Source: a virus
Taxonomy: Duplodnaviria > Caudoviricetes
Direction: 5' to 3' (one strand)
DNA: 64,000 nucleotides
IMG/VR virus record: IMGVR_UViG_3300012974_000008
Location: 4,409-68,408 of that record
Shown here: positions 1-64,000 of the stretch, in pieces
Layout: the number at the start of each line of letters is the position of its first letter
Position numbering within the stretch: position 1 is the first letter of the stretch
Notes under the pieces: model-generated
What the model saw: the letters and a program-made list of their open reading frames with translations, nothing else
What the model was told of the DNA's origin: nothing
Database searches by the model: none
Program-made: the position numbers and the translations under genes

Positions 1-459
1 GAAGTCGTCGCGCGCCGGATCGAAATAGTAGAGACGATCATCCACCCACATGAGCGTGGCGTTGATCTCCTTGCAGAACACTTCCATCCAGTCCGGCACA
101 TGGATGAGCTTCCGAAAGTAGTGCCGCTCAACCGGGTTCGTCGGATTGTCAGCATCGTCGCGCCACGCCTGCTGAGAGTTTGCCGTCTCGGTGAGGATCG
201 AGTGCCTCGCTGCGGCCGACAGCAGCGCGGTGGCCTGGACGAGTCGCTTGATGGTGTTGAGCTGCCCTACGGCAACGGTGTCGACGTCGCGCCGACGGAC
301 ACTGCCTGCGGGTATCCCGACGGCGTCGAGAGAACTGGAGCTCAGGTCCTCATACTTCAGCCTGGCCAGGTCGTTGTTGATCTTGGATTCGATGAACCGG
401 GTCAGCCTGCGGTTGCGACGCTCGTAGTAGAAGGCCTTGGCTGAGGAAGGTGTCGTCAT
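1..459 (-). CDS. Hypothetical protein, runs off the window start
   Basis: Open frame MTTPSSAKAFYYERRNRRLTRFIESK... with GGGAG RBS; not in ORF track because it is truncated. Confidence 0.7.
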   Translation of the reverse strand, partial: MTTPSSAKAFYYERRNRRLTRFIESKINNDLARLKYEDLSSSSLDAVGIPAGSVRRRDVDTVAVGQLNTIKRLVQATALLSAAARHSILTETANSQQAWRDDADNPTNPVERHYFRKLIHVPDWMEVFCKEINATLMWVDDRLYYFDPARDDF

Positions 460-460
460 T

Positions 461-709
461 TTATACTCCCTTGATTTCCGCACTGTAGCGGGTGATTACG
501 TCGACTTCGCCGCGCTTCCACAACTTGGCCCATCGCCCCTCGACCGTCGAGACGAAGAATTGGCCGGCGACGTCGTATGCCAGTGTTGTGTAGGGGTTTT
601 CGCCATCCCCCAGGTCTCCGTCGCGGACCCAGATCTCACAGATGTTGTACCGAACCTCGGTATCCGGTACTGGCCAGATGGTCCCGGGGGCGTCTGCCAG
701 GAAGTCCAT
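461..709 (-). CDS. Hypothetical protein (82 aa)
   Basis: C-terminal part of track ORF 461..949 from ATG at 709 (MDFLADAPG...), GGGAG RBS, TGATG overlap with upstream ORF. Confidence 0.65.
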   Translation of the reverse strand: MDFLADAPGTIWPVPDTEVRYNICEIWVRDGDLGDGENPYTTLAYDVAGQFFVSTVEGRWAKLWKRGEVDVITRYSAEIKGV

Positions 710-864
710 CACGGCTCCCTGAGTTCGATGACGTAGGACGTGAGGAGCTGCTTGTCCTCGATGTACTTCGCGGCGTCCTCGGCGTTGTCGAAGGGCCCGA
801 TGTACTTGTACGGCGACGCCGGGAACTTCTGCAGCACAGCTGCCTTGGAGGTCGGCAGGGTCAC
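709..864 (-). CDS. Hypothetical protein (51 aa)
   Basis: GTG start overlapping xseB stop; MTLPTSKAAVLQKFPASPYKYIGPFDNAEDAAKYIED...; its stop overlaps the next ATG. Confidence 0.6.
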   Translation of the reverse strand: MTLPTSKAAVLQKFPASPYKYIGPFDNAEDAAKYIEDKQLLTSYVIELREP

Positions 865-1052
865 GGATTGGCCTCCTTGAGTACGTCAGACAGGGACTCG
901 CGCGCGATGCGGAGGTGGTCCTCGCAGATCTTCTTGAGCTCGAGTGCACGCTCCCAGGCCGGAAAGAGTTCGTCGATGGTCAGCTTGCCGCTCGCGACCT
1001 TGCGGGTGATCTGCTCGAGCTCGGTCTGCGCCTCTTCGTAGGACAGGGACAT
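861..1052 (-). CDS. xseB: Exodeoxyribonuclease VII small subunit
   Basis: LSYEEAQTELEQITRKVASGKLTIDELFPAWERALELKKIC matches the XseB pattern; adjacent to xseA. Confidence 0.9.
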   Translation of the reverse strand: MSLSYEEAQTELEQITRKVASGKLTIDELFPAWERALELKKICEDHLRIARESLSDVLKEANP

Positions 1053-1064
1053 GCGCTTCTCCTC

Positions 1065-2231
1065 TTAAACGGTGACGGCTTCGAACGAGCCGTCCTTGGT
1101 GGTGACGGTGAATCGGGTGCCAGCGGCGGGGTTGGGCCCGGAGATGCCGACAACGACTGCGTATCCGCGGTTGAGCACCTTCTGGTGGTCGAGGGCGTTG
1201 AGGGCCTCCCCCAGCGCGCGGATCGACTGCTCACGTCGGGCGATGAAGTCCGCGGAGTTGTCCAGCAGGTTGTTCACCGCGAGCCGGGTGCGGTGTCCCT
1301 CGTTGTCGATCGTCTGGGCGATCGTGCTGGCCACCTGCTGAGCCATCGAGTCAATCCGAAGCTGGCCATTCTGAATCTGCCCACTGATCGCTCCTTCGAT
1401 CCGCTCGAACGTCTGTTCGATATGTCGGAGCTCATTGAACACGTTGGGTACGACACGCTTGGCGGCGTCCGTCGGCGTCGCCGCGCGTAGGTCGACCACG
1501 CGATCGAGCAGTGGCCGGTCATTCTCGTGGCCGATCGCGCTGACCGTCGGCGTGCTGGCCGCGAAGGCCGCGCGGACCAGGGCCTCGTCGTACCAGGGCA
1601 GTAGATCCTGCTTCGATCCGCCCCCGCGGGCCAGGATGATGATGTCGACCTCGGGGTCAGAATCCAGCGCCCGAATGGCCTCCACAGCCCGGCCGACGCA
1701 ACGTTGCCCCTGGACCGGGATGTGGACCGTCCTGAAGGTCACATACGGCCAGCGGTCACGGGCGACGTTCAGGACATCCTTTTCGGCATCGCTGTCGGCC
1801 GCGGTGATCAGTCCGATGAGCTTCGGAACCGCCGGCAGCTTCTGCTTGTGCCGGGGATGGAACAGCCCCTCGGAATCTAGCTTCTTCTCGAGGGCTTCAA
1901 GCTGGGTCTGTATTGCACCTTCGCCGACGGGTTCGATCTGGCTGACCCGCAGGGATAGGCTGCCGCGGGAGTTCCAGTACTGCGGGTGTCCATAGACCTT
2001 CACGTGGTCGCCGCTGGACACCTCCGCAGGGATCACGCTGGGCGTGGCGGTGATGGAGATGGACTGATTCTTCTCGGTGTCTCGCATCTCGAGGAACGCC
2101 ACCGACCCGCTCGGGCGGTGGACGCGGGTCAGCTGACCCTCAACCCACACATCGCCCAGCTTGCCGATGTAGCCACCAATTTCCTTGTTGTAGCGGCTGA
2201 CCGACCACGGTGACTCCTGAGTGGCCGTCAC
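1065..2231 (-). CDS. xseA: Exodeoxyribonuclease VII large subunit
   Basis: N-terminal OB fold (VWVEGQL), IGLITA, ILARGGGSKQDL, SAIGHEND, AATPTDAA motifs; GTG start at 2231 overlaps upstream stop. Confidence 0.95.
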   Translation of the reverse strand: MTATQESPWSVSRYNKEIGGYIGKLGDVWVEGQLTRVHRPSGSVAFLEMRDTEKNQSISITATPSVIPAEVSSGDHVKVYGHPQYWNSRGSLSLRVSQIEPVGEGAIQTQLEALEKKLDSEGLFHPRHKQKLPAVPKLIGLITAADSDAEKDVLNVARDRWPYVTFRTVHIPVQGQRCVGRAVEAIRALDSDPEVDIIILARGGGSKQDLLPWYDEALVRAAFAASTPTVSAIGHENDRPLLDRVVDLRAATPTDAAKRVVPNVFNELRHIEQTFERIEGAISGQIQNGQLRIDSMAQQVASTIAQTIDNEGHRTRLAVNNLLDNSADFIARREQSIRALGEALNALDHQKVLNRGYAVVVGISGPNPAAGTRFTVTTKDGSFEAVTV

Positions 2232-2419
2232 TCGCGCACCTCGCTCAGGGCCTGCTCGATCGCCCCATCCAGCGAGTCGCGCATGCCGGCGACGTGCTCG
2301 ATCATGCCGCTCAGGCCCACCGCGGCGAAGGCGTCCATCACGAAGTCCAGCCGATCCTGCCATGCCAGCACCGCGTAGTACACCGCCCGAAGCTGGGCGA
2401 CGCTTGGCTCCTCACTCAT
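2228..2419 (-). CDS. Hypothetical protein (63 aa)
   Basis: MSEEPSVAQLRAV..., AGGAG RBS, stop overlaps xseA start. Confidence 0.65.
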   Translation of the reverse strand: MSEEPSVAQLRAVYYAVLAWQDRLDFVMDAFAAVGLSGMIEHVAGMRDSLDGAIEQALSEVRE

Positions 2420-2516
2420 CTGTGAACATCTCCTGTCTAGCCACTGACGCAATAGCTAGACAGACGGTATCAGCCACCCCCCCGAGAAAGTGCGCCAGGA
2501 CACGCCAAACTGGGTG

Positions 2517-2546
2517 TTGACGCATCCGCAGCCATGTGTCTAAACT
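2517..2546 (+). promoter_or_regulatory. SigA-type promoter for the membrane protein/Lsr2 cassette
   Basis: TTGACG-N18-TAAACT. Confidence 0.55.
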
Positions 2547-2692
2547 GTGAAGCACAGGCTAGACAGTCGGAATTAACAGGGGGGGACGAAATGAGAGCTA
2601 GAGAGCCACCGGGCAGCGAGTCCAACGGCACGAACACCGCCCGCGCCCCATAGAGAAGGAGGGCAATCGTAAAGGCGCCGCACAGAATAGAA

Positions 2693-2727
2693 AGTAGGAC
2701 CCCTCCCAGATCGGGAGGGGTCCTACT
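2693..2727. other. Perfect 15-bp hairpin (terminator or processing site)
   Basis: AGTAGGACCCCTCCC-AGATC-GGGAGGGGTCCTACT. Confidence 0.7.
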
Positions 2728-2747
2728 TATATTGCGATCCAAGTCAC

Positions 2748-3278
2748 ATGACTGATAGTATCCAACCTGTGGATAGACAGGTAACAATACGCATACCCAA
2801 ACGTCCTGTCGTTATATGTGCCGGACTCGTCATCGCCGTGGTGGCAGCCCTCGGTGTATACATCTCGATTGACGATATGGTAAAGAATGATGAGGACGGT
2901 ACGCCTACATACATTGCTGCCTGTGGAGAGGAATGCGGAGACATCTACATGCGACTCAACCTGGGGGTGTGCACAGACACCACCGAGCAGTGTGGTAGGG
3001 ACGCCGAGTGGATGGCTAGCAAGCTGGTGGCCATCAACGGGAACCTGGAATCGCACCCCGGGGCAGGGGGCCTGTTCGGCGCCCGGGCGAACACTGCGTG
3101 GAGATCATTTCAGAGTAACTGCGTATACGGCGCGAAAGACTGGGACGACACCATCACCCTCTCTATCCGCGGGGTCGCCGGCGAAGGCGACTGCCGGTGG
3201 GTGGCAGATACCGCGATTGAACTGACCGAACGATTCATAGGTTCCATGGAAGAGGAAGGCGGTACCGACAATGGCTAG
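2748..3278 (+). CDS. Single-pass membrane protein with Cys-rich ectodomain
   Basis: Hydrophobic VVICAGLVIAVVAALGVYISI followed by a domain with 6 Cys. Confidence 0.75.
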   Translation: MTDSIQPVDRQVTIRIPKRPVVICAGLVIAVVAALGVYISIDDMVKNDEDGTPTYIAACGEECGDIYMRLNLGVCTDTTEQCGRDAEWMASKLVAINGNLESHPGAGGLFGARANTAWRSFQSNCVYGAKDWDDTITLSIRGVAGEGDCRWVADTAIELTERFIGSMEEEGGTDNG

Positions 3279-3606
3279 AGAGATGCATGTCACACTCATT
3301 GACGATCTTGACGGAAAACCCATCGAGGAGGGCGAAGGCAGCACGGTAACCTTCTCCCTGCAGGGCATCGATTACGAGATCGATTTGCGAACAGCCAATC
3401 TCATGAAATTTGAGAAGGCAATGGAGAAGTACATCAACGCCGCCACCCGAGTTGGTGGCCGCAAACGCACCAAGAAGGCCAAGGGCACCACACGGGCCGA
3501 AGCGCTCAGGGAGGTGCGTGAGTGGGCATGGTCTCAGGGTTACGAACTGTCAAGCAAAGGCCGTGTGCCCCAACACATCATGGACGCCTTCGCCGAGGCG
3601 AAGTAG
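3271..3606 (+). CDS. lsr2: Lsr2-like nucleoid-associated DNA-bridging protein
   Basis: TLIDDLDG..TVTFSLQGIDYEIDL dimerisation domain; C-terminal REVREWA..GYELSSKGRVP AT-hook-like motif. Confidence 0.93.
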   Translation: MAREMHVTLIDDLDGKPIEEGEGSTVTFSLQGIDYEIDLRTANLMKFEKAMEKYINAATRVGGRKRTKKAKGTTRAEALREVREWAWSQGYELSSKGRVPQHIMDAFAEAK

Positions 3607-3607
3607 C

Positions 3608-4168
3608 TCACACCGGGGCCACCTCGATGTAGGAATCCACCGGCGACACGCCATCCCACCACGGGGAGTCAACCGTGGAGAACACGGTCCCCGGCTCGTA
3701 TGCGTACGCAACCACTTCCAGGAGGATGACGTCGCCGTTCGACACGGTGCGCGGCACCTCGAAGCTGTGGAGCGCCATGGTTCCAGTGACGTTCTGCGAC
3801 GCAATAACAGTGCCGTTGTGCTTGATGCGGAAGGTGACCACGGTCGCACCGCCCGCCTTGCGTAGGTACAGGCCCGCGCGGACAACGGCGGGCGTCGAGG
3901 CGGCAGCTACCACGCGGAGCTGCCTGTCGTTCTCGACGACCGCCGGCGCGCCTGGGTTGGGCACCCATCCCGGCACCGTCTCGGTCGTGGTGGATTTGTA
4001 TGTGGGTCGCTTGTCCATCCGCTGACGAGCCAGGGAGGACAGCAGGCTCACAAACTTCGTGCCGTCCCACTCGTACACACCCTGCGGCGCGACGAATGCG
4101 GACCCGTTCCAGATTCGATACTGCGAGGGATCGGCATACGCACTGCCATTCCAGATCTTCAGTGGCAT
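3608..4168 (-). CDS. Minor tail / fibre-associated protein
   Basis: MPLKIWNGSAY..IWNGSAF..EWDGTKF Trp repeats typical of actinophage tail-end proteins; follows the fibre gene by TGATG overlap. Confidence 0.7.
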   Translation of the reverse strand: MPLKIWNGSAYADPSQYRIWNGSAFVAPQGVYEWDGTKFVSLLSSLARQRMDKRPTYKSTTTETVPGWVPNPGAPAVVENDRQLRVVAAASTPAVVRAGLYLRKAGGATVVTFRIKHNGTVIASQNVTGTMALHSFEVPRTVSNGDVILLEVVAYAYEPGTVFSTVDSPWWDGVSPVDSYIEVAPV

Positions 4169-6036
4169 CAGGGCACCACGTAGAGCTTTCCCACCTCGCC
4201 AGTCGCCGGCAGTGGCCCGAAGACCACGGGGCTGGACTGCAGTGAGGTGTCGGCCCTGTCGAGTGAGACCTGGACGTCGCTGGCGAGCTTCGACCTCGCG
4301 ATGGTGGGGATTCGCGCTGCGGCGAAGGTGCCCGAGGTGACCTCGCTGGCGGCGTGACTGTGCGCCGCGTTGGCCTTGGCGTCGAGTGCGGCCTGGGTTG
4401 CGGTGGAGATCGGCTTGCTGGCGTCGCTGGTGTTGTCTACGTTGCCCAGGCCAACGTCGCCCTTGACCAGGGTTACATTGCCGGTCCTGCCCGCAACCGA
4501 CGCGACCGCATCGGTGGTGTCGGACTTCTCCCACCGGTCGCCGTTGTAGATGACGTAGTCCCCGACATCGAACGTGATGTTGCCGGCGCCGAAGTTGCGG
4601 GTGCCTGCGGTGCCAACGCGGTAGACGTCGCCCTGATCGCCAGTGGTGTTGGCCAGTGCCGGGGTGTTCGTCGAAGCATTCCAGACACCCTTGTACTCCA
4701 TGATGGAGGAAGGCAGCTGGGAGACAGGCACTTTGCCGCCGGCGTCGAGGCTGGCGTAGCCGTTGGCGACACCCTTGTTGGCCATCTTCTCCGCTGGGGC
4801 CACCGCTCCGTCAACATAGTTCCTCGTGGCGGCATGATCCACGTCTACCGGGTCGGCAAACTTGGCCCGGCCGTTGCCGTCCCGGAGGACCAGCGAGTTG
4901 TTTGCGGCGCTACTGGTGAACGGGATGGTGGTCGGGTTCCCCGAGCCGTCATTGGAGTAGGCCCGGTTGTTTCCAGCGGCCCTGGCGACCTTGGTGTCGA
5001 CGTAGGCCTTGCGCGCCAGGTGGTCATTGCTGGTGGGATCTGCCGAGTATGCGATCGGGCCAAGCATGGTCCCGCCACCCAGCGCCAGGAAAGACGCCTC
5101 AAGCAGCGGCGAATTGTATGCCAGGCAGAACAGCGAGGTGATTCGGAACGACGCGTTCATGAAGTTCTGAAAGGTGTACCGCAACTTCGTCAGTGGCGCC
5201 GTCGCGTCGGATGGCACGCTGACTCGCGTGATGATGAGTCCCGAGGTGTTCGTGCTTCGCAAATCGAGCACATGCCAGGCATTGCTGTAGAACCCCTCGA
5301 TCTGCACAGAGTTGGCCCGGAAGCTGGTCGACATAGCGACGCCGACCACCGTTCCGTACCGGAAGGATGTGTGACAATCAACCGTGGCGACAATCGTGTC
5401 CGTCGGGGCAACCGGGATGCTCATCGACTGCACGTTGGGCTCAAACACCCGCAGCTGAGTCTCGACCGTGACTCCCGGCGCTCCCCCGTTCTTGGTCACA
5501 GTCAACCCACCACCGCGGGCTACGTTGTAAGAGAGGTCGTTGAACAGGTGTGGCAGATGGGTGAATCCGGTCGACTCGGGCGCCCATACGCCTACCGCCC
5601 CGACTGCGCCCGGCGGCGCGATCACATTGCCATCGAGGATTCGCGGCGTGGTCGAGTCCACGTAGGTCTTGGTTGCCGTGCTCATCGGCTTGCTGGCGTC
5701 GCTGGTGTTGTCGACGTTGCCCAGGTCGACGTCGGACTTGGTCAGCGAGACTGCGCCGGTGCGGCCGTTGACTGTGGCAACCCCGCCGGCGTCACCCTTG
5801 TCACCCTTGTCGCCTTTGTCTCCCTTTATTCCTTGCTGCCCCTGGGGTCCTCGGTCGCCCGGGTCACCCTTGGCGCCGCGGTCACCCTTGTCACCCTTGT
5901 CTCCCTTGTCACCCTTGGGTCCGGGGTCACCCTTGACCGGAATGAACTGTGCGGTACCGGGCTTGGAGAACGTCAGGACCTCGGAGGCGTCGGTCTGAAC
6001 GTTGACGGTGCGATCGTCGGACCCGATGAGCTGCAT
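4168..6036 (-). CDS. Tail fibre with collagen-like Gly-X-Y repeat
   Basis: KGDPGPKGDKGDKGDKGDRGAKGD... tract; duplicated GRTG.V.L.K.DV.LGNVDNTSDASKP.STAT module; start MQLIGSDD at 6036. Confidence 0.85.
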   Translation of the reverse strand: MQLIGSDDRTVNVQTDASEVLTFSKPGTAQFIPVKGDPGPKGDKGDKGDKGDRGAKGDPGDRGPQGQQGIKGDKGDKGDKGDAGGVATVNGRTGAVSLTKSDVDLGNVDNTSDASKPMSTATKTYVDSTTPRILDGNVIAPPGAVGAVGVWAPESTGFTHLPHLFNDLSYNVARGGGLTVTKNGGAPGVTVETQLRVFEPNVQSMSIPVAPTDTIVATVDCHTSFRYGTVVGVAMSTSFRANSVQIEGFYSNAWHVLDLRSTNTSGLIITRVSVPSDATAPLTKLRYTFQNFMNASFRITSLFCLAYNSPLLEASFLALGGGTMLGPIAYSADPTSNDHLARKAYVDTKVARAAGNNRAYSNDGSGNPTTIPFTSSAANNSLVLRDGNGRAKFADPVDVDHAATRNYVDGAVAPAEKMANKGVANGYASLDAGGKVPVSQLPSSIMEYKGVWNASTNTPALANTTGDQGDVYRVGTAGTRNFGAGNITFDVGDYVIYNGDRWEKSDTTDAVASVAGRTGNVTLVKGDVGLGNVDNTSDASKPISTATQAALDAKANAAHSHAASEVTSGTFAAARIPTIARSKLASDVQVSLDRADTSLQSSPVVFGPLPATGEVGKLYVVP

Positions 6037-6755
6037 CAGACCATCACCTTCTTCGCCAGGCCCGTCTGGAGCTCCCGGGTGGGAGCGGCGGCGTCCTGCT
6101 TGAACATCAGCCAGTAGCGCATCCCGGCATCGACTTCGGAGACCTCGGGGCCGGGGATGTGAATGGTGGCGGTGTCGTTGTCGATGTCGAAGTCCCAGCG
6201 CACCGGCTGTGACTCGGCAGTGCCGAACAGGTAGTAGAGCTCTGCGTCGTCGTCGTACTGGCCCGTCGACAGTCGATAGCTGTATACGAAGTCGCCAACG
6301 GTGGGCAGGTTGAGATCGAGAATCGGGGTGGCCCGATTGCCCGCCCAGGTGACATCCGGCTCGTCGATGACGTCGTTGAGCCGCAGTTCGTTGCCGGATT
6401 CGGGTGGCAGGAAGGTGATGTCGCGCGAGGGGATCGCCAGGCCGTTGAAGTTCAGTGTCGGTCGTGCGGTCCATCGGACGGGGCGGTTGCCGATCGTCGC
6501 CGCGAGCCACACCCCGGGCCGGCCCTGGAGATCCTCGATTTCGCCATTGACGACGACCGCGGTGATCTCGGAGAGTGACACCGAGCGTGTGGGATCGCCC
6601 GTGGGGTACGCCGGCGCCTTGGGATCCACCGAGGGGATGAACCTGACATTGCCGGTGACACCGACCTCGTCCGGTTCGGAGTCGAGGTCGACCATGCCAT
6701 CTTCGACCAGGTGGGTCCACTTGGCCGTTACGTGTTGATAGGTGATGTCCGCCAT
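6036..6755 (-). CDS. Minor tail protein (baseplate/fibre adaptor)
   Basis: MADITYQHVTAKW...DSEPDEVGVTGNVRFIP; position in tail module. Confidence 0.75.
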   Translation of the reverse strand: MADITYQHVTAKWTHLVEDGMVDLDSEPDEVGVTGNVRFIPSVDPKAPAYPTGDPTRSVSLSEITAVVVNGEIEDLQGRPGVWLAATIGNRPVRWTARPTLNFNGLAIPSRDITFLPPESGNELRLNDVIDEPDVTWAGNRATPILDLNLPTVGDFVYSYRLSTGQYDDDAELYYLFGTAESQPVRWDFDIDNDTATIHIPGPEVSEVDAGMRYWLMFKQDAAAPTRELQTGLAKKVMV

Positions 6756-6763
6756 TGTTTTCC

Positions 6764-8560
6764 TTAGCTGACAGTTTGGTCGATGTCGTAGATGAGCAGG
6801 TCGTCCCAGGAGGGGCTGTTGGTGAACAGTGCGCGACTGACGCCGAGACCGCCGGTGCGCTTGCCCCGACCGCGCTGTGCGAGGTTGTTGGGATCGGGCA
6901 GGTCTGTGACGGTCACGCCGTTGCGTTTGAAGTAGTACGTCGCGGTATCGGGGTCGAATTCGATCCGCCAACGCGCCGCACCCTCCGGGAGGTTGCCAAC
7001 CTCTTTGACCTCGGCCGAATTGGCCGGATCGCTGGGGCTGGTGATGAACACCTTGACGGTGGCCCTGTTCCCCGAGTTGATCAGCATGCCAACACCACTC
7101 GTGCCGTTGGTGGTGGTGTGCAGGCGCATCTGGCTCGGTATGATGTTGGTGCCTGACAGCGTGGCCTCGATGGCACAGCGGTCGGTCGACATCTGACCCT
7201 TGTAGATGATGTATTGCGTACTGTCGGCGAGTCCGGAGTGGCCGAATCGGCCATCCTTGATCTTGGCACCGGCACCGAGGGTGTAGGCGGCGTTGTTCGC
7301 GGTGTTGAGGTCGTCGAACCAGTACTGCGGGGGCGAGATGTAGATCTGACCGAGGTCGGGGGCAATCTGAGCGAACGGCGTCCGGCCGATCCGCCAGGCT
7401 GCAGCGTTACTGAGGGTGACCGTGGACCCCACCTGCGGAGCCCCGGTCAGGGCTACGTTCAGGTGCGTGCCATAGGGGACGCTGTGATATGCGGGTATTC
7501 GGTGGTTGCCAAGTCCATCTGCGGAGCCGAATGATGTTGCCACGAGCAGGTTTCCGGTTCCCTCAGTGGTCCACATGACCGCCATGAGTTCGCCGACCGA
7601 TGGGGAGTACTCCTCATCGAATGTGGTGTCCACCCACCCGTAGCTTGTTCCGATCTGGGTGATGAAGTTCGTGCTGCGTGCGACGCACATCCACCGGTTG
7701 TTCTCGTAGTCGTAGGTCCACAGCGTGACCCGGCCGTCGGTGAGTGAGCCGGTGCCGCGGGCGAGGAAGGTGCAGACGTTTCGGGGAACGTCGGAGCGGG
7801 TGCGGAAGGTGGCGAAGGGGCCGATCCTGCTGGCTCCGCTCACCGCGGTCAGTGAGTAGGTGTTGCCGAGTGCGGCGTCTGCTGCATAGCTGCCCGGGCT
7901 GTGGGAGTGTGCTGCGCTGGACCCGCTCTGGCCGACGACCTGGAGGTTCCAGTCGTCGCGAACCGAGACCGAGTCGAGGTCACACGTGACGTCGCCGCCG
8001 GGTATGAGGCCCTGCCACAGTGGGACTGCGGATCGATACCGTAGCTCGTTTTCGTTGCGTAGCGCCTCAGACCTCGCCTTGAGGGCTGCCACGGCGTCGC
8101 GGACCTCTTGCTCTGTGAGGTTCTCTTCGACCTGCCCGGTGGTGGCGCCCTGCCACACCATGTTGGTCAGTTCCTGGTGTTTTCCGGTCGTATTGCTCTG
8201 CCAGCCAACAAGGTTCAGGAACCAGTCCTTGAAGTTGTTGACGATGTTGTTGATCGGGGTCACGACGACGCCGCGCACGATCTCGCCGATCTGGTTGAGT
8301 GTGGTCTGCACGCCGGCAATCAGGTCGCCGATCGGGTTCCAGTTCGACAGGTCCGAGATCCACTCCCAACCAGGGGGTGCGTTGTTCATCAGCTCCCCCA
8401 CCAGGTCCACCAGTGGAGAGAAGTTCCCGCCCAGGGCCTGCAGGACAGCGTTGACCCATTCCTGGATGTCTGCGATGAATCCGAGGAGGTCGACGATGTC
8501 GTCGGAGAAGTTCAGCCACTCGAAGATTTGGGTGGTGAGCCACTTGTTCTCTTCGTGCAC
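6764..8560 (-). CDS. Minor tail protein
   Basis: 598 aa, Trp-rich helical N-terminus and beta-rich C-terminus; tail-module context. Confidence 0.75.
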   Translation of the reverse strand: MHEENKWLTTQIFEWLNFSDDIVDLLGFIADIQEWVNAVLQALGGNFSPLVDLVGELMNNAPPGWEWISDLSNWNPIGDLIAGVQTTLNQIGEIVRGVVVTPINNIVNNFKDWFLNLVGWQSNTTGKHQELTNMVWQGATTGQVEENLTEQEVRDAVAALKARSEALRNENELRYRSAVPLWQGLIPGGDVTCDLDSVSVRDDWNLQVVGQSGSSAAHSHSPGSYAADAALGNTYSLTAVSGASRIGPFATFRTRSDVPRNVCTFLARGTGSLTDGRVTLWTYDYENNRWMCVARSTNFITQIGTSYGWVDTTFDEEYSPSVGELMAVMWTTEGTGNLLVATSFGSADGLGNHRIPAYHSVPYGTHLNVALTGAPQVGSTVTLSNAAAWRIGRTPFAQIAPDLGQIYISPPQYWFDDLNTANNAAYTLGAGAKIKDGRFGHSGLADSTQYIIYKGQMSTDRCAIEATLSGTNIIPSQMRLHTTTNGTSGVGMLINSGNRATVKVFITSPSDPANSAEVKEVGNLPEGAARWRIEFDPDTATYYFKRNGVTVTDLPDPNNLAQRGRGKRTGGLGVSRALFTNSPSWDDLLIYDIDQTVS

Positions 8561-8591
8561 TCTAATTTCCCCTTAGCGGATAGACGGTTGG

Positions 8592-9671
8592 TTAGGCGGG
8601 ATGGCGAAGCACTGACAGCTGCGCGTGCGAGGCCTTCACTTCCCAGCCACCGATGCCGCCCACGCGGGAGATGACAACGAAGACTTTCCCTGCATTGCCG
8701 GTGTGGTTGGCGGGGACGACACCGACATAACTGCCCGGTGCTGTGGACGTGCTCGGACTGGAGTTGGTGCTGAAGTGTGGGGTCAAGGTCACCATCTGGT
8801 CACCCCACCCCGCGAGTGCGACCCCCTTGGCGACGGTGGTTCCGTCATTGGCTGCTCCAGTGCCGCCGACGCGTGCCTCGATGGCCATCTGGGAGGTGTT
8901 GAACTGGTTGACGATGAAGTGTCCGGTGATATAGAGAGCCGTGGGGAACGAGAGGGGCTCGAGTGGCAGCTCCGCGAGGACTCGGTGGCTGTCGGTCAGC
9001 TGCGCGCCGGTGTTGGAGAATGCCGCCGAAGGGAGCGAGTAGTGCCGGATCGTCGGTGCCGAGCCGGGATACCAGCGCCCGGTGCTGGCGCTGTAGGTCA
9101 GCACCGCGCCGTCGGCGGGGGGTGTCGAGTTGTTGTAGTCGGTCGCGGCCGTGATCGCCGCGGCCGGTCCGGTGTCGCCCTTGGGGCCCGGGACCGCGGG
9201 GATGCCGATGTGAAGGACCTGCGAGCCGGCCGGGCCGGTGAGGCTGGCGACAGGCTCGTCGTCCTTGTGTAGGGTCTCGATCGAGACTCCGCTGAGTCCG
9301 CCCGGGGGGCCCTCGGGGCCTTGGGCGCCGAAGGCGTCCTGGAAGACCACCCAGTACGAGCCCGACCAGTAGTGCATGTCGTTGGTGTCGACGTTCCGAT
9401 ACGCCTTGCCGGCGTCGGAGGCTCCGAGCTGGAGGGCGGCAATATGCGCGCCAGTACGGTCCCCCATGTGCAAGAACGGAACCGCCGCATCGCCCTTGTC
9501 CCCCTTCGGGCCGCGCTGGCCACGGGGTAGCTCGATCATTCCTTCGCCGGGGGTCACCGAGATCGACAGGTGCCGCAGCGGCAGGCCTTCGTTGTCGTCG
9601 ACCGCATAGACGCGGATCGTGGGGTGAAGAACGTCTACCGGTTCACCGAAAAGGTCATTGTAGGAGGGCAT
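8592..9671 (-). CDS. Minor tail protein with short collagen-like segments
   Basis: MPSYNDLFGEP..., GQRGPKGDKG and GPKGDTGP repeats. Confidence 0.75.
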   Translation of the reverse strand: MPSYNDLFGEPVDVLHPTIRVYAVDDNEGLPLRHLSISVTPGEGMIELPRGQRGPKGDKGDAAVPFLHMGDRTGAHIAALQLGASDAGKAYRNVDTNDMHYWSGSYWVVFQDAFGAQGPEGPPGGLSGVSIETLHKDDEPVASLTGPAGSQVLHIGIPAVPGPKGDTGPAAAITAATDYNNSTPPADGAVLTYSASTGRWYPGSAPTIRHYSLPSAAFSNTGAQLTDSHRVLAELPLEPLSFPTALYITGHFIVNQFNTSQMAIEARVGGTGAANDGTTVAKGVALAGWGDQMVTLTPHFSTNSSPSTSTAPGSYVGVVPANHTGNAGKVFVVISRVGGIGGWEVKASHAQLSVLRHPA

Positions 9672-10120
9672 TACCGGTCCTCGAGGGTTGGGCGATGATG
9701 GGCTCGGTCGCCGCGCTGCATGTAGATCAGCGCAGCGAGCATGACCGCGTAGGCGACGGCGCCGCCGGCGTAGATGGCGAGTCGCAGGTAGTCGCGGCCG
9801 GGGTAATAGCCGACGACCACCGATGCCGAGGATGTGGACACCGACAGGGACACCTGTATGAGCACCGCGGAAAGGAAGACGCTCTTGGCCATGAAGATCC
9901 ATCCAATCTGGTTCTTCCAGAACGGCGACCGTGCGGCGTAGAAGGCCGTGAATGTGATCACCAGGACGGTCATCACCACGAGCGATATGTTGCCCCACGC
10001 GCGCAGACTGTTACTGGGCAGAATGAACGCCAGGATGGCGACGACGAGCGCGGTATACCCTGCGACCCCTATAGCGGAGGAATGCCTGAGTATCGCCCGA
10101 CTTCGTTGTCGGAGACTCAT
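9671..10120 (-). CDS. Multi-pass membrane protein (lysis cassette)
   Basis: About 4 hydrophobic helices; GGAGG RBS. Confidence 0.75.
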   Translation of the reverse strand: MSLRQRSRAILRHSSAIGVAGYTALVVAILAFILPSNSLRAWGNISLVVMTVLVITFTAFYAARSPFWKNQIGWIFMAKSVFLSAVLIQVSLSVSTSSASVVVGYYPGRDYLRLAIYAGGAVAYAVMLAALIYMQRGDRAHHRPTLEDR

Positions 10121-10332
10121 GCCACCTCCCAAGCAGCTTGCAACATTTCGGTGAATCCGTTCTTCTCGAGGTGCGCGCGCCGGATCCGCTCGTTGTTGAT
10201 GCGGGTTTGCTCGGCATTGGCCTGAGCTATCTCCAGCTGCTTCTCCACTACCTTTTCGGCCTTCTCGTAACGGTCAACCTGACTCTTCGCGGCAGCCAGT
10301 TCGCGCCGGTCTCGGCGAAATGGTGACCTCAT
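10117..10332 (-). CDS. Small coiled-coil protein (lysis cassette)
   Basis: Overlapping start/stop with both neighbours; heptad-like sequence. Confidence 0.65.
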   Translation of the reverse strand: MRSPFRRDRRELAAAKSQVDRYEKAEKVVEKQLEIAQANAEQTRINNERIRRAHLEKNGFTEMLQAAWEVA

Positions 10333-10631
10333 GTCTCACGCATCCGATCCTCGTAGACGTCCCGGATCGATTGCAGGACATGGTCTGTCACTTGTGCACG
10401 TGCATTGTTCTCCGAGATTGTCTGCGCCTGCACGTGGTTGACCTCCGCGAGCTTCTCGATCAGCTTGTTGGCCTTCTCGAGGGCGCGATCCTTCTCGGCC
10501 ACGATCTCCTTGTGGCTCGGGCCCAGCACCAGCCAACCGCGAATGAAGCTGAGTGCATGGAGCCCGAACACCACGATCATGAAGGCAACGATGCCTACGT
10601 CGTTCCATGTGTCCGGGTTCCACGCGTTCAC
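10329..10631 (-). CDS. Membrane protein (lysis cassette)
   Basis: N-terminal TM helix VGIVAFMIVVFGLHALSFIRGWLV plus coiled coil. Confidence 0.7.
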   Translation of the reverse strand: MNAWNPDTWNDVGIVAFMIVVFGLHALSFIRGWLVLGPSHKEIVAEKDRALEKANKLIEKLAEVNHVQAQTISENNARAQVTDHVLQSIRDVYEDRMRET

Positions 10632-11035
10632 TCGAGCACGGGTGCCTTCTGGGCCTCAGCTGGCTGCTGGCCCTGCGTGAATGCGGAGGTGGTCGGGGTG
10701 TTGCCGGCCGCGGCACCGCCTGCAACGCCGCCGAGGATCGTGGAGATCAGCGGCATCCACACGTCGAGCTCGCCGCCGTGCAGGATCCCGTATCCGACGA
10801 GCACGGCCTGGCCGGCGGTGAGTAACGCATAGAACGCTGCACGGAAGGTGTTCACCCCACGCGCCATGAAGAAGGCGATCACCGGGCCGAGGATCGCGGT
10901 CACCAGACCCGACCAGAGCGAGGCTTCGTTGTCGGTCAGCGCGCCATTGGTGACGAGGAATGCCGTGAGGACGGGCAGGATCACATAGAGGAACGCTCTG
11001 AGGTCGGACCAGGATCGAATGGTAAACACGTTCAT
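10628..11035 (-). CDS. Holin
   Basis: Four short TM segments, directly downstream of the endolysin. Confidence 0.75.
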   Translation of the reverse strand: MNVFTIRSWSDLRAFLYVILPVLTAFLVTNGALTDNEASLWSGLVTAILGPVIAFFMARGVNTFRAAFYALLTAGQAVLVGYGILHGGELDVWMPLISTILGGVAGGAAAGNTPTTSAFTQGQQPAEAQKAPVLE

Positions 11036-11041
11036 GGTGAT

Positions 11042-11968
11042 TCAGCCCTTCGAGATGTCGGAGATGTCGATGTCGAGCTTGGCGGCGATGCGCTGCGAGA
11101 TCAGATTTGCCTCGCGGGCGTTGGCGTGAGCGGCGATGAGGAATCGGACGGGTGAGCCGAACTTTCCTTCGTCGAGCCGCGGGTCAGCGACCTCGCTGGT
11201 GTAGCCGTCGAAGACGAGCTCGTTCCAGATGTCCATGAGCATCGCACGCACGTAGGCGAGCTTCTTGCCGGCCTTGGCGAGATTCGCGTTGCCGGCGACG
11301 TTGTACAGGTCGGGATGTCGCAGCGGGCGGGGGCCCACCACTCGGTCGTCGGCATTCTTGGCTGCCTTGTCGATGTGGGCGTCGCCCATCTGGATTGCGG
11401 CGCCGACGATCTTGTTGACGTCGGTGTCAGAGATTGCGGCCATGGGACCGGCCTCCTCTTCCTTGGTTTGTTCGGTGATGAGGCGTCCGTTTCGGATGCG
11501 CCGATTGCAGAAGTCGATGAGCTTCTGTGATGCTCCTGTGCCGGAGCTGGTTCCCGCGTTGAGCTGGTAGTGCATTTCGTCGGCTCGCGACCAGTCGGCA
11601 CCCCAGAAGATGTTGCCCTCGAAGAGCTTGAGCCCCTCCCGGATCTTGGCCTTGCGCGCGTTCGGCATGACTCGCTGGCCCCAGGGGTACTGGGTGGCGT
11701 TGATGTCGACCGCGGTGCCACTGAGGTGATTGCTCGTCGCGACGTCGTTGGTGGCCGACCAACCCCAGTCGTCGGTGGGCTTGTACTTGTCGATGGGCTC
11801 GACGTTCTCGTGGTACCAGTGCAGCCACGCCTCGAGCACCGTGGCTGCATGGCCGGATCGAACGCGGAGCTTCATGCCGGCGACGGTGACAACCACCGTC
11901 TCGTCGGCGTTGCACATCCGCCAGCCGTTCTCCGACCAGTCGTGGCCGTAGATTCTGCGGAAACTCAT
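11042..11968 (-). CDS. Endolysin, M15-type (L-Ala-D-Glu-like) peptidase plus C-terminal domain
   Basis: DDWGW..SNHLSGTAVDIN..DEMHYQL zinc-peptidase motifs. Confidence 0.88.
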   Translation of the reverse strand: MSFRRIYGHDWSENGWRMCNADETVVVTVAGMKLRVRSGHAATVLEAWLHWYHENVEPIDKYKPTDDWGWSATNDVATSNHLSGTAVDINATQYPWGQRVMPNARKAKIREGLKLFEGNIFWGADWSRADEMHYQLNAGTSSGTGASQKLIDFCNRRIRNGRLITEQTKEEEAGPMAAISDTDVNKIVGAAIQMGDAHIDKAAKNADDRVVGPRPLRHPDLYNVAGNANLAKAGKKLAYVRAMLMDIWNELVFDGYTSEVADPRLDEGKFGSPVRFLIAAHANAREANLISQRIAAKLDIDISDISKG

Positions 11969-12606
11969 GATGGACTCCCGATGTGAGGATCGCCCACCTG
12001 GCGGGCGGCGGCGATGACCAGACGCATCTGCTCATCGGTGAAGTTGGCGAACGGTTCCTTCTTGACTGGCGCCGCGGGCACATCCGGCTTGGTCAGTGCG
12101 CCATAGCCTTTGGGGGTGATGTTCACGCACAGCAGGTCGGCACTCATCCACCAGTGCTCCACGCCGCTGAAGCGGGCGCTGTCAGAGACGTAGATGCGCT
12201 TCTTGTCGGTATCGATGCCCACCGCGGTGACGTAGTGCATGATCAGATCCCACGGGTAACCCGGTGGTCGGGTGTTTCCCTGGGCCCAGATGTTGATCGG
12301 CATCGCCCGCCGCGAATGGGCGATCGTGCCGACCGCGTGCTTCCAGAACAAGTCCTTCTGCGCCTGCGTCGGCGTGTTGCCCTGCATGTAGTGGGCGCCG
12401 TATGCCCGGCCGGTGCGGCGGGTCAGGACTGAGTTGATCTGCCTGACGTCGGCGGTGCCGTTGACATTCGTGCCGCACTCGCGCTCCATGAGCGCCTCGG
12501 TGACAGTGATGCCGTATGTGGAAAGGACCACCTTGGCCGTTGACGGGCCGCAGGTGTAACCCTTCTGCTGAGCATGGTAGGTGTGTGGCAGGATGACAAC
12601 ACCCAT
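11965..12606 (-). CDS. Endolysin component, C39-like cysteine peptidase
   Basis: QQKGYTCGPSTAKVVLS (Gln/Cys), HYVTAVGID, YVSDS; 4-bp overlap with the M15 lysin. Confidence 0.85.
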   Translation of the reverse strand: MGVVILPHTYHAQQKGYTCGPSTAKVVLSTYGITVTEALMERECGTNVNGTADVRQINSVLTRRTGRAYGAHYMQGNTPTQAQKDLFWKHAVGTIAHSRRAMPINIWAQGNTRPPGYPWDLIMHYVTAVGIDTDKKRIYVSDSARFSGVEHWWMSADLLCVNITPKGYGALTKPDVPAAPVKKEPFANFTDEQMRLVIAAARQVGDPHIGSPS

Positions 12607-12641
12607 AGTATCTTCTCCCTAATTGTACACTAGAAACATGT

Positions 12642-14330
12642 CTAGAAGATCTCGAGACCCAGGTCTGCGCCGGTATCGGTAGCAAGGTCCTTGATCATTC
12701 CGAATGCGGTGGCCAGCTTTCGGTGGGCCTTGACACCGTCGGACTCTTCGGCAGCCCCATCACCGATCTGCATTTCCCATACCGCGCGTTCATCACGGGC
12801 GTCTCGGAAGGTGGCCTTTGTCAGATAATCGGTCCAAATGGTCTTGTCCAGTTCGAATCCGACAATCTCACCAATAGTGAGGTCGACGCCGAAAACGAAC
12901 GGTGCAGCATCACGAACACGAATGACCTTCGAGGTGTATCCGCGGGTATCGAAAACGCCCTGCTGGCCTTCCATGAGCCCCGAGACCGTATAGGCGCTCG
13001 ACCCATTGGCGAATACCCGCTCGTGCTTCAGGTATGGCCCTGCGCGCTTGGCTCGTCCAGCATCGGTGAATCGTTGCCAGGCCATGAATACGTCTGACAG
13101 CTGACCCTGGTACAGCGCGGAGAGGCCACCGACACCCAGGTATGTGCCGGCAAAGTTCAGAAGCTGCTGAATTCCGATCTCGATGGCCGAGTTCATCCAG
13201 CCGGGCGAGCGGCCACCGATGATGATGTCCCGGGCCATCGGCTTGTGGACATCCACTCGACCGTCGATGATGCCGGTGTACTCGCCGTCGAGCCAGATCG
13301 CCTTGGGCCGGGCCTGCTTGAATCCGAGCAGGTTGGTGATCGTCCCGAGGGCGTCGTCACGCACCAGGTCGCCGGTGTGTCCCGACTGGTCAGGATTCTT
13401 GGACAGGATCTGGGTGATGCCGTCGTCGAGCAGCTCGGTGATCCACCACATCACACCGTCGATGACGGTACCCGTGGGCCCGGTGACACCGGTGTGGTCT
13501 TCGATGTCGAGCACGATCGTCGGCCGGTCGAGCTGGACGAACTTCCCGAGCGGCTGCGGGTGCTCGCCCGGGATGAACAGCTTCGCCGTCAGCGACAGAC
13601 CCGAGTCCTTGAGCACCTGCTCGAAGAGTTCGTCGCCCATCTGCATACGCGCGGAAACAGCACACCACTTCGAGGTGTCCTTGAGCGTATTGACCGGTGC
13701 CACGGCGACCGGGAAGTTCGCATTCCGAACATTGAACCAGGCTCCAGGATCAAAGAGCTCGGTGAGTGCGGGAATGCGCCAGAGAGGAAGTTGAATCCGA
13801 AGTAGATTCGCCTTATAGAATGTCTTGATGACGGTATGAGCAGGTCCTATACCGAACATCCTCTTGGGGAATTGCGCAATCAGCGGCGCGAACGGCGACG
13901 GCCACATAGCAACCGACGAGCACCAATCCCAATCGTGAATGGCGTTGATTTCAATGGTCTCAACACCATCTTCATCGAGCACGATCGCCGCTTCAGTAAC
14001 CTGCCCGGTCCACTGGGCACCTAGGGTGTCAACAATGATCGGAACAACAGCATCGGCGCCATCGGGATTACTGAACAAGTGGTCGCGCAGTTCAGAATCG
14101 CCCGGCAATGACATTGTCAGACCGCCGGCAGCATTACGCTCAAACGAGAACTCGATGTCGATGTAATCGTTACCGTATCCGGCGAGCTGATACACCTTGT
14201 CCATGACTCGGACGGTGACATTCCGCTCGTCCTGCATGGTGCGGCGTTCATCTTCGACCGCGGTATCCATGTACGCCGCGGCCTTGAACGGATTCCAGCC
14301 TGAGGCGACACTACTGGGCGTTTCAACCAT
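12642..14330 (-). CDS. Minor tail protein (Gp37-like hub)
   Basis: 562 aa directly after the Dit gene; WPSPFAP..QFPK, PFVFGVDLTIG motifs. Confidence 0.8.
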   Translation of the reverse strand: MVETPSSVASGWNPFKAAAYMDTAVEDERRTMQDERNVTVRVMDKVYQLAGYGNDYIDIEFSFERNAAGGLTMSLPGDSELRDHLFSNPDGADAVVPIIVDTLGAQWTGQVTEAAIVLDEDGVETIEINAIHDWDWCSSVAMWPSPFAPLIAQFPKRMFGIGPAHTVIKTFYKANLLRIQLPLWRIPALTELFDPGAWFNVRNANFPVAVAPVNTLKDTSKWCAVSARMQMGDELFEQVLKDSGLSLTAKLFIPGEHPQPLGKFVQLDRPTIVLDIEDHTGVTGPTGTVIDGVMWWITELLDDGITQILSKNPDQSGHTGDLVRDDALGTITNLLGFKQARPKAIWLDGEYTGIIDGRVDVHKPMARDIIIGGRSPGWMNSAIEIGIQQLLNFAGTYLGVGGLSALYQGQLSDVFMAWQRFTDAGRAKRAGPYLKHERVFANGSSAYTVSGLMEGQQGVFDTRGYTSKVIRVRDAAPFVFGVDLTIGEIVGFELDKTIWTDYLTKATFRDARDERAVWEMQIGDGAAEESDGVKAHRKLATAFGMIKDLATDTGADLGLEIF

Positions 14331-14348
14331 ATTGTGTCCAGCTGTCTA

Positions 14349-15230
14349 TTAGAAAGGACGGTAATGGCGTGGGAATACCTGCGCCATCACTTGTGAATTC
14401 GGAGTTCCACCCTCGACTGCCACCTTGATCCGATTGATGGAATTCGGCTCGAGGTGGTTGGAGAACCGCTTGGTCCCCCAGCCCTTCCATGCGGTACGTC
14501 CGTCAATGCCGGTCGTGGAGTCATAGACCCGCAGTGACAGCTTCTCCCGGTGGGTCTTGAGCTTGAGCGTCTGCCCCTCCCTGATGGGCGTGAGCGGGAT
14601 CATCTCTCCACCGGGGCCATCCTGGATCGAGTAGGTGCCGGGCCCGGGCATGACGTACTCGGGGTAGGCGATGTGGTCGGCAGGGTTCTTGATCAGGATC
14701 GATCCGTTGCCCGTGCCGGCCTTGTTCTCCCAGTGCCCAAATTCCATGGCCGAGCGGTACATTGCGTCGTCGGCGGCAATCGTCATGTCGTAGTCACACG
14801 ACCGCATCAACGCCGGGTCCTTACCCCACTTGGGCTCAACGTTGCCGACCAGGCGGACCTGGATCCAGCGCCAGCCCATCTCTCGGGTGTAGAACGCCAG
14901 AACCCCGGGGATGCGCGTCGACCACCCGTTCCACCACTTGTTGTTGATCTGGTGGAAGCCGCGAATCGAGCTGGATGCGATCTGCACCTCGAAGTCGATC
15001 TCGCGGCGGGCGATGACCGTACCCTCGTATCGGGCACCGTCCTGTCGCGCACCCTCGGTCCACAGCAGCTCGGTGTCGATCATGTAGAGCTTGCTGGGCT
15101 CGACACCGAGCGTGGCCCCCTCCCGGCCCTGACCGAACCCGGAGAGGTGCCACACGTTGCCGTGGATGTCGTAGTAGATGACCTTCGTGCGGCGGTCACG
15201 CAGGAACATCTCAGTTTTGAAATCCTGCAT
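14349..15230 (-). CDS. Distal tail (Dit-like) protein
   Basis: 293 aa immediately downstream of the tape measure. Confidence 0.8.
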   Translation of the reverse strand: MQDFKTEMFLRDRRTKVIYYDIHGNVWHLSGFGQGREGATLGVEPSKLYMIDTELLWTEGARQDGARYEGTVIARREIDFEVQIASSSIRGFHQINNKWWNGWSTRIPGVLAFYTREMGWRWIQVRLVGNVEPKWGKDPALMRSCDYDMTIAADDAMYRSAMEFGHWENKAGTGNGSILIKNPADHIAYPEYVMPGPGTYSIQDGPGGEMIPLTPIREGQTLKLKTHREKLSLRVYDSTTGIDGRTAWKGWGTKRFSNHLEPNSINRIKVAVEGGTPNSQVMAQVFPRHYRPF

Positions 15231-15233
15231 GGG

Positions 15234-18200
15234 TCACCGCCTCACGACACGCGAGTTGGAGCGCGCCGCGCGCTTGGTTCGACGATCCATTTCCCTGAAC
15301 GCTCCACTAAGGTCGGTGGTGTTGATGTTGACCGTGCCGGCGATCTGTCCGGCACCCGAGTTCGCGGCCCCGCCAGCGCCTGCAGCCACGACGGTCTCGG
15401 CCATTCCGGCCCAGTTGTCGCCGGCCCACTTGCGCCACTCGTCTTCGGACTCCCGGCGCCATTGAGCACCCGGGTTTTCCTGCATGGTGGCGAGCATCGC
15501 CTGGGTGCCCTTGGAGGTGCCCGGCATCTCCGACATGCCGGCGATCTTCTCGCGGGCCTCGCGTTCGATGGCGGCAGCCTCGTCGTGCTTGCCCTGTGCG
15601 CGAAGCTCATTGATCTTCTGAGCCTGATCGCTCTTGTAGAGATTGAGCTCATCCTGACGCTTCTTGGCGTCCTGGATCTGGGTGTTCATCAGCTTGTCGT
15701 TGCCGATTCGCTGAATTGCCCCGGGCTGTGCGAGCGCGTGTCCGAGTTGGCCGAGCAGCTTGCCCTTCTTGAACACGTCACTCATCGGGCCGGTGTATTC
15801 ATCGACCCAATCCGACTGTGCGCCAAGTTCGTCCGCGTTGTTCTCGAACGTGAACGTGTCATCCTGGTCGGACTGGTTGAGCTCGTAACGCTCGGCGTCT
15901 AGACCGTAGAAGGGCTTACCGGTCTCGGGGTCGACGTAGAGGCCACGCTCGTCCTTGGCGATCGGCTTGCCGGTGGCTGGGTCGACCTCGAAGGGCTTGC
16001 TCGTCTTCGGGTCGATCGGCACGCCGGTGTTCTGGTCGGTCTCGTAGGGCTGACCGGTCTCGGGATTGACCTTCGCGGGCGTGTACTCGATGGCCGGCTT
16101 GGTGGTGGCCGAGTTCTGCGCCTTCTCGCCGATGGTTCCGTAGAAGGGCTTACCGGTCTCCGGGTCGATGTAGAGGCCGCGGTCGTCGGTCGTGATTGCC
16201 TGCTGGGTAACCGGATCGACGGTGAACTTCGTCCCGGTCTTCGGGTCGATCGGGACACCGGTCTCCGGGTCAACCTCGTACGGCTGACTGGTCTCAGGGT
16301 CAATCTTAGCCGGGGCGAACTCGATCGGCGAGGCCTTCTCCTCGACGACCTCCTCGTCCTTGGGCTCCTCCGGCGGGGTGTAACGCAGCTTCTCCGGCGT
16401 CGGGGTTGCCCCCATAGCCACCGGGGTCGGCTGTGCGGTCAGTGCGCGGAACATCTCCGGCTTGGTCAGCGCGCGGACGAGCTTGTCGACCAGCAGCCAT
16501 TCCTTGTTGGTGAAGACCGCCTCGGGCTTGCCTGAGGTGTTCCAGCCGAGGGTGTTGTTCTCCCACATTCCACCGCGGTCGTAGCCGTGACCCTTGCCCC
16601 ACATGGTGCCGAGGTCATCGCCGTATTCACGACGGTAGTAGCGCAGCGAGGCGTTCATGTTCGACCATGCGTCGAATCGGTCGTTCGGCAGCGACGGGTC
16701 GCGGTGTGCCTCATAGGTGCCCGGGGTCATCTGCAGCAGACCGCCGGCCTCATTGCCTCCACTGTTGACGTCGATAACCGTCTGGATGGCCTTCTCGTTG
16801 CCGCTTGATTCCGACTGGATCTGCGACAGCATCAGGTCCTGGTTGCGGCGCGAGGGATCAAATCCGTTGCGGCGCAGGGCTGCGATGACCATCGGACGCC
16901 AGCGTTCGACACTGCCACCTGGTGCTACTGCGGGACCGCTGTACATGCCCGACATCTGGGCGAGGTTGACGGCCTGGCTCTCGATCTGCTTGCTCAGTGA
17001 GCCGAAGATGAGACCGGGCAGCTGACCCATCATGCCCGGGAACTTCTTCGCCGAGATCTTCTGCTGCACTTCGGCCTTCATCGGCTTGAGCAGATCCTTG
17101 ACCATGTCCGCCGGGGACTGCATCGGGGCCCCGGGTGCGCCACCTCCAGCCATGGACACCAGGCGACCGGCGAACGAACGCATCGCAGCCATCGCCCAGT
17201 GGACGTGGTCGTAGTGGTCGGCGTCGGTACCGGCACCGTAGTTCAGCGGCCGGCCGGCCTTGAGGTTCTGCCATCCGCCCAGGGGTGCGTGGATGAGCTC
17301 CTCGACCGGCTGGGTCTTGTTGAGCTGGTAGATCCACCGCGCGATCTGGGGCATGGGGCCGGTCAGGTCGAGGGCGCGCTGGCCCATGTGGTTGTCGAAG
17401 CCGCTGCCGACGTCGGCGTAGCGTGTGCCTGATACGAGGTTGACGTTCGGGAACGCGGTCCTGACGGCGTCCCACATCACTCGCTGGATCGGCGAGGTGA
17501 TCTCGGCGCCGCCCTGGATGTGACCGCCGCTGATCGTGCCGCCGCGGGCAAATCGCCCGAACACCCCGCCGTTGGCGTAGTGGGCCGGATTGCCCTTGAC
17601 CGGGTGCAGTCGACCCTCGCGGGCATCCTTGTTGATCTGGTCGATCGCCCGCGCACCACCCATGGCGCGAACAGCCTCGGGACGGATGATGCCCTCACCG
17701 CCGCCCAGGTGTAGTTCCCCGAGGGTCGGCGAGTAGAACGTGTGGATGTCGACGCCTGGGGTGTTCCCGGGCAGCACACCACCGCGGGCGAACTTGGCGG
17801 TGTACCGCGGCATCGGCTTGGAGCCGATGAGATCCGATACCGAGTTCCACATGCCAACGAGCCCGTCGTTGAACACGGTGTTGATGGTGAATCGGACCGG
17901 ATCTGCTGTTGCAGACCGGATTCCATCCCACTGGGTGGCGATGGCCGGCACCGCGATACCGAAGGCGGACTGCACGTTGCGCAGCCCCTCCTTCACGCCG
18001 GTGAAGGCCGGGTCGATCGTGCCGGTCTTGGCAGCCAGGATTCGAGAGGTGAGGTTCAGCCAGGTGGGCTCGATGATCGCAGCCGCGGCCGGGAAGTGGG
18101 CCGTCAGATCGTCCAGGCGCGTGCCCACGCCGGCGAACATCGGGTCGATGATTGACTGCTTGGCGGTGTTGAGTAGGTTCGCCATGTTGAGCCACGCCGG

Positions 18201-21200
18201 GGTGACTCGAGTCTGGGCGATCAGGGGGAACTGGATGCCCATCTGCGTGATGGCCGAGTTGACCGAACTCAGGGCTGGCTGGATGAAGTTCGCCGCCGTC
18301 GAGGCGAGCGTGGATCCGAACTGCTTCCACGCCGGGAGTGCGCCGTCGATTGCCTGGCCGAATGCACCGCCCAGACCCATGACACCGTTGGCCATCGATC
18401 CGAACGGGTTGCCCACTGCGCCAAGGCCAAACGAGCCGGACTTTCGACCGGCGAGGCTGCCACCGGCGGCGAAACCGCGGAGCTTGCCCGAATTGATCGC
18501 GGCCAGCAGCCAATCCCACTCTTCAGACGACCGGGAGTTGATGACCCACTCGCCGCCATCGACGCGGGCCTGAGGCATGCCGTCGGGTCCAACAGCGAGG
18601 AAGCCGTCTCGACGCTCGGTGCCGGGTCCGCTGGTCGGCATCCGACCACCCAGGCCAAGCATCGGCAGCCGCCCACCGAGGTAGCGCTGCTTGAGGACCT
18701 TGCTGTAGTCGTCGCGCTTCTTCTGGACGAACCCGTCGCCCTTGGGTACCCACTCCCAACCACGCGCGGCTGCGTATCCGGTCTTGGGGTTCTTGACGTA
18801 TCCGAGCTGGCCGTCTGCACGACGGTGCGCGCCGGCCGGGACGTCCCCCGCGCGAGTCGGTGCCGGAGCAGGGGCGGGTGCCGGTGCGGGCTCGGCTGCC
18901 GCAGGGGCAGGCTTGTTAGCCGGCTTGTTGGCGCCGGGTGCAGGCTGGTCGCCGTCACGCATCCAGCCCGGGAGTTCGATACCGGTGTCGTTGTCGAATG
19001 GGTCGGTGACCGGCGACTTGTCCTCGGGCTTGCCGGTGAACGCACCGCCCTGCAGCAGAACCCAGTTGCGTGGGTCAATGATCTCGGTCGCCTCGAGGAC
19101 GTCCCGGCGCAGCTGATCGAGCTCCAGACGGGCCGTCGCCGCCGCGGGGTGGCCGGCCAGCTCATCAAGGAGTTGGATTGCGCCGCCCTGGTTGTCGATG
19201 AGCGACTGATGGAGCAGGGTGGCCCACGGCTCGCTCTTGTACTGATCGAGCACGCCGAGCAGGCGGCGGGCGTCAGCTTCCTTGAGCTTGAATGTGTCGG
19301 TGTCGAGATCGACGGTCGCCGAAGACTTGACGGTGTTCCAGGTGGTGAGCATCGCCTGGAGTCGCTGGAAGTCCTCGAACGACTCCTCGGTGTCGAACTT
19401 GACCGCCCACTGCTTGCCTTCGATGTGCTCGAGCTGAGCGCCGGTGGCCTCGAGGGCTTCGTAGGCCTCGGTGGAGTTGATCTCGATCTGGCCCTCGATC
19501 GGCTTGCCCTGGTTATGCAAGCTCTGGAGCATCAGGCTGATCGCACCGAGGTCTCGACTCACCGGATCGGCGTTCTCCAACACCACCACCGAGGTGACCT
19601 GATCCGGCGTGGAGAACATCTTCGTGAGGAGGTCATCCATGGTGCTGTCGGCGACGCCCATGCTGCCACCGAGGGTCCGAATTGCGCTGTCGTAGTTGGC
19701 CCAGAGCTGCTTGAGCTTCTCCGGGTCCACGTTCTGCATCTGCGCTTCAGCGACAGCCTGCTGACCCTCCATGATGGACTGATTCAGGGTGCGCGCGTTG
19801 GCACTGTTTGCGACGTCGAGCACCCCGTTGTCGAAGAGCTCGGCGCCCATCCCGCCCTTCGGGTCGACCTGTTCGACCTTCTTGCGGATCTCGTCGATCG
19901 TCTCGCCGTACTTGGCGAGGGCCTCCTGCTGCTCGTTGCCTGGGATCAGCGAATCGAACGCGCGACGCAGGGCGTCGAACTTGTCTGCGGTGGATGAGGA
20001 CGAGTCGCCGAGGGTGTCCAGGGCGTCAACGAGATCGAGGTAGCCCGGAGTGAGATCGCGGACCAGTCTGGCCTCGTCCTGGATCTGCCCGCGGCGCTCG
20101 GCGATGATGTCCGCGAGCTGCTTTCCGGTCTCGCCGTTCGCACGCAGCGTGCTGTCGTACTTGCGCCATTCCTGCTCGGTGCCGGCGACGGCGCGGGCGA
20201 GGTCTGAGGCGTCGTACTTCAGCTTCGCGAGCAGGTTGCGCTGAGCCTCTGCGGTCTTCTTGGCGTCAACCTTGGCGTCGAACTCGGTGGTGACCTGACG
20301 GGTCAGCCCCTGAGCCCTATCGGTGAGGAGGTACTTGTCAAGTGCGTTGGACCCGTTGACGACTCGGTTCACACGGTCGAGGAAGCTGGGCCCGCCATCC
20401 TTGGCGGTCCGCTCGATCTCGGTGAGCCGGGTCTCGAACTCCTCCTCGGTTGCAGTCAGAACCTGGGATCCGGTGTCGCCTCGAGATTCGCGGATGGCCT
20501 CGCGGATCTTGATGCCGGCCTTTTCCATGGCGACGCCGTACTTGCGCGCCGCCTCTTCGGCTTCCTTGATCTTTCGGCGATGGCTATCCCACAGCATGTA
20601 GCCGACCGCGAGGCCGGCGAAGGCAACACCCCAGCCGCCCCCGAGGAAGCTGAACAGCGACGACGCGGCACCTCGAACACCACCCATGACCGTGGACATT
20701 CGACCGGCGCTGTTGGCGGCGTTGTCCCACGACCTACCCAGTGCCTGAATCTTGCCGTTCTGGACACCGAATGCTTGCAGGCCCGAGCCCAGTCGGGTGG
20801 TCTGGCTGCTATACCTTTCCTTGCTCTTGGTTGCCGCATTCCAGCTGTCACGCAGACGCTGCGTCAGTGGGACGTGGCCCTCAACCTTGGGTCGCAGTCT
20901 GTCCATGGCGCGGCCGAGGCCACCCATGGTCATGTTGATGACCTTGAAGGCCAGATAAAGGCTGAGAAGCGTTCGTACGAAGGGAATGTGCTCGGAGATC
21001 AGCACGCCCAGGTTGGCTATCGCCTGGACGATGGGCCCGGTGACGTCGGCGATCAACCGGAACGCCGGAACGACGTCGTTGATGACGATCTGGACGAGCG
21101 CGCCGGCCAGGTTCAGTGCCGAGTGGAATGCCTCGCGCACGCCGGCGAAGTTTGATGCCAGCCTGGTGCCCGATTCGCCCTGGAGATCGGTGCGAACCTG

Positions 21201-24200
21201 CTGCAGCCTGGAGATGATGCTCGTCAGCGACTCGAGGCCCAGGCCTGAGGTGACCCGGAAGGCCTCCTTGGCGATACCCCCAAGCGCACCCAGGAGCTTT
21301 CCGAGCTGCTGGGTGCGGGTGATGGACCGAGCGAAGTATGCCTCCATCGCGCCGCTGTCCTGAGCGTTCTCGGCCATGACGCGCCACCTGCGGGTGGTGT
21401 CGTCAAGCGAGCGACCGAACCAGGGCATGAAGCGGGTGCCAACCTCGGCAACCGGGATGAGGGCCTGGAGCAGGTTCGATGTCGAACGAGCAAAACCCTC
21501 GGTCGCTTCGGCCGAGTTGTTGAAAATGCTCGTGAAATCCATCGTGGCGCGCTGGGATCCCAGGTAGTCCAGCGCATGGCGCATGCCGACGTTGATCGCC
21601 GCGGCAGTCTTGCCCAGGCCGACCTCAAGGAGCGGCAGTTGCTCCTTGGCGAGATAGTGAACGTCTTCGCCGATACCTCGGAACAGCCTCTGCTGGACCG
21701 CGTTTCGCAGATCCATCCAAGCGTCACGCATGCCGTAGACGCCTGCGACGAAGCCCTGGGCGTTGGGGGCGAGCTTCTCGAGCTCGCGGTTGTACTCCTC
21801 GAGCGCCTTGGCGGCGGCGTCGCCTCCACCCATGGCTGCGACGACGTTCTCTTGCGCCTCGGCGACGCGCTCCATCGCCTCCGCATTGGCTTCGGCGGCG
21901 TCTTGCTGGGCCTGGGCGAGGCTCTGCTGTGCGTCGGCGACACCCTCAGCGGCTTCACGAACCCGCTCCTGGGCCTCTACGACGACATCTGAGCCCTCGA
22001 TGCCCTTGCGCTGGGCGTCGGCGTACTCCTCCTTCGTGCGCCCGTGCTCGCGGCGCAGATCGCGCTGCTGCTCGAGGGCCTGACGGTAGGAGAGGTCTGC
22101 GCGTCGCCTCTGGTTGGCGGTCGATTCGGGGTCGCGCAACACTTCGCCGAGTCGCTCACGCGCCTCCTCGACCGAGAGTGCGGCGTCCTCTTCCTCGTAC
22201 GCCATGTCGCGGATCGACTCGGTCAGATCCTCGTTCTGGCGCTGAGCGTCCTTGCGGGCCTTACTGAGGTCCTTCTGGGCGTCGGCGGACGACTTTTGGG
22301 CGCGCTGAATCCCCTTCTCCGCGTCGGCGATTGAGCGCGCGCCCTGGACCGCGGTCTTTGCCGCTGCCCTATTGGCCTTGTCGAGTTCCTTGCGGGCCGT
22401 CTGGGCGGCTCGGCTGTCGCTGCCACCGGCGCCGAGGGCGTCGGAGAGCTTGCCGGCGGCCTTGAAGGCTCCACCGATACCCGACATGCCAACACTGATG
22501 GCACCAAGGGCCGCACCGGCGGTGGCAGCCAAACCGGGGATCAGGCCGAGAACGCCCACCACCTGGGACAGCGAGCCGACCAGCGGGATCATGTTGACCA
22601 AGCCGAGGCCGGCGAGGGCAGCGCCTGCGGCCATGCCCACGGCGCCGACCGACGAGATCAGTCGGCCAGCGAGGATGAGCCGGTCAGTAAAGAAGCTGAT
22701 GCCGCGGGCGACGGTGTTCTGGACCACGTCACCGAAGCGTCGAATGGGGTTGAGGTCAATGCGCCTCTGCAGCACATTAGCTGTCTCGTTGTAGCTCTCA
22801 CGCAGACCGTCAACCGCGCGTCGTGCGCTGATGGACTGACGCGCGGACATGGTGACCGCATGGAACGCCCGACTCTCGCGATCGAGTGCCGCGGCACCGT
22901 TCTTGCTCGAGATGTTGCCACGCGCGCGGAGGTTGTTAACCTCGAGCTGCGCCGCGGCGAGTGCGAGCTGGTTCTTTTCGAGGGTGAGGACCGACCTGGC
23001 GAGGTTGTGGTTGGCGCTGTCGAGCGCACGGGCGCTCTGGGTGGCGTTACGCAGGGCGACGACGTCACCCTCGAGCTTGCTGTTGCCTACCTTGCTACTG
23101 CGCGCGGCCTCACGCACCCGGTCGACATAGACGACGTCCTTGTCCTCAGGGTGGGCTGCCAGCTCCGGTCGACGCCGGGCTGCCATTGCCTGCTCGCTGT
23201 TCTCGCGAGCCTTCTGCAGTTCCCGGTTGAGCTTGCGCTGGGCGGTGTTCTGCGCCTCGGTGAACTCCGTCAGCTTCTTTCGAGCCTTGTCGGCTGCCTG
23301 CTCCTGGATCGCCCACTCGTCAGCCAGCTTGGAGATCTCGCTCCAGCTGATTTCATTCTTCTGGTACTGGCGCAGCTTCTGGTTGTACCGCTCCTGGGCC
23401 TTCTCGAGGCGTGCCAGGTCCTTCTCGGTCGCCTGCATCTCGAGGCGTCGAGCCGACATCGTCCTGACGCGACGTGTGACGCGCGGGTCGACGCCGGACT
23501 GGCCCTGGGCGGACGAGCGGCTGAGTTCCTCGGCGACCTTGAGGTCCTTGTTCAGCTTGCGCTGGGCGGCGTTCTGCTGCCGGGTGTACTTGCCGAGTCG
23601 CTTCTGGGCGTTGGCGATCTGGGCCTGGTGGGCCTCGTACTCCTCGGCGAGGCGGGTGACTTCCTTGAAGTCGTTGATCCGGCCGAGCGCGTAGTCCTTA
23701 CGCTTGCGCTCGAACTCTTCCTCGACCTTGTTGAGTGCCTCGAGGTCCTTCGTTACGCGCGCGATGTCGGCACGGGATTTGTCGACCCTGAGCGCCGATT
23801 CGAAAGCCTTGCCCAGCGACTTGGAGTCGAAGCTGACACCCTCCGCAGCCCGTTGTGCGAAGTCCTTCTGGAGCCGGTCGTAGGTCCTGGTGACCGACTT
23901 CTTGTTGAGCTTGACGTCGGCCGGGATCGCGAGCTTATCGAAACCATGGCGGACCTCGCGCAGCTGCTCGCGGAAGTGCTTGTTGTCCAGCTCGGTGCGG
24001 ATGGTGACGTCGCGCTTGTGCTTGTGTAGTCCGGCGAGTTGCTCGCGCACGCGGGCCAGGTCGGACTGGCTGAGCTTGACGTTGGCCTCGACCTTGGCGT
24101 TCTGGCGCTCAAAGTCACGCAAAGTATCCCGTGCATCGTTGGTATCCAACGAAACACGGGCTGAGAGTTGCTTTGCGGAGTTTTCGACCTGGCGCTGGAG

Positions 24201-24278
24201 GTCATCCTTCCAACCCCGGAAGTCGGGGGCGACCTTGATCCAAGCGGTGCCTGCCTGATAGCGCTTGTTCAATGCCAT
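15234..24278 (-). CDS. Tape measure protein (~3014 aa) with C-terminal peptidase-like and lytic transglycosylase domains
   Basis: Long Ala/helical coiled coil; AGTAWIKVAPDF N-terminus; QIQSESSGN..GLLQMTP (SLT); NHMGQRALD..HYDHVHW; ATG at 24278 has AGGAG RBS. Confidence 0.95.
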   Translation of the reverse strand: MALNKRYQAGTAWIKVAPDFRGWKDDLQRQVENSAKQLSARVSLDTNDARDTLRDFERQNAKVEANVKLSQSDLARVREQLAGLHKHKRDVTIRTELDNKHFREQLREVRHGFDKLAIPADVKLNKKSVTRTYDRLQKDFAQRAAEGVSFDSKSLGKAFESALRVDKSRADIARVTKDLEALNKVEEEFERKRKDYALGRINDFKEVTRLAEEYEAHQAQIANAQKRLGKYTRQQNAAQRKLNKDLKVAEELSRSSAQGQSGVDPRVTRRVRTMSARRLEMQATEKDLARLEKAQERYNQKLRQYQKNEISWSEISKLADEWAIQEQAADKARKKLTEFTEAQNTAQRKLNRELQKARENSEQAMAARRRPELAAHPEDKDVVYVDRVREAARSSKVGNSKLEGDVVALRNATQSARALDSANHNLARSVLTLEKNQLALAAAQLEVNNLRARGNISSKNGAAALDRESRAFHAVTMSARQSISARRAVDGLRESYNETANVLQRRIDLNPIRRFGDVVQNTVARGISFFTDRLILAGRLISSVGAVGMAAGAALAGLGLVNMIPLVGSLSQVVGVLGLIPGLAATAGAALGAISVGMSGIGGAFKAAGKLSDALGAGGSDSRAAQTARKELDKANRAAAKTAVQGARSIADAEKGIQRAQKSSADAQKDLSKARKDAQRQNEDLTESIRDMAYEEEDAALSVEEARERLGEVLRDPESTANQRRRADLSYRQALEQQRDLRREHGRTKEEYADAQRKGIEGSDVVVEAQERVREAAEGVADAQQSLAQAQQDAAEANAEAMERVAEAQENVVAAMGGGDAAAKALEEYNRELEKLAPNAQGFVAGVYGMRDAWMDLRNAVQQRLFRGIGEDVHYLAKEQLPLLEVGLGKTAAAINVGMRHALDYLGSQRATMDFTSIFNNSAEATEGFARSTSNLLQALIPVAEVGTRFMPWFGRSLDDTTRRWRVMAENAQDSGAMEAYFARSITRTQQLGKLLGALGGIAKEAFRVTSGLGLESLTSIISRLQQVRTDLQGESGTRLASNFAGVREAFHSALNLAGALVQIVINDVVPAFRLIADVTGPIVQAIANLGVLISEHIPFVRTLLSLYLAFKVINMTMGGLGRAMDRLRPKVEGHVPLTQRLRDSWNAATKSKERYSSQTTRLGSGLQAFGVQNGKIQALGRSWDNAANSAGRMSTVMGGVRGAASSLFSFLGGGWGVAFAGLAVGYMLWDSHRRKIKEAEEAARKYGVAMEKAGIKIREAIRESRGDTGSQVLTATEEEFETRLTEIERTAKDGGPSFLDRVNRVVNGSNALDKYLLTDRAQGLTRQVTTEFDAKVDAKKTAEAQRNLLAKLKYDASDLARAVAGTEQEWRKYDSTLRANGETGKQLADIIAERRGQIQDEARLVRDLTPGYLDLVDALDTLGDSSSSTADKFDALRRAFDSLIPGNEQQEALAKYGETIDEIRKKVEQVDPKGGMGAELFDNGVLDVANSANARTLNQSIMEGQQAVAEAQMQNVDPEKLKQLWANYDSAIRTLGGSMGVADSTMDDLLTKMFSTPDQVTSVVVLENADPVSRDLGAISLMLQSLHNQGKPIEGQIEINSTEAYEALEATGAQLEHIEGKQWAVKFDTEESFEDFQRLQAMLTTWNTVKSSATVDLDTDTFKLKEADARRLLGVLDQYKSEPWATLLHQSLIDNQGGAIQLLDELAGHPAAATARLELDQLRRDVLEATEIIDPRNWVLLQGGAFTGKPEDKSPVTDPFDNDTGIELPGWMRDGDQPAPGANKPANKPAPAAAEPAPAPAPAPAPTRAGDVPAGAHRRADGQLGYVKNPKTGYAAARGWEWVPKGDGFVQKKRDDYSKVLKQRYLGGRLPMLGLGGRMPTSGPGTERRDGFLAVGPDGMPQARVDGGEWVINSRSSEEWDWLLAAINSGKLRGFAAGGSLAGRKSGSFGLGAVGNPFGSMANGVMGLGGAFGQAIDGALPAWKQFGSTLASTAANFIQPALSSVNSAITQMGIQFPLIAQTRVTPAWLNMANLLNTAKQSIIDPMFAGVGTRLDDLTAHFPAAAAIIEPTWLNLTSRILAAKTGTIDPAFTGVKEGLRNVQSAFGIAVPAIATQWDGIRSATADPVRFTINTVFNDGLVGMWNSVSDLIGSKPMPRYTAKFARGGVLPGNTPGVDIHTFYSPTLGELHLGGGEGIIRPEAVRAMGGARAIDQINKDAREGRLHPVKGNPAHYANGGVFGRFARGGTISGGHIQGGAEITSPIQRVMWDAVRTAFPNVNLVSGTRYADVGSGFDNHMGQRALDLTGPMPQIARWIYQLNKTQPVEELIHAPLGGWQNLKAGRPLNYGAGTDADHYDHVHWAMAAMRSFAGRLVSMAGGGAPGAPMQSPADMVKDLLKPMKAEVQQKISAKKFPGMMGQLPGLIFGSLSKQIESQAVNLAQMSGMYSGPAVAPGGSVERWRPMVIAALRRNGFDPSRRNQDLMLSQIQSESSGNEKAIQTVIDVNSGGNEAGGLLQMTPGTYEAHRDPSLPNDRFDAWSNMNASLRYYRREYGDDLGTMWGKGHGYDRGGMWENNTLGWNTSGKPEAVFTNKEWLLVDKLVRALTKPEMFRALTAQPTPVAMGATPTPEKLRYTPPEEPKDEEVVEEKASPIEFAPAKIDPETSQPYEVDPETGVPIDPKTGTKFTVDPVTQQAITTDDRGLYIDPETGKPFYGTIGEKAQNSATTKPAIEYTPAKVNPETGQPYETDQNTGVPIDPKTSKPFEVDPATGKPIAKDERGLYVDPETGKPFYGLDAERYELNQSDQDDTFTFENNADELGAQSDWVDEYTGPMSDVFKKGKLLGQLGHALAQPGAIQRIGNDKLMNTQIQDAKKRQDELNLYKSDQAQKINELRAQGKHDEAAAIEREAREKIAGMSEMPGTSKGTQAMLATMQENPGAQWRRESEDEWRKWAGDNWAGMAETVVAAGAGGAANSGAGQIAGTVNINTTDLSGAFREMDRRTKRAARSNSRVVRR

Positions 24279-24300
24279 CAGTGAGACTCCTTGTGTAGGA

Positions 24301-25286
24301 CTAGAATCCAAGCTCCTTCAGTGCTTGCTTGGCTTCTTCGCGATCAAGTCGACGTCGAACAGCTTCGACGGCCGAGACGGGTCGGGGTGTGGGTCGAACC
24401 CGCGGTGGACGTTTGCCCTTGGGCAGGTTCACGCCGATGAGAGTGGAATTGAGGACCTTGACGCTGTCGTTGAGTTGCGCGAGCAGATCTGCTTCGCGTG
24501 TCCATCCAACGAATGAGGTCGGAGATGTTCGGACATCCTCCCCCTCCTCTTCTTCTGGGGGTGCGATGCCGCTTTTGAGCATGCGCTCGCGCTCGACGTC
24601 ATCAATCAGCCTCTGCGCCTTGACGAGTTCCTCGGCGAGCTTCTCGTTGGTGAATATGGCTGACTTGTAACGTGATTCACCCGGCAACCCGGTGATGAAT
24701 CGGTGGAGCAGAGGCCAAGGGCGATCTCCTCGCATGAACTCATGCAGAGTGAATCCTCGATCCATGAGATCGCCCTCGATGGCCCAGCCGTAGGCCTCGA
24801 TGATCTCGACTAGGCCGACGATCCCCCCGGCATCGTGGCCGCGCTGGCCTTGATGGCATCCATCTGGCCACCGAAGAAGTACTCGGTGAGATCCTGCGCG
24901 AAGCGCAGTGCCACCTGGACCGGGAACGGCCCGAGGAACTTCGGCCAGATCAGATCGAAGGCGTCATCGCCCAGCAACGCCTTGATGTAGGGCTGGACGT
25001 CCTTGACGTCCACGTCGCCGTGGATGTCGCAGAGGTTGACGATCGCCAGCGCACGGTCGGCGGTGTCCGGGGCGGTGATGTGGATGATGTTGTCTGCACC
25101 GAACCCGTCGAAGGGGTAGGGATCCTGGGGGGCGTACTCCCCCATCACCTCATTGAACAGCGTCCAGAAGCGCGACGGCTTCTCCTCCTTGTCACCCGCG
25201 GTCTCGCTGGCGGTGGGGGCGTCCGTGGTGGTTGCGTCGGTGACACCCTCGGAGGCGGCGCTTTCGGTGCTGACTTCGTCGATCAT
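24301..25286 (-). CDS. Tail assembly chaperone, long form via -1 frameshift
   Basis: G GGG GGA slippery heptamer at 24828-24822; the -1 frame reads GIVGLVEIIEAYGWAIEGDLMDRGF... into ORF 24301..24765. Confidence 0.88.
24810..25286 (-). CDS. Tail assembly chaperone, short form
   Basis: 158 aa between major tail and tape measure. Confidence 0.88.
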   Translation of the reverse strand: MIDEVSTESAASEGVTDATTTDAPTASETAGDKEEKPSRFWTLFNEVMGEYAPQDPYPFDGFGADNIIHITAPDTADRALAIVNLCDIHGDVDVKDVQPYIKALLGDDAFDLIWPKFLGPFPVQVALRFAQDLTEYFFGGQMDAIKASAATMPGGSSA

Positions 25287-25322
25287 TGTGTTGCTATCTC
25301 CCCTGAGATTAGTTGTGGTGGA

Positions 25323-25523
25323 TTACTTCTTGTCCGCGGCGGGCTTTTCCGCAACGGGCTTGGGCACAGTTACTGCCGGCGCTGCGACGACATCCTTGGG
25401 TACGTCGTTCGCGTCCTTCTTTGGAGCGAATCCTCGTGCGAGGTAGTTGTGGTAGTCGATGGCGCTCTCGGCGTAGATGGCCGAGTCGCCCTTCACCATG
25501 AGGGTCTTTTCGAATTTCGCCAT
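25323..25523 (-). CDS. Small tail-module protein (66 aa)
   Basis: AGGAG RBS; Pro/Ala/Lys-rich tail. Confidence 0.7.
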   Translation of the reverse strand: MAKFEKTLMVKGDSAIYAESAIDYHNYLARGFAPKKDANDVPKDVVAAPAVTVPKPVAEKPAADKK

Positions 25524-25567
25524 GTGGTGTCTCCTAAAGCCCCGGGATGAAGTGTGGTTTGGAGCGC

Positions 25568-25604
25568 TGCCCCGCTGCCGCCGGGGAGACTTCAGCAGCG
25601 GGGC
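25568..25604. terminator. GC-rich hairpin downstream of the deacetylase gene
   Basis: GCCCCGCTG...CAGCGGGGC inverted repeat; further IRs GGGCC/GGCCC (~25615) and CCCTCTAATT/AATTAGAGGG (25681-25712). Confidence 0.5.
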
Positions 25605-25730
25605 AACGACAATGGGCCCGTAGGCCCGAAAATGAGGATGGGAAGAATGATCTTTCGGCGCCAGAATCGCGCTCGAATGTCCCTCTAATTATTCTTTCAC
25701 CGAATTAGAGGGTCATCAAGACTATTGGCA

Positions 25731-27092
25731 TCACGGTCGGTAAGCTAGCCCAGCTTCTCGGACCTGATCGATCGTGGCTACCGAAATCCCCGAAGCCGCT
25801 ATGTAATCGACTATCGCCTGATGGTCGGCGACCGAGAAGTCATTGGCTATCCCCTTCGTGGCCGGCAGGTCGTGGAACACCAGGATTAGCCAGGTCTCGT
25901 TGGCAATCGCCCGGTCGATCTCGGCCTGGATCTGAGCGACGGTCAAGTTGCCGCAGTTCTGGCCATACATCCGCCGGGGTAGCGAGGGGTTCTGCATTTC
26001 GTCTGCGCCCGCGGCAGAGAACCGCCCGAGCGCCAATCTTCCTGCGCCGTAGAACTTGCGTAGATCCTGCTCGGCGTCGGCGTTGACCATACCGTTGGGG
26101 TAGGCGAAAGACGTGCTGGCGTACCCCCGCCGCTGCTGCCAGGACCGAAGGGCGCGGAACTCTGCGACACGCTCTTCCGGGGTCATTCCGGTTACTGACT
26201 GAACATGCCGCGCATAGGTGGTCGCGTGTGCGCCGATCTCCCAGCCGGACGTGAAAGCGAGTGAATCCACCTGCGCCTCTGTGAGGTACCCGGGCTGCCC
26301 TATACGGTCCAGGATCGGGAACAGGACGCCGGAGAATCCGTGCTTATCCAGGTGCGGTCGTGCGACGGTATAGTGCGAGGAGAAGGAGTCGTCGTAGGTG
26401 AGGGTGACCACGCCCCCGGGGAATATGGGCACTGGATCGGGGACGGTTTCGATTCGCCCAAGTCGGACGGTTGCAGCAACATTCCGGTCGTTGATGAGAA
26501 TCCGCATGAACGTCAGGGCTGACCGATCCGGGGCGCCTGTGGCAACCGCGGTCGCCCAGGGTAGGGCGATCGGCACCCACTCGCCGGCCTTGTAGGGGCG
26601 TTGCACCTCTGGGATGCCGGTCGACGAAAAAGCGGACTCCAGCGTGTAATAGCCAGTGAACGCCGCACTGTCTGAGAGGAGGATGCGGATCCGGCCAAGC
26701 GTATCTGGTGCGGCAACCTTGACCCAGATCCGATACATCCTGTCATCGGGGATTGGGTTGAGGCCTGATGCCTGCACGATTGCCGAGGCGCCGGTACCGC
26801 CAGTGGTTACCCGAAGACTCTGTGTGCCGAATGCGAACTCGGACGTGTCATTCAGGTTGCTGGTGCCACCGCCGGGCGACTGGATTGTGAACCCGTGCCC
26901 CGGCTCGAAGTTTGTGACGACCCTCGCGTCCTGGCGGGCGAACTGAGCAACGCCGCCTTCGCCGCGGGGAGCATACGAGCTGTCGGCATCCCGCTTGGTG
27001 ATCCGGTCGTCGATTCCGTCAAAGATGTTGTCAAAGAAGGGCTTGTTGGCTCGGGTGACGCCGTCGGTCACATTCGGTCTGTTGTAGGCCAT
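25731..27092 (-). CDS. Fibre-like protein with C-terminal polysaccharide deacetylase (CE4/NodB) domain
   Basis: TLTYDDS, WEIGAHATTYARH, FAYPNG, LILVFHD = CE4 motifs; N-terminus MAYNRPNVTDGVTRANKPFFDNIFDGI resembles virion fibre N-termini. Confidence 0.85.
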   Translation of the reverse strand: MAYNRPNVTDGVTRANKPFFDNIFDGIDDRITKRDADSSYAPRGEGGVAQFARQDARVVTNFEPGHGFTIQSPGGGTSNLNDTSEFAFGTQSLRVTTGGTGASAIVQASGLNPIPDDRMYRIWVKVAAPDTLGRIRILLSDSAAFTGYYTLESAFSSTGIPEVQRPYKAGEWVPIALPWATAVATGAPDRSALTFMRILINDRNVAATVRLGRIETVPDPVPIFPGGVVTLTYDDSFSSHYTVARPHLDKHGFSGVLFPILDRIGQPGYLTEAQVDSLAFTSGWEIGAHATTYARHVQSVTGMTPEERVAEFRALRSWQQRRGYASTSFAYPNGMVNADAEQDLRKFYGAGRLALGRFSAAGADEMQNPSLPRRMYGQNCGNLTVAQIQAEIDRAIANETWLILVFHDLPATKGIANDFSVADHQAIVDYIAASGISVATIDQVREAGLAYRP

Positions 27093-27105
27093 GAAGGTCT
27101 CCGGG

Positions 27106-27150
27106 AAAATAGAAACGCGGCGGGCGGGCCACTAGAGCCAGCCCGCCGCG
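27106..27150 (-). terminator. Intrinsic terminator after major tail
   Basis: CGCGGCGGGC/GCCCGCCGCG stem followed on the minus strand by TTTCTATTTT. Confidence 0.75.
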
Positions 27151-27156
27151 CTGCGG

Positions 27157-27240
27157 TCAATGGATGACGAAGGCGTCCCCGACGGTGAGGCGGTCACCCA
27201 CCACTGGGGCGCCACCTCCCGGCGGGTTCGTCAGTTTCCC
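27157..27240 (-). CDS. Predicted -1 frameshift extension of the major tail protein (25 aa)
   Basis: G GGA AAC heptamer immediately before the TGA; -1 frame LTNPPGGGAPVVGDRLTVGDAFVIH*. Confidence 0.7.
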   Translation of the reverse strand, partial: GKLTNPPGGGAPVVGDRLTVGDAFVIH

Positions 27241-27899
27241 GCGAAGCCGTGCTCGGCCTCGAGCGCCTTCCAGCCCGGACCGCAGATGATGGTCCTGACG
27301 GCGTAACCCGCGTCCTCGTCCACCTTGGCCCGGCCGGTGATGTTGTAGTCGATCGCGCCGTCCTGCGACCACGACTGCTCGCCGACTTCGGTGATGATGA
27401 AGTTGGGGCAGTACTTGACGATGTAGATCGCACGGTCGCCCTGGCCGTCGACGGTGATGAAGGCGGCGCGGTGGTAGATCACGTCCGGTGCGGTCGGATC
27501 GGCGAATGCGGTCTCGCCGGTCTGCGCGTCGGGGGTGACCGCGCTGTAGTCGGCGTTGTGGTACAGCTCGAGAACCTTGCGGTTGGTCTCCTGTGCCACG
27601 AAGTTCACCGTGGTGTTGCGCGAGATGATGTCGGTACGCGACGACTCGAGCAGGCCCCAGGTATCGACCTCGGAGACCTCGGTCTCCGGGGTGAAGGTCG
27701 GCGGGTTCTCCTTCGAGATCGCGCCGAGCGGCTCATGGCCTTCGGGCTTGTTGAAGACGATGGTCGAGGGCGGGCCCGCGGTGAACGTGGTCCACGAGGT
27801 CGGAACGGGAGCCGACCGCGGGGCGAAGAGGATTCCGCCGGCCAGGGGCTTGCGGATCAGGCTCTTCTTGATGCCCTGAATGTCGTTGAGAGTGGCCAT
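27231..27899 (-). CDS. Major tail (tube) protein
   Basis: LIRKPLAGGILFAP, VDTWGLLESSRTDI, actinophage tail-tube pattern; position after tail terminator. Confidence 0.9.
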   Translation of the reverse strand: MATLNDIQGIKKSLIRKPLAGGILFAPRSAPVPTSWTTFTAGPPSTIVFNKPEGHEPLGAISKENPPTFTPETEVSEVDTWGLLESSRTDIISRNTTVNFVAQETNRKVLELYHNADYSAVTPDAQTGETAFADPTAPDVIYHRAAFITVDGQGDRAIYIVKYCPNFIITEVGEQSWSQDGAIDYNITGRAKVDEDAGYAVRTIICGPGWKALEAEHGFAGN

Positions 27900-27909
27900 T
27901 ATTGCTCTC

Positions 27910-28401
27910 CTAGCAATTGATGGAAGTTGGTGTGGTGCCTCGTGCTCCGGCGAAGAGTTCGAGGTACTCGGCAGCTCGAGAAAGGAGTTTCAGATCCTCT
28001 TTAAGAAGTCCGATTGCCGTATTGCACTGGGAGCAGAGGAGTCCCCGCTTTTCCCCAGTTGCGTGACAGTGATCTACGTTCAGTTTCGAGTCGACGGGGG
28101 CGAGTTCGCAGATGGCGCATTTGCCGCCCTGTTCGACGAGCAGATCGTTGTACTCAGCGAGGGTGATCCCGTATCGCGCACGTAGTTTGCGGTCGGCATC
28201 ACATTCTCGGCATTTGTTGTCGTAGCCATTCCGGCGCGACTTGTGGGCGTTGAAGTGGTCAATCGACTTCACTTCGCCGCATGCGACGCACCGTCCATAG
28301 GAAACGTCGCAGTCCGGACATAGCAGCAGGCCCTGTGTTCGTGAGCTTCTTGTCCAGGTTTTCCGGCAGTGCACGCAAGTGCGCTCTGTCGCTGTGGACA
28401 T
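27910..28401 (-). CDS. Endonuclease VII-like HNH (probable homing endonuclease)
   Basis: YGITLAEY..QGGKCAIC..VDHCHATGEKRGLLCSQCN; N-terminal CxxC zinc motifs. Confidence 0.88.
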   Translation of the reverse strand: MSTATERTCVHCRKTWTRSSRTQGLLLCPDCDVSYGRCVACGEVKSIDHFNAHKSRRNGYDNKCRECDADRKLRARYGITLAEYNDLLVEQGGKCAICELAPVDSKLNVDHCHATGEKRGLLCSQCNTAIGLLKEDLKLLSRAAEYLELFAGARGTTPTSINC

Positions 28402-28865
28402 TAGAAACGAAGCGAGATCGGAATCCAGAAGGAACCTTCGACGAATCTGTTGTCAGGATCGAAGTCTGGCTCCAGTGCGCCGGCCTCGACGACCGAGGTC
28501 GGCTCGATGAGGACGGTTCCCAGGATTTCCCCGGCTTCGTTCCTCTGTATGACCTCGTAGGGCATGCCCTTGTTGAGGATCCTGGCGCTGACCTTGCGGT
28601 GAGTTGCCCAGGCCTCCTGCCGGTTTCGGCCAATGCTGACCGTGGTCATGAGGGCCATGTCGGTCATGCCTTCGTCATCGATACCGCCGGCGGGCAGGCG
28701 GTTCGTGACGATGATCGGGAGGATGTCGTCCCAGCCGGAAAAGTACTCACCGTTGGCTTCTGCCTCGGCGAACTCCTGCCACTCTGGGATGGCGGTGTCG
28801 GTGTATCCGAGGTCGGACAGGTGCTCCATGAGAAGCAGTTCTGCGTCGATGTCGTCCTCGGTCAA
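28401..28865 (-). CDS. Tail terminator
   Basis: DIDAELLLMEHLSDLG, RLPAGG; position upstream of major tail. Confidence 0.75.
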   Translation of the reverse strand: MTEDDIDAELLLMEHLSDLGYTDTAIPEWQEFAEAEANGEYFSGWDDILPIIVTNRLPAGGIDDEGMTDMALMTTVSIGRNRQEAWATHRKVSARILNKGMPYEVIQRNEAGEILGTVLIEPTSVVEAGALEPDFDPDNRFVEGSFWIPISLRF

Positions 28866-29305
28866 CGTGCCTCCAGGGTTTTCACAATGCTGGCCCTACG
28901 GCGACTGTCGCCACCGAGGACGTGTTCAGCATTTCCACGCTTGCGGGCGCGACCCCTGACGCTTCTTTCGTATCTCTTAGCTACCGCCCTGGAATATCCA
29001 CCGCCACGTTTGATCTCGGCCGCGGATCCAAACTCACGCGGGAGGCCGTGTCGTGCTGTGGTCCAGATCTCTCCAGCCCAACGATCCTTTTTGTCGCCAC
29101 CAAGGCCAACTTTGCCCTGGACGCTTTTGAAGTTCTTCGGCTGATGCGGGCGGCTACGGCGACCCTTTACGACTCTTTTCGAATAGAGCTGTTTGCCGAG
29201 TTCTACCTTCTCATCAAGCATGCGCTTGATTGGGATGCTCTTCAAGGCATTTCCCACATACTCACGCTCGTGCTTGAATTCGAGGTGAATCCGTCGGACG
29301 GCCAT
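28862..29305 (-). CDS. Neck / tail-completion protein
   Basis: Basic protein with REFGS motif in head-tail cluster. Confidence 0.6.
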   Translation of the reverse strand: MAVRRIHLEFKHEREYVGNALKSIPIKRMLDEKVELGKQLYSKRVVKGRRSRPHQPKNFKSVQGKVGLGGDKKDRWAGEIWTTARHGLPREFGSAAEIKRGGGYSRAVAKRYERSVRGRARKRGNAEHVLGGDSRRRASIVKTLEAR

Positions 29306-29307
29306 TG

Positions 29308-29655
29308 TCAGCCTTCCGTGCGGATGAGCAGAACCATGGTGCGTGCGACATTTCCCGTGAGGCCGGATTTGCGTCCCAGAGGCTTTCCGTCGATGCGGTA
29401 GAAGAGTCCGTCTGGGAGCTTGATTCGATCCTGTGCCTGAAGGTCAGAACCTCTCGGCACCCATGCCTTGACGCGCACGGTGCGTTGATCTCGTAGGCGT
29501 TCGCCGGCGGCTTCGGTCTGGGTGTCGTCGTAACTGATTACGACGTCCTGAATCGTGTGCGACAGCTCTCGCTCTCGCTCACCCTTGGCGTGGCCACCGT
29601 GCTTTACGCGGCCAGTGGTCGTTTCGCGGTAGATTTCGATTTCTTCGCCGTACAT
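29308..29655 (-). CDS. Head-to-tail stopper
   Basis: DLQAQDRIKLPDGLFYRIDGKP pattern; position. Confidence 0.75.
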   Translation of the reverse strand: MYGEEIEIYRETTTGRVKHGGHAKGERERELSHTIQDVVISYDDTQTEAAGERLRDQRTVRVKAWVPRGSDLQAQDRIKLPDGLFYRIDGKPLGRKSGLTGNVARTMVLLIRTEG

Positions 29656-30038
29656 CAGACGTCGCGTCCTGCGAAGGGGGCCGGTGCGACCCCTAGCATG
29701 CCGACCCGCCGGCGTCCTTCGCGGAATCGGGCCAGCTCGCGCATGGTGAAATGCAGTGTGCCGCTGGTGTCGACGCTTCCGCTTTGGAGCACGACCGACT
29801 GTTCCTCGATCTGTTCCCGGACAACGCCTCGTGGGTTGTTGTAATACCGGATGACCGCGGCGGCGACCGTGCGCTTGATGCGCTTGATCTCCTTGTCGGT
29901 GGCCGAGGTTTCCAGTCGTGGAAAGTACTCGAACAGAAGGTCTTCGGCGTCGTCGATCTGCTTCTCAACCCACTCTGTGGGTAGGGTGCCGTTCAGGTAG
30001 CGTTCCTGCACGTCCGATGGTTCGACGTAGATCGCCAT
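29655..30038 (-). CDS. Head-to-tail adaptor
   Basis: MAIYVEPSDVQERY..AVIRYYNNPRGVVREQI. Confidence 0.8.
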   Translation of the reverse strand: MAIYVEPSDVQERYLNGTLPTEWVEKQIDDAEDLLFEYFPRLETSATDKEIKRIKRTVAAAVIRYYNNPRGVVREQIEEQSVVLQSGSVDTSGTLHFTMRELARFREGRRRVGMLGVAPAPFAGRDV

Positions 30039-30298
30039 CAGGATTCCTTGCTTGCAGCCCTCGTTCGCGGAGCGCGCTTCGGCTTCGTGGGGGCCTTGGC
30101 GGGCTCGGGTTCCGGCTCGGGCTCGGGCTTGGGTTCCGGCTCGACCTCGGGCTTGGGTTCCGGCTCGGGCGCCTCGTCCCACAGGCTGGGGTTCTTCGCC
30201 AGCACTTCTAGTGCCCAGTCGGGGATCTCATCCCCTGGGCGGACCCACTGAGCCTGCCCTTTCGGGCCCTTGGCGTAGACGTTCTTGATCAGATTCAT
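30038..30298 (-). CDS. Small virion-module protein with Glu-Pro repeat
   Basis: PGDEIPDWA..NPSLW followed by (EP)n linker. Confidence 0.7.
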   Translation of the reverse strand: MNLIKNVYAKGPKGQAQWVRPGDEIPDWALEVLAKNPSLWDEAPEPEPKPEVEPEPKPEPEPEPEPAKAPTKPKRAPRTRAASKES

Positions 30299-30324
30299 AT
30301 TGATGCTCTCCCCGTTGGCGTGGG

Positions 30325-30358
30325 GCCACCCAGGGCTGATTAACCAGCCCTGGGTGGC
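30325..30358. terminator. 14-bp hairpin after major capsid gene
   Basis: GCCACCCAGGGCTG-ATTAAC-CAGCCCTGGGTGGC. Confidence 0.65.
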
Positions 30359-30369
30359 GATGGCGGTGG

Positions 30370-31401
30370 TCAGCCGTTGACGTCGGCGACCATCAGCGCC
30401 TTGGGGTTGTTGAGGATCGGGAGGTTGATCGAGTCAACCAGCGCAGCCTCCTGGAAGGGCGGGCCCGACTTGATGACCACACCGACCAGGCCGGGCATGT
30501 CCGAGAAGGACGAGTCGGTCTGCGCGGCGTTGAGCAGCTCCATGGCGGTGGCCGAGACACCCCAGTAGGTGTTGCCCAGGTCTGCGTAGTTCTGGGGGAC
30601 GAAGACGACCTTGCCCTCCGGGATGACGCGCTGGCCGTTGATCATCTGGTCGTAGACCGCGACGATCGGGGGCAGGTCGAAGGCCGAGAGGGCTGCGTTG
30701 ACAACCTCATTCGACACGAACCGCGGTCCGTTGCCGACGTCGAGACCGGCCGCGGCGCGGATCTCCTTGCTCGCGCGGAGCGCACCCATGGTCTTGCGGG
30801 AGACGATCTGACCACCCGGGGCCTGGCCGTAGCTGTTGGCGTAGACCTCGGTCCAGGCCAGCTCGTCCTCGATCGGGCGTGCGTCCTCGGCATTGGCCCA
30901 GGGGGTGTCAGCGGCGACGAAGTGAGAAGCCGGGACACCGAAGTCGGCCTCGGTGAAGACGCCATTCTCGGCGACCGTCACACGGCCGGTGCTCAGGAGC
31001 TTTCCGCGGTAGACCTCGACGGCGTTGCGGATGTTGATCACGATCTTCTCGAGGTCGTTGTAGATCGCCTCGACGATCGCAGCATCCGAGCCGCCGCTCT
31101 GGCGAACCTTCTCGAGCTGCAGGCGTTCGTATTCGCCCTTGCCGCCCTGGAGGCTCATCGGCAGCATCTCGATCTGGCGGACCGAGAAGCCATCCCGCTT
31201 GATACGCGGGATGTTGCCGTCGTACGACCGGTAAGGCGCGGTCGAGCTGGTCAGTTCGACGTCGGTGACCTCGACACGGGTGTCTTCGATCGGCTTGTCC
31301 GGCAGGAACTGGGAGAGGATGTTGCCGGCGGGGTCGGGAACCCGGCGGACGAACGCGGTGGCCGCATCCGGGTGCACCGGCGCATTGAGAATGTTGGTCA
31401 T
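30370..31401 (-). CDS. Major capsid protein (lambda gpE-like family)
   Basis: 343 aa; LSQFLP, PYRSYDG, LSTGRVTV, KVVFVP; follows decoration and scaffold genes. Confidence 0.9.
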   Translation of the reverse strand: MTNILNAPVHPDAATAFVRRVPDPAGNILSQFLPDKPIEDTRVEVTDVELTSSTAPYRSYDGNIPRIKRDGFSVRQIEMLPMSLQGGKGEYERLQLEKVRQSGGSDAAIVEAIYNDLEKIVINIRNAVEVYRGKLLSTGRVTVAENGVFTEADFGVPASHFVAADTPWANAEDARPIEDELAWTEVYANSYGQAPGGQIVSRKTMGALRASKEIRAAAGLDVGNGPRFVSNEVVNAALSAFDLPPIVAVYDQMINGQRVIPEGKVVFVPQNYADLGNTYWGVSATAMELLNAAQTDSSFSDMPGLVGVVIKSGPPFQEAALVDSINLPILNNPKALMVADVNG

Positions 31402-31437
31402 TGGTGACTACTTTCTAAGTGGTGGGTAGACGCCGGA

Positions 31438-31836
31438 TCAGAAGAACTTGAACCAGGCGGCGAGGTCGGCCTTGCCGGCGTCGTCGATCGGCCGCGGCAG
31501 CTCGTCCTCCTGGATGGCGCCCGGGCCGTACCACAGGGCCACGACGCTCTCACCCTGGCCGTCGACCACGTCGGTGTGGGCCCAGAGGAACCCGGCGCAG
31601 GTCTCACGACCGTCATCGGCGGTGGCGTCATAAGGCCCGTAGCGGCCGGTGGCGGTGATCTTGCCCAGCGGTTCGCCCGAGCGGACGAACCCGTCGGCGA
31701 AGTGGGTGCCACGGGTGAACTTGCTCAGGTCGAGGGTGACCGATGCACGACCGGGCTGGAGGCTGATGTCGGCGTAGACCCAGGCCTTGTGGTCGGACTT
31801 GACGACCCGGGTGACGCGAGGTGCAATGGAAGTCAT
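31438..31836 (-). CDS. Capsid decoration protein (gpD-like)
   Basis: GFVRSGEPLGKITATGRYGPYD..ADDGRE..GFL. Confidence 0.8.
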   Translation of the reverse strand: MTSIAPRVTRVVKSDHKAWVYADISLQPGRASVTLDLSKFTRGTHFADGFVRSGEPLGKITATGRYGPYDATADDGRETCAGFLWAHTDVVDGQGESVVALWYGPGAIQEDELPRPIDDAGKADLAAWFKFF

Positions 31837-31848
31837 AGGATTTGGTCC

Positions 31849-32694
31849 TTAGTTGGTGTTGGTGCCGTAGCGACGGGCGGCGATCTCGGCGCCCTGCTTG
31901 GCGTGGTCAACGCGCTCCTTGCGGCGGTTCTGGAACTGGCCGACATTGGGGAACTGGTGCTGCTGGTTGCCCTGCGCCGGCGGTGGGGTGCCGTAGATGG
32001 CCTCGAGGTAGGCCGAAACCTTCTCGCCGTCGACCATCTGGGTTTCGGCGTCGACGAAGTTTTTGATCGCGATCCCGTTGATCCAGGTGTTCAGCGCGGC
32101 TTCGTCCTTGATGTAGACGTGTGCGAACCCGCGGAGCTGGGTTTCGTGCAGGCGCGGCAGGTAGAACTCGCGTGCTGCCTGCTCACCCTCCTGGCGCGCG
32201 GCCTCGACGGCCTCGGCGAGGCGCTTCTCGTCTTCGGTCTGGGTCTTGCCACGGAGCTCAGCGAGCTCTGCCTCGAGCTTCTGGATTTCCTCGGGGGACT
32301 TGGTCTTCTTGAGCTCGTTTTCCTTCTTGCGCGACTGACGCTTCCAGTACGCAACCTGCTCCTGGATCGACATCTCTGCGATCGGAGTCTCGGCGGGGTA
32401 CCCGAGGCTCTTGCCTTCGTGGTCGACCGCCCAGGGCTTGCCGTTGGAGGTCTCGGTCTCCGACGAGTCATTCGGATCGTCATCCCCACCCTGATTCGGA
32501 TCCCCGCCCGGGTTGGGGTCGCCACCCGCATTGGGGTCGCCACCCGCATTGGGGTCGCCGCCCGGGTTCGGGTTCGGATCGTCGTTTTCGGGGGAACCGC
32601 CCAGTGCGGGCCAGATGGGACCGCGCTTACCGATGCCGAGGGCCCGGAGGCCGGTTACGGGATGGATGGGCAGGTGCGAAGCCGAGAAAGTCAT
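31849..32694 (-). CDS. Scaffolding protein
   Basis: GGDPN repeats, AYWKRQSRKKE, coiled coil; position. Confidence 0.8.
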   Translation of the reverse strand: MTFSASHLPIHPVTGLRALGIGKRGPIWPALGGSPENDDPNPNPGGDPNAGGDPNAGGDPNPGGDPNQGGDDDPNDSSETETSNGKPWAVDHEGKSLGYPAETPIAEMSIQEQVAYWKRQSRKKENELKKTKSPEEIQKLEAELAELRGKTQTEDEKRLAEAVEAARQEGEQAAREFYLPRLHETQLRGFAHVYIKDEAALNTWINGIAIKNFVDAETQMVDGEKVSAYLEAIYGTPPPAQGNQQHQFPNVGQFQNRRKERVDHAKQGAEIAARRYGTNTN

Positions 32695-32752
32695 GCGGTG
32701 TTACTCCCCTGTCGGGATGGTTGTATGTGAATTCGCTCTTGACAGAGCTGGT

Positions 32753-33676
32753 TTAGGCAGCAGCTGCCAGATCGGCAGGGCTGTTCTGATTGAAGTGAAT
32801 GATTCCGCCGACACCGGACTCCGGGACAAGAATGGGTCCAAGCTCGCCGTGTTGTTCGACCTTGTATTTCAGTGTGAGTAGGTATTCCGCAGCAGTCTTG
32901 CCATCGGGGCCATAAAGCGACTTCAGGTCGTCCTCGTTGAGTGACAAACCAGGATCGCTAGACGAGGTCACAGGCAGAATTGTGCAGTTGCACCAATCAT
33001 GAAGGGGCTGCAGATCTTCGACCGTGTAGAGACGGTCGGCCGCGGCGATACACAAGCCGCAGACAATCCCAGACTTTGAACGTTCGGGATGAATGATCCG
33101 GCGGTAACCGATCGGCTTGTTCTTTGACTTCGAGCGAGTCGATGTGGCCTGTATGACTTGCGTCTCGGCCTCTCGCTGTGCCAATGCCAGATTAGTACCT
33201 ACAATAATCTTTGCACGGTTTCGAGACGCGTCAAGTGATTCCTTGTGGGACTTTCCCTCTTTGCGTAGTGCGCGGTACTGACGGGCCGGTCGATTGAACA
33301 CCTCATCGGCCGGAAGACGGTCGGAGGCACCACGATCGGTGCGCCGCGTGACCGGGCGGGCGAACTCGTAGTCCTCGGCCTCAGAGAACAGCCGAACCTC
33401 GTCAGGCACATTCGGCACGAACTCATCCATGTCCGTGATCCCCATGAGATTCAGGGCCTGCCGCTGGGTGGCGGTCGCGAGGTAGACCACCTGCTGCTGA
33501 GCGGCGACAGTGAACATCGAGGCCTGCTCGACGAACTCCTTCACCTCGGCACCGCGGTACGGATCAACCCGCGACCAGATTGAATCAACCTGGCTAACCA
33601 CGCGCTCGGTGATGCTCTCGCGCTGCCTGCTGTAGTTGTCGACCAATCTCAGGAACGGCTTGGGGTCGGTGGCCAC
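32753..33676 (-). CDS. Minor capsid / MuF-like head morphogenesis protein
   Basis: GYRRIIHPERS..CGLCIAAADRLY..PLHDWCNCTILP. Confidence 0.75.
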   Translation of the reverse strand: MATDPKPFLRLVDNYSRQRESITERVVSQVDSIWSRVDPYRGAEVKEFVEQASMFTVAAQQQVVYLATATQRQALNLMGITDMDEFVPNVPDEVRLFSEAEDYEFARPVTRRTDRGASDRLPADEVFNRPARQYRALRKEGKSHKESLDASRNRAKIIVGTNLALAQREAETQVIQATSTRSKSKNKPIGYRRIIHPERSKSGIVCGLCIAAADRLYTVEDLQPLHDWCNCTILPVTSSSDPGLSLNEDDLKSLYGPDGKTAAEYLLTLKYKVEQHGELGPILVPESGVGGIIHFNQNSPADLAAAA

Positions 33677-35286
33677 TATTCAGCTCCCGCGGTGGCCGGT
33701 TCCTGCTCGACGTCCGGCTCACTCTCTCCGGCCGACGGTGTCTGCCCGGCGGTGTCGTCTGCCCCCGCGGGCGCGTTGCCAGCGGCGGGGTCAACAGTCA
33801 TGGACTGGGCCATCATCTGCTCCTGCAGCAGCTCGGTCTCGTTCAGCCGCACCTCTTCTGGGGTCATGCCCCAGATGTTGATCAGCTGACGCTTCCGGCT
33901 CAGCACACCCGTCGTCTTCTGGATCGCGTCGGCCATGATCTGCATCGACATCCGGCTCGCGTTCGACCACGACACCCGAACCCCCACCATGCGGGGGTCA
34001 TCCTGGGCAAAGGAGAATGCGATCTGATGTAGCAGGATCAGGCCCGGGGTCATGCGCGCCTGACGGTCCTGGATCTTGTCGACGTGGGCCTTCTCCTGCA
34101 TCTCTGAGCCCTGGGCGGTCTGATTCGCTCCGTCGGGATGGAACATCGACAGAGGTGTGCGGGTGGCTGCGGCGAGCTCACGCAAATCGTCACGGTGGGC
34201 CAGCTGGATCGGCTCGAGCTGGGCCTCCGAGGACTCCCAGAACTTGACGCCTTCGGGCACAACCCACAGGGCGCCCGGGTCGGCCTCGAACAGGTTCTGC
34301 AGTTCGCCGGTGTCACCGTCGCGGAGGTCACGGATCAGCGAGTTGATCTGCTCGGGCTCGCTGAAGTCCTCACCGCCGTCGAGGTTTCCGATCACTGCGC
34401 GCTGCTTGAAGCTCTGATACCAGGCGATGACGATGCGCTGAAGTGTCTGGTCCATCAGGCGGTCCAGTACGTCCAGGTGTGGCTCGAACTCGCCCATGTT
34501 CATCTTGTTCGCGAACTTCACAACGGGTACGCCGCCGAAGGTCGCAAGCTCTGGCATGGGGGTCGTCGGGCTCTCGCCTTCCACGCCCGAGGTCCAGTCC
34601 CACTCCTCCGGGTCGAAGGAGTCACTGTAGACGCCGGGCGCGCGGCGTGCGATGTACTGCACAGCACCCCAGTACATGACGGCGACCTGCTGGTCGAGAA
34701 TCTCGTCATCCCAGACCTTCACCCAAGCCTGCAGCTTGCCCGGGCGCCGCGGATCGTCCCACCCCACGCAATTGCGTGGGTCCTCCACAACGAACATGGG
34801 TGGCGTGCCCTCGGGGCCCACCGCCGGCGACTCTGGGTCGTCGCCGAGGACCTCCTCGGGCTTCAGGACTCGCGCGTAGGCCTCGCCGAAGCAGAACAGG
34901 TGGGTCTGCAGGTCAGACAGGAAAGCGCCGAAGCCGGAAAACTCATGGATCCGCTTGGCGAAGTCATCGCCGTCGAAGTCCTTGTCGACATCGGTGGATA
35001 CCGAGTTGATTCGCGAACGGTCGACCATCGATTCAGTGATCAGCAGCGCCCAGTTGGAACGGGCCTTGCGCATCACCTGACGGAAGATGTCCTGGTAGCG
35101 ATCGGCCACCTGAGGCAACGGCGGATTGCCAATGAGGTAGTCCCACAGCAGCGTCAGTCGCTCCTGGCGCGTGGTGGGGGCATACGGCGACTGAACCCGC
35201 TCGTTCTCTTCGAGGTCTTGGTTCATACGTTCCATCAGCTTGATGAACGTGAATTCAGGGGTATCCGGCTGCGGCTCGGAATCCAT
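33676..35286 (-). CDS. Portal protein
   Basis: 536 aa after terL; ARSNWALLI, GEFEPHLDVLDR, FKQRAVIG, DPGALWVVP. Confidence 0.9.
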   Translation of the reverse strand: MDSEPQPDTPEFTFIKLMERMNQDLEENERVQSPYAPTTRQERLTLLWDYLIGNPPLPQVADRYQDIFRQVMRKARSNWALLITESMVDRSRINSVSTDVDKDFDGDDFAKRIHEFSGFGAFLSDLQTHLFCFGEAYARVLKPEEVLGDDPESPAVGPEGTPPMFVVEDPRNCVGWDDPRRPGKLQAWVKVWDDEILDQQVAVMYWGAVQYIARRAPGVYSDSFDPEEWDWTSGVEGESPTTPMPELATFGGVPVVKFANKMNMGEFEPHLDVLDRLMDQTLQRIVIAWYQSFKQRAVIGNLDGGEDFSEPEQINSLIRDLRDGDTGELQNLFEADPGALWVVPEGVKFWESSEAQLEPIQLAHRDDLRELAAATRTPLSMFHPDGANQTAQGSEMQEKAHVDKIQDRQARMTPGLILLHQIAFSFAQDDPRMVGVRVSWSNASRMSMQIMADAIQKTTGVLSRKRQLINIWGMTPEEVRLNETELLQEQMMAQSMTVDPAAGNAPAGADDTAGQTPSAGESEPDVEQEPATAGAE

Positions 35287-35295
35287 GCGTGCTCC

Positions 35296-37044
35296 TTAGC
35301 GAAGTCTGTAGGCAACCCTCTTTGGAGGGGCCATGCCCACGCCCTTGGCGACCGCATCGAGGCGAGCCTGCCAGGCGAGGATCAGCGCTATGGCAGCGTC
35401 AATCTTCTTGGGGCTGTTGGGTGTTTCTTTGCCGAGCTGGCGGCCCGCGTTGGACTCCTTGCGCCGGCAATTCAGGATGTGGCTGGTCAGCTGTGGGTCA
35501 TCGAAGTGGTAGAGCTCCTTGTTGAGCACCGCCTGCTCGAACTTGTCGATCATGTCGACGGTGCGCTTGGCGATGTTGCTGCCGGTCATCCACTTCTCGA
35601 TGGGGTGCTGCTGAGAAGCCTTGACCGGCAACGAATGACCGAACTTGGCCTCCCAGTCGGCCACCGTGGGTGTCCAGTAGGCGGGGTCGGCGTAGAAGGC
35701 CACCACGCGATAGGTTTTGAACGCGTGGCGCACCATGGCGTCCACGTCGGCGACCGGCGCCTCCCATCCGTCGTTGCCGCGGTGGTCTGGGGGTTGCTCC
35801 CAGATTCGGATCGGGAAGCAGGCTCCGTCGCGCACCCGCACCGCGACCAGTGCCGTCGAGTCGGTGACGCCTCGGGTTCGCTTGCGGGAGCCGTCGAAGC
35901 CGAGGGCGACCACGTCACCCGGCCGGATGGGCGCCGGCGTGGGGAAGTAGCCATCAGACTCTTTGTCGTCGTCAAACGCTTTGGGTCCGACAGCTTCCCA
36001 CTCCCATGGCGCCAGGAATGCTGCCTCGACGGCGAACTTGTCGTTGAACCAGTACCGGTAGGTTGCAGTGACGTCAGAACCCGACCGCAGATCCATGACC
36101 TGGTCGATCATTGACTCAAGGTCGTTCCAGCCGAGCGCCTCGTCGAAGGAGTCGATCAGGGCCTGGCGAACCTTGTCCGGGTCTCCGAGGTCGTCGGGGT
36201 CGATGTGGCCGTATCGGTGGTCGAAGAGCTGTCGGATGCGGCCCTTGAACTTGCCTTCGCGGATTGTCTGGATCGCGTCGTAGGCCTGCTCGGCGACCGA
36301 GTTCTCGCCCTGGCCGAACATGGTCGAGGTCTCGAGCATGAACGTGCCGGCGGTGCCGCGGCGCTTCTGTAGGTTACGGTCGATGACCTTGTACAGATTC
36401 TGCAGCTCTGGAGTCTTCCAGAGGTGTGTCTCGTCGAGCAGTGCGAGGGTGGTCTTGCCGCCGTCCTTCGAGTCACCACTGGCGGTCAGGGGCTTGATGA
36501 ACCCACCGCCAGGGATATTGATCCGCGTGAGGCCGACGTCGCGCTTATCGGGGAACGCCACCGACAGCGGGCCCGCGTCACAGTTCTGGTAGATGGTCGA
36601 GTAGACCTCGCCGGCCTGGCCCTCTTCGGTGGCCACACATTGCACGATCGGCGTGTTCATCTTCTTGCCGACTGGCTCACCCGGGCTGTAGTGGTAGACA
36701 TAGCCGGTTCCGTACGGGCAGACGTAGGTCTCCCCCGGCTCGGCGTAGTGATCAAACCTCGACGGGCCCAGTGCATCGAAAAGGCCGACGAAGGCGGCGA
36801 TCTCAGACTTGCCCCACCCCTTCGCGCGAGACAGGAACGACGACGTGTGCAGCAGCTTGCCGTCCTCGCCGATCGAGTACGCCATCACGATGAAGCGCGC
36901 GTAGTCGTCGATGAGATGCTCCACCGGTTGCCCGATAACGTCGCCGTTGCCGCGGATACACAGCTGCTCGATCCAGTCGACAGCGAGCCAGCCCAGGGAC
37001 CGGTCGAGGTCCATCTGGTCGTTATGGAAGATCTCGTGCGGCAT
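35296..37044 (-). CDS. terL: Terminase large subunit
   Basis: RAKGWGKSE Walker A, ALLDETH Walker B, GFDGS nuclease, KIDAAIA. Confidence 0.95.
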   Translation of the reverse strand: MPHEIFHNDQMDLDRSLGWLAVDWIEQLCIRGNGDVIGQPVEHLIDDYARFIVMAYSIGEDGKLLHTSSFLSRAKGWGKSEIAAFVGLFDALGPSRFDHYAEPGETYVCPYGTGYVYHYSPGEPVGKKMNTPIVQCVATEEGQAGEVYSTIYQNCDAGPLSVAFPDKRDVGLTRINIPGGGFIKPLTASGDSKDGGKTTLALLDETHLWKTPELQNLYKVIDRNLQKRRGTAGTFMLETSTMFGQGENSVAEQAYDAIQTIREGKFKGRIRQLFDHRYGHIDPDDLGDPDKVRQALIDSFDEALGWNDLESMIDQVMDLRSGSDVTATYRYWFNDKFAVEAAFLAPWEWEAVGPKAFDDDKESDGYFPTPAPIRPGDVVALGFDGSRKRTRGVTDSTALVAVRVRDGACFPIRIWEQPPDHRGNDGWEAPVADVDAMVRHAFKTYRVVAFYADPAYWTPTVADWEAKFGHSLPVKASQQHPIEKWMTGSNIAKRTVDMIDKFEQAVLNKELYHFDDPQLTSHILNCRRKESNAGRQLGKETPNSPKKIDAAIALILAWQARLDAVAKGVGMAPPKRVAYRLR

Positions 37045-37517
37045 CAGTCACCGTCCGAGGTCGGCACTGTGAGCCGCTTCTTCCTCGCTTCCAGGTCGAC
37101 TACCTTGGCCTTTGTCGCACCCTCGAGTTCTTCCTCGACAGGGTCTGATTCCTTGAACTTCATGCGGGCCTTGGCCATGTCGGCCTGGGTGAGGTTGAGG
37201 CCGACGTTGAGAATCTGCAGAAGGCTCTTCAGCTTCTCGGCCGAGGGCTTCTCGAGGTACGCCTCGAGCGCCGGCAGCGACATCCAGATGTTGATCCACT
37301 CGCCCTCATGCCATGTCCTGGACTGAGGAAGCGACATCAGGATGTCGTAGAAGATCTTGGCACGTTCGGACGGCTCGAAGATCTCCGGGATCGGCGGGTA
37401 CTCCCACTCGTGCGGAGTCGGATCGATTGCGGCCCAGTCCTGCTGGTCCAGATTCGGATCCTTGTTGCGTCGAACAGCCTTGCCAGTGGGAGGTGGGCCG
37501 GGCTTTTGGGCAGCCAT
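37044..37517 (-). CDS. terS: Terminase small subunit
   Basis: MAAQKPGPPP..AVRRN; upstream of terL with TGATG overlap. Confidence 0.8.
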   Translation of the reverse strand: MAAQKPGPPPTGKAVRRNKDPNLDQQDWAAIDPTPHEWEYPPIPEIFEPSERAKIFYDILMSLPQSRTWHEGEWINIWMSLPALEAYLEKPSAEKLKSLLQILNVGLNLTQADMAKARMKFKESDPVEEELEGATKAKVVDLEARKKRLTVPTSDGD

Positions 37518-37648
37518 ATCAACCACCCCCAGGTATGACAAAATCACGCATGAGGCATGCGTGAACAATTCGAGACATATTTGCGCTCCCTGTCGGAACA
37601 ATGAAAGATGCGCGTGATCCATGTCGGATCTGAAGCGCGGAAGAAATG

Positions 37649-37723
37649 TGCCCCCGGAAGGATTTGAACCTGCGACCCGCGAGTTAAGAGCTCGCTGCTC
37701 TGGCCAGACTGAGCTACAGGGGC
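37649..37723 (-). tRNA. tRNA-Lys(CTT)
   Basis: Cloverleaf; GCGAG-CT CTT AA-CTCGC; no encoded CCA. Confidence 0.9.
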
Positions 37724-37956
37724 GTGGCCACAGAAATCGTCAGTCATATCGCGACTCTGGGCTGACGACATTCGAGGGATGTGCACTCACTCGAATTGGC
37801 TCCGCTGCGGATCCGGGCTCATTCTGGCACGGATTGGTTTGGGTTAGTTCGTAGGACTCGATAACCGAGGATGCCGTGCACACCCCTTATACATTTATTC
37901 TAAGTGCCGGCTAGGATGCTTCAAGTCATTCACCTTGCTGCAGCCCGATCAAGCCG

Positions 37957-38199
37957 TCACGCTTGATCATTCAGGTCGATGACCTCATACTCCGCGTCGC
38001 TGAGCAGAGCATCGTCATGCGCCTTGCTGACCAGGCGCATCTTCTCTTCGTAGGTCAGATCAGCCTCGCCGCGGGCATCCTCCCAGTACACGTCGTAGCC
38101 GAACTCGCCGGCGGGGGTGAGATACCGGACAACCGTCAGACGAGTCACCTCGAAAGTATCTACGTAACCATCGTCTTCGCTGAACTCGCGGACGGGCAT
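37957..38199 (-). CDS. Hypothetical acidic protein (80 aa)
   Basis: GGAGG RBS; ORF inside tRNA array. Confidence 0.6.
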   Translation of the reverse strand: MPVREFSEDDGYVDTFEVTRLTVVRYLTPAGEFGYDVYWEDARGEADLTYEEKMRLVSKAHDDALLSDAEYEVIDLNDQA

Positions 38200-38276
38200 T
38201 CAGACCTCCATCGGAGAAACACCAATAGGACACCCGTTGATTCGAGTGTCCTGAAAAGGTCTGATGAGGAGAATAA

Positions 38277-38352
38277 TGGCTCCGGTAGAAGGGGTCGAAC
38301 CTTCAACCTCTCGGTTAACAGCCGAGTGCTCTGCCAATTGAGCTATACCGGA
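38277..38352 (-). tRNA. tRNA-Asn(GTT)
   Basis: CTCGG-CT GTT AA-CCGAG; ends GCCA. Confidence 0.95.
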
Positions 38353-38353
38353 A

Positions 38354-38431
38354 TGGCCGACGCGGCAGGGATTGAACCTGCGACCTCCCGGGTTTCAACC
38401 GGGCGCTCTCACCAATCTGAGCTACACGCCA
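38354..38431 (-). tRNA. tRNA-Phe(GAA)
   Basis: CCCGG-TT GAA AC-CCGGG; ends GCCA; acceptor stem has 3 G-U pairs. Confidence 0.9.
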
Positions 38432-38507
38432 ATGTGGGGCAGTTTTGATGACATGCCCAGGTCGACCGCCAACCTCAATGCAGGAGGCCGGCACCGGCTG
38501 CATCCGG

Positions 38508-38729
38508 TTAGATCCGGCGCTGGTGGCGTGTCTTGCCGGTATCGAGCTTCCCGATACGCTGCAAGAACTGACGCTTTGTGACGCGCGGTGGGCAGAATTC
38601 CGACGGATGTTCTGCCTGGCGGCGCTTCTTTGCACACTCACCCAGCTTGGCGCCATGATGCGGACAGTGGTCCTTCACCATGGACATGAGCGTGACGTCC
38701 CCATTCGGGGCTGAGCATGGTCCTGGCAT
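38508..38729 (-). CDS. Small Cys/His-rich basic protein (73 aa)
   Basis: Very strong SD AAGGAGGTGAT upstream of ATG. Confidence 0.55.
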   Translation of the reverse strand: MPGPCSAPNGDVTLMSMVKDHCPHHGAKLGECAKKRRQAEHPSEFCPPRVTKRQFLQRIGKLDTGKTRHQRRI

Positions 38730-38842
38730 AAGCCAATCACCTCCTTCCCTACGAGTCGCGTAGGGAAGTCAGGTGGTGTCGAGGAACGGCATGTTCACCT
38801 TTCGTGCTGTTCAATGTGATTGAACACCTTGGATATTGAACG

Positions 38843-38925
38843 CGGAGAGCAGAGGAGTTGAACCCCCGGAATGATTACCGTATAGCGGCGTTCGAAACCG
38901 CGTGCCCACCGTGGGCATACTCTCC
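38843..38925 (-). tRNA. tRNA-Ser(CGA)
   Basis: GCGGT-TT CGA AC-GCCGC, long variable region, G73; no CCA. Confidence 0.85.
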
Positions 38926-39208
38926 TGGCACCACCCTTCACCTCTCGGTGCTGGCGGGGCTTCCCCCTTGCATATCGCGCGCGCGAACGGCCAGTTTTGG
39001 TAAGGCAGGTAGTTCGGTGGTGAACCTGCCGCCGAGGTCCGACCGACTTAACGGGAGAGGTGGCAGCACCTCGGGACCTCGGCAAGCGAGCGTCCCCACG
39101 ACCCCGGAATCGTGTGATCTGGTTCCACCTGATCAGGATGGCCTAGACTCATACCTTGAGCCACGGTGATCAGAGAACGGGTGCGGCATCAGAGGGCAGG
39201 GACTTGCG

Positions 39209-39290
39209 TGTGGGTGGCAGGGATCGAACCTGCCTGCGTAGAACGCCACGGAGTTACAGCCCGCTGCCCCGCCATTGGAGCATCACCCAC
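39209..39290 (-). tRNA. tRNA-Tyr(GTA)
   Basis: GCGGG-CT GTA AC-TCCGT, long variable arm; no CCA. Confidence 0.9.
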
Positions 39291-39357
39291 GTATTGCCCG
39301 GTTTGCAGTGTCATTGGGAGTCAACTTGAAACCGGAGCCAAAAACATCGACACCTCG

Positions 39358-39430
39358 CACGGACCGAGAGACTCGAACTCCCAACCGGCGGCTTTGGAGA
39401 CCGCTGCTCTCCCAGTTGAGCTAGATCCGC
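39358..39430 (-). tRNA. tRNA-Trp(CCA)
   Basis: GCGGT-CT CCA AA-GCCGC; G73; no CCA tail. Confidence 0.92.
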
Positions 39431-39435
39431 TTACG

Positions 39436-39522
39436 TTCCTCGGGCGGGATTCGAACGCCGCATCTTCCGCTCTCGCGATAAAGACTCGTCAGTCTCTGCT
39501 CTGCCAATTGAGCTACCGAGGA
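39436..39522 (-). tRNA. Aberrant tRNA-like element (6-nt anticodon loop, bulged T-stem)
   Basis: Perfect acceptor TCCTCGG/CCGAGGA, canonical D-arm, GAGAC-TGACGA-GTCTT, 19-nt variable region, GCGG(C)G-TTCGAAT-CCCGC. Confidence 0.65.
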
Positions 39523-39570
39523 TAACCGCGCGTCTCTAAGTATACAGTAGATACATAGAGACGGCCAAGG

Positions 39571-40032
39571 TTAGATCGCCTTGTAGACGGTGACGACCTT
39601 CTCGACTGGCTTGACCTCCTCGGTCGGGCCGTCGAACTCGCCGCCGCTGTAGGACTGGTACCAGCCGTTGCGGCGGAACAGGCGCTCATTGCCGGCGTCG
39701 TCGGTGATCTTGAAGACGAACCAGAGCTGGTCCCCCATGCCTTCGCCGCCGAACTCCTCGACGAGGGTGGCCTGCCCGACGTTCGGGATCGTCACACCGG
39801 CCCGCTCGAGCTTGCGACGGACAAGAGGGGCCCATGTGGAGTTCTCCGGGAGAGGCTCGCGCAGGTAACCATCCTTGTCGACCCACCGGCCGTTGACCAG
39901 CTCCGACGCATCGGGGTTCCGCACGTACACCTCGGTTGCGCTGCATGCCTCCGCGAACTCGTACCAGCTCCCGTCGAACTCGTTGTCCTCGTCCTGGACG
40001 AAGTCGTTGATGTCTTCGATCGTGTAGGTCAT
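39571..40032 (-). CDS. Paralog A of the FxxxGWxxSYxG family
   Basis: LFRRNGWYQSYSGGEFDGPTEEVKPVEKVVTVY. Confidence 0.8.
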   Translation of the reverse strand: MTYTIEDINDFVQDEDNEFDGSWYEFAEACSATEVYVRNPDASELVNGRWVDKDGYLREPLPENSTWAPLVRRKLERAGVTIPNVGQATLVEEFGGEGMGDQLWFVFKITDDAGNERLFRRNGWYQSYSGGEFDGPTEEVKPVEKVVTVYKAI

Positions 40033-40382
40033 TCGTTGCCCTCCTTGGTGTTCCAGATGGTGATGGTCTTCTGTTCGGGCACGACCTCGACGGTGGGTCC
40101 ATCGAGTTCGGATCCGTAGTGCGATTGGCGCCAACCGTTGCGCTTGAAGTACTGCTTGCCGGCGGGTGTCTCGATCGAGATCACGACGTACCGGTCGGTG
40201 TGGAACTCCTCGTTGTAGTCCTCGACGACGGTCACGTAGCCGATGGGCAGGATTTCAACCCCGGGTTGATAGCTGATGTTCTCCCACGCGTAATCCTCGG
40301 ATGATCCTGTGCGCGCGAGGTTGCGCTGATCGAGCCACCACTCAACAAGGGCCTCGTCGACCTGGTTTGCGGTGAGTGTCAC
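40029..40382 (-). CDS. Paralog B of the FxxxGWxxSYxG family
   Basis: YFKRNGWRQSHYGSELDGPTVEVVPEQKTITIW; GTGA overlap start. Confidence 0.8.
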   Translation of the reverse strand: MTLTANQVDEALVEWWLDQRNLARTGSSEDYAWENISYQPGVEILPIGYVTVVEDYNEEFHTDRYVVISIETPAGKQYFKRNGWRQSHYGSELDGPTVEVVPEQKTITIWNTKEGNE

Positions 40383-40672
40383 TGGATCGGCTCCCATTCG
40401 TAGGCGACGATCTCTCGGCCGCGGACCTCGGTGACGCTGTCGACATGGAAGTGGCCGGTGTAGGACTCACTCCACCCGGACACCCTGAAGTGCCTGACAG
40501 AGCCGCTGGCGGACACCACCTTGTAGACCCGCAGGATCTCGTCCGAGAAGACCCGCCCGACTGGTTGGTCGACCAGCTCGACCAACACTGGGCCATCGCT
40601 GGTTTGACGTCCCTGCGGTTCCCCCCGGGTATCCATGACGTTGATGATCGCCATCCATTCATGCATTTCCAT
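40379..40672 (-). CDS. Paralog C of the FxxxGWxxSYxG family
   Basis: HFRVSGWSESYTGHFHVDSVTEVRGREIVAYEW. Confidence 0.75.
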   Translation of the reverse strand: MEMHEWMAIINVMDTRGEPQGRQTSDGPVLVELVDQPVGRVFSDEILRVYKVVSASGSVRHFRVSGWSESYTGHFHVDSVTEVRGREIVAYEWEPIQ

Positions 40673-41452
40673 TTACAACCTCACCAACTTGTCGGATTTG
40701 GATAGATGCTGCTTCACGTAATCGATGTCGGGCTTTCGTAGGACATCGAAGTTCTCGACCAGGAACTTCGCGCTGCGACCCTTGGTCAGGCTTGTGATGG
40801 TGCGTCGCAGGGCCCACTGGTAGGCGGCACCAGGTGAACACTGGTAGTTCTGTGGGATCACCAGGCGCTCGAGGGCGGTCACGTAGATCTCCTCGCGGAA
40901 CATCTGCAGCTGGCGCTCCTTCGGCATTGCCCAGACCTTGGCCATGTCCATCTGCACCGAGTGGCCATCCTTTAGGCACTCCTCGTAGATGGGGCGATCA
41001 CCGTAGGCGACAGACTCGTGGATGGAGTCGTGGACGTAGATGCGCTTCACGGCGTCGGTGAAGAACTCCTCGGCCTCCTGCGTCAGGTCGACGACCTTCT
41101 TGCCGTGCAGGTCTTCCCAGACTTTGTACAGCAGGTCGTGCCATGCCGGAATCAGTTGCGCCCCTGCACGTTTCATGTCGACGAGGTCCATCATGTGCTT
41201 CGACCAGGACCCGTTGCGCAGCTCCCAGTAGGAGTGGCTGAACTTGATTGTGTAGAGCTCATCCAAGGTGGCCGCACGTGCGGTATTCTCGGGGATCAGC
41301 TCGGTGAGGCGGTCATCCCAGAAGACGTCACGTCGCACAGGGTCGCCGGCGAACTTGAGGCTCGTGTCGGAGAAGTAGTCCCAGTCCTTCGGGTCTCGCC
41401 ACCATGGCAGAAGACGTTGTGCTGCAGCCGATCCGATCAAGAGGGTTCGCAT
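40673..41452 (-). CDS. Putative Pol-beta-superfamily nucleotidyltransferase
   Basis: N-terminal LIGSAAA(x9)KDWDY = hGS..DxD signature; later HDSIHE motif. Confidence 0.65.
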   Translation of the reverse strand: MRTLLIGSAAAQRLLPWWRDPKDWDYFSDTSLKFAGDPVRRDVFWDDRLTELIPENTARAATLDELYTIKFSHSYWELRNGSWSKHMMDLVDMKRAGAQLIPAWHDLLYKVWEDLHGKKVVDLTQEAEEFFTDAVKRIYVHDSIHESVAYGDRPIYEECLKDGHSVQMDMAKVWAMPKERQLQMFREEIYVTALERLVIPQNYQCSPGAAYQWALRRTITSLTKGRSAKFLVENFDVLRKPDIDYVKQHLSKSDKLVRL

Positions 41453-41456
41453 GGGC

Positions 41457-41765
41457 TCACTTCAGTCCTGGGTGTTTGATTCTCGTCCATCTGTGCTTCA
41501 AAACCTCCTTGTTCTTTCGTCGTTTCCGTTGCTGTTCGTATGAGGTCTTCTTGACGTGGCAGCTGTGACATAGCGCCTGCCCGTTGGAGACGTCGTCACG
41601 GCCGGGCTTGTCGTACGGCCACGAGTCTCGGTTGATGATGTGGTCAACCTCGGTGGCCGCGCCGGTGCAGCCCTTCCACTGCAGCTCGCAGATGAAGTTG
41701 GCCCGGCGAAGTATGATGGGACGATTGCGGCGCCACTCTGGGGTTAGTGGCTCACCCCAGGTCAC
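41457..41765 (-). CDS. HNH endonuclease (packaging-type)
   Basis: CELQWKGCTGAATEVDHII..SNGQALCHSCHVKKT; upstream of terminase. Confidence 0.88.
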   Translation of the reverse strand: MTWGEPLTPEWRRNRPIILRRANFICELQWKGCTGAATEVDHIINRDSWPYDKPGRDDVSNGQALCHSCHVKKTSYEQQRKRRKNKEVLKHRWTRIKHPGLK

Positions 41766-41929
41766 TCGTGCACCGGATAGATCGAGATGAACCACTCACC
41801 CTGGATGCATGCCGGTGACACCGCGGCCGGGGACGTGACGACGTCGCCAACCCAGTCTTGCGTCTGGACCTTCACCTCAATGTCTGGACTGTGGCGATGC
41901 AGCTCTTTGATCAGCTCCGCGACCGTCAT
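41762..41929 (-). CDS. Hypothetical protein (55 aa)
   Basis: MTVAELIKELHRHSPDIEV; overlap-coupled. Confidence 0.65.
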   Translation of the reverse strand: MTVAELIKELHRHSPDIEVKVQTQDWVGDVVTSPAAVSPACIQGEWFISIYPVHE

Positions 41930-42156
41930 AGGAGTACCACCACTCGCCTGACGTCCACGCCTGAGCGTTCTGCAGCATCTGCAGAGGATGGTCGGGAGTC
42001 GTACATCACGGGCTCGTTGCGGCAATTGAGTACGGGAGTCATCCACTCGCCGGTGATGTCGTCGACTGGCAGCGTCCCTTCCTCGCGGTCGTTGTACACC
42101 ACGTCGGCGTCCATGTCCTGGTACAGAAGTTCGGCGATCAGCTCGCGCACCTTCAC
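41926..42156 (-). CDS. Hypothetical protein, similar N-terminus to neighbour
   Basis: MKVRELIAELLYQDMDADV; GTGA overlap. Confidence 0.65.
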   Translation of the reverse strand: MKVRELIAELLYQDMDADVVYNDREEGTLPVDDITGEWMTPVLNCRNEPVMYDSRPSSADAAERSGVDVRRVVVLL

Positions 42157-42323
42157 CCGAGGGCCTCCCTGGCCCACAGGTAGGCCTCCTCGAGCTTGGT
42201 GAGGGCGATGGACCGCGCCCGGCTGGGGGGCAGGTCGTTGATCGAGTCCTCGACCTCTACGAATTCCCTGGCGGGCGAGCTGTAGGTGCGCTCGTAGTCA
42301 TCGCGCTGGATGCTCTGGCTCAC
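42153..42323 (-). CDS. Acb2/Tad1-like helical-hairpin mini-protein (56 aa)
   Basis: MSQSIQRDDYERTYSSPAREFVEVEDSINDLPPSRARSIALTKLEEAYLWAREALG; GTGA overlaps at both ends; below ORF-track cutoff. Confidence 0.65.
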   Translation of the reverse strand: MSQSIQRDDYERTYSSPAREFVEVEDSINDLPPSRARSIALTKLEEAYLWAREALG

Positions 42324-42673
42324 CTGGTTGCCTCGCGAACCTCGACCACGGTCGGGAACTGGGAGAAGATGCCAACCCGGAATCCGCCGGTCTTGAGGTC
42401 GTAGGTTTTGCCCTCGTCGAGCTTGGACCAGGTATCCCAGGAGCTGAACCCGCCGGCCAGGGAGTCGCCGACCTTGAATGCCCCGCAGCTAGTGCTCAGG
42501 CGATAGGTGCGGGTCGACTTCCCGTCCTGCATGGAATACAGGGTTTCCTTGTCCTCGATTACGCAGCCTTCGTGCCACTCCTGGTTCATTGTCGAGCAGC
42601 CTGTGAGGACTGCTGCCGCCAGGAGGCCCGCGGTGACAAGGGCGCCTGTTCGTGTCGTCATCGATCTCCTCAT
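42320..42673 (-). CDS. Lipoprotein
   Basis: Signal peptide with lipobox LTGC. Confidence 0.75.
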   Translation of the reverse strand: MRRSMTTRTGALVTAGLLAAAVLTGCSTMNQEWHEGCVIEDKETLYSMQDGKSTRTYRLSTSCGAFKVGDSLAGGFSSWDTWSKLDEGKTYDLKTGGFRVGIFSQFPTVVEVREATR

Positions 42674-42954
42674 TTCGGTGTGATTCCGAGCGGTGTGGTC
42701 CGGTCTCTGGCGTCGCCGTGGCGGATCACCCAGAACACCGCGTTGCTGTGGGTCTCCATGCCGATTCGCGGTAGGCAGTGGCAGTCCTCGCTGGCCACAT
42801 GAGGGTTGCCCGGGTCGTCGTACGGGACGACATGGACCGGCAGGTACGAGGTCTCGTCCGGGTCGACATCCGCGGCCGCGGGCCTGAATAGGACCACAAC
42901 GTCGCCATCCGTGGTGAGGCCCTCGAATACGGGGTGGAGCTCCTGATCTGACAT
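42670..42954 (-). CDS. Hypothetical protein
   Basis: HVVPYDD..H..SEDCHCLP..VIRH metal-binding-like motif. Confidence 0.65.
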   Translation of the reverse strand: MSDQELHPVFEGLTTDGDVVVLFRPAAADVDPDETSYLPVHVVPYDDPGNPHVASEDCHCLPRIGMETHSNAVFWVIRHGDARDRTTPLGITPK

Positions 42955-43000
42955 GTGTCTACTGTAGCATTGGACACACGAAGGATTGAAGGGAGAAGCG

Positions 43001-43267
43001 TTGAACTTGCTCGGGAAAATCCTCGATGACTTCATATCCACACGGGAGGTCAGCCTCAACGCCGTCTATGGCGACTTTGATGAGTACATCGAGTTCGGCA
43101 GGGTTGAGATCGCCCAGGACTATCACAGCGGAGAGCTCCAGCTTGTCATCCACTTCCATGCTCATGGCCGGCCCAACCGGGACATGCATGAGATCCACCG
43201 GCTACTCCCCCTGCTGACCGATGTAGCCAACAAAGCCATCACCGAAGCGAGGTTCAGCCACCTGTGA
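43001..43267 (+). CDS. Hypothetical protein
   Basis: GGGAG RBS with TTG start; first gene of a divergent plus-strand operon. Confidence 0.55.
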   Translation: MNLLGKILDDFISTREVSLNAVYGDFDEYIEFGRVEIAQDYHSGELQLVIHFHAHGRPNRDMHEIHRLLPLLTDVANKAITEARFSHL

Positions 43268-43641
43268 CATACGACGACAAGCTCCCGGATCGCAAGAACC
43301 GCAGAGTGTTCAGGCACGCCAAGATGGAGCCCGAGGTGCCCAGGCATCGACGGAAATGGCCGACCGGGAGCTGCAAACGCAACAAAGGCCTCCCCCACCA
43401 GTGGGTCAACGATGATCGCGACTACCCGAGCTGGTTCGGCAACCGTGAGTGGCACGACTCGTACACCTACCGTCGGGCCCTAGTGGAGACCGACGGCGGG
43501 ATGCGCAGCGAGACCCAGAAGGCACTCGTCGGTCAACGCCGAACCGTCTTCAAGAAGTGCATCAAATGCGACAAACGACACCAGGAAGACGAGTGGCGCA
43601 ACGTGGTCGAGAGCAAAGACTGGAAGAAGGTGGTGAGGTGA
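43264..43641 (+). CDS. Hypothetical basic protein with CxxC
   Basis: Overlap-coupled; KCIKCDK. Confidence 0.65.
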   Translation: MTYDDKLPDRKNRRVFRHAKMEPEVPRHRRKWPTGSCKRNKGLPHQWVNDDRDYPSWFGNREWHDSYTYRRALVETDGGMRSETQKALVGQRRTVFKKCIKCDKRHQEDEWRNVVESKDWKKVVR

Positions 43642-43808
43642 TCACGCGGTGCCCAGCGACCGACGTCGTCACCGCGCAGATCGGCGAGGGTGGCGACGCG
43701 ATCTACCCCTTCTACGTCCACATGTGCCGACTTCCCGAGGGGCACTTCCAGGTTCACCGCGGGATGGGTGACCACACATGGCCAAGCGAGAAATGGGAAC
43801 AACTGTGA
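43638..43808 (+). CDS. Hypothetical Cys/His protein
   Basis: GTGA overlap; CPA..HMCRLPEGHFQVH. Confidence 0.55.
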   Translation: MITRCPATDVVTAQIGEGGDAIYPFYVHMCRLPEGHFQVHRGMGDHTWPSEKWEQL

Positions 43809-43821
43809 GGGAGCAACACGC

Positions 43822-44040
43822 ATGAGCCACATCACCATTCGGTTCGAATTCAAGGACATCGAGGACGAGGACCTCGAGTCGACCTACCGGAGACTCTGCT
43901 GCGCACGCCGAGTAGACACGGACCTGACACAAAAGGACATTGAACGAATCACCGAGTCGCTGGGGCAGGCCGACCAGTGGCACGCCGCGGCCTTCAGCAT
44001 TCTTGACGCGATGGAAAGCGAAGGGGCGGTGGAGCTGTGA
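43822..44040 (+). CDS. Hypothetical protein
   Basis: GAGGGAG RBS, MSHITIRFEF. Confidence 0.6.
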   Translation: MSHITIRFEFKDIEDEDLESTYRRLCCARRVDTDLTQKDIERITESLGQADQWHAAAFSILDAMESEGAVEL

Positions 44041-44297
44041 GTGAGCGTGATCCATTCAATGTGTATCGCTACGAGTTGACGAGTCCCGAGAACTGGGGTG
44101 TGCGGACAGCCAGCGGGCGATACGTCATGAGGGTCTTCGCCGAAGACCTCCAGCTACTCCTCGACGAACATGACGAGCTGGCGACCATGCAGGCCTACTG
44201 CACGTCATGTCGGAACTGCGCCAAGCAGCTCGATGACCAGGTCAACATGGAGCAGTACGAGGACGAGATAGTCGAATCCGGCTGGGGTTGGCAGTGA
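44037..44297 (+). CDS. Hypothetical protein
   Basis: GTGA overlap; CTSCRNC. Confidence 0.6.
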   Translation: MSERDPFNVYRYELTSPENWGVRTASGRYVMRVFAEDLQLLLDEHDELATMQAYCTSCRNCAKQLDDQVNMEQYEDEIVESGWGWQ

Positions 44298-44438
44298 ACA
44301 TCGACGAAGTCCGGGGGTTTTTGCTGTCTGTGCATACCCCCCCGAAAAAACCCCCGGAACCCGTACGTATCGCGAGCACACGAGCGTCGCGCGCCCGCGG
44401 GGGGTGCCGGCAGGGGGGTTGACCTGCGGTTTTACAGC

Positions 44439-44691
44439 CGACCGAGCGTTCGTTCGGTGGCTCGCGGCGGCCTGACCAGCGGGTTTGCTACTGCCTAATG
44501 CCGTTAGGTTTCCCGGCCATACCCCAAGGGGGTACCCCACCGAGCGAGCGTTCGGTCGGCGCCCGACCAGTCGATTCACGGACCGAGCGAGCGTTCGGTC
44601 GGGTGACCCGGGGGTCGCCGGCGCCCAGTGTGGCACCCGACCGAGCGAACGTTCGGTCGGTTCCGCGCGCGACCGAGCGAACGTTCGGTCG
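44439..44691. repeat. Five 22-bp quasi-palindromes CGACCGAGCG-NN-CGTTCGGTCG
   Basis: Copies at 44439, 44537, 44580, 44638, 44670. Confidence 0.9.
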
Positions 44692-44740
44692 ACCCCTCGC
44701 GCGCGCGTAAGGGGAAGGCCAGACCAGCCCGACCCCCGAC

Positions 44741-44770
44741 TTGACACCCACCGCTCCACGCGGGTACAGT
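44741..44770 (+). promoter_or_regulatory. Repeated early promoter P1
   Basis: TTGACA-CCCACCGCTCCACGCGGG-TACAGT. Confidence 0.75.
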
Positions 44771-44808
44771 CGGACACGTTCGACCGAGAGACCAGCCCAA
44801 CCTACGGG

Positions 44809-44838
44809 TTGACTCCCACCGCTCCACCGTGGTACGGT
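44809..44838 (+). promoter_or_regulatory. Repeated early promoter P2
   Basis: TTGACT-CCCACCGCTCCACCGTGG-TACGGT. Confidence 0.7.
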
Positions 44839-44853
44839 GGGACCACACCGACC

Positions 44854-44874
44854 GAGAGAGAGAGAGAGAGAGAG
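44854..44874 (+). repeat. (GA)10G microsatellite in the RBS position
   Basis: Ends 6 nt upstream of ATG 44881. Confidence 0.9.
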
Positions 44875-44880
44875 CCGCCG

Positions 44881-45165
44881 ATGTTCGACTCCGCACACTC
44901 ACAAGCCGACCGGGATGCCTATCAGGCCATGACGGACGTATGGGACAGCATCTCCACCGCTGCACAACGTGATCGGGTTGCATCGATCCTGAAGATGATT
45001 GCAGCTGATGCCCATGCTGAGATTGTGCGTGCCCACTACTGCCCTTCCAATGGTTCAATCCGTATCGTCGAGTCTGATGGCATGAGTCAACTGGCAACCT
45101 ACATCCATCGTGACGGTGGGTATGAGACTGCCAAGGCAGCAAAGGCCAAGCGCATAGCCGCTTGA
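44881..45165 (+). CDS. Early hypothetical protein (94 aa)
   Basis: MFDSAHSQAD...; stop TGA lies within the next TTGACA. Confidence 0.7.
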   Translation: MFDSAHSQADRDAYQAMTDVWDSISTAAQRDRVASILKMIAADAHAEIVRAHYCPSNGSIRIVESDGMSQLATYIHRDGGYETAKAAKAKRIAA

Positions 45166-45191
45166 CACCCACCGCTCCACCGTGCTAGACT
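45162..45191 (+). promoter_or_regulatory. Repeated early promoter P3
   Basis: TTGACA-CCCACCGCTCCACCGTGC-TAGACT. Confidence 0.8.
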
Positions 45192-45199
45192 TAGCACAA

Positions 45200-45242
45200 G
45201 CAATACGGGATACCAGACCCTATCCTTCAATGGAAGTATTGC
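45200..45242 (+). ncRNA. Candidate structured leader/sRNA, copy 1
   Basis: GCAATAC/GTATTGC closing stem with GGATA/TATCC and TTC-AATG-GAA arms. Confidence 0.45.
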
Positions 45243-45297
45243 ACTAGGCCGGCTCCCTGCTGGTCCTGTCATACCCTCACTTAGGAAGGCTGGAAAA

Positions 45298-45459
45298 ATG
45301 CAGAGCTACACCTACATCAGCGGGAACACAATGGTCGCAATCGACGCTACGGATGACCTGGACGCGATCGGTCAGGCTCGACAGTGGGCGCCTGCTGGTA
45401 TGATCGGCGGGTATGACCAGCTGATCCGTGAGACCGACGACGTGGACTTGTTCGGCTAG
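45298..45459 (+). CDS. Early hypothetical protein (53 aa)
   Basis: AGGAAGG RBS; MQSYTYISGNTMVAIDATDD. Confidence 0.6.
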   Translation: MQSYTYISGNTMVAIDATDDLDAIGQARQWAPAGMIGGYDQLIRETDDVDLFG

Positions 45460-45462
45460 GGT

Positions 45463-45491
45463 TTGACACCCACCGCTCCACATGCTAGGCT
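45463..45491 (+). promoter_or_regulatory. Repeated early promoter P4
   Basis: TTGACA-CCCACCGCTCCACATGC-TAGGCT. Confidence 0.8.
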
Positions 45492-45504
45492 AACTAGCAA
45501 CAAG

Positions 45505-45548
45505 GCAATACCGGGACAATGGGCCCTATCCTTCAATGGAAGTATTGC
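45505..45548 (+). ncRNA. Candidate structured sRNA, copy 2
   Basis: Same GCAATAC...CCCTATCCTTCAATGGAAGTATTGC as copy 1; no credible ORF before P5. Confidence 0.45.
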
Positions 45549-45623
45549 GCTACACCAGCCATGCTGGTAAGTCATCCCGGTTTAGATGGTCCCTGGACAG
45601 AATCAAACCACAAACCACAAAGG

Positions 45624-45652
45624 TTGACACCCACTGCTCCACCTGCTAGACT
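45624..45652 (+). promoter_or_regulatory. Repeated early promoter P5
   Basis: TTGACA-CCCACTGCTCCACCTGC-TAGACT. Confidence 0.8.
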
Positions 45653-45681
45653 GAAACCACACCGACGAGAAAGGGCAGGGC

Positions 45682-46269
45682 ATGACACACAGAGAGGGCC
45701 AGTGGTATGGCGGGACCATCCACGGCAAGCCCAAAGTGACCGCGCCGGAGAAAGTCTCCACCACCCGTCAGCAGTACCGGGAAGGCGGAAACCCGTGGTC
45801 CAACCTGTCGCCGGCTCATGCTGTCCAAATGCGCCTGGACCTGGAGAAAATTCGTGAGGAGGGCGGCAACGTCTACGCCTACGGCCAGCGTGTCGAGAAC
45901 GTCAGTGAGGGCAGCATGTCTGACACTGAGGCAATCGTCTCCAGCGCAATCGGTGGCACAAGTGCAGCCTTCTACGTCAAGCGTGGAAACTACATTACGC
46001 ACGACGATTACCTTGCGGGCAAGCGCCAGTCCAAGGCGCCCACCGTTGCGGCGCCGCGTGTCCAGGGGACACCCAAGGTCAAGTCCACCACGGCCACAAT
46101 CAATACCGATCGTGCGGCACAGAACCGTCAGCGGCAGATTGACCAGCACGTTACGAAGCTGGTCGGGATGCCGGGTGAGCGGTGGGACAATTACCTCAAG
46201 TGGAACGTTCCCAAGGCGCAGCGGCCGATGGTGTTGTTCGAGCTCGCCAAGGCAATGACTCCGGCTTGA
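45682..46269 (+). CDS. Early hypothetical protein (195 aa)
   Basis: GAAAGGG RBS; stop TGA lies within TTGACA of P6. Confidence 0.75.
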   Translation: MTHREGQWYGGTIHGKPKVTAPEKVSTTRQQYREGGNPWSNLSPAHAVQMRLDLEKIREEGGNVYAYGQRVENVSEGSMSDTEAIVSSAIGGTSAAFYVKRGNYITHDDYLAGKRQSKAPTVAAPRVQGTPKVKSTTATINTDRAAQNRQRQIDQHVTKLVGMPGERWDNYLKWNVPKAQRPMVLFELAKAMTPA

Positions 46270-46294
46270 CACCCACCGCTCCATCAGCTAAACT
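46266..46294 (+). promoter_or_regulatory. Repeated early promoter P6
   Basis: TTGACA-CCCACCGCTCCATCAGC-TAAACT. Confidence 0.8.
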
Positions 46295-46312
46295 GAGAAC
46301 ACAAGCAAGGCA

Positions 46313-46357
46313 GCCCCGACCGAACCGGCGGGCGTGAGGTTCAAGTCCTCACGGGGC
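46313..46357 (+). ncRNA. tRNA-like minihelix (acceptor-like stem plus T-arm)
   Basis: GCCCCG..16 nt..TGAGG-TTCAAGT-CCTCA-CGGGGC. Confidence 0.5.
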
Positions 46358-46447
46358 CCGAGTGGCGACATGCCGGCACGTATGGCCGGCGGTCTATCCT
46401 GAGTCCGACAGTCAATGCAACGCTTGCAAACTGCGACTCACCCGGGA

Positions 46448-46476
46448 TTGACTTCCACTGATCCACCTGCTAGACT
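46448..46476 (+). promoter_or_regulatory. Repeated early promoter P7
   Basis: TTGACT-TCCACTGATCCACCTGC-TAGACT. Confidence 0.75.
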
Positions 46477-46512
46477 GGATACAGAAAGCAAGCCACAAAG
46501 AAAGGCTCCAAA

Positions 46513-46728
46513 ATGTTCTCCTGCCACTCCTGCGCAATCGTGGTCAACAACGACGACGACAGCCACCTGGACATGATCGACGCGGTGGAAGTCACCACCT
46601 CGATCCAGGCCATCGCCGGCGAGCTCGGCGGTCCCCTGGTCCTGAGTGAGGCGGACGTTGACGGCTACTTCGATTGCGCGCTGTGCAATCAGGTCTGCCT
46701 AGGGGACGCCTACGTCATCTCCGCTTAG
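46513..46728 (+). CDS. Small zinc-finger-like protein
   Basis: CHSC...CALC; AAAGG RBS. Confidence 0.7.
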   Translation: MFSCHSCAIVVNNDDDSHLDMIDAVEVTTSIQAIAGELGGPLVLSEADVDGYFDCALCNQVCLGDAYVISA

Positions 46729-46737
46729 GCGGAACCA

Positions 46738-46822
46738 GGTCGAGTGCCCGACGCGTAGCGAGGGTGAAAGGTTCGGGGCACAACAGTCAAGGCCCCGCGT
46801 GAGTTCGATTCTCACCCGACCA
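46738..46822 (+). ncRNA. tRNA-like element with canonical T-arm
   Basis: GGTCG(A)G/CCGACC-A ends; GGGGC/GCCCC arm; GTGAG-TTCGATT-CTCAC. Confidence 0.5.
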
Positions 46823-46869
46823 CAACTGTCTAGTTGACAGCGAGACACACACAATGAAAGGCTAGTGCA

Positions 46870-47127
46870 ATGCTGGAGATCAACACCAACGGCCGGACGG
46901 TCGAGGAGCTGCGCGAGGCGTACCCGTTCATCCAGGCCATGGGCGAATACATGGGGAGCTACCCGCACTACGTCGAGGACCAGCTGTACTTTGCCCACCA
47001 CCACAACGCGCCGGCTGATGCCACGGGGTGTGACCGGGCCGGCAAGGTCACGCGGTGGGGAGACATCCCCCGCGACCAGCTGAGACAGGAACTGTTGACG
47101 CTGGTTGCGCGCAGGCTCACCAAGTAG
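46870..47127 (+). CDS. Early hypothetical protein (85 aa)
   Basis: ORF track; MGSYPHYVEDQL..A...APADA. Confidence 0.7.
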   Translation: MLEINTNGRTVEELREAYPFIQAMGEYMGSYPHYVEDQLYFAHHHNAPADATGCDRAGKVTRWGDIPRDQLRQELLTLVARRLTK

Positions 47128-47131
47128 TGTG

Positions 47132-47161
47132 TTGACACCCACCGCTCCAACCTGCTAGTGT
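47132..47161 (+). promoter_or_regulatory. Repeated early promoter P8
   Basis: TTGACA-CCCACCGCTCCAACCTGC-TAGTGT. Confidence 0.8.
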
Positions 47162-47192
47162 CTAATCATCACCGCGACAGACGAGAGTAGCC

Positions 47193-47423
47193 ATGAACCA
47201 CTACACCCACACACTGACCGAGATCGAGCAGGCATGCGGGGTAACCCTGGACGACGTCGCACGGGAGCTCCCCCGGGTTGCACTTCGAGAGAATGCGGCC
47301 TGGGTGGACGGATCACTCGCGCCGGCGTTGGCAACATCCACCGCACGCGCTGCACTGGGTAAGCCTGCGGCCTACTCGCACCACGCCCTCAACGGAACCA
47401 TTGCGGTCTACGTGCCCAACTGA
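47193..47423 (+). CDS. Early hypothetical protein (76 aa)
   Basis: GAGAG RBS after P8. Confidence 0.65.
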   Translation: MNHYTHTLTEIEQACGVTLDDVARELPRVALRENAAWVDGSLAPALATSTARAALGKPAAYSHHALNGTIAVYVPN

Positions 47424-47493
47424 CCTGACCACTGAGTCCGTGTGCCCATGTGTCTAATACGCATGTGGACACACAACTGATGGGTTAGTTCAA
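47421..47493 (+). repeat. 73-bp intergenic repeat, copy 1
   Basis: TGACCTGACCACTG..GTCCG..TGTCTAAT..GTGGACAC..TGGGTTAGTTCAA. Confidence 0.85.
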
Positions 47494-47511
47494 ACAATAG
47501 AGGAGAAACCC

Positions 47512-48333
47512 ATGTCCAACATCGACACCACCACACGCGTCCTCGCTGACATGTGGACGGAGAACACGGGCCGGCACATGCTCGACTCGGGCGGCGCATA
47601 CGGTCGCAGCTGGGAGCGCAACCAGGCCGCAACCGCGGGCATCGACGCGGCCGAGTACTTCCTCAGCTTGCCCGAGGTCACGCTCGATGCCCGGTACGGC
47701 TATGCCGACATCACCGTGTCAGCCTTCCACTGGCTCAGTGAGATCCTGGACTACTCACCGGCCGTCAATCGCATGTTCGAGATGTTCGTCGCGCTGGAAG
47801 GCGAGAGCGATCGGCCCTGGATGGATGAGGCTGAGGCGTTCGTCGATTGGCTCACGGGACATGGCCGAGCGTCTAATGTCCAGACCGTCAACACCTACAA
47901 CGGCGAATCGTGGCTCGACTCAACGTTGCAATACGTGGTGTTCACCTACACCGACCGCGATGGCTTCGACACCGACATGGTCATGTTGCAGTACCACGGT
48001 GGGTGCGACGTCCGCGGTGGCTACACCAAGCCACGCGCGTTCTCGCTCAGCGGCTACGAGGGTCGTTATGAGCTGTACACCGAGGGCCACGTCTCGCTGT
48101 CCTGCACCGAGAACTACGGCCAGGAGATCGGCATCGGCCTGGACGGCGACACGGTTTACGCCGGCACTCACGCATGGGATTCCAACAGTTCCGGCGTCGA
48201 TTGGGTCGAGTATGGCGGCGCGTACGATACGCCGGACTTCGAGACCATCGAACCGGAGGATGACAGCACACCCTATGTCGCGTGCCCGACATGCAAGGCG
48301 CCGCTTGAAGTGTCGGTGATGTTTGGACACTGA
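47512..48333 (+). CDS. Conserved-looking phage hypothetical protein (273 aa)
   Basis: GAGGAG RBS; LDSGGAYGRSWERN, HGGCDVRGGYT, C-terminal CPTC. Confidence 0.8.
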   Translation: MSNIDTTTRVLADMWTENTGRHMLDSGGAYGRSWERNQAATAGIDAAEYFLSLPEVTLDARYGYADITVSAFHWLSEILDYSPAVNRMFEMFVALEGESDRPWMDEAEAFVDWLTGHGRASNVQTVNTYNGESWLDSTLQYVVFTYTDRDGFDTDMVMLQYHGGCDVRGGYTKPRAFSLSGYEGRYELYTEGHVSLSCTENYGQEIGIGLDGDTVYAGTHAWDSNSSGVDWVEYGGAYDTPDFETIEPEDDSTPYVACPTCKAPLEVSVMFGH

Positions 48334-48403
48334 CCTGACCACTGGGTCCGAGTGTCCATCTGTCTAATTGACAGGTGGACACTCCACCCATGGGTTAGTT
48401 CAA
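48331..48403 (+). repeat. 73-bp intergenic repeat, copy 2
   Basis: Colinear with copy 1; contains GTGTCCATCTGTC-TAATT-GACAGGTGGACAC hairpin. Confidence 0.85.
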
Positions 48404-48421
48404 GGCATGAGAGGTCACACC

Positions 48422-48529
48422 ATGAATCCCTGGTTACACGCATTGCAGTTCGTCATCGTGACCGGACTGTTCACCATCGTGACGGTGGTCGCCATCATCG
48501 TCGCTGTCGAGTTCTTCAAGGAGATCTGA
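48422..48529 (+). CDS. Small membrane peptide (35 aa)
   Basis: MNPWLHALQFVIVTGLFTIVTVVAIIVAVEFFKEI; GAGG RBS. Confidence 0.55.
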   Translation: MNPWLHALQFVIVTGLFTIVTVVAIIVAVEFFKEI

Positions 48530-48891
48530 TGCACACCACCGAACGTCTCAACAAGCTGTCGCCGAACGTGCGAGACCGAGTCAAGATCGAACGCCGCATC
48601 GTCAAGCACCTGGTCCGGGAGTTGCTGGAACACAACGTCGAACTGTCGGTACACGACGGCGAAGAGCACCACGCACCGACGCGCGACGCCGGCGCACTGT
48701 TCGATCAGCTCATGGAAACCGACTCGGACACGCTGTATGTCCATCTCATCGGCGACCATCACCCCATGGCCATGGTGATGCTGGTCTACGGCAACGACGG
48801 TTGGGACGTCATGTCCGACTACTCGATCAGTCTCGAACATCAGGGGCTCATCACCAAGACCATCGAGCTCACAGATTCGCTGGGAGGCTGA
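48529..48891 (+). CDS. Hypothetical protein (120 aa)
   Basis: TGATG overlap; LVYGNDGWDVMSDYS. Confidence 0.7.
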   Translation: MHTTERLNKLSPNVRDRVKIERRIVKHLVRELLEHNVELSVHDGEEHHAPTRDAGALFDQLMETDSDTLYVHLIGDHHPMAMVMLVYGNDGWDVMSDYSISLEHQGLITKTIELTDSLGG

Positions 48892-48894
48892 GTC

Positions 48895-49377
48895 ATGGGT
48901 TACTGCACCGACATGCAAGGCCGATTGTGCTGCGACAACTGCGGGCAGTCGGGCGGTGTCCGTAAGCGCAAGTGCAAGTACAAGGTGACCACCGACAATC
49001 ACCGATCGTCGGCCCGGCATGTGATCCACTACTGCTACCCGCCGGCGTTGTGCCAGGGATGCTATCGCGAACTGGGCGGCATCAATGGCGTCCACGGTGC
49101 AATGTGCCACGGGGGTGCGGCGGCGGCGCAAGTCGAGTATGACCGCAAGCAGGCACTACTAGACGCGGGCAAGCACATGGTGGTCGCCGCATATGGCAGC
49201 TGGCAGGAGTCGGTGCCCGACGGCATGGTCGGCGTGCACTTCGCGAGTGCGAAGTACTCGGATCATCGTCACGTCCTCATGCCCCATGAGGACTACAACA
49301 ATCGGGACATCGACCGACGTTTCTCCACGCTGGAAGACCACTACCCCAACGCGACCGAATGGATCAATCACCCTTAG
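48895..49377 (+). CDS. Zinc-finger-like hypothetical protein
   Basis: CCDNCG, LCQGC motifs. Confidence 0.7.
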   Translation: MGYCTDMQGRLCCDNCGQSGGVRKRKCKYKVTTDNHRSSARHVIHYCYPPALCQGCYRELGGINGVHGAMCHGGAAAAQVEYDRKQALLDAGKHMVVAAYGSWQESVPDGMVGVHFASAKYSDHRHVLMPHEDYNNRDIDRRFSTLEDHYPNATEWINHP

Positions 49378-49381
49378 GGGG

Positions 49382-49411
49382 TTGACTTCCACTGTTCACA
49401 CCTGCTAGTGT
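49382..49411 (+). promoter_or_regulatory. Repeated early promoter P9
   Basis: TTGACT-TCCACTGTTCACACCTGC-TAGTGT. Confidence 0.7.
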
Positions 49412-49461
49412 CTAATTAACAGCGAGACAGACAAGAGAGATAAGCATGAAAGGCAAGACCT

Positions 49462-50085
49462 ATGGCACGCAAGCGTCCACCGCTCTACAAGCAGACCAAT
49501 GGCATCGGTGGTCGAGCAATGGTCTCGAACATCCTGTCAGTGTTCGACCAGGCTACCGACGCTGACATCATCGCTGGTCAGCTCTGGTACAAGGAGGCAC
49601 TTGACATCGCCCACCAGTGCGCCCTACTGTCTAACCGACAGCTAGAGGCTAGTGCGGTTGCAATTGCGCACCTATCGCCTCAGGTCAGGTGGGAGGACAA
49701 CGTGGCGTTTGCACTGGCGCTCGCGACACCCGGCGCGCCGGCCGACCGGGCACCCCGCGTGCCCGGCACCGCCGGCGTGACGCACGCGAACTGGCGCAGG
49801 GCATACCACGCCTTGCATCACTCCCCCGATCCGCTCGGCGAGATGACACCGGGCATCAAGACTCACGCGTTCGCGCACAACATCCTGGGCCACACCGACT
49901 ACGTGACCGTGGACTCGTGGGCAATGCGTATCGCCGGCGTGGACTACAAGCACATCAACCGTGCGGGTGTCTATGCCGGTGTGTCTAATGCCTACCGCAA
50001 CGCTGCACGCACGGTCGGTATCGAACCATCTGAGATGCAGGCGATCACCTGGGTTGCCGCACACACCCTGAAAGGCAAGTCATGA
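49462..50085 (+). CDS. Helical protein, possibly HhH-GPD/DNA-glycosylase-like fold
   Basis: AGQLWY, AHLSPQVRWEDN, KTHAF, VTVDSWA, MQAITW; fold call is from memory of the family. Confidence 0.55.
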   Translation: MARKRPPLYKQTNGIGGRAMVSNILSVFDQATDADIIAGQLWYKEALDIAHQCALLSNRQLEASAVAIAHLSPQVRWEDNVAFALALATPGAPADRAPRVPGTAGVTHANWRRAYHALHHSPDPLGEMTPGIKTHAFAHNILGHTDYVTVDSWAMRIAGVDYKHINRAGVYAGVSNAYRNAARTVGIEPSEMQAITWVAAHTLKGKS

Positions 50086-50210
50086 ACGATCACGAGATCC
50101 TCCTGGCCATCCAGGACCTCATGGACGGGGTCGCCTGGAGCGCAGACACCCTCAACTCGATCGCACAGCTCCTCAACGCGAACGGTTACACGATCGGAGA
50201 CATCGAATGA
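50082..50210 (+). CDS. Hypothetical protein (42 aa)
   Basis: ATGA overlaps; WSADTLNSIAQLL. Confidence 0.6.
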   Translation: MNDHEILLAIQDLMDGVAWSADTLNSIAQLLNANGYTIGDIE

Positions 50211-50395
50211 GCGAGTTCAAGCTGAACATCCACACCAACAACTCCGCGTTCGATGGCGACGCCGACTCGGAGATCGCCCGCCTCCTGCGCGAGGCTGCGG
50301 ACTCCATCGAGCTCGGTGGCGTCGGCCGCCACACCCGGTCGCTCGTGGACTACAACGGCAACCGCGTCGGCGGCTACAAGCTGGAGGACAACTGA
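50207..50395 (+). CDS. Hypothetical protein (62 aa)
   Basis: NSAF..EIARLLREAAD..DYNGNRVG. Confidence 0.7.
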   Translation: MSEFKLNIHTNNSAFDGDADSEIARLLREAADSIELGGVGRHTRSLVDYNGNRVGGYKLEDN

Positions 50396-50396
50396 C

Positions 50397-50618
50397 ATGG
50401 CCGACCTGCTGCGCACCATCAAGAAGTGCAAGCACGACTGGATGCTCATAGAGGACGGCTATCGCCGCACCTGGTCCACGGACATCGACACCGAGACGAA
50501 CACCATCACCGCATACGAGGGCACCTTCTCGGACGGAGGGGACGGCGAGTACCTGCTGTGCCTCAACTGCGGCAACCGACTTGAGGTGCCGACCAACTTC
50601 ACCATCGACTGGAACTAA
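50397..50618 (+). CDS. Hypothetical zinc-binding protein
   Basis: GGAGG RBS; CKH...CLNC. Confidence 0.65.
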   Translation: MADLLRTIKKCKHDWMLIEDGYRRTWSTDIDTETNTITAYEGTFSDGGDGEYLLCLNCGNRLEVPTNFTIDWN

Positions 50619-50725
50619 CAAAGGAGACAACTGACATGGCACGAGCAACGAAGGCAGACCAGCGACGAGAGACCCTGCGCCGGCGTGAGGTTCGGCGCTT
50701 CAAGTACGGCGTGGAGGCCTGAACA

Positions 50726-51205
50726 ATGGGAACCCGAAGCATCATCGGCGCAGTCACCGAGGCCGGTTCGATCGGCACCTACTGCCACTACGACGGCTAC
50801 CCCACCGGCAACGGTCGGGAGCTTCAGACCATCCTGAAGCGCGATGGTTACGACAAGGTCACCGAGACCCTGCTGAGTGAGCCGGCAGGCTTCTCCTTTC
50901 TCGACGTCAATGCCGACGAGAAGAAGCACGCAGACCAGTTCGGCGACATGTCGAGCCGCACGGCGCTGATCCCCGGCTACGGCATCGCCTACCGCGACGT
51001 CGACAACCCGGAGCTCATCAGGCTGATGGACGTGCTCCAGAACCGCGAGGACTACTTCTGGGCCGAGTTCGCCTACTTCGTCCGCCCCGACGGTGGCACC
51101 GACGCGTACCGGCTCAACTACCAGGCTCCTGCTGACTACTGGGTCATCGAGCCCGACAACGAGATCACCTCCGACGAACCACCCATCACCGCCAACATCA
51201 ACTGA
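50726..51205 (+). CDS. Phage protein of the MGTRS..YCHYDGYP type
   Basis: MGTRSII..YCHYDGYP, C-terminal WAEFAY; GGAGG RBS. Confidence 0.75.
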   Translation: MGTRSIIGAVTEAGSIGTYCHYDGYPTGNGRELQTILKRDGYDKVTETLLSEPAGFSFLDVNADEKKHADQFGDMSSRTALIPGYGIAYRDVDNPELIRLMDVLQNREDYFWAEFAYFVRPDGGTDAYRLNYQAPADYWVIEPDNEITSDEPPITANIN

Positions 51206-51213
51206 GGGACAAC

Positions 51214-51420
51214 ATGACCCGCAAACGCTACCGTGTGATCTTCGCCGACGGCATGATCGTTCGAGTCGACGCCGTCGGTGTCCAAGACGCCGCCGATCAG
51301 GTGTACGACCAGGACGATGACGGCGAGCAGGACGAGATCGTCGCGATCATCGCCGAAGTTGACGCGCAAGACAACAGGGATGTTGCGTTCGCGGTCATTG
51401 ACACCACCCGCCCGTACTGA
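51214..51420 (+). CDS. Hypothetical acidic protein
   Basis: GAGGG RBS. Confidence 0.6.
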   Translation: MTRKRYRVIFADGMIVRVDAVGVQDAADQVYDQDDDGEQDEIVAIIAEVDAQDNRDVAFAVIDTTRPY

Positions 51421-51433
51421 CTAAGGATTACCC

Positions 51434-52141
51434 ATGTCTCTAATCTCCACTTCGACACTCGACACGCGGCCCGTGCTGCTGGACCTGTTCTGCTGCGCTG
51501 GTGGTGCCGCGATGGGTTACCATCGCGCCGGCTTCCGCGTGATCGGTGTCGACATCGAGGACCAGCCGAACTACCCGTTCGAGTTCCACCAGGGTGACGC
51601 GCTGGAGTTTCTGGACGCGCTCCCCCGGCAGGGTCACGGCTTGGCTGCGATCCACACGTCGCCACCATGCCAGGCGAGTTCGGCGCTAACCAAGGGCACG
51701 AACAGGGGTCGGTTCTACCTGAACCTGATTCCGGAGACGCGGGAACTGTTGTCGGAGTTCGACATTCCGACAGTGATCGAGAACGTGCAGGGTGCAGACA
51801 TGCGCCGGGACCTCACCCTGTGCGGTGAGATGTTCGGCCTGAGCGTGATCCGGCATCGCTACTTCGAGGTTCGCAACTTCGGAGTCGAACAGCCCGAGCA
51901 CAAGAAGCACCGTGGTCGTGTGGCTGGATACCGGCACGGCGAGTGGTTCGACGGCCCCTACTTTGCTGTGTACGGCGAGGGTGGCGGCAAGGGCACCGTG
52001 GCGCAGTGGCAGAAAGCCATGGGCATCGACTGGACGAGCGTCCGCAAGGAGATCGCCGAGGCCATACCGCCGGCCTACACCGAGTACGTCGGTGGGCAGA
52101 TCATGGCGACCATCAACTACCGCGAGGAGGTCGCATCGTGA
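51434..52141 (+). CDS. DNA cytosine-5 methyltransferase
   Basis: LDLFCCAGG (motif I), TSPPCQ (motif IV), IENV (motif VI). Confidence 0.88.
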   Translation: MSLISTSTLDTRPVLLDLFCCAGGAAMGYHRAGFRVIGVDIEDQPNYPFEFHQGDALEFLDALPRQGHGLAAIHTSPPCQASSALTKGTNRGRFYLNLIPETRELLSEFDIPTVIENVQGADMRRDLTLCGEMFGLSVIRHRYFEVRNFGVEQPEHKKHRGRVAGYRHGEWFDGPYFAVYGEGGGKGTVAQWQKAMGIDWTSVRKEIAEAIPPAYTEYVGGQIMATINYREEVAS

Positions 52142-52699
52142 TGCAGCAGCATGAGTTCGACGTGAGCTACGCGTCACCGGTCACCGTCACCGTGGGCGTG
52201 AACCCCGAGGGCCAGGTCGAAGTGTCCATCGACTACAGCGACCCCGGCACCGGCATGCTGGTCGACGTCAACGAGCACGTCGTGTACGAGACCGTCCCCG
52301 AGGAGGAACTGTGAGCCACAGGGTAGCCGAGCTGGACACGTCCGAACTGAAGATGATGCATCGCAGCATCAACAAGAATTTCATGGTTGCGTTCATCAAC
52401 GCCAACCTGATCGAGCGAGCCAGCCTGGACGTGCGTGATGCTGTCGTGCTGTACGACGACCACAAGTATTTCGCCTACGCGCTCCCGGGGATGCCTGACG
52501 ACGACACCATGGCCCGACTGTATGGCGCGGCCGGCATTCGCTACTGGTCCAAGGGGGTCTGATGGCCGGCAAGTGGAACAACTGGATCGAACACCCCGAC
52601 CACCCGCTTGACGATTGGCGCTACGAGGTCGCATCCGACTACACCCGGCTCAGCTACGGCGAATGGGTCGAGCAGCAGGCCGAGGCCGAGTCGGAATAG
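52141..52699 (+). other. Three small coupled ORFs (52141..52314, 52311..52562, 52562..52699)
   Basis: Overlapping start/stop codons, GGAGG RBSs. Confidence 0.6.
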
Positions 52700-52714
52700 C
52701 CTTCAACCACCCGC

Positions 52715-52743
52715 TTGACTTCCACCACTCACTGATCTACTGT
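52715..52743 (+). promoter_or_regulatory. Repeated early promoter P10 (diverged)
   Basis: TTGACT-TCCACCACTCACTGATC-TACTGT. Confidence 0.6.
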
Positions 52744-52781
52744 CTAATCATCACCTAGACAGTCAACGAAAGGAACATTCA

Positions 52782-55004
52782 ATGTCGAACGTCAATCTCA
52801 CCAAGAAGGTCAACCTCACCAAGAACGTGGCCGGCGCACACTTCGTCGGTTCGCGAGATGCCAACCGCCGCTTCGTGTCCAGCAACCCGAAGGGCTGACT
52901 TCCATGAAGCAGATCACCGTCGACATCAAGAGCTACACCAACGAGTTGACAGTCGCAGACATTCTCAAGGAGGTCGCTGACAAGATCGAGGATTCCATCT
53001 TCCCGAGCCTCAGCGAGATCACCCTGTTCGACGCGGATGGCGCGGCTGACGTGTTCGTGACAGTCGAGGAGCGGGAGGCATGAAGAAGTTCATCATCGAG
53101 CGAGAGGTCACCCAAGCCCGGGTGCTGGATCGCGAGCAAGTCGTCGAGCTGTTCAAGCGGAACAACGTAGTCCTTGGCGACTCGGTCGGGTGCACGATCG
53201 AGGAGCTGGACGATGGCATGCTCGAAACCCTGCTCGACGCGGCGATCTATCACTGCCAGCCGGGGCTCATCGACGACGTCGAAGGCCTGCTCGATGCCGC
53301 CAGTCCGGACCACGAGTACAACATCAACGTGAGAATCGAGGACTTCTGATGAGTGACTACTACCACCCATTCCGGGTCAAGATCGAGGTCGACGTGTACG
53401 TCCAGGTCGAGGACAGCGACATCGAAGATGTGCTGGCCGAACTCGACCCCGGCAGCAGCGACTTCAGCACGGTCGCCAAAACCGCCGCGCGCGAGAAGGC
53501 GTTCCGATCACTTGGCTTCGTCGGTTCGTTCGCCGACGACACCACCAGCGTTGATACCAAGCGCGTCATCAGCGTGAGCGGCCTGTAACCAAGGAGCAAC
53601 CATGGCAAGCGAGAACAAGGCGTACATGCGCAAGATGCAGGAGATTCGCCGAAGTAACGCTGCCACACCCATTCCCAGCCGAAAGCGCCGGCGGCGAGGG
53701 GGTCGCAGCACAGACCGGCGCGCAGACATCACAGACCAAAGGGAGTGAGCAGATGTCCTACCAGTATCTACAGAAGAAGGTTGACGAGGCCGACCGGGCT
53801 GCGTACGGGGACTCCAATGATGCGGAGATCTTGTCACTAAGGGATGCCCTCGACGTCGCACTGGATGCGCTGGGCGGCTTCGGGGTTCGGATCAATCGGA
53901 CCGATTGGCACGACGAACTCACACCGCCGGAGGAGAAGCTCGCATGAACCAGACCGTGATCGACACGACCAAGACCGCGCGCGAGATCGAGCCGGGGATG
54001 GTCTACCGCTATCAGACACCGCGTATCGACGGGGGCCGGGACATCGTCGACATCAGTGTGCGACACGTCATCCCGATGTGCGACAACGACGTGATGATCG
54101 TCGGAGTCGAGACCGACGATGGCCTTGCGCCGCTCCAATTCGACGACTCCAACCAGCTGCTGGCCAACTGGTTCGACGTCCTCCAGGCCGATAGGCCGGT
54201 CACGGTGCTCTACGGCGAGGAGGTCTGACCGTGTCCGACGTACCCACCACAGTCACCGCCGAGAACCTCGAGCAGGGTGACGAGTTGGCCAGTGGCGTGA
54301 TCGTCACTGACTTCAACGACGTCGGCCACCCGGACTATGTCTGGGTTGGATTCAACGACGGCGAGCTCAGCCGTATTCGCCGGCACGGACAGTTCGAGGT
54401 GTGGCGATGAGCGACGCCGACACTGTCTTCGGTTCCGAACTCTTCGGCGCGATTATCCAGGCCCAGATTGCTGACGCGCAGAGCGTCCAGAACCAGCTCG
54501 ACAAGTACCACCGAAACAAGGAGGCGCAGCTGATCTGGCTGCGTGAGGAGATCGAGCACTTTGCGCTAAGCCAGGACTCGAAGATGGTTGAGCACAAGCT
54601 ACTTTCGATTGTCCGGCGGTCTTGTCAGGTGACCGACCAAGGACTCGACAAGGAGGATTACTGATGCTGAACAAGGACGAGAAGGATGTCGCCCAACAGG
54701 CCATCGACTGCGTCGAGTACGCCCTAGAGAAGGCTGGACTTTACCTGGAGGGCCCGATCCGGCGGTCGGTGCTGAGCCAACTCAGAAGCGCGAGGGTGGA
54801 TCTCGAGGTGCTGCGGGACGGCAACCTAGTGAAGGGAACCAAGTCGTGAGCGAGGAACTTTCCCTACTCGCCGAGTCGGACGGCTGGCAGCTGTGGGAGG
54901 ACGCGGAGGGTGGGCGGCACATCACCGACCCCTACGGAGACATCATCGGCAACCTCGACGGGTTGCTGTACGTGATCGAACAACTGGAATTGAGGACTGA
55001 ATGA
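52782..55004 (+). other. Run of small coupled hypothetical ORFs: 52782..52898, 52904..53083, 53080..53349, 53349..53588, 53602..53748, 53753..53947, 53944..54228, 54231..54410, 54407..54664, 54664..54849, 54846..55004
   Basis: Head-to-tail packing with ATGA/TGATG overlaps and AGGAG/GGAGG RBSs. Confidence 0.65.
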
Positions 55005-55555
55005 CACTGTCGACCAACATCATCGCCATGGACCCGATCGATCCCGAGCGCGCGTTCATGCACATGGCCAAGCTACTCGGCGCCGGCGAGGGGTACCGCT
55101 GGGAGGTGAGGGATGAGTTCCTGGCCGGCAACCCCGCGATCATCGCAGAGATAGGGCAAGGCTTGCCAGCATGGCTGATCGTGAGTCACAACAACGGCGA
55201 GCTGCTCAACTTGCAGGACTACTACACGTCCGACCGGAATGACCCGCGGCTGAAGGTCTTGGACGCCGACGGCGAGTCCGACTTCGCCTTCCACCCGCAA
55301 GGTTACGCCGACATCGACATCGACACGGCCTATGGGTACGGCCGTGGTGAGGACATCGGCGGCTGCGGTGACCTGCACGCATGGCTGGTGCGAGAGTACG
55401 CCCGCTGGCTCGATGCCCAGAGTGTCCGGTGGTACTGGCGCAACGAGTTCACCGGTGAGTGGTTCGGCACCCTGGACCAGCTCCACGAACTCGGGGATGC
55501 TGAGCTCGGCGGCAAGAACCCGGACCTGCGACACCTGACCGCGGAAGGGGCCTGA
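55001..55555 (+). CDS. Hypothetical protein (184 aa)
   Basis: IDIDTAYGY..GGCGDLHAWLV..WYWRNEFTGEW. Confidence 0.75.
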   Translation: MTLSTNIIAMDPIDPERAFMHMAKLLGAGEGYRWEVRDEFLAGNPAIIAEIGQGLPAWLIVSHNNGELLNLQDYYTSDRNDPRLKVLDADGESDFAFHPQGYADIDIDTAYGYGRGEDIGGCGDLHAWLVREYARWLDAQSVRWYWRNEFTGEWFGTLDQLHELGDAELGGKNPDLRHLTAEGA

Positions 55556-55557
55556 CG

Positions 55558-56750
55558 ATGTATGTGGATGACATGACACTGGAGGAGGCTCGCGAATGGC
55601 GGGCCGACCTGGAGCGCCGCGTGAACCGAGCGCACACCACACCGGCACGCGAACAGCTCATCTGGGACCTCCAGGACCTGAACGACCGCATCGACGAGCT
55701 GGAGAATGAATGAAGGAGTACTCGGTCCGAGGGCCGGACGGCCGGCAGGTCGGCAAGGTGTTCGAGACACTCACAGAAGCCGAGGAGCGCGCGCGGGATC
55801 TGGACAGGAAAGTGTTCGGCGTCGGCGAAGAGTGCCGAGCGATCGTACGAGACGTCACTCAATGGAGGGACGTATGACCCTGATCGATGCCCTGGTCGAC
55901 TTCGCTGTCGATCACCACCTGCGCTGGAACAGTGACGACACGAACCCACCATCGCCGACCAATGGGCTGGAGTGGAATGACGACGGGTTCACGTATCGCA
56001 CGGCCACTGAGGAGTCGCGGGATGCGGTGGGTGACATGCTCTGGACGTGGCTGATGGAGCATGCCATCCGTGGGTCTGCTCGAGTGTGGGATGGCACGGT
56101 CGCTGGCGCCGCAGAGAACTATTCACTGATGGTCATGGATGACGAGTGGTATGCATCGGAGCCCGGTATCTTCATCACCGGCGTGCTCCAAGTGCTGGAA
56201 CGAGAGGGAGATTCATGAACATCGTCGATCGGCTCAACGCATACCGGGGCGACAACATCTTCCAGGACGTCATATACGGCCTCGAGGAGTACGACCAGGA
56301 TGCCACCGAGGCCGTAGACCCGGACGGGCACAGTGACATCATCGTCCTCACAGACGGAACATGGATTCAATGCGACATCCAGACCTTCCGGTGGTTCACC
56401 AGAGAGGCGGGTGAGGCCTAATGCCCAAGTACACAGAGGATGAGATCCAGAAGGCTGCCGACGTCCTCGAGTGGTTCGTGTGGGAGTACAACCGGGGTGG
56501 TCTCACGGCGCTGAGTTGCATCCGTGCGATGCGCCGGCGGACCAGTGATGACGTGTTGCACTTCTGCTGGTCCCGTGGGCCGCGGAAGGGAAGCGAAAGT
56601 TCGGTGATCTGCTTCCGGCGCGATGGCCACGATGGCCCCCACCGCTCACATCCGGCGTCTGGGTTTGACGAGACCTGGGGTTCACCGGACATGAAGCTAT
56701 CCGAGCGGGAACAGGAGGGGTACTGGTCGCCGCTGGAGTACGTACCCTGA
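55558..56750 (+). other. Five small coupled ORFs: 55558..55713, 55710..55877, 55874..56218, 56215..56421, 56421..56750
   Basis: Overlapping start/stop codons. Confidence 0.6.
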
Positions 56751-56820
56751 CCCACTGACTCCCACTGTTTGATATGATGGGAGGCATTGCATTCTTAATC
56801 GACCTAAGAGAGGGGGCCTC

Positions 56821-57174
56821 ATGGCCATCGTGAAAGACCGCGAGAAGTACGATCGAGTGACGCCGAGCATGGCGCTCTACATGAAGCGCCGGGCCGAGGA
56901 GGGTGCCACCCTGCGCGAGTTGGCGGCAGAGCTGAACATCTCGGCGGGTTCCGCCTGGAGGCACGCACACGAGCACCTCAAGAACAAGCCTCAGCCTAAG
57001 GGCCGGCCGGAAATCACCATCCAAGACGTCCTGGACACCCTCGACGCTGTCGGCTCACAGCGCAAGGCGTCCAAGGAGCTCGGGTGCAGTCTCACCCTGG
57101 TCCGGCAGCGACTGTGGGAGGCCGGCATGGGCCCGGACCCCAAGAACCGAGGGAGGGGTGAGTACAAGGGATAA
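56821..57174 (+). CDS. Tandem HTH DNA-binding protein
   Basis: ATLRELAAELNISAGSAWRH and SQRKASKELGCSLTLVRQRL. Confidence 0.75.
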   Translation: MAIVKDREKYDRVTPSMALYMKRRAEEGATLRELAAELNISAGSAWRHAHEHLKNKPQPKGRPEITIQDVLDTLDAVGSQRKASKELGCSLTLVRQRLWEAGMGPDPKNRGRGEYKG

Positions 57175-57506
57175 TGGCATCTCTCTACAGCCTCTTCGGC
57201 AAAACTCAATCCCAGCGCATCCAGGACGAGGACGTCTCACAGGCCGTCGCAATGGCCGACCGACTGGTGGCCAAGTCGGCGAATCGCATGGCCCCGATCG
57301 AGAACAGTCTGGAAGCTGCTGAGCGCAGGTTCGAGGCGGCGAATGCTGCCTGGATCATCGCCGGCAAGCCATTCAAGGGCAAGATCTACAAGGCGATGAC
57401 CAAGTCGACGCGCGAGGTGCTAGATCTGCGCGCGGAGCACAAGTACTGGTACTCGATCGACCTTGATCATGCTGAGCGGCGTATGCGGCTCAATGCGTAT
57501 CTGTGA
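57174..57506 (+). CDS. Hypothetical helical protein (110 aa)
   Basis: TAATG overlap with the HTH gene. Confidence 0.65.
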   Translation: MASLYSLFGKTQSQRIQDEDVSQAVAMADRLVAKSANRMAPIENSLEAAERRFEAANAAWIIAGKPFKGKIYKAMTKSTREVLDLRAEHKYWYSIDLDHAERRMRLNAYL

Positions 57507-57696
57507 GGATCTTGGCTTCGGCGATCTCGATCATGTCGAGGTCTTCGTTGATGAGTTCGTGCAGGATGGCGCACTGCTCGTCGTCTCCAGCGTCGTGGGC
57601 TTGCCGGGCTTTCTGGGCGAGCTCGTCGAGGTCATCCTTGAGTGCGTCTAGGATTTCCTGGTATGTGTTGTTGGCCAGAATTTCTGGTGCGATCAC
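57490..57696 (-). CDS. Hypothetical acidic protein (68 aa)
   Basis: AAGGGG RBS with GTG start. Confidence 0.5.
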   Translation of the reverse strand: MIAPEILANNTYQEILDALKDDLDELAQKARQAHDAGDDEQCAILHELINEDLDMIEIAEAKILTDTH

Positions 57697-57726
57697 TGGT
57701 CCCCTTGTGGATTGGGTGCGGATAGA

Positions 57727-57759
57727 CAAAAACCCCCGGGTTTAGGCCGGGGGTTTTTG
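57727..57759. terminator. Bidirectional terminator-like hairpin
   Basis: CAAAAACCCCCGG-GTTTAGG-CCGGGGGTTTTTG. Confidence 0.8.
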
Positions 57760-57886
57760 CTTGAGAGGAGATTTCGAGGGAGAAATCCTCGGGTTAGTGT
57801 GATTGTCGACGCCAATCAGGATCACCACCCACCTAGTGTTGATTGTATTGGCGTCTATTTAGCTATGCGAGTCTTTTGCCGGCGCC

Positions 57887-58084
57887 TTAGTCGGCGAGGC
57901 TGACCATGCTGTCGGCGGTGAGCATTTCCCCGCGGGTTCCGAACGCGCCCTCGAGTTCGACTCGCACGTAGCTGTTGCGGTTGATGACCTTGGTGATCTT
58001 GCCGAGGATGGGCCGGCTCTTCACCTTGGTTTCAATCCTCAGGGTGCGGCCGACGTGTTCGGCGGTGAGGTTGAGTGGATTCAT
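57887..58084 (-). CDS. Hypothetical protein (65 aa)
   Basis: ATGA overlap with the deaminase stop. Confidence 0.6.
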   Translation of the reverse strand: MNPLNLTAEHVGRTLRIETKVKSRPILGKITKVINRNSYVRVELEGAFGTRGEMLTADSMVSLAD

Positions 58085-58470
58085 GGTGTCATTTCTCCCT
58101 CGGGCCAGACGACCCGTCCGATTTGTGCACCGCGGATCAGCTTGAGGCATCCTTCGCACGGCGCTCGCGTGATGTAGATCGTCGAGCCCGCAAGATCGCG
58201 CCGGTCGCAATACAGGATGGCGTTCTGCTCGGCATGCAGAGCGACACAAGCGCCCGGGCCCGTGTCGTAGCTACTGCCTGACTCACAGCCCGAAGTTCGT
58301 CGAGGGCATGTAGCACACCCAGGCCGGCCCATAGGAGCGCCGTTGTAGCCGGTACCTCGGACCCGGCGATCTCGTACAACAACTGCCCCGACCTTCGATC
58401 GTTCGCAATCAGATCGCGCGGAGACGGCGGTAGCAAGCCCGAGAAAGTACTCATCCCAGTTCGGCCTCAC
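58081..58470 (-). CDS. dCMP deaminase
   Basis: RPNWDEYF, KVGAVVV, TGYNG, HAEQNA, PCEGC. Confidence 0.92.
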   Translation of the reverse strand: MRPNWDEYFLGLATAVSARSDCERSKVGAVVVRDRRVRGTGYNGAPMGRPGCATCPRRTSGCESGSSYDTGPGACVALHAEQNAILYCDRRDLAGSTIYITRAPCEGCLKLIRGAQIGRVVWPEGEMTP

Positions 58471-59411
58471 CGGTCACTCGCCCGGGCGTCGACCCGTGTG
58501 TACGGGCCATTGAGGGCGTCGAAGTCCCCCTTCAGGCGCGCCAGGAAGTCCGGCACGGCGACCTCGTCGGAGCGGTGCCAGCACCAGGCGGGTGAGGATT
58601 CGTAGGTGTAGATCGCCCCATGGCGGTCTCGCCAGCTGAAGTTGCAGTCAGCCTCACCCAGAGTTTGGACACGTCCCGAAACCATGTACCCGCGATGCTC
58701 CACGGGCGGGGGGACCTCCGGCGGAACCTGGCTCTTTGCCACGACGGTGAACGGCCCGTACATATCGTCGTATACCTTGCGACTGTAGGTTTCGTCGTGT
58801 TTCGGTAGGTACATCCACTGCCCTGCGTTGAGCGGGTGCGAACACTGCCAGGTGAAGGCCTCGAGAGAGAACCGGTGGGGCCAGTTGTATTTATCCACCA
58901 CCTCCAGCCCGGTCGGGATGTCCTCGAGGTGTTCGAACACGGTCTGGTAGCCGCTGTCTGGTTCTGGGCTCGTCGCTACCGGATCGGGTTCGACATGCAC
59001 GTGGTCCTCGTGCACATCCTCCTCGACAATCGACTCAGTGTTTGGCCGGTCGTCGAAGCGCCCGTACTTCGGGTCGGATAGGAATTCGGCCAGCGTGAGG
59101 GCATGCCATGCTGCGGCGATCAGGTGAAGCGAACCGGTCTCCTCGTCGACATCCTCGCCCTCCCAGAAAGCCATGGCGTGGCGCTGCAGTGCGGCGTACG
59201 ACTTGCTCCACTCGTACCCGAGACGCCAGTTGTTCGCCCCATCGTGGACGACGTTGCCCTGCTCGTCGCGTTCGGTGTACTTCTCAGCGCCCTTGCCATA
59301 GTGGGACGCGAGCGCGCGCAGCTGGCCGACGGGGATCAGGTCCGGCCGTTCCTCCTTCACCCCCTTGCGTCCGCCAGACGATGACACTGTTCGAACTTCA
59401 GTTGCAGACAT
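58467..59411 (-). CDS. dATP/dGTP diphosphohydrolase-domain protein with C-terminal extension
   Basis: GGRK..PDLIP..GAEKY..NNWRLG..SYAALQRH..GEDVDEETGSLHLIAAAWHAL. Confidence 0.85.
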   Translation of the reverse strand: MSATEVRTVSSSGGRKGVKEERPDLIPVGQLRALASHYGKGAEKYTERDEQGNVVHDGANNWRLGYEWSKSYAALQRHAMAFWEGEDVDEETGSLHLIAAAWHALTLAEFLSDPKYGRFDDRPNTESIVEEDVHEDHVHVEPDPVATSPEPDSGYQTVFEHLEDIPTGLEVVDKYNWPHRFSLEAFTWQCSHPLNAGQWMYLPKHDETYSRKVYDDMYGPFTVVAKSQVPPEVPPPVEHRGYMVSGRVQTLGEADCNFSWRDRHGAIYTYESSPAWCWHRSDEVAVPDFLARLKGDFDALNGPYTRVDARASDR

Positions 59412-60024
59412 CACTTTCCTCTTTCTCGGCGGCGTCCAGGACGATCTCGACGAACTCGGTCACCGAGTCGACCCGGCGGAAGACCGGGGCACTGCTGGGG
59501 TGTAGGCCGGGTGGCTCCTGGTTCCATGGCTTGCTCAGCAGGTACGCTTCGGTACCCGCCTTGCGGAGGGCGATGTAGTTCTCGCGCTTGTCGTCGATCA
59601 TGAAGTCGGTCTTGACGATCGTCTTGTCCGGCGAGAAGGTCAGGGTGTCGTAGTGCATCCCGATGTCGCGAAGCCACTCCGCGGTGGCCCGGTGCGACAC
59701 AGCTGGATGGCTACCGAAGTGCCGGTCGGTGATGATGTGAACGGAGACTGCGGGGCATTCCGTGAGTTCCTTGAATGCGTCCACTACGGCATAGTTGGTG
59801 CAGCCGAACGTGTTCCACAGCCTTCCTGCGTCTGCGGCCTCATTGCAGAACCTCTTGAACCCGGAGGCAGTCAGGCCCCAATCTTCGAAGAAGGTCCACT
59901 TCTGCGGAGGCGTGCACATATCTACCGGCCAGTTGTGCCCGTCCTGCAGGAAGTTGCCGAACGCCTTGCCGAAGTCGTAGATGACCCCGTCGAGATCGAT
60001 ACCCACTCTGATCTTGTCTGTCAC
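59398..60024 (-). CDS. HAD-family 5'(3')-deoxyribonucleotidase
   Basis: IGIDLDGVIYDF, IITDR, FMIDDK. Confidence 0.85.
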   Translation of the reverse strand: MTDKIRVGIDLDGVIYDFGKAFGNFLQDGHNWPVDMCTPPQKWTFFEDWGLTASGFKRFCNEAADAGRLWNTFGCTNYAVVDAFKELTECPAVSVHIITDRHFGSHPAVSHRATAEWLRDIGMHYDTLTFSPDKTIVKTDFMIDDKRENYIALRKAGTEAYLLSKPWNQEPPGLHPSSAPVFRRVDSVTEFVEIVLDAAEKEESDVCN

Positions 60025-60213
60025 TCGCTCTCCTCCTCTTCTAGCCATGGCAGACACCACAGCCGGCTACATCCCTCTGGTCTTGGTCCCGGGTTCTCGC
60101 GTTGACATGCGATGCAGTAGTCGGTCACCGATAGTCCTCAATGAATGTCCAACGGCTATCTGTCCATTGGACAGATGGGAAGTTCTGTTCGAAGGCTTCC
60201 CGGGCCTCCTCGA

Positions 60214-60429
60214 TCACTTCTTCGTCCACCATGGGCTTTTCAGCATGTCGGCCAGGACCCCGGTGGCCATTTGTGCGACAGCGTCGTTATTCAGTGGCCC
60301 ATCGCGGCCCCAGTCCCGGGGCTCGGCCTTGGGGGTGTTGACACCCTCGAGGGCGACGATCCGTGCGCGCAGTGTGTCGAGCTCGGTCTCGAGATCCTTG
60401 ATGCGACGCTTGATCTTCTTCTTGCTCAC
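60214..60429 (-). CDS. Hypothetical coiled-coil protein
   Basis: GTGA overlap start; MSKKKIKRRIKDLETEL. Confidence 0.55.
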   Translation of the reverse strand: MSKKKIKRRIKDLETELDTLRARIVALEGVNTPKAEPRDWGRDGPLNNDAVAQMATGVLADMLKSPWWTKK

Positions 60430-60629
60430 TCCCACCGCCACCCTCGCTTGGGCGCAAACATCAGGGCGTAGAAGACCACGACCACCGCGTTGAAGATGAT
60501 GGAGCCAGCATTGATGCCCGATCCGCCACCGGGGGACGCGAGGATGCCGATATTTATGACCACACAAGCCACGTTGGCGATGATGACGAGCCAGTACAGC
60601 CGGGCGGGTATTGCGACTTTGAAGATCAT
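60426..60629 (-). CDS. Two-TM membrane protein
   Basis: Two hydrophobic segments. Confidence 0.65.
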   Translation of the reverse strand: MIFKVAIPARLYWLVIIANVACVVINIGILASPGGGSGINAGSIIFNAVVVVFYALMFAPKRGWRWE

Positions 60630-60859
60630 TCGGCGTCCTCTCGTGTCGAGGGCTTCCTGGTCGTGAACTCCGACGCGAGGTTCATTATCAAGATGAAGTC
60701 GATGACCAGGTAGAACCCGGCCTTTGTATCGCCGCCGGCGAGCTGGTGGCTATTCACCAAACCTGCGGTGAACAGCGCGAGCATGAGTACCCAGTACATG
60801 ACTGGGTGCATGTAGCTGACGGTCTTGATCACACCGATCCCACTTTCTCGTTGAGCCAC
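60626..60859 (-). CDS. Two-TM membrane protein
   Basis: Two hydrophobic segments. Confidence 0.6.
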   Translation of the reverse strand: MAQRESGIGVIKTVSYMHPVMYWVLMLALFTAGLVNSHQLAGGDTKAGFYLVIDFILIMNLASEFTTRKPSTREDAE

Positions 60860-61458
60860 TTGAGTTTCGCGATGACCTCGTCAGCAGTGAGCCGGTCATA
60901 GAGTCCGTCGTCGATGTCTGGAGCCTCAGTGCCGGACACGAAGGTCTCGGTCGAGGTGCCGACGGGTACCTGGTCTTCGAACTGGTGCAGCAGCAGGCAG
61001 GTCTCGGGCTTCACGATGTTGATTGTGTGGATCTCGTCCCACTCCATGAAGTAGGACGTACCGCGGCCGACATCCGGTCCGACTGTGTGCGCCTTGGTCA
61101 CGTGCAGCAACTGGGTGCCGTTGGGTGTGAACCCATCCCCACCCAGTAGCGGAGTGCGGTAGTCGAACCGGGCGTATTCGCGACATGCTGATCCGGCTAC
61201 GCCCGAGGGTCCACGGTTGTACCAGATGTTCTGCACGGCACCGGTCAGGGCGGTGGTCCAGAAGTTGTAGCGGTGCCAGTGCGGGTTGACGACCTCGTTG
61301 GTTTCCACGTAGGCGTCGGCGATGAAGTACAGCTTGACTGTGTCTGTCTCACTGCGGTTTAGACAGATGTAGTCGAAACCTTTGACGTGGAAGTTCTTGA
61401 AGCTGTTCTCGAGAACGTGCTCCATGTCGAGGGTGTCGAGGTCGATGTAGTCAGTCAC
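60829..61458 (-). CDS. Cupin/double-stranded beta-helix-like protein
   Basis: NPHWHRYNFWTTALTG and EIHTI give a possible HxH...H metal site. Confidence 0.5.
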   Translation of the reverse strand: MTDYIDLDTLDMEHVLENSFKNFHVKGFDYICLNRSETDTVKLYFIADAYVETNEVVNPHWHRYNFWTTALTGAVQNIWYNRGPSGVAGSACREYARFDYRTPLLGGDGFTPNGTQLLHVTKAHTVGPDVGRGTSYFMEWDEIHTINIVKPETCLLLHQFEDQVPVGTSTETFVSGTEAPDIDDGLYDRLTADEVIAKLKWLNEKVGSV

Positions 61459-62451
61459 TGTTCCAGCCCTTCTGTGAGGATCTTTCCTTCTTCGTCAGCG
61501 ACCGCCTCGGCGAACCACTCACCGTCGTTACGCTCTCTCGCACACTGGTGGCAGAGTCCTGGGTAGTCGAACTCCTCGTACGCCTTATCGATCGCATCGT
61601 CGACATCGGTGGCCTCGACTTCGACCGTGCCCGAGGTGTTGTTCTGGAGGTACACACGAAATTTCGGCACGTGTCACACCTTCCGAACGGTGGCGGTGTA
61701 GGTACCCCACGCGCCGCAACCCCTGCAGTCAGACGGACCCTCGGCGCACCCAGCACACACCACGCTCTTACGTCTGCAGCACGTCCTGGTCACGACGTAC
61801 TCGGCGGCGTTCGGGCACGGAATCCGGACGCTCGGGTCGCATCGAAAGTAGTAATGACATTCACACTTCTTCTCGTTCCCCAACATCTCGGCGAGCTCTG
61901 TAGCCGAGATGCGTTCGATCTGAACGTCACTCATGGTCACACCTGACCTTCGCGCGGCTTAATGAGGACGACCTTGTCACCGTTGGCCATCAGTAGGGTG
62001 AATCGATCTCGAGCGTCGGTGTAGTGGCCCGCAACCAGCCCGCGGTAGTCGGTAACGGTACCGGTCGGCTGGCGGTACAGGACGTCAGCCTCGAGCTTCG
62101 GGAATTCTCTGTAGCGGGCGCCCCTGAAGAAATCGACCAGTGCCTGGTAGAACTCGCCCAGGCTGTCGAAATCGGTCGATTCAAGCTCCCGGGCCAGCAC
62201 TTCGGGCGCTATGCCGTTGGCGCGGCGTTCGAAGTCGAGATGATAGGTCGTCACAGTGTGTAGTCCTCCAGTGGGTAGTCGTCCTCGAAGTCGTCAACCT
62301 CGGCCATGAAGCGGTCCCACATGACCTTGAGTTCGATCCAGCGGCCGCGCAGGTGTCCGGGCTTGAGCTCGTCGGCTGTGAGCCCGTAGTCGAGCGCCTC
62401 GATCACGCCACCTTTGGCCCCGATCAGCTCCAGAAATTCGTCATCAGTCAT
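61455..62451 (-). other. Four small ORFs: 61455..61670, 61674..61940, 61937..62254, 62251..62451
   Basis: Coupled starts/stops; CxxC motifs in two. Confidence 0.6.
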
Positions 62452-63194
62452 CAGGTCCACTCCTCGAAGAAGTAGTGCGCGCGAACGTTGCGCAGGTACT
62501 GCTCGACGACCTTGGTCTCAGGCTCGGCTGGCAGGGGTGTCTCGATCCGGCCAACCCGCTCCTTGGCGTCGTCGATGACAGCCTGGAGCTGCGCGAGGAA
62601 GGTGTAGCCGAGGTGGTTTTCCTCGATCCACTCAGTCACCTTGTCCGGGTGCGGGTGGCGAGGGTTGAAAGTGCCCGTCTCCCAGGCAATTCCGAGTGCG
62701 TCGATCACCCGGATCAGGTGAAATGCCGGCTTCTTCACGGTCGACGGGTCGCCGCCGTGTTGGTGAATGCCGTCGAGCTCGTTGCGCACGTCGTACCACT
62801 GCCCCTGGGCGAACCCGATCCATTTTGGGGCAATGCGCTGGGACAGGAAGCTGTTACGCATGGTGAGCAGGGACGTCGCCGGCCAGCTGTCGTCCTTGTG
62901 CTGGTAGTCCTCGGCGAACAACACCTCGAGGGTGTTCATCTCGCCCTTGAGGGCCAGGCGACAGAAATGCCCCACCTCCCATGAGGTGTGCTCCGAAGAG
63001 TGCCTCACAGAAGATGGGGGTGGTGTGCCGAGTCCGGCGAAGGACATCGTCGGCGCGATATGGACGGAGTGGAGATCGGTGTCGCTGTCTGGTCGGGCAT
63101 TGCCGTGAAGTCGAGACCCGACGACCGCGGAGATGATCTGTCTATTGTTGGTCACAGCATTAGACAGTACCATCTGGGTCGTCGACATCTTCAT
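62451..63194 (-). CDS. Predicted nucleotidyltransferase (Pol-beta superfamily)
   Basis: VVGSRLHGNARPDSDTDL, EVGHFCRLALKG, KPAFHLIRV. Confidence 0.85.
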   Translation of the reverse strand: MKMSTTQMVLSNAVTNNRQIISAVVGSRLHGNARPDSDTDLHSVHIAPTMSFAGLGTPPPSSVRHSSEHTSWEVGHFCRLALKGEMNTLEVLFAEDYQHKDDSWPATSLLTMRNSFLSQRIAPKWIGFAQGQWYDVRNELDGIHQHGGDPSTVKKPAFHLIRVIDALGIAWETGTFNPRHPHPDKVTEWIEENHLGYTFLAQLQAVIDDAKERVGRIETPLPAEPETKVVEQYLRNVRAHYFFEEWT

Positions 63195-63783
63195 CGCCGG
63201 ACGCCTCTATGCGCTCCAACTTTTCGAGGAGATTCTTGTGGGCGTTCAACGGCTTTCGGCCATACGCGTAGTGACCGGTCGGTATGTGGACGGCCTTGTA
63301 TCGACGATTGGGGTCGATGTCGCCGTCGAAGTCGTCATCCGGGGTCGGGTCGGTCTTGATGTCGTCTGGATTGATGTAGTCCAGCGGGTCCAATGACGGC
63401 CATGTGCCATCGGCGTTGCGCTCGACCCAGATCCCCTGGTCCATTTCGCTGACCCGGCCAGCCATACCGGGGCTGGGTATCCAGCGAATCTCCTCGAGCT
63501 CTTCGTGCCGGCGATAGCCCATGCGTTTGAACGCTTCAGCCATCCGCAAGCCCAGGGGTAGGAACAGCTCCACCGACGGCAGGTTGCCGTGCGGCGGGAG
63601 TCTCAGGTTGACGAACCCAGAGTTGAAGTACTCATCCTCTTCCGAGGGTGCTACTGCGACGTCGCGCAGGAACTCTCGATCCAGACGCTCGCGCTCTTCT
63701 TGGGTCTGCTCTTTGCGGCCGGTGGTGGTGAAGTGCCTGGTCTCGAGGACCCTGCGTTCGCGGCGGGGTTCCTCGTCAGTCAT
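63160..63783 (-). CDS. Hypothetical protein, weak resemblance to mycobacteriophage gp29/DUF2744-type proteins
   Basis: LPL..MAEAFKRMGYRRH..IRW.P..QGIWV. Confidence 0.45.
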   Translation of the reverse strand: MTDEEPRRERRVLETRHFTTTGRKEQTQEERERLDREFLRDVAVAPSEEDEYFNSGFVNLRLPPHGNLPSVELFLPLGLRMAEAFKRMGYRRHEELEEIRWIPSPGMAGRVSEMDQGIWVERNADGTWPSLDPLDYINPDDIKTDPTPDDDFDGDIDPNRRYKAVHIPTGHYAYGRKPLNAHKNLLEKLERIEASGDEDVDDPDGTV

Positions 63784-64000
63784 CGGATGTTGTGCTTGCC
63801 CTGGGCCCGGGCCTGCTCGCGCTGCTTGATCTCCCACGCGAGGTCGTCACGCACGCCGGTCATGTTCGGGGTGATGCGAATGGATGCGTTGCCAGTGGAC
63901 CGGATCTGCGTGGAGCCATCGCCGCCGATCTGGGTCACGCTGTGGCGCGGCCAGTGGAATGCCCAGGGGAACATCAGCTTCAATGCCCCGCGCAGGAACA
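63780..64000 (-). CDS. Hypothetical protein, truncated by window end
   Basis: Frame open to the edge; stop overlaps next ATG. Confidence 0.5.
   Translation of the reverse strand, partial: FLRGALKLMFPWAFHWPRHSVTQIGGDGSTQIRSTGNASIRITPNMTGVRDDLAWEIKQREQARAQGKHNIR

What the first reader, a model, noticed from the sequence alone, without database searches (positions are those of the whole stretch)
11042..12606. Possible three-subunit endolysin assembled through a shared docking helix
The C39 peptidase ends in FANFTDEQMRLVIAAARQVGDPHIG. The M15 lysin contains MAAISDTDVNKIVGAAIQMGDAHID, with 9 of 25 identities including AAxQxGDxHI. That internal Met (ATG 11443) has a strong SD, GAGGAGG at 11458-11452, 8 nt upstream, predicting a separate 133-aa C-terminal product that starts exactly at the shared helix. 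Internal starts that make free binding-domain subunits are known (CTP1L, Lys170), and split lysin A is known in Gordonia phages. A common helix linking two different catalytic chains and a free C-terminal subunit into one hetero-oligomer would be a new arrangement (inference).
Basis: partly seen in the sequence, partly recalled or inferred. Interest (0 to 1): 0.75.

Follow-up and report, generated by a model that had tools for sequence, protein, structure and literature searches.

The report
Split phage lysin with shared docking helix
In this Gordonia phage the cell-wall-cutting enzyme is split into two genes. The piece that lacks a wall-binding domain ends in a conserved copy of the first helix of its partner's binding domain. 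The same rule held in all 29 split lysins examined, which suggests the pieces reassemble into one multi-chain enzyme.

Summary
The C39 lysin (12606..11965, minus strand) ends in a ~24-residue helix that matches the first helix (H1) of the C-terminal domain (CTD) of the adjacent M15 lysin (11968..11042). BLASTP gives 10/25 identities, E=8e-4. ATG 11443 is preceded by GAGGAGG, the strongest Shine-Dalgarno (SD) site of 267 internal in-frame ATGs in the window.

The pattern is general. In all 29 split actinophage lysins examined, the first gene ends in a copy of the start of the partner's CTD. This holds across C39, M23, NlpC/P60-like, M15 and amidase catalytic domains and across at least five CTD families. 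The tail is under purifying selection and co-varies with its own H1 (p=1.5e-4).

In five phage groups (Sixama, Lilbeanie, GMA2, Aleemily and a metagenome contig) the CTD is a separate gene. It begins within about one helical turn of the internal Met, and both catalytic genes end in near-identical tails.

The internal Met is present in 22 of 24 fused partners. A good SD (-10 kcal/mol or better) is present in 17 of the 23 scored.

Best reading (about 0.6): a non-covalent multi-chain endolysin held together by tail/H1 pairing, with a likely free CTD made from the internal start. Physical assembly is untested. I found no paper describing this. First readers of this scan noted the same motif in five other genomes.

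The parts
11965..12606 (-). lysin A gene 1: C39-like cysteine peptidase, 213 aa
   Evidence: Pfam Peptidase_C39_2, E 2.9e-11. PHROG 6007 endolysin, E 2e-101. AF2 model pLDDT 89.7. Foldseek hits to PCAT1/ComA C39 domains, phytochelatin synthase and PeiR. 82-87% identical to 'lysin A, protease C39 domain' of Smoothie and Cucurbita.
12094..12606 (-). C39 catalytic domain (residues 1-171)
   Evidence: Pfam match 10-144. AF2 secondary structure ends with strand 163-171, pLDDT above 90.
12052..12093 (-). Pro/Ala-rich linker (residues 172-185)
   Evidence: No secondary structure in the AF2 model, with pLDDT falling to 68. Fast-evolving: dN 0.7-2.6 in distant pairs.
11980..12051 (-). C-terminal tail ('stub', residues 186-209): copy of the first helix of the partner's C-terminal domain
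   Evidence: BLASTP to M15 residues 175-199, E 8e-4. AF2 helix 191-204. Conserved in relatives, with dN lower than the catalytic domain in distant pairs. Profile hit E 1e-14.
11975..11979 (-). GGGAG, SD of the M15 gene, inside the last codons of the C39 gene (6 nt before ATG 11968)
   Evidence: Read from the sequence. Predicted pairing -6.9 kcal/mol.
11042..11968 (-). lysin A gene 2: M15 L-Ala-D-Glu peptidase fused to a C-terminal domain, 308 aa
   Evidence: Pfam Peptidase_M15_4, E 2.2e-11, residues 77-135. PHROG 1512 (residues 1-199) and PHROG 9506 (residues 180-302), both endolysin. Annotated homologues in about 70 Gordonia phages.
11489..11968 (-). M15 catalytic domain (about residues 1-160)
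   Evidence: Pfam and PHROG ranges. A separate mosaic module: Archis, Barco and Melba share only this part at the DNA level.
11452..11458 (-). internal Shine-Dalgarno GAGGAGG
   Evidence: Sequence. -15.1 kcal/mol, the best of 267 internal in-frame ATG contexts. Equivalent GGAGG-type sites lie 6-11 nt before the homologous Met in 17 of 23 related partner genes.
11441..11443 (-). in-frame internal ATG (Met176), predicted secondary start
   Evidence: The Met is conserved at this position in partner genes but absent at the matching position of the tails.
11369..11443 (-). H1, first helix of the C-terminal domain (residues 176-200)
   Evidence: Predicted helix 181-195 in a low-confidence model. Profile hit E 1e-13.
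11042..11443 (-). C-terminal domain, putative wall-binding; equals the predicted 133-aa internal-start product
   Evidence: PHROG 9506, E 6.5e-23. Found only behind M15, GH19 and GH25 catalytic domains of lysins. No Pfam, PDB or Atlas match.
10628..11035 (-). holin directly downstream
   Evidence: Pfam Phage_holin_9, E 5.8e-19; PHROG 565 holin.

Best explanation
This is a split lysin A whose chains reassemble without a covalent link. The M15 gene encodes a complete lysin: a catalytic domain, H1 and a C-terminal (presumed wall-binding) domain. The C39 gene encodes a catalytic domain with no binding domain of its own, followed by a short amphipathic helix that is a paralogue of H1.

Inferred mechanism: the tail pairs with H1, or with an element next to H1, of a CTD-bearing chain. 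This tethers the C39 peptidase to the binding domain and rebuilds the classic three-part actinophage LysA from separate chains.

Ribosomes probably also start at ATG 11443 and make a free 133-aa H1-CTD. That product could serve as the C39 chain's own binding subunit, or could build a larger oligomer as in CTP1L or Lys170.

Shown: the homology, conservation, selection and co-variation of the tail; conservation of the internal Met and SD; and the existence of relatives with the CTD as a separate gene.

Inferred: physical pairing, stoichiometry, use of the internal start, and wall binding by the CTD.
For: (a) Generality. In all 29 split systems examined, the first gene ends in a copy of the beginning of the partner's CTD. 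There were 24 short tails, one 46-residue copy (Horus) and 4 whole-CTD copies (Francois, L020, L021, Archis). The first-gene domains include C39, M23, NlpC/P60-like and M15. A fused LysA (Amgine) has the motif only once, at the CTD start.

(b) The tail follows the CTD family. Tail-versus-partner scores are 184 (Horus), 125 (Francois), 75 (Sixama) and 72 (Hedwig) for own partners, against about 20-30 across families. Close C39 orthologues (~60% identity) carry different tails.

(c) Selection. dN/dS of the tail is 0.03-0.55 in most pairs. In distant pairs, tail dN is 0.25-0.30, catalytic domain 0.41-0.84 and linker 0.7-2.6.

(d) Co-variation. Within the window's CTD family, own-pair tail/H1 similarity exceeds cross-pair similarity (BLOSUM 40.1 vs 28.7; permutation p=1.5e-4). 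Nucleotide identity is only ~0.5, so this is not recent gene conversion.

(e) Natural three-gene versions. In Sixama, Lilbeanie, GMA2, Aleemily and contig L018, the C39 gene and the second catalytic gene both end in near-identical tails, and a free ~125-aa CTD gene begins with an H1-like element. The tail type is the same although the CTD core differs (Horus-type vs Fury-type), which points to pairing with H1 rather than the core.

(f) Internal start. See the observation check. In addition, the second catalytic genes of Sixama and L018, which carry only a tail, have no SD there (-2.2 and -6.2). Gly-Gly linkers use the rare GGA codon (9-25% of Gly codons) in every lineage, which creates GGAGG.
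Against: - No physical evidence exists. AlphaFold-multimer is not available here, and the monomer model of M15-CTD failed (pLDDT 40.7), so the position of H1 in the domain is unknown.
- The C39 model gives the tail helix pLDDT of about 81 falling to 60. I could not inspect contacts, so packing back on the C39 domain is not excluded.
- Wall binding by this CTD is only assumed from its position.
- Two metagenomic relatives (L023, L024) have tails but no internal Met or SD.
- SpeedDemon, Bantam, Horus and L025 have weaker SDs (-7 to -9).
- Glu/Gly-rich linkers tend to encode purine-rich DNA anyway.
- Co-variation could come from occasional gene conversion (Francois 0.81 and Horus 0.73 nucleotide identity).
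- The sample is dominated by Gordonia phages, and many are related.
Confidence: 0.6

Rival explanations
1. The tail is an autonomous minimal targeting element. H1 itself binds something in the envelope (wall polymer, membrane or holin). The C39 chain keeps just that element and acts alone, with no heteromer.
For: H1-like elements head several unrelated CTD cores and travel independently of the core, so H1 looks like a module in its own right. The tail is an amphipathic helix. The tail is retained even where the internal start is absent.
Against: It does not explain free CTD genes that have no catalytic domain, sitting next to two tail-only enzymes. It does not explain why the tail follows the partner's CTD family and co-varies with its own H1.
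Confidence: 0.2
2. The tail packs back on its own catalytic domain, as a stabilising or auto-inhibitory cap, and its likeness to H1 is only historical.
For: The AF2 model places a helix at 191-204 with moderate confidence (pLDDT about 81 to 60).
Against: The same kind of tail sits on four unrelated catalytic folds: C39, M23, NlpC/P60-like and Amidase_2/GH. Its sequence follows the partner's CTD, not the fold it is attached to.
Confidence: 0.08
3. The tail is a neutral footprint of how split lysins arise. It would be left by duplication of the CTD followed by truncation, or by module insertion through recombination at the conserved H1 sequence. Alternatively it is kept only for expression of the downstream gene.
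For: Intermediate stages exist: whole-CTD copies (Francois, L020, L021, Archis) and a 46-residue copy (Horus). The last four codons of the C39 gene carry the SD of the M15 gene.
Against: There is purifying selection at the protein level while synonymous sites are saturated. The tail is better conserved than the catalytic domain across deep divergence. It was present in 29 of 29 systems. The SD covers only 5 nt of the 72-nt tail.
Confidence: 0.07
4. The internal ATG is not used. The Met and the purine-rich stretch are conserved for protein reasons, as a hydrophobic helix cap and an acidic/Gly linker, and only two chains exist.
For: Linkers rich in Glu and Gly encode GAG/GGA runs. L023 and L024 lack the start. 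There are no proteomic data.
Against: The Met is absent from the homologous tails. The rare GGA codon is chosen in all Gly-Gly linkers. There is no SD where only a tail follows. Free CTD genes start at nearly the same point. This is the strongest SD among 267 internal ATGs.
Confidence: 0.3

Closest known systems
Split 'lysin A, protease C39 domain' + 'lysin A, L-Ala-D-Glu peptidase domain' of cluster CQ Gordonia phages (Smoothie, ClubL, Bachita, Culver)
   Same: Same two genes, same order, holin downstream, 77-82% DNA identity. The split itself is already noted in the literature (PMC5559632, PMC10868165, PMC9671378).
   Different: These papers only record the split and state that its contribution to lysis is unknown (PMC9671378). 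I found no mention of the shared tail/H1 motif or of the internal start.
Endolysins with an internal translation start that yields a free wall-binding domain and a hetero-oligomer (CTP1L, CD27L, Lys170, LysIME-EF1, LysP7951; PMC4777826, PMC7098653, PMC9430671)
   Same: An in-frame start with an SD lies exactly between the catalytic and C-terminal domains, and the predicted product is the C-terminal domain alone.
   Different: In those enzymes there is one gene and one catalytic chain, and oligomerisation runs through the binding domains. Here a second catalytic chain, from another gene, carries a copy of only the first helix. There is no sequence relation. The 2022 survey (PMC9430671) covered mycobacteriophages but mentions no Gordonia phage.
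PlyC of streptococcal phage C1 (PlyCA + PlyCB from separate genes; Nelson et al. 2006, cited in PMC3111421)
   Same: It is a multimeric lysin whose catalytic and binding functions are encoded by separate genes. The three-gene relatives (Sixama, Lilbeanie, GMA2, Aleemily, L018) have this logic. From my own knowledge, the plyC operon also has an endonuclease-like gene between its two genes, as Smoothie has an HNH gene between its two lysin genes.
   Different: There is no homology. In the window the binding domain is still fused to one catalytic chain. The proposed docking is by a duplicated helix, not by a ring of binding subunits.
Ms6 LysA (Lysin384/Lysin241) and Pollywog LysA of mycobacteriophages (PMC3111421, PMC9430671)
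   Same: An actinophage LysA with an experimentally shown in-frame second start.
   Different: There the start lies between two catalytic domains, so the short product keeps an enzyme domain. Here it lies after the last catalytic domain.
Three-domain mycobacteriophage LysA (N-terminal peptidase, central hydrolase, C-terminal C1-C3 motifs; Payne & Hatfull 2012, PMC3314691)
   Same: The same parts list: an N5/C39-type peptidase, a second hydrolase and a C-terminal putative wall-binding domain. The fused Amgine LysA has an H1-like element with Met and GGAGG at the CTD start.
   Different: It is a single chain, with no H1 copy after the N-terminal peptidase.

Membership tests
Split lysin A of Gordonia phages (C39 gene + M15 gene) | Two adjacent co-oriented genes, each with one catalytic domain, next to a holin | tested here: met
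   ORFs 12606..11965 and 11968..11042 with an ATGA overlap; holin at 11035..10628.
Split lysin A of Gordonia phages (C39 gene + M15 gene) | Peptidase_C39_2 fold in gene 1 and Peptidase_M15_4 in gene 2 | tested here: met
   Pfam E 2.9e-11 and 2.2e-11. AF2 plus Foldseek confirm the C39 fold.
Split lysin A of Gordonia phages (C39 gene + M15 gene) | Orthology to annotated lysin A genes of cluster CQ phages | tested here: met
   16 phage records cover at least 80% of the 2.1-kb query at 77-80% identity, annotated as lysin A C39 / L-Ala-D-Glu peptidase.
Two-polypeptide endolysins from one gene (internal translation start) | In-frame start codon with an SD between the catalytic and C-terminal domains | tested here: met
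   GAGGAGG, 8 nt, then ATG 11443; best of 267 internal ATGs; conserved in relatives.
Two-polypeptide endolysins from one gene (internal translation start) | A second, shorter polypeptide is actually made | not testable with these tools
   Needs SDS-PAGE and mass spectrometry of infected or expressing cells.
Two-polypeptide endolysins from one gene (internal translation start) | Full-length and short products form a hetero-oligomer | not testable with these tools
   No multimer prediction is available, and the monomer model of M15-CTD was unusable (pLDDT 40.7).
PlyC-type multimeric lysin | The binding subunit is encoded by its own gene | tested here: not met
   In the window the CTD is fused to the M15 domain. 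No free-standing member of this CTD family was found among 1.8 billion representatives. The feature is met only in relatives with other CTD families.
PlyC-type multimeric lysin | Homology to PlyCA/PlyCB | tested here: not met
   The CTD has no PDB sequence match at E up to 10, and its Pfam domains differ.
Proposed tail/H1 docking system of split actinophage lysins (defined here) | A first-gene catalytic chain without a CTD ends in a copy of the start of the partner's CTD | tested here: met
   Window. Seen in 29 of 29 systems.
Proposed tail/H1 docking system of split actinophage lysins (defined here) | The tail binds H1-CTD physically | not testable with these tools
   Only indirect support: selection, co-variation and the three-gene modules.

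The most novel reading that the evidence does not exclude
Actinophage lysins carry a small portable docking module. A ~22-residue helix at the C-terminus of any catalytic domain pairs with the matching first helix of a wall-binding domain. This would let several enzymes encoded by separate genes share one binding subunit, whether that subunit is fused, made from an internal start, or encoded by its own gene. It would work like a cohesin/dockerin system for phage lysis enzymes and would explain how and why lysin A genes split.
Probability: 0.5. Interest if true: 0.8.

Novelty: new variant of a known kind. Interest (0 to 1): 0.7.

Why it matters
Split lysin A genes are common in Gordonia and other actinophages, and the literature states that their contribution to lysis is unknown (PMC9671378).

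- A conserved tail that mirrors the partner's binding domain gives a concrete, testable answer: the pieces are not independent enzymes but chains of one assembly.
- It would extend multimeric endolysins beyond PlyC and the single-gene internal-start cases, to a system where two or three different catalytic chains share a binding domain through a short duplicated helix.
- It would supply a natural, very small non-covalent connector for engineering lysins against mycolata (Gordonia, Mycobacterium, Rhodococcus).
- It would improve annotation. The ~125-aa 'hypothetical proteins' of Sixama, Lilbeanie, Aleemily and relatives are free lysin binding subunits.
- Internal starts are likely in many LysA genes.

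Tried and rejected
- AF2 of the full M15-CTD with a 12-sequence alignment gave pLDDT 40.7 and was unusable for tertiary contacts. No multimer tool is available, and both fold jobs are used.
- A scan of viral contigs for CTD relatives found nothing.
- The ESM Atlas gave no usable hit.
- PDB sequence searches with two CTD types gave nothing meaningful.
- The word-indexed homologue search for the CTD gave only 8 proteins. The exhaustive search gave 6 representatives, so this CTD family is tiny and a deep alignment is impossible.
- RNA structure around the internal start is not significant (z -0.83), so no structural switch is proposed.
- Recent gene conversion as the source of the likeness is rejected for the window's family (nucleotide identity ~0.5). 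It is possible for Francois and Horus.
- A fused C39-M15 product by frameshifting at the ATGA overlap was considered only by eye. I saw no slippery site at 11965-11980 and did not pursue it.
- Other tail-bearing proteins in the genome: none in the 68.4-kb contig.
It was redone from references.
- In CherryTomatoes the tail/H1 likeness is weak (score 29). It is counted as a weak case.

Full report
**What is there.** The window is a Gordonia phage of the Smoothie/ClubL (cluster CQ) type. A 2.1-kb query across the region matches 72 Gordonia phage records, 16 of them over at least 80% of its length at 77-80% identity. The genes under the match are annotated 'lysin A, protease C39 domain', 'lysin A, L-Ala-D-Glu peptidase domain' and holin.

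On the minus strand:
- The C39 gene is 12606..11965 (213 aa).
- The M15 gene is 11968..11042 (308 aa). The two overlap by ATGA.
- A holin follows at 11035..10628.
- The C39 protein folds confidently (pLDDT 89.7) into a papain/C39-like domain. A Pro-rich linker and a helix at residues 191-204 follow.
- The M15 protein has a Peptidase_M15_4 domain, a Glu/Gly linker and a 133-residue C-terminal domain (CTD). The CTD matches only a PHROG of endolysin C-termini.

- C39 residues 185-209 align without gaps to M15 residues 175-199 (10/25 identical, E 8e-4 for the pair).
- GAGGAGG (11458-11452) lies 8 nt before ATG 11443.
- Its predicted pairing with the 16S 3' end (-15.1 kcal/mol) is the strongest among 267 internal in-frame ATGs of likely coding ORFs in the window.
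- It is stronger than the sites at the annotated starts of the C39 gene (-9.5) and the M15 gene (-6.9).
- A profile of the motif finds only these two copies in the whole 68.4-kb contig.

**The tail is a general rule of split lysins.** I compared 29 split systems. They comprise 17 with a C39 first gene from the phage collection, four from prophage or metagenome contigs, Archis, four with other first-gene enzymes, and three more three-gene modules.

In every case the first gene ends in a copy of the beginning of the partner's CTD:
- 24 have a short tail of about 22-25 residues. CherryTomatoes is a weak case.
- Horus has 46 residues.
- Francois, L020, L021 and Archis have a whole second copy of a small CTD (Pfam Rv3766_C in two of them).

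The tail always aligns to the first residues of the partner's CTD, and it follows the CTD family:
- Scores against the own partner are 184 (Horus), 125 (Francois), 75 (Sixama) and 72 (Hedwig), against 20-30 across families.
- C39 domains that are ~60% identical carry quite different tails or whole CTDs.
- Tails also occur on M23 peptidases (L024, L025) and NlpC/P60-like peptidases (L023, L026) that precede GH25- or GH19-CTD genes of the window's CTD family.
- A fused mycobacteriophage LysA (Amgine) has the element once only, at the CTD start, and nothing behind its C39 domain.

**The tail is selected, not a relic.**
- Synonymous sites between relatives are near saturation, while the tail's dN/dS is mostly 0.03-0.55.
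- In distant pairs the tail (dN 0.25-0.30) is better conserved than the catalytic domain (0.41-0.84), and far better than the linker (0.7-2.6).
- Within the window's CTD family, a tail resembles its own genome's H1 more than other genomes' H1 (mean BLOSUM 40.1 vs 28.7; permutation p=1.5e-4).
- Nucleotide identity between tail and H1 is only ~0.5. This looks like co-evolution or old, occasional homogenisation rather than recent conversion.
- Only the last four codons overlap the SD of the M15 gene (GGGAG, 11979-11975), so expression constraints cannot explain the other 20 codons.

**Natural three-gene versions.** Five groups have the order C39 gene, second catalytic gene (amidase or glycosidase), a ~125-aa gene annotated hypothetical, then (in four of them) a cysteine protease gene and the holin. 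The groups are Sixama, Lilbeanie, GMA2, Aleemily and metagenome contig L018.
- Both catalytic genes end in near-identical tails.
- The small gene is a free CTD that begins with an H1-like element.
- It is homologous to CTDs that are fused in other phages: Fury-type in Aleemily and L018, Horus or cluster-K type in Sixama, Lilbeanie and GMA2.
- The tails are of one type although the CTD cores are of two types. This argues that the tail's partner is H1 rather than the core.
- A binding domain with no enzyme, next to two enzymes with no binding domain, makes sense only if they associate.

**The internal start.**
- Of 24 partner genes with a fused CTD, 22 have a Met at the head of H1. The homologous position of the tails never does.
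- Predicted SD pairing is -10 kcal/mol or better in 17 of the 23 scored. It usually ranks among the best few of ~300 codon positions in the gene.
- Where only a tail follows (the second catalytic genes of Sixama and L018) there is no SD (-2.2 and -6.2).
- In Gly-Gly linkers the rare GGA codon (9-25% of Gly codons locally) is used in all lineages, which creates GGAGG.
- Free CTD genes start four residues from the internal Met in ungapped register.
- Against: L023 and L024 lack the start, four phages have weaker sites, and acidic/Gly linkers are purine-rich anyway.
- I put use of the start at about 0.7.

**Mechanism proposed.** The tail is an amphipathic helix with a 3-4 hydrophobic seam and a small-residue face (Ala/Gly run). 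H1 has the same pattern; this is read from the alignments. The simplest model is helix-helix pairing between the tail and H1 of a CTD-bearing chain. That would tether the C39 peptidase to the binding domain. The free CTD from ATG 11443 would provide extra docking and binding units. Pairing, stoichiometry and wall binding are inferences.

**Comparison with what is known.**
- The split itself is known (PMC5559632, PMC10868165), and its role is stated to be unknown (PMC9671378).
- Internal starts that yield free binding domains and hetero-oligomers are known in Firmicute phages. In-frame second starts are known in Ms6 and Pollywog, where they lie between catalytic domains (PMC4777826, PMC7098653, PMC9430671, PMC3111421).
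- PlyC is a lysin built from separate genes.
- I found no paper describing a duplicated first helix on CTD-less lysin chains, or free CTD genes in actinophages (six literature searches). Absence from this library is not proof.
- First readers of this scan recorded the same motif and start in five other genomes. These are unverified notes and are not independent evidence.

**Verdict.** The feature is real and general, and most likely functional. It is a new variant of multimeric or internal-start endolysins. Confidence in the docking mechanism is about 0.6.

Noticed in passing
L001:3639-4100 (Gordonia phage Smoothie); absent at window 11965-11968: Smoothie, and by their DNA match pattern also Lozinak and Engineer, have an HNH endonuclease gene inserted exactly between the C39 and M15 lysin genes. 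In the window the two genes overlap by ATGA. From my own knowledge this resembles the intergenic endonuclease-like gene of the plyC operon.
   Followed up: partly
L011:4181-4867, L027:2869-3531, L028:2869-3537, L029:2881-3558: In the three-gene lysin modules a fourth gene, a ~220-aa 'cysteine protease', follows the free CTD gene and precedes the holin. It has no tail of the shared type at its C-terminus. Its role in lysis is unknown.
   Followed up: partly
window 11975-11979: The SD of the M15 gene (GGGAG) lies inside the last codons of the C39 gene. Part of the conservation of the extreme C-terminus (Gly-Ser/Ala) may therefore reflect translational coupling.
   Followed up: partly
window 9671-10631: Three more small genes follow downstream of the holin: PHROG 4511 (100 aa), DUF7620 (71 aa) and a Phage_holin_2 protein (153 aa). 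The lysis cassette therefore has two holin-like proteins. The same set recurs in L018 and L020.
   Followed up: no
window 11965-12606 vs PHROG 6007: The C39 protein matches positions 211-422 of a 483-position PHROG profile. Some members of that family must therefore carry about 210 extra N-terminal and 60 extra C-terminal positions. These could be fused forms or whole-CTD forms.
   Followed up: no
P0016, P0025, L020:3001-3744, L021:3001-4445: The small ~60-residue CTD on some C39 orthologues and their partners is the Pfam family Rv3766_C (PF27131), named after a Mycobacterium tuberculosis protein. This lysin module therefore also occurs in host proteins.
   Followed up: no
whole contig (G000, 68,408 bases): The assembly holding the window is a single 68.4-kb contig, whereas the nearest phages are 91-94 kb. 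The genome is probably incomplete, and lysin B was not seen in it.
   Followed up: no
L017:2501-4204 (Mycobacterium phage Amgine LysA): A fused three-domain LysA also has a Met with GGAGG 11 nt upstream at the start of its CTD (-11.3 kcal/mol, rank 8 of 559). Internal starts that yield a free CTD may be widespread in mycobacteriophage LysA genes too.
   Followed up: partly

Follow-up and report, generated by a model that had tools for sequence, protein, structure and literature searches.

In Bacillus phage SPP1, gene 17.1 reportedly ends with a +1 frameshift that gives rise to gp17.1*, whereby an FN3 domain is added to about one-quarter of the tail tube subunits. The G/GT gene pair of phage lambda uses the heptamer G_GGA_AAG. 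In the Listeria phages PSA, A118, and A500, a long tail shaft protein (Tsh) is produced by a +1 frameshift at CCC_UGA, according to the summary of Zimmer 2003 and Dorscht 2009 in PMC5009743, while Lactobacillus phage A2 has a -1 frameshift in both the major head and the major tail gene (PMC5009743). In mycobacteriophage Douge, gp13 (PDB 8zdj) contains an in-frame C-terminal Ig-like domain that binds glycans (PMC13033339).

Here, we describe a tail locus of a Gordonia phage (Caudoviricetes) in a window of 64,000 nucleotides, which is the whole stretch of DNA that was analyzed (positions 4,409 to 68,408 of IMG/VR record IMGVR_UViG_3300012974_000008). The tail tube gene probably contains, at its 3' end, a programmed -1 frameshift signal that would add a displayed peptide and that would be part of a portable cassette, a reading to which we assign a probability of roughly 0.7 from sequence comparisons. 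As in Listeria phages PSA, A118, and A500, recoding would take place at the last codon or codons of the major tail gene, be stimulated by the stop codon and yield 2 tube forms, which are here predicted from the genes. However, the Listeria extensions are long and have been described as Ig-like (PMC5009743), whereas those predicted here comprise 16 to 25 residues, and the window differs further in having a high-GC actinobacterial host, a -1 heptamer and a linked adaptor-enzyme gene. The predicted outcome resembles SPP1 and A2 in that recoding at the 3' end of the gene would provide a minority of the tube subunits with an outward C-terminal addition, and the direction of the shift is seemingly indifferent. 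In those phages, the addition is a self-folding domain that decorates the tail, whereas the peptide in the window is too short to fold alone and is proposed to recruit a separate protein. A -1 slip on a heptamer of the G_GGA_AAN type within the tail gene cluster would be shared with the tail assembly chaperone genes G/GT of lambda, although these are other genes with another role, the chaperone products not being virion components. Douge gp13, which represents the closest solved fold, also has an outward C-terminus that bears a decoration binding to the host surface, but this is present in frame on every subunit and binds glycans, whereas the peptide considered here, dosed by frameshifting, would recruit enzymes that modify glycans or lipids.

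Table 1. Coordinates of the features of the tail tube locus within the window.
Feature	Position	Strand	Basis or remark
Major tail (tube) protein gene, 222 aa	27231..27899	minus	zero-frame stop TGA at 27233-27231
Heptamer G_GGA_AAC, candidate -1 slip site adjoining the UGA stop	27234..27240	minus	X_XXY_YYZ in zero-frame register
Predicted stimulatory hairpin, immediately 3' of the heptamer	27165..27233	minus	RNAfold
Candidate -1 frame extension, 25 codons (27234-27160) and stop (27159-27157)	27157..27234	minus	predicted product of 247 aa
Six-codon (18-nt) Pro/Gly linker insertion, 5' arm of the hairpin	27211..27228	minus	nucleotide alignments with SpeedDemon, Catfish, BiggityBass
Conserved core of the extension, about 16 to 17 residues in 3 hexapeptide-like units, reaching the C-terminus	27160..27210	minus	alignment of 9 lineages
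Intrinsic terminator-like hairpin with T-rich tail	27106..27152	minus	5 to 8 nt past the extension stop
453-aa protein with N-terminal adaptor, poorly modelled middle, and predicted CE4 polysaccharide deacetylase domain	25731..27092	minus	PF01522
N-terminal adaptor, about 45 aa, putative partner of the extension	26958..27092	minus	invariant Y3, R5, P6, T13, D25, G26

The proposed signal would consist of the heptamer, a slow-to-decode UGA codon behind it and a stable hairpin (Table 1). The majority of ribosomes would terminate and produce the 222-aa tube protein, while a minority would move back by one base and so extend the protein by 25 residues, that is, the Pro/Gly linker followed by the conserved C-terminal peptide. 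Since the C-terminus of the tube fold faces outward, the peptide would be displayed on a subset of the subunits along the tail. The cassette would be ordered as shift site, stop codon, peptide with embedded hairpin, terminator, and adaptor gene, and would have been joined to a range of tail tube genes in phages of Gordonia and Rhodococcus.

The 222-aa product is a phage tail tube protein as judged by a profile match above cut-off and a predicted tube-protein fold. It matched PF25681 (Phage_TTP_17; E 2.4e-9, 37.6 bits, cut-off 27) and PHROG 476, major tail protein (E 1e-74). The top PDB match obtained with Foldseek for its AF2 model (pLDDT 80.7) was the tail tube protein of mycobacteriophage Douge (8zdj_S; E 1.4e-19, TM 0.86, 29% identity), and the major tail genes of OneUp and WilliamBoone showed 88% nucleotide identity to the tube gene of the window. 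Distant tube homologs contained an in-frame Big_2 domain at the C-terminal end, and an in-frame fusion of the extension peptide was found in none of the 40 tube protein homologs searched.

The tube gene ends with ...GCG GGA AAC TGA, and the sequence and its translation confirmed the register given in a preliminary description, which had placed the heptamer immediately ahead of the tube stop codon. The same description had read 25 codons in the -1 frame up to a stop just before the terminator, in exact agreement with the translation, and had proposed a GC-rich hairpin after the heptamer; a stable hairpin is indeed predicted, with a best pairing that differs from the ACCCGCC/GGTGGGT arms given there. 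The folding energy of this hairpin was estimated with RNAfold at -41.7 kcal/mol (z -3.5), and at -44.5 kcal/mol (z -3.1) in a second fold. Its outer 7 bp include the stop codon and its GC-rich inner stem begins 8 nt past the heptamer, so that the heptamer, the spacer of 5 to 9 nt, and the stem-loop of a canonical -1 frameshifting signal are all present by prediction. In the window hairpin, the Pro/Gly linker codons form the 5' arm and pair with the conserved core, which forms the 3' arm. A hairpin at +1 to +9 nt was predicted in all 11 lineages that were folded, in only about half of which it was clearly better than in shuffled sequences. No Rfam family was identified between positions 26900 and 27400.

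We noted that, of 61 putative genes in the window, the tube gene alone has a heptamer that abuts the stop codon, while about 0.15 such genes were expected; the rate of in-frame heptamers was 0.24% per codon in the window genes. A -1 frame that is open for at least 25 codons was found in 70% of these genes. Because the extension is short and open -1 frames are common in a GC-rich genome, the window alone is only suggestive, and it is the comparison between phages rather than the openness of the frame that raises the signal above chance. A point against the signal is that A_AAC slips weakly at the A site in E. coli. For its tail chaperone pair (24810-25286 and 24301-24765), the window phage already makes use of a -1 slip at a separate site, G_GGG_GGA, at 24828-24822. 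It was also noted that the rare codons CCT (4.5% of Pro codons) and GGA (9% of the Gly codons in the window phage) are placed exactly at shift sites. Among tube genes ending with a Pro codon, the last codon is CCT in 5 of the 7 with a cassette and in none of the 9 without (exact test, p ~0.005).

Three other explanations of the arrangement were rejected: a chaperone frameshift of the lambda G/GT type, as the signal is located in the tube gene and the chaperones at 24301-25286; transcriptional slippage, as the runs are merely 3 to 6 nt; and stop-codon read-through, as the peptide was never found in the zero frame.

The final residues of the extension, about 16 in number, recur out of frame in 15 further phages of Gordonia and Rhodococcus, in each case past the tail tube gene, and these tube genes fall into at least 3 groups without significant blastp similarity to each other. 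The extension is thus kept at the amino acid level in relatives, and the hidden -1 frameshift that the preliminary description had postulated, giving the major tail protein a short peptide instead of an Ig or FN3 domain, gains support from the conserved peptide and the matching shift sites. The site G_GGA_AAC-UGA was identified in the window, Catfish, and BiggityBass, whose 3 tube genes have no blastp-significant similarity to one another; the 10-nt sequence GGGAAACTGA of the window also closes the otherwise dissimilar tube genes of Catfish and BiggityBass. The site C_CCU-UAG was identified in LittleMunchkin, ChewyVIII, and ReT1v-2, and C_CCC_CCN in Zipp, Verity, Shivanishola, Sanjuju, Nordenberg, Bibwit, Kroos, and JKSyngboy. 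The fourth class, CCC_UGA, is represented by SpeedDemon, in which the homologous peptide is found in the +1 frame behind a site identical to that of Listeria phages PSA, A118, and A500. Throughout these 4 classes, the frame of the peptide fits the direction of the shift site. In MacGully, the shift site is just a weak one (G_GGA, located one codon ahead of the stop).

A profile was built from the peptides of 9 other phages, from which the window sequence was left out, and in a six-frame search of the window the extension was the sole significant match (E 1.5e-5; next best E >6). The profile also recovered the site in SpeedDemon (E 1.2e-3), which was likewise outside the training set, and a regular expression for the core motif matched a single place in 64 kb, at the extension. 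With 25 residues and a core of about 16, the extension is too short for an Ig-like, FN3, or CBM domain. In an alignment of 9 lineages, the differences at the 3 codon positions amounted to 268, 206, and 301, making position 2 the most conserved. The Pro/Gly linker insertion is peculiar to the window phage in comparison with SpeedDemon, Catfish, and BiggityBass. We further noted that the conservation of the peptide partly overlaps the hairpin arms, in which the Ala-Pro-Val-Ile codons pair with the Val-Ile-Gly-Asp codons; the resulting constraint on the RNA inflates the similarity of the peptides.

The cassettes of the window and SpeedDemon are closely related and differ by 1 nt between the stop codon and a shared AAC CCG anchor. 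This difference transfers the peptide from the +1 to the -1 frame, and the type of shift site changes to match. The tube proteins of BiggityBass and LittleMunchkin are 97% identical, whereas the last 2 codons, which determine the shift type, the peptide and the enzyme all differ, a contrast that on sequence grounds represents a module swap. The joint occurrence of slippery site, peptide, and downstream gene that the preliminary description had suggested to look for took the form of a strict linkage to the adaptor gene: 13 relatives without this gene had neither the peptide nor the shift site, and OneUp, Smoothie, and other phages whose tube genes are most closely related to that of the window lacked both the extension and the downstream gene. 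On this comparison, the peptide, shift site and downstream gene form one block. Cassettes with a common shift type may share one ancestor, so that the cases are not all independent. A recoded tube gene was annotated in none of the 15 GenBank phage records examined, and the literature search found neither tube-gene frameshifting in phages of Gordonia or Rhodococcus nor virion proteomics of cassette-bearing phages. In addition, peptides of a second type, here called type B, were observed in Boopy, Neville, and 2 Rhodococcus prophages; they overlap near-palindromic hairpins and were missed by the profile, and we regard these sequences as a lead only.

The conserved segment could in principle be an untranslated 3' region, that is, a structured RNA such as an mRNA-stabilizing or processing hairpin that moves with the enzyme cassette, the peptide being either a side effect of the conserved arms of the hairpin or what is left of a donor gene's decaying 3' end. 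We consider this unlikely. It would account for the overlap between the hairpin arms and the most conserved codons, and for the use of GGG as the Gly codon of the peptide in 8 of the 9 lineages despite a share of 11% among Gly codons; furthermore, 2 hairpins follow the tube gene in cassette-less relatives too, the type B peptides are translated near-palindromic hairpins, and Mollymur exemplifies a decayed relic. However, the hairpin in the window is made of other codons, with the linker pairing with the core, and the peptide is still kept. Conservation is highest in the last peptide unit and its stop codon, both located beyond the main stem, and this part shows synonymous variation. Likewise, all indels between the shift site and the peptide stop are multiples of 3 (3, 6, 3, and 18 nt), a pattern that ends at this stop, just past which 5 of the 6 indels are not. 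A relic would land in any of the 3 frames, whereas the observed frame always fits the shift site, including the +1 frame at CCC_UGA, and the placement of rare codons, CCT and GGA, exactly at the shift sites speaks against an untranslated region as well.

Translation could also take place for another purpose. Slipped ribosomes might cross the first hairpin, stop 5 to 8 nt short of the terminator and hinder its folding, so that a fraction of the transcripts would read into the enzyme gene with the peptide as an incidental product. This regulatory explanation, which we hold to be quite unlikely, fits with the location of the extension stop 3 to 16 nt ahead of a terminator-like hairpin in 9 of 10 lineages (the hairpin in SpeedDemon being nearly identical to that of the window), the constant order of shift site, hairpin, stop, terminator, and enzyme gene, and a promoter scan in which no promoter-like site was found for the enzyme gene itself. 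Yet terminators near stop codons are commonplace, ReT1v-2 has no terminator hairpin at that place, and attenuation requires neither a conserved amino acid sequence nor a conserved C-terminal end or in-frame indels. The production of a free peptide of 10 to 20 aa from a separate micro-ORF, by termination-reinitiation at the NTGA overlap or from an internal GTG or ATG codon, is in our view very improbable. A TGA stop necessarily creates NTG in the -1 frame, which is GTG in Zipp and the Vividuovirus phages and CTG in the window, where GGGAGG is also located 10 nt ahead of an in-frame GTG GTG, and the Catfish core contains an in-frame ATG. But no start codon precedes the core in SpeedDemon, BiggityBass, LittleMunchkin (TAG stop, TTA), and ChewyVIII, internal starts would remove the conserved Ala-Pro beginning, and the conserved shift sites and the rare CCT codon would be left unexplained. 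Slipping of ribosomes at the end of the tube gene thus remains the preferred reading, and the conserved peptide and its frame make it quite probable that such slipping really occurs.

The 453-aa protein encoded downstream carries a predicted CE4 polysaccharide deacetylase domain, with a match of residues 226 to 346 to PF01522 above the cut-off (E 1.4e-9, 38.4 bits, cut-off 23.1). In the AF2 monomer, the deacetylase domain was modeled with confidence, while the pLDDT values were 53 to 71 for residues 1 to 40 and below 50 for residues 41 to 120. Homologs of the deacetylase with 50% to 73% identity were identified in more than 100 Gordonia phages, and a scan of IMG/VR with the deacetylase returned no relatives. 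The adaptor, which matches PHROG 35351, a family of unknown function, was found with tblastn in 96 phage GenBank records, where it is fused to bodies of deacetylase, esterase, glycoside hydrolase, GH55, or "tail fiber" type. An exhaustive HMMER search yielded 30 representative adaptor clusters, whereas a word-indexed protein search with adaptor residues 1 to 60 returned the query alone; for 4 metagenomic clusters, the contigs were too short or contained no tube gene. The window holds a single copy of the adaptor. In all 15 phages as well as in the window, the adaptor gene directly follows the peptide, regardless of the enzyme body.

This linkage raises the possibility, already suggested in the preliminary description for the fiber-like deacetylase, that the peptide is a docking site for adaptor-bearing enzymes, in the window a deacetylase, a tentative proposal to which we give nearly even odds; the co-occurrence of peptide and adaptor could stem from physical adjacency alone. 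A wider and more speculative view, against which the odds lean somewhat, is that of a "tag and adaptor" arming system, in which the frameshift-dosed tube peptide would be the socket and the adaptor the plug, with the efficiency of slipping setting the number of enzymes per tail. The bodies (deacetylase, GDSL esterase, glycosidase, and GH55 spike) would be swappable, several enzymes might share one socket, as in Sanjuju and EMoore, and the unit would be mobile between unrelated tube genes. The type B sequences in Forzavirus, Nevillevirus, and Rhodococcus prophages would then represent a second co-varying pair of tag and adaptor.

If the proposed frameshift is true, many sequenced actinobacteriophages would contain a second, unannotated programmed frameshift in their tail genes, and recoding could provide no more than a minimal peptide for docking, in place of an entire decoration domain. 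The shift site and peptide would constitute a portable unit in which the direction of slipping is interchangeable, and such a peptide might offer a natural handle for showing chosen proteins along phage tails. For phages infecting Gordonia and Rhodococcus, this would be a possible answer to the question of how a flexible tail is equipped with depolymerase-like enzymes, that is, deacetylases, esterases, and glycosidases that act on the mycolata envelope.

All tail-region genes of the window were located on the minus strand, in the order usual for siphophages. The identity of the 222-aa product as the major tail (tube) protein is secure: it matched Pfam Phage_TTP_17 and PHROG 476, and its AF2 model (pLDDT 80.7) had the mycobacteriophage Douge tube protein as its best match (E 1.4e-19, TM 0.86). 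The counterparts in relatives of the preceding endonuclease VII-like ORF were annotated as endonuclease VII or Holliday junction resolvase; its position inside a structural operon is unusual, yet conserved in this phage group.

Coordinates of the features discussed (L numbers denote comparison loci with local coordinates)
Feature	Position	Strand	Remark
Capsid gene	30370-31401	minus	
Head-tail connector genes		minus	after the capsid gene in order
Endonuclease VII-like ORF	27910-28401	minus	163 aa; between tail terminator and tube gene
Tube protein gene	27231-27899	minus	222 aa
G_GGA_AAC	27240-27234	minus	shift site of tube gene
TGA of -1 frame	27159-27157	minus	
453-aa protein gene	25731-27092	minus	
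Tail chaperone pair	24810-25286 and 24301-24765	minus	
G_GGG_GGA	24822-24828	minus	shift site of chaperone pair
Tape measure gene		minus	3025 aa; last in listed order
Adaptor-bearing genes, Sanjuju	L011:1247-3862		
Adaptor-bearing genes, EMoore	L024:1-2096		
Degenerate peptide, Mollymur	L008:3132-3185		
Tube gene, MacGully	L028, stop at 2175		
Second adaptor-bearing gene, MacGully	L020:1795-2580		
Deacetylase homologue, Shivanishola	L015:2501-4110		genes 24 and 25
Type B, Rhodococcus qingshengii prophage	L034:3150-3290		
Type B, R. hoagii prophage	L035:3150-3300		
ORF call, R. hoagii prophage	L035:3286-4551		421 aa, opposite strand
Type B, Boopy	L013:2370-2500		
Type B, Neville	L016:2355-2450		

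The tube gene ended in GCG GGA AAC TGA, and the heptamer G_GGA_AAC, in X_XXY_YYZ register, touched the stop codon, as claimed in the preliminary description; the -1 frame extension and the terminator 3' of its stop, both also described there, were likewise recovered, the former as 25 codons to a TGA and the latter as a T-tailed hairpin. A heptamer abutted the stop in only 1 of the 61 window genes, the tube gene, and in-frame heptamers occurred at 0.24% per codon. The window alone was only suggestive, since 70% of its genes had an open -1 frame of at least 25 codons. The tube gene DNA was about 88% identical to that of WilliamBoone, OneUp, and related Gordonia phages, and the match ended at most 2 bases from the heptamer. 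With UGA in the A site and a hairpin where the mRNA enters, some ribosomes would slip into the -1 frame and yield a 247-aa product. Its junction would read Gly-Asn-Leu, or Gly-Lys-Leu where slipping comes before Asn is decoded. We consider programmed recoding at the tube gene end very probable, at about 0.75, from the sequence comparisons. The phage already uses a -1 slip in its chaperone pair, where three sense codons separate the site G_GGG_GGA from the TAG that closes the first ORF, an expected frameshift of the G/GT type.

The tube gene regions of 10 relatives were compared first. Neither heptamer nor peptide, by which we mean the conserved C-terminal part of the extension, was identified in 8 of them (OneUp, WilliamBoone, BrutonGaster, Culver, Smoothie, Yvonnetastic, Daredevil, and Bantam), in which the tube gene directly precedes the small gene ahead of the chaperones, with nothing between. 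In SpeedDemon, a gene annotated as glycoside hydrolase follows the tube gene, and the homologous peptide is found in the +1 frame right after GCC CCC TGA; CCC_UGA is the +1 shift site in the tail shaft genes of Listeria phages PSA, A118, and A500 (PMC5009743). The corresponding stretches of the window and SpeedDemon were similar, with almost identical terminators, and the stop was separated from a shared AAC CCG anchor by two bases in the window versus one in SpeedDemon. This single base is the difference between a -1 and a +1 frame, and the kind of shift site differs to match.

Homologues of the 453-aa protein were found in more than 100 Gordonia phages, and its first 49 residues in 96 phage records, joined to widely differing bodies, namely deacetylase, esterase, GDSL lipase, glycoside hydrolase, GH55 spike, and "tail fiber". 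The SpeedDemon protein and the 453-aa protein had only about 45 N-terminal residues in common, here called the adaptor. We sampled 14 phages with an upstream tube gene (LittleMunchkin, BiggityBass, Zipp, Verity, Shivanishola, Sanjuju, Nordenberg, Bibwit, Kroos, JKSyngboy, Catfish, ChewyVIII, MacGully, and ReT1v-2). In every one, the gap of 96 to 145 nt after the tube gene held an out-of-frame peptide of the same kind, with its stop just ahead of a hairpin, and the tube gene was annotated as joined in none of the 14 records. The co-occurrence of slippery site, peptide, and downstream gene that the preliminary description proposed to check was borne out: the peptide always accompanied an adaptor gene, and the 8 relatives lacking the gene lacked the rest. 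We refer to the shift site, stop, hairpin-containing peptide, terminator, and adaptor-bearing gene as the cassette.

Individual loci showed further variation. The MacGully tube gene had its own peptide and adaptor gene, but its shift site was weak (G_GGA, followed by one codon and then TAG). A second adaptor-bearing gene of this phage was located well away from the tube gene, within the group of minor tail genes. The Shivanishola deacetylase homologue was annotated as 2 genes and matched by tblastn in 2 pieces, and seems to be split or frameshifted. In Mollymur, the -1 frame held a degenerate 16-residue peptide ending like that of SpeedDemon, with no shift site and no downstream adaptor gene; it may be all that is left of a former cassette.

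A peptide profile built from nine other phages, leaving out the window and SpeedDemon, had a single match among the 120,536 six-frame residues of the window, which covered the 17 C-terminal residues encoded by the -1 frame (E 1.5e-5; the next best match had E above 6), and over all comparison loci it added only SpeedDemon. Codon position 2 was the most conserved in nine lineages (268, 206, and 301 differences, from pairs that are not independent). In an alignment of Shivanishola, Kroos, Zipp, and Verity, the indels from the shift site to the peptide stop numbered three (3, 6, and 3 nt), and 5 of the 6 immediately 3' of that stop were not multiples of three; the window extension carried an 18-nt insertion. 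Furthermore, CCT represents 4.5% of Pro codons in structural genes. Among tube genes ending in Pro, it closed 5 of 7 with a cassette versus 0 of 9 without (8 CCG, 1 CCC; p about 0.005 in an exact test). One possible rationale is that a tRNA decoding CCU through wobble would form a better match with CCC once it has slipped by -1.

A hairpin started 1 to 9 nt past the shift site in every lineage folded, with a stability clearly above shuffles in only about half of them. In most lineages, its arms were the codons for Ala-Pro-Val-Ile and Val-Ile-Gly-Asp, the Gly codon being GGG in 8 of 9, so RNA pairing adds to the apparent conservation of the peptide. The window hairpin (-41.7 kcal/mol, z -3.5) was built differently, with inserted Pro/Gly linker codons pairing with the conserved core; the structure was rebuilt around a retained peptide, whose last and best conserved unit lay outside the main stem. 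We read this as two simultaneous constraints, on the peptide and on an embedded stimulatory hairpin.

The window, Catfish, and BiggityBass shared the same 10 nt, GGGAAAC-TGA, and their tube proteins showed no significant blastp similarity among the three, although those of the window and Catfish both matched Pfam TTP_17. Other classes were C_CCT-TAG (LittleMunchkin, ChewyVIII, and ReT1v-2), C_CCC_CCN one codon ahead of the stop (the Zipp, Vividuovirus, and Kroos group), and CCC_TGA (+1; SpeedDemon). The tube proteins of BiggityBass and LittleMunchkin were 97% identical and differed in the last two codons, peptide, and enzyme, which indicates that the exchanged unit starts at the shift site.

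The C-terminal Ig-like domain of the Douge tube protein "protrudes outward" (PMC13033339), and a Big_2 domain occupies the same end in distant homologues, so the extension should be exposed on the tail surface. Among these homologues (P0070-P0072 and P0058), the Big_2 Ig-like domain was carried in frame (302 aa), and one of 257 aa had a 35-residue Gly/Pro/Asp-rich tail; the two are differing ways to decorate the same C-terminus. That the peptide is a docking site for adaptor-bearing enzymes is a plausible proposal, to which we give slightly less than even odds on genomic grounds. Adjacency alone could produce the same pattern of peptide and adaptor, and docking is the most economical reading because the association with the adaptor is strict and independent of both enzyme body and tube family. 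Sanjuju and EMoore contained two or three consecutive adaptor-bearing genes after one tube gene, with bodies annotated as hypothetical protein, hydrolase/esterase, and deacetylase, and several enzymes may there share a single attachment site; this multiplicity and the Mollymur remnant are consistent with docking. The adaptor fold was not resolved in the AF2 monomer model of the 453-aa protein. The peptide core resembles three hexapeptide units, like one turn of a β-helix, a resemblance only.

Behind tube genes ending in C_CCT-stop, we identified an out-of-frame Leu/Val-Pro-Gly repeat peptide, here called type B. The partner genes encode a different N-terminus (Met-x-Phe/Tyr-Asn ... Trp ... Pro-x-Thr-Ala ... 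Glu-x-Gly) on lipase or deacetylase bodies, and a second tag and adaptor pair is possible. Near-palindromic hairpins, when translated, give these peptides, which may be RNA only, and type B is therefore kept as a lead. In the R. hoagii prophage, a protein with the type B N-terminus starts on the plus strand immediately behind the tube gene, and the recorded ORF was probably called on the wrong strand of this GC-rich DNA.

A frameshifted tube protein is found in SPP1. Others are known from PSA, A118, A500, and A2, and recombination of decoration modules has been given as the explanation for why either a +1 or a -1 shift will serve (PMC5009743). Our literature search identified no description of a tube-gene frameshift in Gordonia or Rhodococcus phages. 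Four features are new here: the host group (actinobacteriophages); an addition of minimal size; a shift site and peptide that are portable together, with no fewer than 4 interchangeable shift sites; and the fixed partnership with a gene for an adaptor-bearing enzyme.

Follow-up and report, generated by a model that had tools for sequence, protein, structure and literature searches.

What is encoded in a stretch of phage DNA that lies between two early promoters and carries no gene? This question arises for the interval between the promoters P6 and P7 (positions 46295–46447) in the DNA analyzed here, a 64,000-nt stretch of an IMG/VR virus record that is referred to as the window. For this interval the initial annotation had proposed a minihelix consisting of an acceptor stem and a T-arm, followed by further structured RNA and without coding content, and both the fold and the covariation described below agree with that proposal.

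Genomic context of the P6–P7 interval

The IMG/VR record is a 68.4-kb fragment with an estimated completeness of 74%. The region of interest represents the right-hand-end early region of a Gordonia phage of cluster CQ (Smoothievirus/Oneupvirus), and the DNA shares 80–86% identity with CQ phages of Gordonia terrae, the plus strand of the window corresponding to the minus strand of the deposited genomes. CQ phages have genomes of ~93 kb with cohesive ends (Pope et al., 2017; PMC5559632). The early region consists of a series of repeated sigma-70-like promoters and the small plus-strand genes, without an assigned function, that they drive; the neighboring proteins had no match in Pfam and matched only families of unassigned function in PHROGs.

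The P6 promoter overlaps the stop codon of an upstream 195-aa ORF (45682–46269). It was found in WilliamBoone and BrutonGaster and is missing from the Smoothie-type phages. The leader that follows it, GAGAACACAAGCAAGGCA, also occurs after P7 of WilliamBoone and P6 of BrutonGaster (Table 1). The gene content of the P4 and P6 cassettes is zero. In the neighborhood of the module described below, the Smoothie-group genomes align to the window only over 46362–46458, and the module forms an island of DNA conservation (80–86% identity) between flanking genes that are not alignable. The homologous interval is unannotated in the deposited genomes of the relatives.

Upstream of the first early promoters, at ~44400–44700, runs of C and G/T/A homopolymers and several quasi-palindromes around CGAGCG-TTCGGTCGG were observed. 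Probably these sequences mark the phage's packaging or cohesive-end region, which the assembly has joined; Rfam searches of this region gave only chance-level matches to miRNA-like hairpins.

Table 1. Features of the P6–P7 module and of related elements in the window.
Feature	Position	Strand	Description
Promoter P6	46266–46294	+	TTGACA-17-TAAACT; repeat-consensus search; 10/12 matches in sigma-70 scan
5′ leader	46295–46312	+	GAGAACACAAGCAAGGCA; short, common to other cassettes
tRNA-like element, type A	46313–46357	+	Acceptor-like closing helix stacked on canonical T-arm
Closing helix	46313–46318/46352–46357	+	GCCCCG/CGGGGC
Mini-arm	46320–46322/46329–46331	+	CCG/CGG, loop AACCGG; within 16-nt stretch 46319–46334
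T-arm	46335–46351 (or 46334–46352 as 6 bp)	+	TGAGG-TTCAAGT-CCTCA
3′ tail	46358–46361	+	C-CGA; position of discriminator plus CCA; family pattern N-C-N-A
Linker	46362–46370	+	GTGGCGACA; invariant in all aligned copies; its GAC opens H2
Hairpin H2	46367–46394	+	GAC/GTC base, GCCGGC/GCCGGC stem, variable loop
Hairpin H3	46396–46448	+	ATCC/GGAT, GAGTC/GACTC, CAGT/ACTG, TGCAA/TTGCA; CGC loop
Promoter P7	46448–46476	+	TTGACT-17-TAGACT (TTGACTTCCAC...TAGACT); repeat-consensus search and sigma-70 scan
Paralogous module of P4 cassette	45463–45629	+	P4 (45463–45491), element, H2′–H3′, then P5
Element of P4 cassette, type C	45505–45552	+	GCAATAC/GTATTGC, TCC-TTCAAT-GGA, tail G-CTA
Degenerate H2′–H3′	45544–45629	+	R1 match, outside seed alignment
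Third element, type C	45200–45246	+	Directly after promoter P3, upstream of 53-aa ORF; fold
Fourth element, type D	46738–46825	+	Between two early ORFs; ~85-nt near-cloverleaf; tail A-CAA

A tRNA-like element with a canonical T-arm

The closing helix, the T-arm, the 16-nt stretch between them, and two further stems (GCCGGC-ACGTATG-GCCGGC at 46372–46390 and GAGTC..TGCAA-CGC-TTGCA..GACTC at 46401–46439) had all been listed in the initial annotation and were recovered exactly as given there. Its view that the D and anticodon arms are replaced by 16 nt was correct as regards the length; these nucleotides are not a plain linker, however, as in 3/3 type-A copies they contain a mini-arm of 3 bp whose loop has GG at its end. 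When the element was folded alone with its tail (46 nt), the minimum free energy (MFE) structure was a three-way junction of closing helix, mini-arm, and T-arm, and the same junction was obtained with RNAalifold from the three type-A copies. The T-arm has the tRNA-typical G53–C61, U54, U55, C56, R57, and A58, and CGGGGC adjoins it directly, giving a stack of 11 bp.

The sequence GGTTCAAGTCC (46338–46348) is the only match to the T-arm motif GGTTCRANYCC in the window outside true tRNAs: the 64 kb contain six matches (five in tRNAs called by ARAGORN and the one at 46338), compared with 0.73 expected from shuffles. At 46313–46357 this motif thus occurs inside a non-canonical tRNA-like fold, which is the hallmark of t-elements. 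Like these, the element is intergenic; it lies on the strand of the early ORFs and downstream of both P5 and P6, from which it would presumably be transcribed. A scan for T-loop hairpins enclosed in a closing helix gave three matches within 1.2 kb of the early region, against about one per shuffled window, and in the rest of the window the tRNAs themselves and two other matches. The folding energy of the whole 153-nt interval was no better than that of shuffled sequences on either strand (z ~−1.1), and support for the module therefore comes from covariation and not from energy.

Two relaxed-scan matches lie elsewhere in the window. A 33-nt match on the minus strand (38809–38841; 7-bp closing helix, 3-bp stem, 6-nt TTCRA-type loop) is located directly 3′ of a tRNA-Ser gene (38842–38925) inside the tRNA array and could be due to chance or be a further mini tRNA-like element. 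The plus-strand match at 51245–51278 (8-bp closing helix, 3-bp stem) has the tail TGTC without the N-C-N-A pattern and is probably due to chance.

A family of elements in related phages

Thirteen elements from six phages were parsed by their coordinates in a script. They represent three designs: type A, with three copies (window P6, WilliamBoone, and BrutonGaster); type B, with five (Smoothie, Culver, Engineer, OneUp copy 2, and a second BrutonGaster element); and type C, also with five (window 45200 and 45505, and the first copies of WilliamBoone, Smoothie, and OneUp). Type B has an anticodon-like arm of 6–7 bp with a loop that lacks U33, and type C has a GGG/CCC arm and a TTCAAT loop. In the relatives, types A and B match GGTTCRANYCC, in contrast to type C with its shorter loop. 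The three types are similar in shape and have hardly any sequence in common; type C could not be aligned with types A and B in MAFFT, and the types were compared via coordinates. RNAalifold analyses of each type separately gave the same junction, with compensatory pairs in each.

The 13 elements contain eight distinct closing helices (GCCCCG/CGGGGC, GCCCC/GGGGC, GCGTTG/CAACGC, GCGATG/CATCGC, GCCTAG/CTAGGC, GCAATAC/GTATTGC, GCGATAC/GTATCGC, and GGAATTAC/GTAATTCC) and eight distinct T-stems, with a pairing of 100%. Since all of these helices are paired and compensatory changes occur in all types, the tRNA-like fold is kept by selection. The T-loop, whose conservation in relatives had been set beforehand as a test, is conserved in every relative, with covariation in the surrounding helices. 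Closing helix and T-stem always add up to 10–11 bp, in splits of 6 + 5, 5 + 6, 6 + 4, 7 + 3, and 8 + 3. In the tail N-C-N-A, both C74 and A76 are present in 13/13 elements. C74 is also found in 7/7 true tRNA genes of the phage, only 2/7 of which encode CCA, and A76 is kept more strictly in the elements than in the tRNAs encoded by the phage. A C at position 75 is not a constant of the family, and A, C, or G is found at position −1.

In most copies (window P3, P4, and P6; Smoothie copy 1; OneUp copy 1) a promoter is located directly upstream of the element. The Smoothie-type copies start a few bases past the stop codon of the preceding gene and lack an intervening promoter.

The window holds a further element, type D, which has a 12-nt “anticodon” loop, the T-arm GTGAG-TTCGATT-CTCAC, and an acceptor with a conserved A–C mismatch. 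Homologs of 83–86% identity occur, unannotated, in 26 records of Woesvirus, phages of ~73 kb that belong to a different cluster, where they sit between two strong hairpins (loci L011, 1500–1587, and L012, 1500–1580). The differences in the acceptor and the anticodon stem are compensatory, and the anticodon-like arm is shortened in Woes itself. ARAGORN called none of the type-D elements, and the only Rfam signal for type D was a sub-threshold match to tRNA-Sec (18 bits).

Two covarying hairpins and a repeated module

Downstream of the element, the linker leads into the hairpins H2 and H3. An alignment of nine copies of this downstream block was scored against an author-specified structure: 95.5% of the cells were paired, with 10 compensatory pairs counted among sequences that are few and related, a result reached by 0/500 shuffles, and partner-slid controls gave 23–49%. 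In H2, 98.8% of the cells are paired and two pairs are changed on both sides; its loop varies in length and sequence, and the stem differs in OneUp copy 2 (CTGTG/CACAG) and likewise in Smoothie copy 1. H3 has eight pairs changed on both sides. These lie in its three lower segments, as seen in GAGTC/GACTC, GACTC/GAGTC, and GGATT/AATCC, whereas the apical segment is conserved in sequence, except that the P4 copy of the window and WilliamBoone have lost this sequence. RNAalifold predicts H3 in both subfamilies. The stem GAGTC..TGCAA-CGC-TTGCA..GACTC proposed in the initial annotation is thus present, but it had been drawn too short, as H3 extends over four segments. Fifteen G–U cells in H2 and H3 would become A–C mismatches if read on the opposite strand. 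The structure hence belongs to the strand of the early genes, and the occurrence of these G–U pairs on one strand favors an RNA over a site in duplex DNA.

The linker sequence GTGGCGACA occurs four times in the window, compared with 1.05 times expected, which is no significant excess, and its other three sites (5384, 28906, and 29092) are far from the early region. The 3′ end of H3 abuts the −35 box of P7, and in the relatives a promoter of the TTGACTTCCAC type is found directly 3′ of every full-scoring H2–H3 module.

A covariance model of H2 and H3 (R1) was searched over the window and nine loci. The hairpins at 46367–46448 scored 94.2 bits, and copies outside the seed were detected as second copy in Smoothie/Cucurbita (81 bits), in the window at 45544–45629 (43.9 bits, E 4e-9), and in WilliamBoone (40 bits). 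A type-C element lies 5′ and a promoter 3′ of each of these unseeded copies, and the unit is therefore defined as tRNA-like element, linker, H2, H3, and next promoter; it occurs twice per genome in the early right end. The P6 cassette had been regarded as a single case, which the two paralogous modules per genome contradict, and the “three-way junction” that had been noticed separately at 45200 and 45505 belongs to the same tRNA-like family. Within the unit, the tRNA-like part is exchangeable between designs. In IMG/VR, a search with the conserved H3 core pattern found only CQ phages that were already known (3 contigs), and it gave no match in 185,579 prokaryote genomes.

Comparison with known RNAs and other candidate identities

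Several established identities were tried and rejected. ARAGORN found seven tRNAs in the window, none of them at 46313, and none in the loci of six relatives; RF00005 had no match at 46313 even at E-values up to 10, the 16-nt mini-arm stretch taking the place of the D and anticodon arms. A tmRNA is likewise excluded by the lack of an ARAGORN call, of an Rfam match, and of a tag reading frame. In gathering mode, Rfam detected only the true tRNAs in the whole window; in E-value mode, a search of 44000–50000 and of four relatives' loci gave only sub-threshold mascRNA and tRNA-Sec signals in the window and no signal in the relatives. The mascRNA-menRNA match (RF01684; 46312–46358) reached 21.3 bits (E 0.88), which is below the gathering threshold of 42.5. 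No intrinsic terminator was found on the plus strand in 44400–48000, H2 being followed by CUAUCC and H3 by AUUGAC and neither by a U-tract. The element is no copy of a host tRNA end, as the exact 22-mer of T-arm plus acceptor is absent from 185,579 bacterial and archaeal genomes. The palindrome TGCAA-CGC-TTGCA was considered as a repeated operator, but the window contains a single TGCAACGCTTGCA, no more than chance would give. The statement that no ORF lies between P6 and P7 holds in substance: a 29-aa ORF starting with GTG (46362–46451) is cut to 12 codons in WilliamBoone and lies in another frame in OneUp copy 1.

The suggestion that nucleotidyltransferases of the phage add CCA was not borne out, since no domain of a class-II CCA-adding enzyme (PF01743) was found in the 68-kb record, and the 259-aa protein encoded upstream of the tRNA array (40673–41452, minus strand) matched DUF7275 (E 3e-64) and DUF7277 only. 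The adjacent ORF at 41457–41795 (minus strand) encodes an HNH endonuclease domain. At 39435–39522 (minus strand), ARAGORN reported a tRNA of undetermined identity with a 4-base anticodon (gacg), which scored 37 bits with the Rfam tRNA model.

The closest parallel are the t-elements of plant mitochondria, which serve as substrates of RNase P and RNase Z and, once released, gain non-templated C/A (Forner et al., 2007; PMC1920247). The phage elements share with them a non-canonical tRNA-like fold within a longer transcript, a GGTTCRANYCC T-arm with an acceptor-like stem, and a location beside mRNA ends or between genes. Unlike the phage elements, which lie in an early region, the t-elements are organellar and were demonstrated by end mapping. 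Particular to the phage module are its invariable linkage to two covarying hairpins and a promoter, the location of elements directly after promoters, the three interchangeable designs, and the constant stack length.

RNase P and RNase Z also cut the vertebrate mascRNA, which receives CCA. The mascRNA/MEN-beta family gave the only Rfam signal on the 46313 element and resembles it as a tRNA-like fold at a transcript processing site; it is, however, a nuclear RNA with a full cloverleaf, and the sub-threshold score indicates likeness of shape, not membership. In C4 of phages P1/P7 (RF01695) and CI of P4, RNase P makes the 5′ end on a tRNA-like acceptor helix. These are phage-encoded, promoter-proximal, small structured RNAs as well, but they function as antisense immunity RNAs whose loops are complementary to nearby targets, and they lack a T-loop; no such antisense complementarity and no Rfam match was seen for the P6–P7 module. 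The tRNA-like domain of tmRNA also has an acceptor helix, a T-arm, a reduced D region, and no anticodon arm, whereas the helix of the P6 element closes locally within ~46 nt and not by the ends of a long RNA, and the module has neither a tag frame nor pseudoknots. Finally, the RNase III sites of the T7 early genes are irregular intercistronic hairpins of a lytic phage that would define and protect mRNA ends, as H2 and H3 might, H3 having ~18 bp with internal loops. H3 differs from them in its length of less than two helical turns, and the phage hairpins differ in their coupling to a tRNA-like element. No description of the elements was found in the literature on Gordonia or other phages, and Pope et al. 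(2017; PMC5559632) list the CQ phages and do not mention them.

Possible functions of the module

On precursor tRNAs, RNase P, RNase Z, and the CCA-adding enzyme read G1, the stack of acceptor and T-arm, the T-loop, the elbow, and the tail with C74. Because the features kept in the elements are those read by these enzymes, and because t-elements direct such cuts, a processing signal is rated as the best explanation; judged from the sequences, there is about an even chance that the module marks early transcripts for RNase P and 3′ tRNA processing in the manner of a t-element. According to this model, early transcripts would start at P6 and also arrive by read-through from P5 and the 195-aa gene. 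The stretch 46313–46357 with the tail to 46361 imitates the top half of a tRNA, including a small D-like arm, and would be taken as a pre-tRNA by the tRNA-maturation enzymes of the host. RNase P is predicted to cut at 46312/46313, and RNase Z or an equivalent activity at or just past the discriminator (46358–46361). These cuts would create defined ends of early RNAs, split the upstream from the downstream message, and release a tRNA-like RNA of ~46–49 nt, and H2 and H3 would remain at the new 5′ end of the downstream RNA, either protective or further processed, just before P7.

Several observations argue for such a processing signal. Its canonical T-arm motif is otherwise confined to the tRNAs of the window and lies in a junction that is the MFE structure; the constant 10–11-bp stack would be imposed by enzymes that measure from the tRNA elbow, which the GG-ending arm loop could form with the T-loop; the element begins with G1, and the C74 of its N-C-N-A tail is common to the seven tRNA genes. 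Covarying hairpins with a strand fixed by G–U pairs in two modules per genome, the conservation of the module as a DNA island between non-alignable genes, and the intercistronic location of the Smoothie-type element, which resembles that of plant mitochondrial t-elements, are also consistent with it. On the other hand, the stack is shorter than the 12 bp of tRNAs, position −1 is not the U preferred by RNase P, and without a conserved C75 only part of the RCCA contact with RNase P would form. The lack of exceptional folding energy of the whole interval also stands against it, and the invariant GTGGCGACA and the apex of H3 are left unaccounted for.

A further objection is that three of the four window elements (after P3, P4, and P6) start only ~10–20 nt past a promoter, so that there is little upstream RNA to remove, and this arrangement fits a small RNA or a protected 5′ end better than punctuation. 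The product itself may hence be the point, namely a stable trans-acting small RNA that consists of the tRNA top-half mimic alone or together with H2 and H3 and acts, for example, as decoy or sponge for host factors that work on the acceptor/CCA end or the T-arm of tRNAs, such as abortive-infection toxins or modification enzymes. This is conceivable, though improbable. It would explain the dedicated promoters upstream of most copies, the geneless P4 and P6 cassettes, the retention of the elbow-forming parts, and the strict A76, and it has a precedent in the phage small RNAs matured by RNase P (C4 of P1/P7 and CI of P4). However, such an RNA has no known target, the sequence differences between the types argue against a sequence-specific partner, the Smoothie-type element has no promoter of its own, and the 68-kb record lacks a CCA-adding enzyme domain. 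An anticodon arm is missing from types A and C, which makes it unlikely that they divert anticodon nucleases, whereas a decoy for acceptor-end enzymes is possible. A dedicated gene for a mimic that is matured like a tRNA, accumulates early, and distracts host enzymes that target the acceptor/CCA end or the T-arm of tRNAs (such as the nucleotidyltransferase or pyrophosphokinase toxins found in abortive-infection systems, which are common in Actinobacteria), with H2 and H3 as a stabilizing or partner-binding body, appears distinctly improbable.

The promoter-proximal location of most copies would also suit a cis-acting leader that is never cut and either stabilizes the transcript at its 5′ or 3′ end against RNase J, RNase E, or 3′ exonucleases or serves as a put/nut-like antitermination signal that alters RNA polymerase or the fate of the transcript, with H3 insulating or tuning P7. 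The invariable position of H3 directly upstream of a TTGACTTCCAC-type promoter fits this idea, and the invariant linker and the H3 apex suggest a sequence-specific binding partner; nevertheless, two copies (window P4 and WilliamBoone) have lost the apex sequence. A stabilizer would need neither a canonical T-loop nor a constant 10–11-bp stack nor an N-C-N-A tail, no such element accompanies P5 and P7, the promoters of the actual genes, and no U-tract follows H2 or H3, which together make an uncut leader rather improbable. Effects at the DNA or protein level, i.e., an operator or activator site of P7 at TGCAA-CGC-TTGCA or a peptide gene starting at GTG 46362, are very unlikely. The palindrome and GTGGCGACA are indeed conserved in sequence just before P7, and the 29-aa frame is open to the same TGA in the window, BrutonGaster, Smoothie, Culver, and Engineer and reads CxxC...CxxC in the Smoothie group. 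Yet the frame is truncated or shifted in other relatives as described above, its GTG has no upstream ribosome-binding site, and the Smoothie and Culver frames are set apart by one synonymous change and four radical amino-acid replacements, which, seen in the RNA, preserve wobble pairing, compensate for one another, or fall in loops. The G–U pairs and the compensatory changes in the three lower segments of H3 would have no explanation in a double-stranded DNA site, and the palindrome, found once, is not above chance. Phage genomes do carry tRNA arrays and debris, type D resembles a damaged cloverleaf, and the elements are called by neither ARAGORN nor Rfam, so that they might be decayed tRNA genes or fragments in a mosaic region that are functionless now. 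That they are such relics is extremely unlikely in view of the perfect pairing in eight closing helices and eight T-stems, the compensatory changes in all types, the invariant tail positions, the fixed placement before H2–H3 and a promoter twice per genome, and the lack of an exact match to T-arm plus acceptor in 185,579 genomes.

Implications for phage biology and annotation

If the module is cut as predicted, lytic actinobacteriophages would shape their early transcripts with the tRNA-maturation machinery of the host, as plant mitochondria do, and the constant 10–11-bp stack would amount to a natural experiment on how small a substrate of RNase P, RNase Z, and the CCA-adding enzyme can be. 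If instead the elements were decoys, they would represent an RNA-based anti-defense strategy distinct from carrying replacement tRNAs. The fixed coupling of element, hairpins, and promoter offers a small and clean target for deletion and reporter work in the Gordonia terrae system.

Approximately 30 deposited genomes of the CQ cluster and of Woesvirus carry conserved elements that are unannotated, and a covariance model of the family, which is missing from Rfam, would improve phage annotation. Deposited gene starts may be affected as well, at least that of BrutonGaster gene 169, which appears to run through an element. In BrutonGaster a type-B element (locus 964–1021) lies just past gene 170, and the deposited start of gene 169 (GTG, locus 990) falls within the T-arm of this element; the real start of gene 169 looks like a GTG ~85 nt downstream that is preceded by GAAAGG.
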